A model generated the notes under the pieces. That model had not been told where the DNA came from. It saw nothing but the letters and a program-made list of their open reading frames with translations, and made no database searches. DNA of 20,000 nucleotides from an uncultured virus (IMG/VR IMGVR_UViG_3300032093_000084) (taxonomy: Duplodnaviria > Heunggongvirae > Uroviricota > Caudoviricetes). The stretch lies in the IMG/VR virus record IMGVR_UViG_3300032093_000084; one strand, written 5' to 3'. The first letter of the stretch is position 1. Every line of letters starts with the position of its first letter. Shown here one piece after another: positions 1 to 20,000 of this stretch. A program made the translations under genes and the position numbers.

Positions 1-540
1 AATTTAACATCTGAACAAAAAGAACGTTTAGTTCGAGAATATATACGTAGAAAAATTGCAAAAGTTTTACAAGAAAGTACATTAAACGAACAACCTGCAG
101 ACGATGCAGCAGCACCAGAAGACGAAACTGCTGAAACACCGGACGCAGCAGCAACACCAGACGCAGCAGCAACACCTGATACAACTACGCCTACTCCGGA
201 CGCCGCTCCAGCTACTGACACTGCAGCAACACCTGACGCTGCTCCAGCTACTGACACTGCAGCAACACCTGACGCAGCAGCACCTGCAACACCAGACGCA
301 GCAGCACCTGCAGCACCTGCTACAACAGCAGCTGCACCTGCAGAAACGCCAACTATTAATATTACTGCTAAAGATTTAGAGCAATTAACACAAGGCGGTA
401 CTGTTACAAAAGTAAAAAAATTAAATGGAATTTTAGATAAATTAATGCAAGATAGTGATACTGCAGATGTAAGATCATTTTATCAATTATTAGCTAGGTT
501 ATCTATTAAAAAAATGCGATCTGTACAAGCAGAAAAATAA
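1..540 (+). CDS. 5'-truncated hypothetical protein with Pro/Ala/Thr/Asp-rich linker; possible internal head protein
   Basis: Frame +1 is open from base 1 to TAA at 538-540: NLTSEQKERLVREYIRRKIAKVLQESTLNEQPADDAAAPEDETAETPDAAATP...RSVQAEK*. It is missing from the ORF track because its start lies upstream. Confidence 0.85.
   Translation, partial: NLTSEQKERLVREYIRRKIAKVLQESTLNEQPADDAAAPEDETAETPDAAATPDAAATPDTTTPTPDAAPATDTAATPDAAPATDTAATPDAAAPATPDAAAPAAPATTAAAPAETPTINITAKDLEQLTQGGTVTKVKKLNGILDKLMQDSDTADVRSFYQLLARLSIKKMRSVQAEK
199..270 (+). repeat. 36-bp tandem duplication (2 copies, 1 mismatch) encoding DAAPATDTAATP x2, within a wider TPDAAA low-complexity tract (~135-350)
   Basis: gacgccgctccagctactgacactgcagcaacacct followed by gacgctgctccagctactgacactgcagcaacacct. 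Confidence 0.9.
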
Positions 541-553
541 AAAGTTATAATAT

Positions 554-1204
554 ATGTCTAAAAAGTTACAAAACGTTAAAGCTATTCAACAAATGTTGGA
601 CGGCACCCATAAGTTTCAAACTAAAAAAACAATTGGATTTTCTGATGCTAAAGAAACGGCAAAAAAATCTGAACATCGTGAAATAGGAGATGTTTGGGAA
701 GAAACTGATTCTTCTGGTACTGTATATATAGTAGAACAACGCAATGGGTTTCGAATTCGAAAAACAAAAAATTCAGATGTATTTCAATCGATTCGCGAAG
801 AACTACGCGCATTTCCTAATTGTAAAAAAGATGTATGTACATGTAATGGCACACATCCGCTAGATCAAAAAATGCGAGGAATTCATGGAATGTGTTTTGA
901 CTGCGTAATTGAGATGGAACATGAAATGAAAAAAGATGGTACATTTGATGAATATGCTCGAAATAAAGTAAAAGAAAATGCATTAGCATGGTTACGTGAT
1001 GCTGAACGAGATGTTGCACTTTTAAAACAAACATATACTCAAGCATCACAATTTATTACGAATACAGACGGCGAAACGGAATCGTGGGCAGCAAAAATGA
1101 CCACTGAAGAATTTGAAGAAACTATACAAAAAGAATTCGATAAATTCAAAGAAAATTTTTTAAATAAATTAAATGGAGTTGAAGAAATAAATGAAAACAA
1201 TTAA
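554..1204 (+). CDS. hypothetical phage protein with Cys cluster (possible zinc-binding)
   Basis: 216 aa ORF containing CKKDVCTC...HGMCFDC; overlaps the next ORF. Confidence 0.8.
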   Translation: MSKKLQNVKAIQQMLDGTHKFQTKKTIGFSDAKETAKKSEHREIGDVWEETDSSGTVYIVEQRNGFRIRKTKNSDVFQSIREELRAFPNCKKDVCTCNGTHPLDQKMRGIHGMCFDCVIEMEHEMKKDGTFDEYARNKVKENALAWLRDAERDVALLKQTYTQASQFITNTDGETESWAAKMTTEEFEETIQKEFDKFKENFLNKLNGVEEINENN

Positions 1205-1526
1205 AAACATTGTATTAGCAATTGCCGGAATCATTGGAGCTGTAGTTGCATTTTTCTTATTTACAGGAAAAAGAAAATCAAAACAAATTGAAAAGATTGA
1301 CGTCGCTGTTGCAGAAAAAAAGCAACATGTAGAACGCATTGAAACTGAAGTAAAGCAAGTTGCAAAGAAACGAAAAGCAGTTAAAAAAGAAATTGCTGAG
1401 ATAAAAGAACAAATTGTTGACTTAGAATTGCAGAAAGAAAATCTAGTAGTAGAAGAAAAACCTGCAGAAGAAGTAAAAGACAATATCTTAAAACAAACAC
1501 GCAGAGGTCGTCCTAAAAAGGCATAA
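1191..1526 (+). CDS. N-terminal transmembrane + coiled-coil protein (possible i-spanin-like lysis protein)
   Basis: Hydrophobic IVLAIAGIIGAVVAFFLF followed by a K/E-rich heptad region; function is inferred. Confidence 0.6.
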   Translation: MKTIKNIVLAIAGIIGAVVAFFLFTGKRKSKQIEKIDVAVAEKKQHVERIETEVKQVAKKRKAVKKEIAEIKEQIVDLELQKENLVVEEKPAEEVKDNILKQTRRGRPKKA

Positions 1527-1527
1527 T

Positions 1528-1926
1528 ATGAAAAACGTATTATTTATTTTCTTGTTTGTTTCTGTTTTAGGTTTTGCTCAAAAAACTAAAAAACAAGCAC
1601 CTGATACAGTTTGTTTTACTAAAGAGCAAGCAGCAGATATTTCTTTTGTTTTAGATTCATTATGGGCAGCAGATGATATTAATAATGAATTAATTGCATC
1701 TTACAAACGATTAGCAAAAAAGCAAGATTCTTTAATTGCATTAGATTCAATTCAACTTGACAAGCAAGATAGCATTATTGTGTATCAAAAAAACATTGTA
1801 ACAGATTTAGAAAAGAAAATCGAATTACTACAACCAAAATGGAATGATAAAAAATCAGTTTGGTTCGGATTCGGTTTTATCACTGCATTAGGTTCTGGTA
1901 TATTAGTTAATCAACTTATAAAATAA
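1528..1926 (+). CDS. secreted/membrane coiled-coil protein (signal peptide + C-terminal hydrophobic helix)
   Basis: MKNVLFIFLFVSVLGFA-Q signal-peptide pattern; C-terminal WFGFGFITALGSGILV. Confidence 0.65.
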   Translation: MKNVLFIFLFVSVLGFAQKTKKQAPDTVCFTKEQAADISFVLDSLWAADDINNELIASYKRLAKKQDSLIALDSIQLDKQDSIIVYQKNIVTDLEKKIELLQPKWNDKKSVWFGFGFITALGSGILVNQLIK

Positions 1927-1927
1927 T

Positions 1928-3508
1928 ATGAGTCAAAATATAAAACAGATCATACAACAGCAGTACACAATGTGTGCTAAAGATCCTGTTTTTTTCATGA
2001 GACAATATTGTTATATTCAACACCCGAAAAAAGGTAAAATTAAATTTAACCTATATCCGTTTCAGGAAGATTCATTAACGGAATTACGTGATAATCGATA
2101 CAATGTAATTCTTAAGTCTCGTCAGTTAGGTATATCAACTCTTTCAGCAGGGTTTGCTCTTTGGAGTATGTTATTCAAAGAAGATTTTAACGTACTAGTT
2201 ATTGCAACAACTCAAGAAGTAGCAAAAAACCTAGTAACAAAAGTACGTGTCATGCATGACAATTTACCTAGTTGGTTAAAGGGTAATATTGAAGCAGATA
2301 ACAAACTTTCTCTTAAATTTAAAAACGGCTCACAAATTAAAGCAGTATCATCAGCAACTACCGGTGCACGTTCAGAAGCACTTTCATTGCTAATTATAGA
2401 TGAGGCTGCCTTCATTCGTAACATTGAAGAAATTTGGGTAGCATCGCAAGCAACATTATCTACAGGTGGTGGTGCTATTGTATTATCAACACCTAACGGG
2501 GTTGGTAACTGGTTTCACTCAGTATGGTCTGAAGCAGAACAAGAAATTAATGGATTTCATACAATCAAGCTGCATTGGACGGTACACCCGGATCGAGATC
2601 AATATTGGCGCGATGAACAAACCAAACTTCTTGGTGAACGAGGCGCTGCACAAGAATGTGACTGTGACTTTATTAGTTCTGGACATACTGTAATAGATGG
2701 TGCTATATTGATGGATTATGAAATAAAATGTACTGATCCTATCGAAAAGCGAGGCTTTGACAATGCATATTGGGTTTGGGAATATCCGAACTATGAAAAA
2801 GATTATATAGTAGTAGCTGACGTTGCACGAGGCGATGGAGGCGACTGGTCTACATTTCACGTTATTGACGTACAAGATGTTGTACAAGTTGCAGAATATA
2901 AAGGTAAACTTCCTCCTAAAGATTTTGGTAACATGTTAGTATCAGTTGCAACAGAATGGAATAATGCATTATTAGCAATTGAAAATGCCAATATTGGATG
3001 GGCTGCAATTCAACCTGTATTAGACCGTAACTATGAAAATTTATTCTATACATATAAAGATGATGGTTATGTAGATGTCGATGTTCAACTTAAAAAAGGT
3101 TATGATATGAAAGATAAGAGCCAAATGGTTCCGGGAGTATCAACAACATCTCGAACTCGTCCATTAATGATATCAGCTCTAGAAATGTATATGCGAGAAA
3201 AAACACCTGTTATACGAAGCAAAAGATTAATTCAAGAATTATTTGTATTTGTTTGGTTAAACGGAAAAGCTCAGTCGCAAACTGGATATAATGATGACTT
3301 AGTAATGGCATTTGCTATCGGTTTATGGCTTCGAGATACATCTTTAAAATTACGTCAACAAGGAATTGAACTTCATAAGAAAACATTATCGCAATTCCAA
3401 AAATCACAAAATACAACAATTTATACTGGTAAGCCTTCTAGTAATATAGACGGTTGGAGTTGGAATAATGGTTATGATAACGAAGACCTAACATGGTTGA
3501 TACGTTAA
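1928..3508 (+). CDS. terL: terminase large subunit (T4 gp17-like)
   Basis: Walker A-like KSRQLGIST, Walker B LLIIDEAAF, coupling motif STPNG, nuclease motifs VADVARG and NDDLVMA; directly upstream of the portal. Confidence 0.95.
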   Translation: MSQNIKQIIQQQYTMCAKDPVFFMRQYCYIQHPKKGKIKFNLYPFQEDSLTELRDNRYNVILKSRQLGISTLSAGFALWSMLFKEDFNVLVIATTQEVAKNLVTKVRVMHDNLPSWLKGNIEADNKLSLKFKNGSQIKAVSSATTGARSEALSLLIIDEAAFIRNIEEIWVASQATLSTGGGAIVLSTPNGVGNWFHSVWSEAEQEINGFHTIKLHWTVHPDRDQYWRDEQTKLLGERGAAQECDCDFISSGHTVIDGAILMDYEIKCTDPIEKRGFDNAYWVWEYPNYEKDYIVVADVARGDGGDWSTFHVIDVQDVVQVAEYKGKLPPKDFGNMLVSVATEWNNALLAIENANIGWAAIQPVLDRNYENLFYTYKDDGYVDVDVQLKKGYDMKDKSQMVPGVSTTSRTRPLMISALEMYMREKTPVIRSKRLIQELFVFVWLNGKAQSQTGYNDDLVMAFAIGLWLRDTSLKLRQQGIELHKKTLSQFQKSQNTTIYTGKPSSNIDGWSWNNGYDNEDLTWLIR

Positions 3509-3531
3509 TAGCCATGGTTCTGTAACAAGTT

Positions 3532-3539
3532 ATATTTAT
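3532..3539 (+). promoter_or_regulatory. putative late promoter motif ATATTTAT
   Basis: Same octamer recurs in seven intergenic gaps; 17 nt before the portal ATG. Confidence 0.6.
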
Positions 3540-3556
3540 TATAAAATATTATTATT

Positions 3557-5395
3557 ATGGCGTCATTAAGAAAACGTTTACAAAATCTATTTTCTACGAA
3601 TGTTATTGTTCGTGCATATGGAAAAGATAAATTAAAAGTAGTTGATACTAATCGATTACAAAGTGTCGGTAACTTAGCTCAAACTAAAGTTGCAGACAGA
3701 TACACTAGAATGCACGGTGCTAATAAGCACATGGTTGGCGGAATGGGTGGATATGATTCCAACTATTACCAACAACAACATCGTATGCAGCTTTATGCTG
3801 ATTATGAGATGATGGATAAAGACCCTATTATTAGTTCCGCTTTAGATATTTATTCGGATGAGTCTACATTATCTGATCAATTTGGAGATTTATTAACAAT
3901 TAAATGTAATAATACACAAATTCAAAAAATACTTTATAATTTATTTTATGATGTTTTAAATATTGAATTTAATCTTTGGACATGGATTCGAAACATGACA
4001 AAGTATGGAGATTTCTTTTTAAAATTAGATATTGCTGAAGAAATTGGTATATTAAATGCACGGCCGTTATCTAGCTATGAGTTAGAACGATGGGAACAAT
4101 ATGACGAAGTTACTGGCGAATATACTATTAAATTTAAACATGTTTCTGATATTAGAAATGAATTTGATACATTTGAAATAGCACATTTTCGTATGTTATC
4201 TGATTCTAATTTTTTACCATATGGTAGATCAATGTTAGAAGGTGCTCGTAAGGAATTTCAAAAATTAATGATGATGGAAGATGCAATGTTAATACATCGT
4301 ATCATGCGAGCTCCAGAAAAACGTATTTTTAAAATTGATATTGGTAATATTCCACCGAATGAAGTAGATTCATTTATGGAACAAATTATCAATAAAATGA
4401 AAAAAGTTCCACATATAGATCCACAAACCGGTAATTACAATCTTCGATTCAATCTAAATAATATGTTAGAAGATTATTACTTGCCAGTACGAGGAGGTAA
4501 CTCAACTACTTCGATTGACACATTACCAGGAATGACATTTACTGGTTTAGATGATATTGAATATGTAAAAAATAAAATGATGGCTGCCTTAAAAATTCCT
4601 AAGCCATTTTTAGGATATTCTGAAGCAGTAGAAGGTAAAACTACATTAGCATCGATGGATATTCGTTTTGCTAGAACCATCGAACGCGTTCAAAAAATCG
4701 TTGTTTCAGAATTAACTAAGATTGCAATAGTACATTTATATGCACAAGGTTTTGAAGGAGAAGATTTAATTGGATTTGATTTAGAATTAACAGCACCTTC
4801 GATTGTTTATGATCAACAAAAAGTTGCTTTGATGACTGAAAAAATGACATTAGCAACAGCAATGAAAGATAGTAAATTAGTTTCTGATAAATACATATAT
4901 GAATTTATATTTAATATGTCTGAAGATCAATGGTTGCAAGAAAGAACTAATGTTATTGAAGATTTAAAACTTCGATTCCGTCAAAATCAAATTGAGCAAG
5001 AAGGAAATGATCCTACAATAACGGGAGTTTCATTTGGTACACCACACGATATGGCCTCACTCCATATGTCATCTAATAATGTAGAAGAAAAAGATAAAGG
5101 AGGCCGTCCACCAGAAGGAATCAAATTTGGACAACATAAAAATGCATTAGGATGGGATCCAACGGGCGGCAAAGAAATTAAACAAGCATTTAATCCAGAA
5201 AATCAAAAATCTACATTTTTACCTAATACTAGAACTGATCGAAAAGTAAAAGTTTTTTCTTCTGAAAATTTAGATTTTTTAAAAAATATGAAGAATAAAA
5301 ACAAAACAATTATTACCGAATCATTAAAAACATCATATGAACGAAGAGAAGACACAGATTCGGGTACGTTGTTAGATGAAAACAATATTTTATAA
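3557..5395 (+). CDS. portal protein (T4 gp20-like)
   Basis: Motifs ALDIYSDE, YGRSMLE, MEDAMLIHRIMRAPEKRIFKIDIGN, EDYYLPVRGG, IDTLPG, ALKIPK typical of gp20 portals; synteny. Confidence 0.95.
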   Translation: MASLRKRLQNLFSTNVIVRAYGKDKLKVVDTNRLQSVGNLAQTKVADRYTRMHGANKHMVGGMGGYDSNYYQQQHRMQLYADYEMMDKDPIISSALDIYSDESTLSDQFGDLLTIKCNNTQIQKILYNLFYDVLNIEFNLWTWIRNMTKYGDFFLKLDIAEEIGILNARPLSSYELERWEQYDEVTGEYTIKFKHVSDIRNEFDTFEIAHFRMLSDSNFLPYGRSMLEGARKEFQKLMMMEDAMLIHRIMRAPEKRIFKIDIGNIPPNEVDSFMEQIINKMKKVPHIDPQTGNYNLRFNLNNMLEDYYLPVRGGNSTTSIDTLPGMTFTGLDDIEYVKNKMMAALKIPKPFLGYSEAVEGKTTLASMDIRFARTIERVQKIVVSELTKIAIVHLYAQGFEGEDLIGFDLELTAPSIVYDQQKVALMTEKMTLATAMKDSKLVSDKYIYEFIFNMSEDQWLQERTNVIEDLKLRFRQNQIEQEGNDPTITGVSFGTPHDMASLHMSSNNVEEKDKGGRPPEGIKFGQHKNALGWDPTGGKEIKQAFNPENQKSTFLPNTRTDRKVKVFSSENLDFLKNMKNKNKTIITESLKTSYERREDTDSGTLLDENNIL

Positions 5396-5403
5396 AAGTA
5401 AAC

Positions 5404-5411
5404 ATATTTAT
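5404..5411 (+). promoter_or_regulatory. putative late promoter motif ATATTTAT
   Basis: Intergenic copy, 27 nt before ATG 5439. Confidence 0.6.
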
Positions 5412-5438
5412 TTAATATAAAAAGAACTGTGTAACAAA

Positions 5439-6287
5439 ATGACTAAATTGAAACATTCGAAATATAAGAACACTGGCATTCTTTTTGAACTGTTAGTTAG
5501 AAAATTAACATCAGAAACATTATCTTCAGATAAATCAGTTACTATTGATATAATTAAAAAATACTTCGGTAAAAATACAGAACTAGCTAAAGAATTACAA
5601 TTATATAATTCTTTATTAAAAGAACAATTCCGCAGCGAAGCTCAAGCATTAGATTATATTCGTACTATTAAATCAACTCATAACAAATTGAATCATTCTT
5701 TACTAAGACGTCAGCGATATAATTTAGTTAAAGAAATTTCAGAAAAATTTATTTTTGCAAATATGGCTAAAGCTCATATTAACAATTATAAAAGTTTAGC
5801 TTCAATTTATATGATTTTTGAATATGACGAATCTTCTAATCCTAAACAATTATTAGAATGTAAAAATGTAATCATTAAAAATAATATGATGGTTGAAAAA
5901 CGAGTTGAAATAAAAGATCCACTCATTGAAGCATTTGAATCACAGCCAAAAGATATTAGATTATTAACATATAAATTAATGATTGATAAATTCAATGATA
6001 AGTATTCCGTTTTAGACGAATCACAAAAACGTTTATTGAATAAATATATTATTAATGTTAATGATACTGAAGCATTAAAAGAATATATTGAAAAGATTAT
6101 TCCTCAAATTAAAAATGAATTATCGATTCAAGCAAAAGTAATCTCTGATAAAGCAACACAAATTAAAGTTCAAAAACTTTCAGAAATGCTTTGTACTGTT
6201 GAAAATATGAAAACAATTAAAGAATCTCACGTACTTTCATTATTACGTTATTTTGATTTAATTAAAGAATTGAAAGGTTTGCATTAA
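5439..6287 (+). CDS. hypothetical helical protein of the head cluster (possible prohead core component)
   Basis: 282 aa ORF between portal and protease; TAATG coupling to the next gene. Confidence 0.75.
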   Translation: MTKLKHSKYKNTGILFELLVRKLTSETLSSDKSVTIDIIKKYFGKNTELAKELQLYNSLLKEQFRSEAQALDYIRTIKSTHNKLNHSLLRRQRYNLVKEISEKFIFANMAKAHINNYKSLASIYMIFEYDESSNPKQLLECKNVIIKNNMMVEKRVEIKDPLIEAFESQPKDIRLLTYKLMIDKFNDKYSVLDESQKRLLNKYIINVNDTEALKEYIEKIIPQIKNELSIQAKVISDKATQIKVQKLSEMLCTVENMKTIKESHVLSLLRYFDLIKELKGLH

Positions 6288-6754
6288 TGAGATCGCTTTT
6301 GAAAGAAATGGAAGAAAAATTCATAGAAATTGAAGAAGAATTAGCATCTGAAGAACAAGATTCTGATTTAGAAGAACAAAATGTAACTAGTGCAATAGCT
6401 GGTTATAATACTCCAAAAGCCTTTGCAAAGAAACCTAATAAAAAAACTGCAGAACAATTGGGTTATAAAATAGTTCAAGAAGCAATGGATGAAAAATATG
6501 AAAAGCTAATAGAAAGCTATAGCGATTTTAAAAAAATTGGAGATAAAAAACCTTCGATGCATATTAAAGATTCTATCAGAGAGATTGCTAAAAAATTACA
6601 AGAAATTGAAACAATTGTAAATCATACATCAAAATATAAGAATGAATCTGGTATTGCATCTTCACAATACGGTCCAGCTGCAGGAAAAGCAATGACAAAA
6701 ATTGCCGAACGATTAACTAGAATATCAGAACGTGTAAGAGCATTAGGGGAGTAA
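6287..6754 (+). CDS. hypothetical head-cluster protein (acidic N-terminus, coiled coil)
   Basis: 155 aa, translationally coupled; several L/I-x-E motifs. Confidence 0.75.
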   Translation: MRSLLKEMEEKFIEIEEELASEEQDSDLEEQNVTSAIAGYNTPKAFAKKPNKKTAEQLGYKIVQEAMDEKYEKLIESYSDFKKIGDKKPSMHIKDSIREIAKKLQEIETIVNHTSKYKNESGIASSQYGPAAGKAMTKIAERLTRISERVRALGE

Positions 6755-6755
6755 T

Positions 6756-7388
6756 ATGTCAAAGAATTTAATTGTAGAATACATACCATTTAAGCCAGTT
6801 GGTTCATTAACTGAGCAAAGTGGTGCTGCATATGGAATTCCAGGCGGCTTTGTTGTTCAAGGAGTTTTACAGAGAGCTGGCGCAAAAAATCAAAACGGAC
6901 GAGTATATCCTAAACATATTCTAGAAAGAGAGTGCCAACGTTATCAAAAAGAATATATTGATCAACATCGTGCATTAGGCGAATTAGATCACCCAGAATC
7001 ATCAATTGTTAACTTAAATAATGTTTCGCATAATGTTTTAAAAATTTGGTGGAATGGTGATGATTTATTAGGAGCTGTTCAAATTTTAGAAACACCATCT
7101 GGCAAGATTTTAAAAGAATTATTTAAAGCGGGTATTACATTAGGTATTTCGTCTCGAGGTTTAGGATCAGTCAAAGAATTACGTAGTGAAGGCGTAGTCG
7201 AAGTTCAAGAAGATTTTGAATTAATATGTTGGGACTTCGTTTCTAATCCTTCTACACATGGGGCTTTTATGCGGCCTACGAGCATGAATGAATCTGCGAA
7301 TAAAAGTATTCAATTAAATAAATATAATAAAGTAAACGACATCATTACATCAATTTTATGCGAAGATGGTAAATGTAGGATAATATAA
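6756..7388 (+). CDS. prohead core protease (T4 gp21-like)
   Basis: NQNGRVYP, ALGELDHP (catalytic His region), GISSRGLGS (catalytic Ser region), WDFVSNPS. Confidence 0.95.
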   Translation: MSKNLIVEYIPFKPVGSLTEQSGAAYGIPGGFVVQGVLQRAGAKNQNGRVYPKHILERECQRYQKEYIDQHRALGELDHPESSIVNLNNVSHNVLKIWWNGDDLLGAVQILETPSGKILKELFKAGITLGISSRGLGSVKELRSEGVVEVQEDFELICWDFVSNPSTHGAFMRPTSMNESANKSIQLNKYNKVNDIITSILCEDGKCRII

Positions 7389-7765
7389 TGAGAACACCAA
7401 ATTTAAAATTTATTCTAGAAACAATATTAGAAGACCAGCCTCAGCCGATGTCTAAAGAAGAAAAACAAGATTTTGTTGAAACGGTAAAAAACTTTTCAGC
7501 ATTAGGTAATTCTGTATATGGCAAGGGTGATATAGAAGAAATCGTTGAACGTGTTAAAACAATTGTTGAACGAGCAGAACGCATCATGACAGAAAGTGAT
7601 GATTGGATGACAAATGTTGCACATAAAAAAGGCAATAAAAGAATGCATGAAGATTATCGCGATTTTGAACAGGCAGCTCGTGAATTGAAAGAAGCTCAAG
7701 AACGAATGGCACTTGCATATGAAAATATTGGACAACATTTAAATCGTTATTTTGAAGTTGGATAA
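7388..7765 (+). CDS. hypothetical head-cluster protein
   Basis: 125 aa helical ORF coupled via TAATG to the protease. Confidence 0.75.
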   Translation: MRTPNLKFILETILEDQPQPMSKEEKQDFVETVKNFSALGNSVYGKGDIEEIVERVKTIVERAERIMTESDDWMTNVAHKKGNKRMHEDYRDFEQAARELKEAQERMALAYENIGQHLNRYFEVG

Positions 7766-7766
7766 T

Positions 7767-7795
7767 TTGGATAATTAATATATTATTATTATAAT
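7767..7795 (+). promoter_or_regulatory. possible sigma70-like promoter TTGGAT-N17-TATAAT
   Basis: TTGGAT 7767-7772 and TATAAT 7790-7795 with a 17-nt spacer; the very AT-rich context lowers significance. Confidence 0.35.
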
Positions 7796-7804
7796 ATAGG
7801 TAGA

Positions 7805-8281
7805 ATGATGAATACCATAAAAAAATTATATAAAGAATTTTTTGGTTTAAATGAAGAAACAATGCCGATTCCTAAAATTGGCGACGCAGACATTGAGCAG
7901 CTAGAAAAATACAATGATGTTTTAAAACAAATAAAACAAACAATGGCTGAAGAAGAAAATATCGACGAAGCTCAGTTAATTAATCATATTTACGATTATC
8001 GAGGCGGCGTTGAGTATGTGTTACGAGATCCATCTCAAGCTAAAGATGTTGCTGCACAAATTCAAGAATGGACAACTAAAAAAGGATTTACAGTAGTTAA
8101 ACATACTTTATCAAAATCAGGTAAAATAGGTTATTTCTACTTTAGATTAGGAGAAGACCCAGAACGAGAAGCACAACGCATTCAAGGTTATTTTTCTTCG
8201 AAGATAGAAATTAAATTTTTCCGTTTTAAAGTTAAAGAAGAACAAACGCCACAAAGAACAATCGCACAATCAAAAATTTAA
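7805..8281 (+). CDS. hypothetical protein; C-terminal ~80 aa with ferredoxin-like (beta-alpha-beta-beta-alpha-beta) pattern
   Basis: 158 aa ORF (start 7805 or 7808); secondary-structure pattern judged by eye. Confidence 0.75.
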   Translation: MMNTIKKLYKEFFGLNEETMPIPKIGDADIEQLEKYNDVLKQIKQTMAEEENIDEAQLINHIYDYRGGVEYVLRDPSQAKDVAAQIQEWTTKKGFTVVKHTLSKSGKIGYFYFRLGEDPEREAQRIQGYFSSKIEIKFFRFKVKEEQTPQRTIAQSKI

Positions 8282-8290
8282 ATTAGTTAT

Positions 8291-8536
8291 ATGAATAAAA
8301 AACAAAAACAACACCAAACTACGGTAGCAGGAAATCCATTAGCAGTTAATGTAATTGGTTCTGCAAGAGAAGATTTAGCATTTGCATTGAAAGCTTGGAA
8401 ACGTAAAGTAAAAGCATCAGGTATTTTAGAACGAGTTAAAGATCTCAAAGAATTTGAAAAACCTAGTGTAACAAAACGAAAACAACTTCAAGCAGCACAA
8501 TTTATTCAAAAAATTAGAAGTGCAAATCAAGATTAA
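8291..8536 (+). CDS. rpsU: phage-encoded 30S ribosomal protein bS21
   Basis: EDLAFALKAWKRKVKASGILERVKDLKEFEKPSVTKRKQ matches the bS21 signature (ALxxFKRK...G...F/Y-EKPS..KR); ~15 aa N-terminal extension. Confidence 0.9.
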   Translation: MNKKQKQHQTTVAGNPLAVNVIGSAREDLAFALKAWKRKVKASGILERVKDLKEFEKPSVTKRKQLQAAQFIQKIRSANQD

Positions 8537-8558
8537 TTAAAATTTTTATATAAAGTAT

Positions 8559-8589
8559 AAGCCTTAACAAAAAAAGTTAGGGCTTTTTT
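8559..8589 (+). terminator. intrinsic terminator after bS21
   Basis: AAGCCTTAAC-A7-GTTAGGGCTT stem (one G-U) running into a T tract. Confidence 0.85.
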
Positions 8590-8610
8590 ACTGTTTTTTA
8601 AAACATGCTC

Positions 8611-8618
8611 ATATTTAT
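8611..8618 (+). promoter_or_regulatory. putative late promoter motif ATATTTAT for the scaffold-capsid unit
   Basis: Intergenic copy just downstream of the terminator. Confidence 0.6.
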
Positions 8619-8706
8619 TTGTAAATACGCTATCTCTTATATAGTGTCTAGTATTTATAAACTTTCTATTAAGATTCATAATAATCTTATTTCCAAAACA
8701 AAAATT

Positions 8707-8713
8707 TAAGGAG
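8707..8713 (+). promoter_or_regulatory. Shine-Dalgarno sequence TAAGGAG of the scaffold gene
   Basis: 7 nt before ATG 8721. Confidence 0.75.
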
Positions 8714-8720
8714 AAAAACG

Positions 8721-9752
8721 ATGGCAAAATCAGACTTGCTAAAAGAAGCAATCGCTGACGCAAAAGCTGTTAAAGAAACTGCTTTAGCTAACGCTAAAAT
8801 TGCTTTACAAGAAGCTTTTTATCCTAGAATTCAAAGCCAAATCGCTGCAAAGCTAGCTGAAGAATTAGAGGATGAAGAAGAAGTTGATGTTACTGCCGAT
8901 GCAGGTATGGAACCAGAAATGGGAGATATGCCAGCTGAAGAACCAGTAGCTGACGACAACACAGCAGGCCTTGATGTTGGTGATTTATCAATCGATGTTG
9001 ATCAAGACGGAGAATTTGATGAATTTGATATCATGGCACGCGACGGAGAAATGGGTGCAGCTGCACCAGGTGAAGAAGAGGTGATGAGTGATGAAGAAAT
9101 GAATGATGAATTCAATGAAGAACTTAACCTTGAAGCAATTATTCGCGAATTAGAAGAAGACTTAAATGCTGAAACCGACGCAGAGGAAAAAGTAATTGAA
9201 GGTATGTATTCAGAAACAGACGAAGATCCATCAGATGAGCATTCGAAAGATATGATGGCAACTGAATCGATTGATGAAATTATCGAAGCTATTCTTCGCG
9301 AAGAAGAAGAAGGTATGATGGGTCATAAACATGATGATGCGGGAGATGCACCAGTTGAAGAAGGAGAATATCCAGAAAAAGAAAAAATGGAAATGGAACT
9401 TCAAGAAGCATATGCAACGGTTAAGCAACTTCAAGGAATTCTGTCAGAAGTAAATCTTCTTAACGCAAAACTTCTTTACACAAACAAATTGTTCCGCAAT
9501 TTTGAATTATCTGAAAATCAAAAAATGAAAGTAATTGAAAACTTTGATCGTGCAGGTAATACAAGAGAAGTAAAATTAGTATTTACAACATTAGCTGAGT
9601 CTTTCAGTCGTCCGACTAAAAAACGTGTAGTTAAAGAATCATATGCTAGCAAACCAGCTGCATCAACAGCTCCTAGCAAAGAAACAACACAAGTATTGTC
9701 AGAAGGATTTGAATTGGCAAATCGCTGGAAAAAATTAGCAGGATTGCTATAA
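8721..9752 (+). CDS. prohead scaffolding protein (T4 gp22-like role)
   Basis: Highly acidic coiled-coil protein directly upstream of the capsid gene; C-terminal RWKKLAGL; many L/I-x-E sites. Confidence 0.8.
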   Translation: MAKSDLLKEAIADAKAVKETALANAKIALQEAFYPRIQSQIAAKLAEELEDEEEVDVTADAGMEPEMGDMPAEEPVADDNTAGLDVGDLSIDVDQDGEFDEFDIMARDGEMGAAAPGEEEVMSDEEMNDEFNEELNLEAIIRELEEDLNAETDAEEKVIEGMYSETDEDPSDEHSKDMMATESIDEIIEAILREEEEGMMGHKHDDAGDAPVEEGEYPEKEKMEMELQEAYATVKQLQGILSEVNLLNAKLLYTNKLFRNFELSENQKMKVIENFDRAGNTREVKLVFTTLAESFSRPTKKRVVKESYASKPAASTAPSKETTQVLSEGFELANRWKKLAGLL

Positions 9753-9773
9753 CATTAAAAAAAAAGGAAAATC

Positions 9774-11420
9774 GTGAGTATTTCAAATTTATTACAAACA
9801 AACGATTTCGTACAACGCAACCAAGCTAAAGCGTTGGCATCGAAATGGGAAAAGACCGGTCTATTAGAAGGTCTTCGTGGCGAAACCGAAAAAGCAGGTA
9901 TGGCCCAATTGCTTGAGAACCAAGCACGTCAATTAGTAAAAGAAGCTTCTTCAACTGGTACATCAGCTGGTTCAGAAGAGTGGGCAGGTGTAGCTCTTCC
10001 ATTGGTACGTCGTATCTTTGCTGAGTTTGCTGCTAAAGAATTCGTTTCAGTTCAACCAATGAACTTGCCATCAGGTCTTATTTTTTACTTAGACTTTAAA
10101 TATGGTACAGCTCAACCAGGATTTGACGCTGACAATCTTAACCGTACAGGTGATCCATTTGGTTCTCCAAATGCTGATGATTCAATGTTTGGTGTAACAA
10201 CAACTTCAGGTGATCCATCGGGTGGTCTTTATGGTGCAGGTCGTTTTGGTTATTCAATCAACGAAACAGCTAGCATTGTTTCTGCAGCAACTGGTTCTCA
10301 ACCAACAGCCGCACAAGTAAATGGTGATTCTACATATTCTGGTTCATCTGATTATAAAATGATAACAGTAAATGTACCTACGGAAGCAGATTTATATGCA
10401 GTTCGTTCATTTATTCTTCGTTCTGGTTCAGCTCAAACTAATATCGTACCAGTTCAAGCATTTTCATCAATTGACAGCAATTACACTGCATCATTTGTTG
10501 TAACAACTACTCAAGCAGCTGCAATTTCATCTTCAATTGGTGCTGGTAATTTGCGTTTAGTATATAGCAAACAACCAACTGATATTACACGTGGTGATTT
10601 TGAAGACAACAAAGGTGCATTCTCTAACGGATACAATACTGATATTGATATTCCAGAAATTAACCTTGAAATGCAATCTGAGCCAATCGTTGCTAAGACT
10701 CGTAAGTTGAAAGCAGTTTGGACTCCTGAATTTGCTCAAGACTTAAATGCATACCATTCAATTGATGCTGAAGCTGAATTGACTTCAATGTTGTCTGAGT
10801 ATGTATCTATGGAGATCGACTTAGAGATCTTAGATATGTTGATTGCAGCAGCTCCTACAACTGAGTATTGGTCAGCTCGTAACAATACAATTTGGAATGG
10901 TACTTCATTTACAACTTTAGCAGCTGGTACAGCTACTCCAGGATTAGGTGATGGATTCTACAACACTCAAGGTGGTTGGTTCCAAACTTTAGGTACTAAA
11001 CTTCAAAAAGTATCTAATAAAATTCACCAAAAAACATTGCGTGGCGGTGCTAACTTCTTAGTAACATCTCCTGCAGTTGCAACTATCCTTGAGTCTATCC
11101 CAGGATTTGCTGCTGACACAGATGGTACTAAAATGGAATTTGCGGCAGGTGTACAAAAAATTGGTTCAATCAATAACCGTTACACTGTATACAAAAACCC
11201 ATACATGTTAGAAAACGTAATCTTAATGGGATTCCGTGGTGCACAGTTCCTTGAAACAGGTGCTGTATTTAGCCCTTATATTCCTTTGATTATGACACCG
11301 CTTGTATATGATCCGATTAACTTCACTCCACGTAAAGGTGTTATGACACGTTACGCGAAGAAAGTAGTTCGTCCAGAATTCTACGGAAAAGTATACGTAC
11401 ACGGTCTTAACACTCTTTAA
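9774..11420 (+). CDS. major capsid protein (T4 gp23-like), GTG start
   Basis: KWEKTGLLEG, VSVQPMNLPSGLIF, AKTRKLKAVWTPEFAQDLNAYHSIDAEAELT, PYIPL, FTPRKGVMTRYA are gp23-family motifs; AAGGA at 9764-9768. Confidence 0.96.
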   Translation: MSISNLLQTNDFVQRNQAKALASKWEKTGLLEGLRGETEKAGMAQLLENQARQLVKEASSTGTSAGSEEWAGVALPLVRRIFAEFAAKEFVSVQPMNLPSGLIFYLDFKYGTAQPGFDADNLNRTGDPFGSPNADDSMFGVTTTSGDPSGGLYGAGRFGYSINETASIVSAATGSQPTAAQVNGDSTYSGSSDYKMITVNVPTEADLYAVRSFILRSGSAQTNIVPVQAFSSIDSNYTASFVVTTTQAAAISSSIGAGNLRLVYSKQPTDITRGDFEDNKGAFSNGYNTDIDIPEINLEMQSEPIVAKTRKLKAVWTPEFAQDLNAYHSIDAEAELTSMLSEYVSMEIDLEILDMLIAAAPTTEYWSARNNTIWNGTSFTTLAAGTATPGLGDGFYNTQGGWFQTLGTKLQKVSNKIHQKTLRGGANFLVTSPAVATILESIPGFAADTDGTKMEFAAGVQKIGSINNRYTVYKNPYMLENVILMGFRGAQFLETGAVFSPYIPLIMTPLVYDPINFTPRKGVMTRYAKKVVRPEFYGKVYVHGLNTL

Positions 11421-11468
11421 TCGTTAATTTGATTTAATCATTTAACCAATTAATTAGTTAAGGTAAAA

Positions 11469-11500
11469 TAAGAGAGGGTGGCTTCGGTCACCCTTTCTTA
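11469..11500 (+). terminator. strong hairpin/terminator after the capsid gene
   Basis: TAAGAGAGGGTGGC-TTCG-GTCACCCTTTCTTA: 14-bp stem (2 G-U) with a cUUCGg tetraloop. Confidence 0.85.
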
Positions 11501-11508
11501 CTATTCGA

Positions 11509-11516
11509 ATATTTAT
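11509..11516 (+). promoter_or_regulatory. putative late promoter motif ATATTTAT
   Basis: Immediately after the hairpin; 15 nt before ATG 11532. Confidence 0.6.
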
Positions 11517-11531
11517 ATTAAAATAAAGATC

Positions 11532-11807
11532 ATGGCAGTAGAAAGACACAAATATTCAATGCAAGCGATAATCAGATATGATGGTCGTTTAGTAGATGTT
11601 CTAGATCGTATACGAGCTATACGTTTAGTATTAATGGTACATATCGAACAAGACTTAGGCCCAGATAAAGAATTAGTTACTATTAAAGTGATGACTGCAT
11701 ATCCTCCTAGAGAAACATATCATGCAATTAGAAAAATAGGTTTAGGAAAAATAGAAACCCTTAAAGATATGACGCTTCAAGAATCTACACTTACAAAATT
11801 GTTTTAA
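11532..11807 (+). CDS. small hypothetical protein (91 aa), possible ferredoxin-like fold
   Basis: ATG 11532 (MAVERHKY...) is preferred; the track start at 11478 lies inside the terminator hairpin. Confidence 0.75.
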   Translation: MAVERHKYSMQAIIRYDGRLVDVLDRIRAIRLVLMVHIEQDLGPDKELVTIKVMTAYPPRETYHAIRKIGLGKIETLKDMTLQESTLTKLF

Positions 11808-11823
11808 ATTAATTAAGGTTGTT

Positions 11824-12489
11824 ATGGCTACACAAAATCGGGAAAAAACTCCACCGAAAACTGATATTAAGTTTTCAATTACACTATCAGAAGAACAAAA
11901 ACAAGCAAAAGCAAAAATTATAGAAACCCCATTTAATTTTATTCTAGGAAAAGCGGGTTCGGGTAAAACATTATTAGCAGTTCAAATTGCGTTAGATATG
12001 TTTTTTAAAAGACAAATCAATAAGATTATTATAACAAGACCCACTGTATCAAATGAAGATAACGGATTTCTTCCTGGTTCATTGGCAGAAAAAATGGATC
12101 CGTGGTTAGTTCCTTTACGTAGTAATATGCGTAAAGTATATAATAAACCAGAGATTCTAGATAAAATGGAAAAAGAAGAAAATATTGAATTAGTTTCATT
12201 AGCACATTTTCGTGGAAGAACATTTGATCATGCAATTTGTATTGTTGACGAATTTCAAAACTTAACAAAACAACAACTTCAAATGGTATTATCGCGATTA
12301 GGTAAAGATAGTATCATGATTTTAACAGGCGATCGTTATCAAGTAGATTTAAAATTTAATAATGATTCAGCAGTTCATGAAGTTCCTAAGTTAACTAAGT
12401 CAAACTTCGTAAATGAAATCATATTAACAGATAATCATCGTCATGCAGCATTAGATGAAATCTTAAGATTGCTAAATGAAAGATATTGA
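11824..12489 (+). CDS. phoH: PhoH-family ATPase
   Basis: GKAGSGKT Walker A, TRPTV, GFLPG, RGRTF, IVDEFQN, GDRYQVD, NHRH motifs. Confidence 0.95.
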   Translation: MATQNREKTPPKTDIKFSITLSEEQKQAKAKIIETPFNFILGKAGSGKTLLAVQIALDMFFKRQINKIIITRPTVSNEDNGFLPGSLAEKMDPWLVPLRSNMRKVYNKPEILDKMEKEENIELVSLAHFRGRTFDHAICIVDEFQNLTKQQLQMVLSRLGKDSIMILTGDRYQVDLKFNNDSAVHEVPKLTKSNFVNEIILTDNHRHAALDEILRLLNERY

Positions 12490-12496
12490 TATTTAT
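12489..12496 (+). promoter_or_regulatory. putative late promoter motif ATATTTAT
   Basis: Overlaps the phoH stop; 18 nt before ATG 12515. Confidence 0.6.
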
Positions 12497-12514
12497 ATTT
12501 AAAAGGGAAACAAC

Positions 12515-13747
12515 ATGGATTATTCAGAAAACAAACCAATTTGGCCAGGCTCATCTTCATTTACCGTTGGATCTACACCATTTGGTTTTTTTGATAACGA
12601 TTCCGTTTTCCGATCTCATGCAGATAAATTTGCAAAAGCAGCAGCACAACATTTAGGATATCCCATAATGGATGTAGAAATGCAAGCTATAAATTTTTAT
12701 ACTGCGTTTGAAGCGGCTGCAATTGAATATTCAAATCAAGTTAATCAAGTTAACATTGTTAATAATCTAATGAATACATTAGGTATTCAAACCGGTGCTG
12801 CATTTTTATCTAATAACGATGACAGTTTAACGGGAGCATTAGTTGGAAATTCTTTTGGATATATTACTAAATTATCAAAAGCATATGGCACAGAAGCAGA
12901 TTCTGGCGGTGATGTAGAATGGAGACAAGTTGCTATACAAATGGTACCTGGCCAACAAACATATAATATAAAAGATGCAATTTCATCTTCATTAGGTATA
13001 ACAGTAACTACTTCATCAGTTGAAATTAAACGAATACTTCATAATGCACCACCAGCAATTGTACGATATTTTGATCCATTTGTTGGCACCGGGTTAGGTT
13101 CACAACAATTGTTAGATTCATTTGATTTTGGTGGTTTTTCACCATCTGTATCATTCATGATGATGCCAATTCATGCAGACTTAATGCGTTTACAATCTAT
13201 TGAATTTAACGATCAAATACGTAAATCTAGTTATTCATTTGAAGTGCATGGCGATAATATAAAAATATGGCCAGTGCCAACTTCTGGTACAGGTTCATCA
13301 TCTGCAACGCCATTCTTTAAACAAGTATATGTAGAATTTATTTTTGATGATGATAAAAATAATCAATCCGTTTTATTTGGTAATAACGCACTTTTAAACA
13401 ATGTTATAACTGACGCATCAAATATACCATATACATATCAAACCTACGGGAAAATTAATGATATGGGTCGTGCGTGGATAATTAAATATGGTATTGCACT
13501 TGCAAAAGAAATGTTAGGTTATATTCGTAATAAATATTCATCAGTACCTATTCCAAATGGCGAAGTAACATTAAATGGTTCTGATTTGGTATCACAAGGC
13601 CAATCTGAAAAAGAAACATTGATAACTCAACTTAGGGAATTTTTAGATAAAATGACAAAAGAACAAATGATGACACGTCAAAACTCTGAGGCAACTCAAA
13701 TGCATGAAATGTTATCAAAAGTTCCATTAAAAATTTACGTTGGTTAA
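12515..13747 (+). CDS. neck / head-tail adaptor protein (T4 gp13-like)
   Basis: LGYPIMDVEM at the N-terminus and WIIKYGIALAKEMLGYIRNKYSSVPIPNGEVTLNG at the C-terminus resemble gp13 necks; synteny. Confidence 0.75.
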   Translation: MDYSENKPIWPGSSSFTVGSTPFGFFDNDSVFRSHADKFAKAAAQHLGYPIMDVEMQAINFYTAFEAAAIEYSNQVNQVNIVNNLMNTLGIQTGAAFLSNNDDSLTGALVGNSFGYITKLSKAYGTEADSGGDVEWRQVAIQMVPGQQTYNIKDAISSSLGITVTTSSVEIKRILHNAPPAIVRYFDPFVGTGLGSQQLLDSFDFGGFSPSVSFMMMPIHADLMRLQSIEFNDQIRKSSYSFEVHGDNIKIWPVPTSGTGSSSATPFFKQVYVEFIFDDDKNNQSVLFGNNALLNNVITDASNIPYTYQTYGKINDMGRAWIIKYGIALAKEMLGYIRNKYSSVPIPNGEVTLNGSDLVSQGQSEKETLITQLREFLDKMTKEQMMTRQNSEATQMHEMLSKVPLKIYVG

Positions 13748-13759
13748 GAAAGGATAAGT

Positions 13760-14278
13760 ATGGCTATTTTTGGCGGAATGCGAGATGCAAAATTTTTAGC
13801 ATCAATCAATTCTGAATTAATTAACGCAATTATAGATACTGAAATTGAGTTTTATAAATTAATAGTAGAACGTTCAGCTAGTAATTTATATGGCGAATCT
13901 GAATCTAAATCTTATTATGATTCTATTTTAATTCCATGTGTTATTACTAAAGAGGGTAAAACTGCAACAATGGATGATTATGGTCATTCTTATACAAGAA
14001 CGGCACAATTTGCAATATCTCGAGATATTTTAGAACGAGCGAGTTTTTATCCAGAGGTTGGAGATATTGTATTTTGGGATAATGAATATTATGAATTAGA
14101 TAATGTAGATGCAAACCAGTATTTTGCCGGAAAAAATCCAGATACTTGGCCAAACGGAAGTCAGTTTGGTTATAGCGTATCTATTATTTGTGATGCACAT
14201 GCAACTAGACAAACCCCAACAGGTATTACAAATTTAAGAAAAGGCGGTAATAATTTAAACCCGGCGTATAAAGGATAA
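13760..14278 (+). CDS. head completion / neck protein (T4 gp14-like)
   Basis: LYGES and YPEVGDIVFW..YYE pattern; follows the gp13-like gene. Confidence 0.6.
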   Translation: MAIFGGMRDAKFLASINSELINAIIDTEIEFYKLIVERSASNLYGESESKSYYDSILIPCVITKEGKTATMDDYGHSYTRTAQFAISRDILERASFYPEVGDIVFWDNEYYELDNVDANQYFAGKNPDTWPNGSQFGYSVSIICDAHATRQTPTGITNLRKGGNNLNPAYKG

Positions 14279-14281
14279 TGA

Positions 14282-15481
14282 ATGTCTAGATTAAATAGAA
14301 GAGATATTGATCGAAAAACAAATAAACCCAATCCTATACGTACAGAAGGTTTAACGCCTGATCGAATATTAGATCGCTCGCAACAAATTCGAAGAGATAA
14401 TGATATTATTCGAACTCCTAAACGAACTGTATATGATGTAGATTTTGCGGTAAAGTCATATATTGAAAATGTAATACAGCCGCAGATAACACAACAAGAA
14501 CAATTGATATCAGTACCAGTTATTTTTGCAAATGGTGAAAAATGGGATAATGTTCGTAGATTGGGATTTTTGCGTGATGAAAAAGGAATGCTTCAATCTC
14601 CATTAATGATGATAAAAAGAAATTCAGTTTCAGAACGAGATAACGTAAAAGGATTAGATGTTAATCGAAATCCTGCAGGAAATGTTCGTGCATACAAACA
14701 ACGTTATAATGAACGTAATCGATACGAAGATGAATTATTTCCAATACCGCAAAATAATCCAACATTATCAGATAAAATATATATTGTTGATATACCTAGA
14801 TATGTTAATATCGAATATGATTTAATGCTTTGGTGCGATTTTACTACGCAACTAAATGATTTAATTGATCAAATTATGCCTTATAGTAGATTTGCGTGGG
14901 GCAATGGATCAAATGTATTTCCTGTACAATTAGGTTCATTTTCATTTGAAATTATAAATACTATAGGAGAAGATCGTTTAGTTAGAGCTACAGTACCATT
15001 AACAGTGCAAGCAGCATTACTTTCTTCACAAGAAGCACGAGTAAATACATTACGTAAACAATTTTCTGTTAAAAAAGTTACATTTGAAAATGTAGTTTCA
15101 TATGATGATATATTTAATTCCACATCTGTACCAAATTCTATAGTTCAAAGTGGCGGGTCAATACAATTTGATGATAATATTTATTTAAAAATAACGCCAG
15201 AAATTATGAATTATTTAACAAATATTACAGAACAACAAGCTACATATGCATCAGCTACTACAGTAACTATTGCAGCCGCGGCAGCAACTAATCCAATAAC
15301 ATCTGGCACTGCAACTAAAAATGAATTCGATGTATATATAAACGGCCAATATGCTGACAAAATTACATATACATGGACGCCTACTACATCTGCTACGCAA
15401 ACAATTGTATTTAATACTGCAGAATTAGGTTTTAATATTTTATCAACAGATGTAATAATTGTGAAAGGTAGGTGGGCATAA
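14282..15481 (+). CDS. tail terminator / sheath stabiliser-like protein (T4 gp15-like) with C-terminal beta-rich extension
   Basis: VPVIFANGEKW, P.YVNIEYDLMLW, QLNDLIDQIMP resemble gp15-type proteins; synteny. Confidence 0.6.
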   Translation: MSRLNRRDIDRKTNKPNPIRTEGLTPDRILDRSQQIRRDNDIIRTPKRTVYDVDFAVKSYIENVIQPQITQQEQLISVPVIFANGEKWDNVRRLGFLRDEKGMLQSPLMMIKRNSVSERDNVKGLDVNRNPAGNVRAYKQRYNERNRYEDELFPIPQNNPTLSDKIYIVDIPRYVNIEYDLMLWCDFTTQLNDLIDQIMPYSRFAWGNGSNVFPVQLGSFSFEIINTIGEDRLVRATVPLTVQAALLSSQEARVNTLRKQFSVKKVTFENVVSYDDIFNSTSVPNSIVQSGGSIQFDDNIYLKITPEIMNYLTNITEQQATYASATTVTIAAAAATNPITSGTATKNEFDVYINGQYADKITYTWTPTTSATQTIVFNTAELGFNILSTDVIIVKGRWA

Positions 15482-15810
15482 TGTCTAGACAATTTAGACC
15501 AGGACAATTACAAACCGGTTCATTATTTAATATATCTTCTAGCTATGCTGTAACTGCATCATATGCACTTAATAGCGTTGGCGGTACCGGATTCCCATTC
15601 TCAGGAAGTGCTGTAATTACCGGTTCATTAGAAATCAAAAGTGATATTAATAGTATCTTTATAATTAAAAATTTTAATAATCAGCCTATATTAACAGTAT
15701 CACAAAGTGGTGTTGTTGTTTTAGCAACACAAAGTATAGAATTAACAAATCCAGCGCCAGTAGGTGCAATCTATTTTACTTCATCTTCATTTTTTGTTGG
15801 ATTAGAATAA
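15481..15810 (+). CDS. small virion/fibre-associated protein
   Basis: ATG 15481 overlaps the upstream TAA (TAATG); SSSYAVTASYA and FPFSGSAVITGSL fibre-like motifs. Confidence 0.7.
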   Translation: MSRQFRPGQLQTGSLFNISSSYAVTASYALNSVGGTGFPFSGSAVITGSLEIKSDINSIFIIKNFNNQPILTVSQSGVVVLATQSIELTNPAPVGAIYFTSSSFFVGLE

Positions 15811-15825
15811 AAAAAAAATTAACAT

Positions 15826-15833
15826 ATATTTAT
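15826..15833 (+). promoter_or_regulatory. putative late promoter motif ATATTTAT
   Basis: Intergenic; 23 nt before ATG 15857. Confidence 0.6.
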
Positions 15834-15856
15834 ATTAAAAAATAAGGAATTTTATA

Positions 15857-17305
15857 ATGGCAACTTGGAAAAAAGTAGTAGTATCCGGTAGTAACGTATC
15901 GCAATTAGTCAATGACGCTGGTTATTTAACATCAGTAACCGCACAGGCAGCATTTGCAACTGCATCATATGATGGTACGTTATTATTAGCAAATGGCGCT
16001 AATGGTAATTTAACATTTGCATCATCATCGGGTCAAGGTTTAAATATATCAGCAAACTCAGGTACAGACACATTAACATTTGGTTTAAGTGCTATTCCAA
16101 ATACAAGTTTAGCTAACTCTGCAGTAACAGTAACTGCAGGCAACGGTTTAACTGATGGCGGATCTGTATCATTAGGTGGTTCGACAACATTAAATGTTGG
16201 AGCTGGCACGCATATTACCGTTAATGCTAATGACATTGCAGTTAACACTACAACATTAATACCAGCAATATCAGGTTCAATTTTAACTACAGTATCAGGT
16301 GATATCGCAATCACTGCACAAGGTGTTGCAACAATACAAGCTAACTCAGTAGCATTAGGTACTGACACGACAGGTAACTATGCAGCTGCAGTGAGTGCAG
16401 GAAGCGGCATCTTTGTTGGCGGTACGGCTGGCGAAGGTACGACCTTTACGGTATCTGCAGATTCTGCATCATTGGCGACATATTTTCGTCAAGATGCATA
16501 TGCAAACGTAAGTGGTGATATTACAATTAACTCATCAGGCGTTGCAGCAATTGGAACGGGAGTAATTGTTAATGCTGATGTTAATGCATCTGCCGCAATT
16601 GCAGCCTCTAAAATAAATTTCACAGGAACATCATTTGTATCTGCATCGGTTTTATCTAGTCCAGGTCAGGGTCAAGCATTATTAACAACAAATGGCGTTG
16701 CTGGTTCAACTATTGATTTAGGTTTAGAGACAGGAGACTCACCTCAATTTGTTGCATTAACATTAACAGGCGATGCAGCAGTTAATGGTGGCGATATTAC
16801 AACATCAGCTACTACATTTAACTTAGTTAATTCAAATGCAACTACAGTTAACTTTGCGGGCGCTGCAACAACATTAAATATTGGTAATGCATCTGGCACA
16901 GCAACAATTGCAGGTAATGCAATAGTTCAAGGTGACTTTACCGTTAATGGTACTACAACATATCTTAACGTACAAGATCTTTTTGTAGAAGATAAATTTA
17001 TTATATTGGCATCTGGTTCAGCAACAGCTGGCGATGGTGGTATTATTATTGACCGCGGTTCTGATGCTGCTGGTAATATTGCATACGGATATGATTCAGT
17101 AACAGATCGTTGGGGATTTCAATCAGGTGTTACAGATACAACTAACACAATAGATCCAACATCTGCATCTGGCGTTAGCGGATCGTTTGTAGCATATGTA
17201 TTTACAGAAAATGATCATGGTGCAACAAAACCAATTACCGGTGAGTTTGCAGTTCAAGGCGCACTATATACATCAAATGCTGGCGATATTTGGATTTATG
17301 CATAA
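15857..17305 (+). CDS. tail-fibre-like structural protein (Gly/Ala/Ser/Thr-rich beta repeats)
   Basis: 482 aa; repeated VSGDIxIxxxGVAxI; GDFTVNGTTTYLN...VEDKFI.L fibre-type motif; TAAGGA SD. Confidence 0.75.
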   Translation: MATWKKVVVSGSNVSQLVNDAGYLTSVTAQAAFATASYDGTLLLANGANGNLTFASSSGQGLNISANSGTDTLTFGLSAIPNTSLANSAVTVTAGNGLTDGGSVSLGGSTTLNVGAGTHITVNANDIAVNTTTLIPAISGSILTTVSGDIAITAQGVATIQANSVALGTDTTGNYAAAVSAGSGIFVGGTAGEGTTFTVSADSASLATYFRQDAYANVSGDITINSSGVAAIGTGVIVNADVNASAAIAASKINFTGTSFVSASVLSSPGQGQALLTTNGVAGSTIDLGLETGDSPQFVALTLTGDAAVNGGDITTSATTFNLVNSNATTVNFAGAATTLNIGNASGTATIAGNAIVQGDFTVNGTTTYLNVQDLFVEDKFIILASGSATAGDGGIIIDRGSDAAGNIAYGYDSVTDRWGFQSGVTDTTNTIDPTSASGVSGSFVAYVFTENDHGATKPITGEFAVQGALYTSNAGDIWIYA

Positions 17306-17323
17306 AATTATATATAATAAGTT

Positions 17324-17515
17324 ATGGGCCTCATTAAAAATATTATTTCAAAAAATAACGAAACTCAAGTTTCTAGTGTTAATCAATTAGATACACAGGA
17401 ACTTGAGTTTCTACTAAATACACTCAAACAAACAATGATTATGGGAGAACATGTAGAAATGTTTTATAATCTAGTAATCAAGTTACAAAATCAATATGTT
17501 GATCAAACAAAATAA
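17324..17515 (+). CDS. small hypothetical protein (paralogue of the next ORF)
   Basis: 63 aa; aligns without gaps to 17522-17707. Confidence 0.7.
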   Translation: MGLIKNIISKNNETQVSSVNQLDTQELEFLLNTLKQTMIMGEHVEMFYNLVIKLQNQYVDQTK

Positions 17516-17521
17516 CAAGTT

Positions 17522-17707
17522 ATGGATTTATTTTCTATAGATTTAACGCCGCAAGAAATTAGTATTTGTAGGCAAGCATTAGACATTATTACTATTACAG
17601 GTAAAGATGCAAAAACTATTGCAGGTCTACAAATGAAATTGGAATCAGAAATTGCAAACATTGCTGCGCAAATAGATTCAAATCAATCTACTAAAAAATC
17701 TAGATAA
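17522..17707 (+). CDS. small hypothetical protein (paralogue of the previous ORF)
   Basis: 61 aa; shares the LxxQE...L....IxG........LxxKL pattern. Confidence 0.7.
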   Translation: MDLFSIDLTPQEISICRQALDIITITGKDAKTIAGLQMKLESEIANIAAQIDSNQSTKKSR

Positions 17708-17708
17708 C

Positions 17709-17716
17709 ATATTTAT
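17709..17716 (+). promoter_or_regulatory. putative late promoter motif ATATTTAT
   Basis: Intergenic; precedes the structured leader of the collagen-like gene. Confidence 0.6.
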
Positions 17717-17726
17717 AATAAATTGA

Positions 17727-17788
17727 GATTACTGGCCGCAAGGAAGTAGGCGCACACACGGCATAAGTGTATGTATCTAACCGTAATC
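17727..17788 (+). ncRNA. candidate structured cis-regulatory RNA (three-way junction) in the 5' leader
   Basis: GATTAC/GTAATC closing stem, CC-GCAA-GG GNRA hairpin, TAGG.GCACACAC/GTGTATGT.TCTA hairpin; GC-rich relative to the other intergenic gaps. Confidence 0.55.
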
Positions 17789-17804
17789 CACAAGGAAATA
17801 TAAT

Positions 17805-20000
17805 ATGCCAAACTGGAAAAAAGTCATAGTATCAGGCTCGAGTGCTGCCTTAACCTCAGTAACTGCAACCGCAGGATTTACAGGATCTTTATTAGGTAAC
17901 GCATCAACAGCTACCTCAGCATCATTTGCTACTTCTTCATCATTTGCTCAATTTGCAGCAACCCCAACCGTTCAGGGTGTTCAAGGTATAACCGGTACGC
18001 AAGGCACTGTCGGCGCCCAGGGAACGGTCGGCACACAAGGTACGACAGGTGCTCAGGGAACAACTGGTACGCAAGGAGTTACTGGTACACAAGGAGCCGT
18101 AGGCTCGCAAGGTGTAACGGGAACACAAGGTACCGTAGGTGCTCAAGGCGCAACTGGTACGCAAGGCGCTATAGGTACACAAGGTGCTATCGGACCACAA
18201 GGTACCGTAGGCTCGCAAGGTACCACCGGAGCACAAGGTGTGGCTGGTGCACAAGGTACTGTAGGTACGCAAGGTACGGTAGGTGCACAAGGTACGACGG
18301 GTACGCAAGGGGCCGTTGGATCACAAGGTGTAACAGGAACACAAGGTGCTGTCGGTACGCAAGGTGTTACTGGAACACAAGGAATTCAAGGAGTTTTAGG
18401 TACGCAAGGTACCATGGGCGCACAAGGTGTCACGGGAACGCAGGGCGCAACGGGAACACAGGGAACCGTTGGTACGCAAGGAGTCACGGGAGCACAAGGC
18501 ACTGTAGGAGCACAAGGTACAAATGGTACGCAGGGAACGACCGGTACTCAGGGAACTACGGGAGCACAAGGAGTTACAGGTTCACAAGGTACAGTAGGTG
18601 CAACCGGTGCTCAAGGTACAACCGGTGCTCAAGGCACAGTTGGTACAACGGGAGCCCAGGGCACAACTGGTACGCAAGGCGTTCAAGGAACTGTTGGTAC
18701 GCAAGGTACTACAGGTACGCAAGGAACGTTAGGTACCCAAGGTACAGATGGGTCATTCGGCGGAGCAACATTTGATTATACATTTGATACATCAACAACT
18801 GCTGCAGATCCAGGTACTGGTAAGGTTCGTTTAAATAATGCAACTGAAAATACAGCTACGGCGATGTATATAGATGCTACGACGGATCAATCTGCCAATA
18901 TAGATTCTTTCTTAAACACAATTAATGCTGTATCATCAGCTATAAAAGGATATGTGCGTATTGCAAACCGTACGGATGCAACACAATTCCTATTATTCCA
19001 GATCTCAGCATTAACTAATAATACGGGTTGGTGGACATTAACAATAACTAACCAAGCATTTTCTGCCGCATCACCATTTACTAACTTAGAAGATATTATA
19101 GTATCTTTTGTAACTACTGGTGATAAAGGTGCACAAGGTACCGTTGGTACGCAAGGTGCAATTGGTACGCAAGGAGCCGTAGGCACCCAAGGCACCGTTG
19201 GTACACAGGGCATCGTTGGCACGACGGGAACACAAGGTACGGTAGGTGCAACTGGTGCACAAGGTACGACTGGTGCTCAGGGAACATTGGGAACGCAAGG
19301 CGTTACTGGAGCACAAGGTACGGTAGGTGCAACTGGTTCACAAGGCACGACGGGTGCACAAGGAATCCAAGGTGTTCTTGGTACGCAAGGTACGGTAGGA
19401 GCTCAGGGTACTGTCGGTACGCAAGGAGCCGTAGGCTCGCAAGGCGCCACCGGAGCTCAAGGGGTGGCTGGTGCACAAGGTACTACGGGAGCACAAGGTA
19501 CAGTAGGTACAACCGGTTCTCAAGGTACAACGGGTACGCAAGGTGCAACAGGTGCTCAGGGAATTCAAGGTATTCTTGGTACGCAGGGTGCTACAGGAGC
19601 ACAAGGAGCCGTAGGCTCGCAAGGTACAACAGGTGCACAAGGTACCGTTGGTACACAAGGCATCACCGGCGCTCAAGGTACGGTAGGTACGCAAGGTACA
19701 ACTGGTACGCAAGGTACTACGGGAGGTACGGGAGCACAAGGCGTTACGGGAGCACAAGGTACGGTAGGTACCACAGGTGCCCAAGGTGCAACTGGTAGCA
19801 CAGGAGCACAAGGTACAGTCGGCGCTCAAGGAACGCAAGGTATTCTTGGAACGCAAGGTGTTACTGGTACACAAGGTACACAAGGTACAAATGCTACTAC
19901 ATCAATAACAAATAACGTAAATAATTATGTAGTTACAGCAACCGGCGGAGCAACTCCATTTAACGGAGAAGCTAATATGACCTTTGATGGGTCTACATTG
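17805..20000 (+). CDS. 3'-truncated collagen-like fibre protein (>732 aa)
   Basis: ATG 17805 ([12 protein letters not shown]...), AAGGA at 17792-17796, frame open to the window end (...[12 protein letters not shown]); two long Gly-X-Y tracts. Absent from the ORF track because there is no stop in the window. Confidence 0.92.
17976..18749 (+). repeat. collagen Gly-X-Y tract 1 (86 triplets; GTQ/GAQ alternating with GTV/GTT/GVT)
   Basis: 9/18-nt periodicity GGN-ACN/GCN-CAR; first and last Gly are 774 nt in register. Confidence 0.9.
19119..19892 (+). repeat. collagen Gly-X-Y tract 2 (86 triplets)
   Basis: Runs from GDK GAQ to GTQ GTN, 774 nt in register. Confidence 0.9.

Follow-up and report, generated by a model that had tools for sequence, protein, structure and literature searches.

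A conserved three-way-junction RNA element ahead of a tail-fibre gene in aquatic phages, a candidate translational off-switch

Translational riboswitches of the SAM-III, SAM-SAH and preQ1 types bury the Shine-Dalgarno (SD) sequence or the start codon in P1 or in a pseudoknot. In phage T4, the gene 32 pseudoknot lies about 67 nt upstream and nucleates the binding of gp32 over an unstructured A+U tract (PMC3014915, accessible portion), and the second site of ribosomal protein uS15 is a GU/GC element about 10 bp from the junction (PMC4684408). Few structured operators of phage structural genes have been described. The RNA element considered here is conserved, is not catalogued in Rfam and lies before one tail-fibre gene class in far more than 100 related sequences of aquatic phages, in which freshwater and marine lineages are both represented.

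Like the T4 operators (gene 32 with gp32, and the RegA sites), the element combines leader structure near the start, a proposed protein-dependent repression and a pseudoknot; it differs from gene 32 in its three-way-junction core, in a predicted pseudoknot that captures the AUG itself and in serving a virion fibre gene. An operator of the gene 32 type was considered and rejected, as no stand-alone pseudoknot stands before an A+U tract and the downstream gene encodes a fibre, not an SSB. With the riboswitches the element shares a near-invariant core and variable platforms predicted to hide the initiation site, but it is found in phages only, serves a structural gene and has no Rfam match, and its ligand is putative. 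A platform that overlaps the initiation site, or a mutually exclusive fold, is predicted in three groups of leaders, and none is readable in 56/147. The uS15 (rpsO) leaders, with the E. coli rpsO pseudoknot, likewise place a compact junction near the start, with similar linkers and wiring that varies between lineages (PMC4684408), whereas the element has no GU/GC one turn away, does not lie upstream of rpsO and gives no Rfam score. The linkers of the 16S h20/h21/h22 junction are 0/3/2 (E. coli sequence), against 0/3/1 in the element. At places comparable to the G-G-C base triple of the uS15 junction, G, G and C are present in 99/100 sequences, with A-U in phage immuto.

A likeness of the core words to SRP helix 8, the ZTP aptamer and the 23S GTPase centre was set aside, as the pairing in these differs and no Rfam score is obtained. 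Mining of IMG/VR intergenic regions has yielded 8,495 RNA candidates (PMC10690425, available part); these and GP20-a/b resemble the element in being covarying motifs within 25 nt of one phage gene class, as far as the accessible text goes. Identity with GP20-a/b was rejected, Rfam being negative. Six core 10-mers have no match in four of the six text files of PMC10690425, and the element may stand, unnamed, among its automated candidates; these aside, the literature searched holds no description of the motif.

The window, a 20,000-nt stretch of an uncultured virus of the Caudoviricetes (IMG/VR IMGVR_UViG_3300032093_000084), is the structural module, in a large aquatic phage of the T4-like kind, with terminase, portal, prohead, capsid, neck and fibre genes. 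The closest capsid relative among 50,697 phage records is that of Flavobacterium phage immuto (57.5% identity). The window contains:

8291-8536, + strand: bS21, a phage-encoded ribosomal protein (PF01165, E 3.9e-9), among the head genes
15857..17305, + strand: fibre-like paralog lying upstream, which shares the WKK N-terminus, has Ala2 and lacks the RNA motif; an internal control
17324..17515, + strand: small gene A, 63 aa, predicted to form a helical hairpin; most loci read have it ahead of the motif
17522..17707, + strand: small gene B, 61 aa, paralog of A (probability 89%, E 2e-6); missing in many lineages
17710..17717, + strand: promoter-like octamer TATTTATA, a candidate late promoter
17805..20000, + strand: collagen-like tail-fibre gene downstream of the RNA element, truncated by the end of the contig after at least 732 aa

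The downstream gene matches the PHROG tail fibre at E 4.5e-100 and PF01391 at E 1.6e-76, and the N-terminus behind the motif reads MP(N/S)WKK. Phages carrying bS21 have been tied to Bacteroidetes hosts (PMC9723584; PMC9976891, both in part), a link that suggests a Bacteroidetes host for this phage. Mel-JY01 carries bS21 at a similar place.

The octamer TATTTATA occurs in the window at 8652, 11510, 12490, 15827 and 17710 (+) and is not over-represented within it. Genome-wide, 14/22 copies on the + strand and 1/6 on the - strand stand 14-87 nt before the start of a long ORF, and a search of the + strand at the leader found no sigma-70 site. In reverse complement the octamer gives that of the T4 late promoters; should it act as a late promoter, no more than a few bases would separate the 5' end from the RNA fold. 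The initial annotation, made from the letters of this DNA, gave a gap of 88 nt from the promoter motif to the ATG, and the distance is indeed 87 nt after the 8-nt octamer or 88 after TATTTAT; it also called the gap GC-rich, and its GC fraction is 0.40 (0.48 in the motif), whereas nine other gaps of the window have values of 0.06-0.27. The leader and the start of the gene consist of the following parts:

17727..17735, + strand: P1 5' strand, with GATTAC (17727-32) as the 6-bp outer helix, bulged U 17733 and GG 17734-35
17736..17743, + strand: P2 hairpin, CC-GCAA-GG
17744..17746, + strand: junction AAG
17747..17779, + strand: P3 arm, with U-A, R-Y and G-C pairs, a 2-nt bulge on the 3' side, a G-U wobble, C-G and a variable stem
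17760..17766, + strand: P3 loop GGCAUAA, complementary to the start-codon region
17780..17788, + strand: junction A 17780 and P1 3' strand, CC 17781-82 and GTAATC 17783-88
17792..17796, + strand: SD-like AAGGA, after CAC; the ATG is at 17805
17804..17809, + strand: UAUGCC, the start codon with the first two bases of Pro2; predicted pseudoknot partner

Reading of the sequence bears out the placing of P1, P2, AAG, P3 and the spacing in the initial annotation. The apical register of P3, with its 7-nt loop, stands too, and is supported by the closing pair in the element's own subfamily (C-G 21, U-A 4, U-G 1; n=26). The base of P3 has to be redrawn: G17750-T17776 with a bulged C is not the family pairing, in which C17751 pairs with G17773 (C-G in 100/100) and G17750 with U17774, and A17775-U17776 are bulged. 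The minimum free energy fold of the lone sequence is the three-way junction as annotated (-14.4 kcal/mol), but it is not significant against shuffles (z -0.67; 46/200 shuffles as good). That no known riboswitch is recognisable agrees with Rfam 15, in which the motif has no match, whether at E<=5 with the whole window or at E<=10 with 161 nt; eight homologous loci give only two weak matches, far below threshold. No second copy of the element is present in the window or in its own genome. Matches from RNA runs, in which the contigs make up a small share, are uninformative either way, no listed piece spanning 17675-17765. The two A's of AAGGA fall at positions -13 and -12, known determinants of initiation in Bacteroidia (PMC9976891, accessible part), which leaves SD use at AAGGA uncertain.

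Homologues were collected by pattern: an RNA-core pattern yielded 75 stretches from the viral collection, a gene-anchored pattern 131 of about 600, and another core pattern 120 of some 480. Parsed strictly, these contained 165 distinct contexts, one of which proved to be a false parse, leaving 164. The cultured Flavobacterium phage immuto carries the element before a 'putative tail fiber-like protein', and immuto and each of four near-complete IMG/VR genomes hold a single copy (5/5 records). Of three more distant cultured or curated relatives, Mel-JY01, LR756508 and RM378, none has the element (0/3). Among 185,579 prokaryote species genomes (GTDB) the pattern matches three contigs, each with the same phage gene block. 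These contigs (L338, L339 and L340) come from MAGs labelled Pelagibacter, Bifidobacterium and Flavobacteriales, and the phage block is likely binned phage DNA. Cellular copies sought in about 150 Flavobacteriales genomes came down to two weak matches (21-26 bits), without helices on reading, as was one further match (G002).

The three-way-junction fold is real and conserved, to a degree of near certainty, and the support for it above chance comes from covariation, since folding of the single sequence is unremarkable. Of the 18 pairs in a MAFFT alignment of 39 diverse members, 11 show two-sided change; here and in a model-fitted alignment of 100 sequences, 95% of the cells pair and the covariation score was reached by none of 500 shuffles. 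RNAalifold, unaided, returns the same junction with an extra G-U wobble, A-C in one sequence. The check for covariation that the initial annotation proposed thus finds compensatory change beyond a tree-aware null in P1 and P3. This null, an R-scape-like test of our own and not R-scape itself (FastTree, Fitch, 150 simulated alignments), leaves 5/1378 column pairs at E<0.05, all of them predicted pairs, two in P1 and three in P3. P2 alone is not significant in the same test (E 15; its testable pair has four double changes and no mismatch), while 99.6% of its cells are paired in the alignment of 100, and its stem length and loop vary among relatives (GNRA, UUCG, longer loops). A possible tertiary contact between columns 52 and 84 (E 0.09) has exceptions both ways and was not accepted.

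The resulting consensus comprises the outer P1, a bulged U or A (U in 90, A in 10; n=100), GG/CC, the opening C-G of P2, AAG (99/100; GAG 1/100), P3 and a single A leading back to P1, with the inner P1 pair swapped from G-C to A-U in immuto. About 18 positions form a riboswitch-like core, 98-100% conserved in 100 sequences, a figure inflated by the search patterns, two of three of which fixed these positions. The wobble pairs and the exchange of GNRA for UUCG point to RNA rather than DNA as the functional form. The initial annotation's proposal of an undescribed cis-element tied to the fibre gene finds support in the covariation and in the fixed position of the motif, and the element is conserved; what the annotation missed is that a loop is complementary to the start codon.

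In the window, the P3 loop at 17760-65 is complementary to UAUGCC at 17804-09, a predicted helix of 6 bp (-9.1 kcal/mol as a bare duplex). The relation was followed in 147 leaders, that is, contexts with a start within 60 nt, one mis-parse dropped and duplicates collapsed. All 147 genes begin AUGCC, and a loop complementary to the start is present in 91/147 leaders, against 14.5 +/- 3.5 for shuffled loops; the complementarity falls to 3/147 when +4 is read as G. It resides in the P3 loop in 54 leaders (GGCAU, GGUAU) and in the P2 loop in 37 (UGGCA, UGGCG, UGGUA). U stands at -1 in 48/54 leaders of the P3-loop group, where the third base of codon 2 is free (pyrimidine in 10/54), and in 1/37 of the P2-loop group, where that third base is a purine in 37/37; the groups are lineages, representing about three or four events, and Fisher tests overstate the differences between them. 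The bases at -1 and in codon 2 are, in each group, those that its predicted pairing register requires. Such complementarity gives the element a predicted direction, namely off.

Several observations qualify the pairing. The remaining 56/147 leaders have no complementary loop yet keep AUGCC, ten of them with GGCA atop P3, so pairing alone possibly does not explain Pro2. In an alignment of 26 sequences the pseudoknot helix has no two-sided compensatory change, only wobble-compatible one-sided ones, as the start is invariant; two rows counted as broken in this alignment are aligned one column off. In a gene-anchored sample (n=117), Pro2 follows the motif in 31/31 genes and Ala2 is found in 79/86 without it, and at three orthologous positions without the motif the fibre gene has Ala2 and starts 2-4 nt after the gene A stop. 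Pro2 may be partly inherited or a need of the protein. A start compensated for a non-Pro codon (motif plus non-C at +4) was found in no viral contig; the same search of metagenomes returned 13 matches, seven by chance and six true, none compensated. Five of the six true non-Pro starts, from three lineages, are without a GGCA loop, as the pseudoknot model predicts, and the sixth, L358, counts against the pseudoknot: its loop is kept and its start mismatched and uncompensated. Pairing of the coding GCCAA with the invariant UUGGC of P1 was rejected as an alternative helix, since leaders with a bulged A still have CCA in 9/10 and CCU in none.

The other leaders appear to reach the start by different routes. 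All 37 leaders of the P2 group have an SD-like word, the 4-mer of which overlaps the 3' strand of P1 in 32/37; in the P3 group only 19/54 have an SD-like 4-mer. A promoter-like motif lies upstream in 53/54 P3-group leaders, where it ends 11-17 nt before the P1 bulge, versus 1/37 of the P2 group, and in many leaders of the latter P1 begins 0-3 nt from the gene A stop codon. The distance from the junction CC to the AUG is mostly 14-23 nt. Eight loci (five distinct) have instead a 100-nt spacer, the distal part of which can pair with the 5' strand of P1 and the 3' strand of P2. This rival fold lies 8-11 kcal/mol below the forced junction in all four leaders folded, 3/4 of which acquire a hairpin at the start when the junction is forced. 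L352 has a G-to-A change whose two alternative partners, one in P2 and one in the rival fold, have each changed from C to U. Loci L345-L352 (about 592-779, motif strand) have, besides the conserved rival fold, an extra internal hairpin. A second long-spacer type, L279:488-640 (+), starts at GUG (GUGCC), and no rival fold reaches significance there (z -0.84).

Control of fibre translation in cis by the element is very probable, and for the specific form preferred here, a protein-triggered translational off-switch at the fibre start, we put the probability at about 0.5. On this view the folded RNA would hide the initiation site once a putative partner, most likely a protein of the phage, had bound the junction and stabilised it; all three readable platforms predict that folded means off. 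In the lineage of the window, the P3 loop and UAUGCC would form a pseudoknot. A second lineage would use the P2 loop, paired with UGCCA, and enclose the SD in P1. In a third, the stabler rival fold of the 100-nt spacer would free the start, and formation of the junction would release a hairpin next to the AUG. In most of the remaining leaders the end of P1 is some 8-14 nt upstream of the AUG, where it likely falls within the ribosome footprint. The likely purpose would be to keep production of a long and costly fibre in step with its docking sites or its assembly factors. A ligand is suggested because helices alone would not need an invariant core, and a protein because a single structural gene is served; the protein binding and control of fibre stoichiometry proposed in the initial annotation would fit such a scheme. 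As a first guess, the ligand could be unassembled fibre, acting autogenously through its WKK N-terminal peptide, the sole conserved part of both fibre paralogs in the stretches read. Bacteroidia ribosomes largely ignore SD sequences, for which reason capture of the AUG would suit such hosts and be a possible route of repression in them.

Proteins A and B are ligand candidates by position, and possibly fibre assembly factors. Both are predicted to be helical hairpins, paralogous to one another, of about 25-50% identity and with few conserved basic residues. Neither gene has a Pfam or PHROG family, and protein A has no Atlas family and no Foldseek match at E<=0.001. Against either as the partner, proteins so weakly conserved fit poorly with a near-invariant RNA core. 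In the 117-gene sample, gene A persists where the motif is lost.

The near-invariance of about 18 core positions, while neighbouring proteins diverge to about 25% identity, and interchangeable platforms on one constant core, an established trait of riboswitches, would also suit a small-molecule riboswitch, whose invariant junction would be a pocket for a host metabolite or ion and whose platforms would turn the fibre gene off. Such a switch would be a phage-only aptamer class with three independently wired platforms, tuning the adsorption apparatus to the state of the host. It is nonetheless unlikely, since only one gene class, a virion structural one, lies downstream, and no cellular copy exists among the 185,579 genomes, the three matches all having phage context. 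Unlikely to a similar degree is a ligand-free damper, a fold that sets a fixed, lowered initiation and is opened by ribosomes finishing the adjacent upstream gene: the proximity of P1 to the gene A stop in many P2-group leaders and the direct coupling of the fibre start to that stop in motif-less lineages speak for it, but it would need neither invariant junction bases nor a conserved bulge and a conserved G-U/A-C wobble, and in 53/54 P3-group leaders a promoter-like motif separates the upstream gene from the fold.

A conserved host ligand would also explain the invariant core if the element mimicked a site in host rRNA and were recognised by uS15 or another ribosomal protein of the host, so that fibre synthesis depended on free r-protein; these phages carry bS21, and the 0/3/1 linkers, the closing G-C and the G that ends the 3-nt linker resemble the 16S junction. 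This origin is decidedly improbable given that the second-site GU/GC is missing (the wobble lies 4 bp from the junction and is followed by C-G), that P3 can be just 6 bp (L313), that the closing pair is A-U in immuto and that no Rfam r-protein leader scores. A stabiliser of the 5' end, a processing signal or a small ribozyme that sets the level of fibre mRNA is quite improbable. The promoter-like motif close before P1 in the P3 group means that the fold would cap the 5' end there, but 36/37 P2-group leaders have no such motif upstream, and the fold often sits at the stop codon of the upstream gene and is thus not always at a 5' end; the loop-start complementarity and the rival fold would go unexplained, and no ribozyme family matches. 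Of the initial annotation's 'protein-binding or stabilising' element, it is accordingly the stabilising option that is weakened, the conserved cis-element itself standing. The conserved spacing to the AUG would agree with a translational enhancer, drawing ribosomes to a fibre message in high demand, but this reading is very improbable indeed, for all three readable platforms would cover the start or the SD when the junction is folded, and initiation in Bacteroidia favours low structure (PMC9976891, accessible part).

With the protein-triggered off-switch as the preferred reading, a constant core joined to interchangeable start-hiding designs offers a natural experiment in the evolution of RNA switches, and immuto, a cultured member with a Flavobacterium host, is open to direct test. 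Once found, the ligand would reveal a riboswitch class not yet known or else a new RNA-binding regulator of phages.

Some minor observations concern the fibre locus and the window at large. In L067 from 673 and in L302 from 375 (+), the start codon immediately after the RNA motif is taken over by a reading frame that is HNH-like by its HH..P motif and retains Met-Pro-Asn. A remnant of this frame is what L302 has, with the fibre gene starting about 190 nt later. A strong hairpin at 11467-11498 (+), after the major capsid gene (z -3.8), is likely an intrinsic terminator, and Ser/Thr-Gly/Ala-Ser triplets repeat in the neck and fibre proteins encoded at 12515-17900 of the window.
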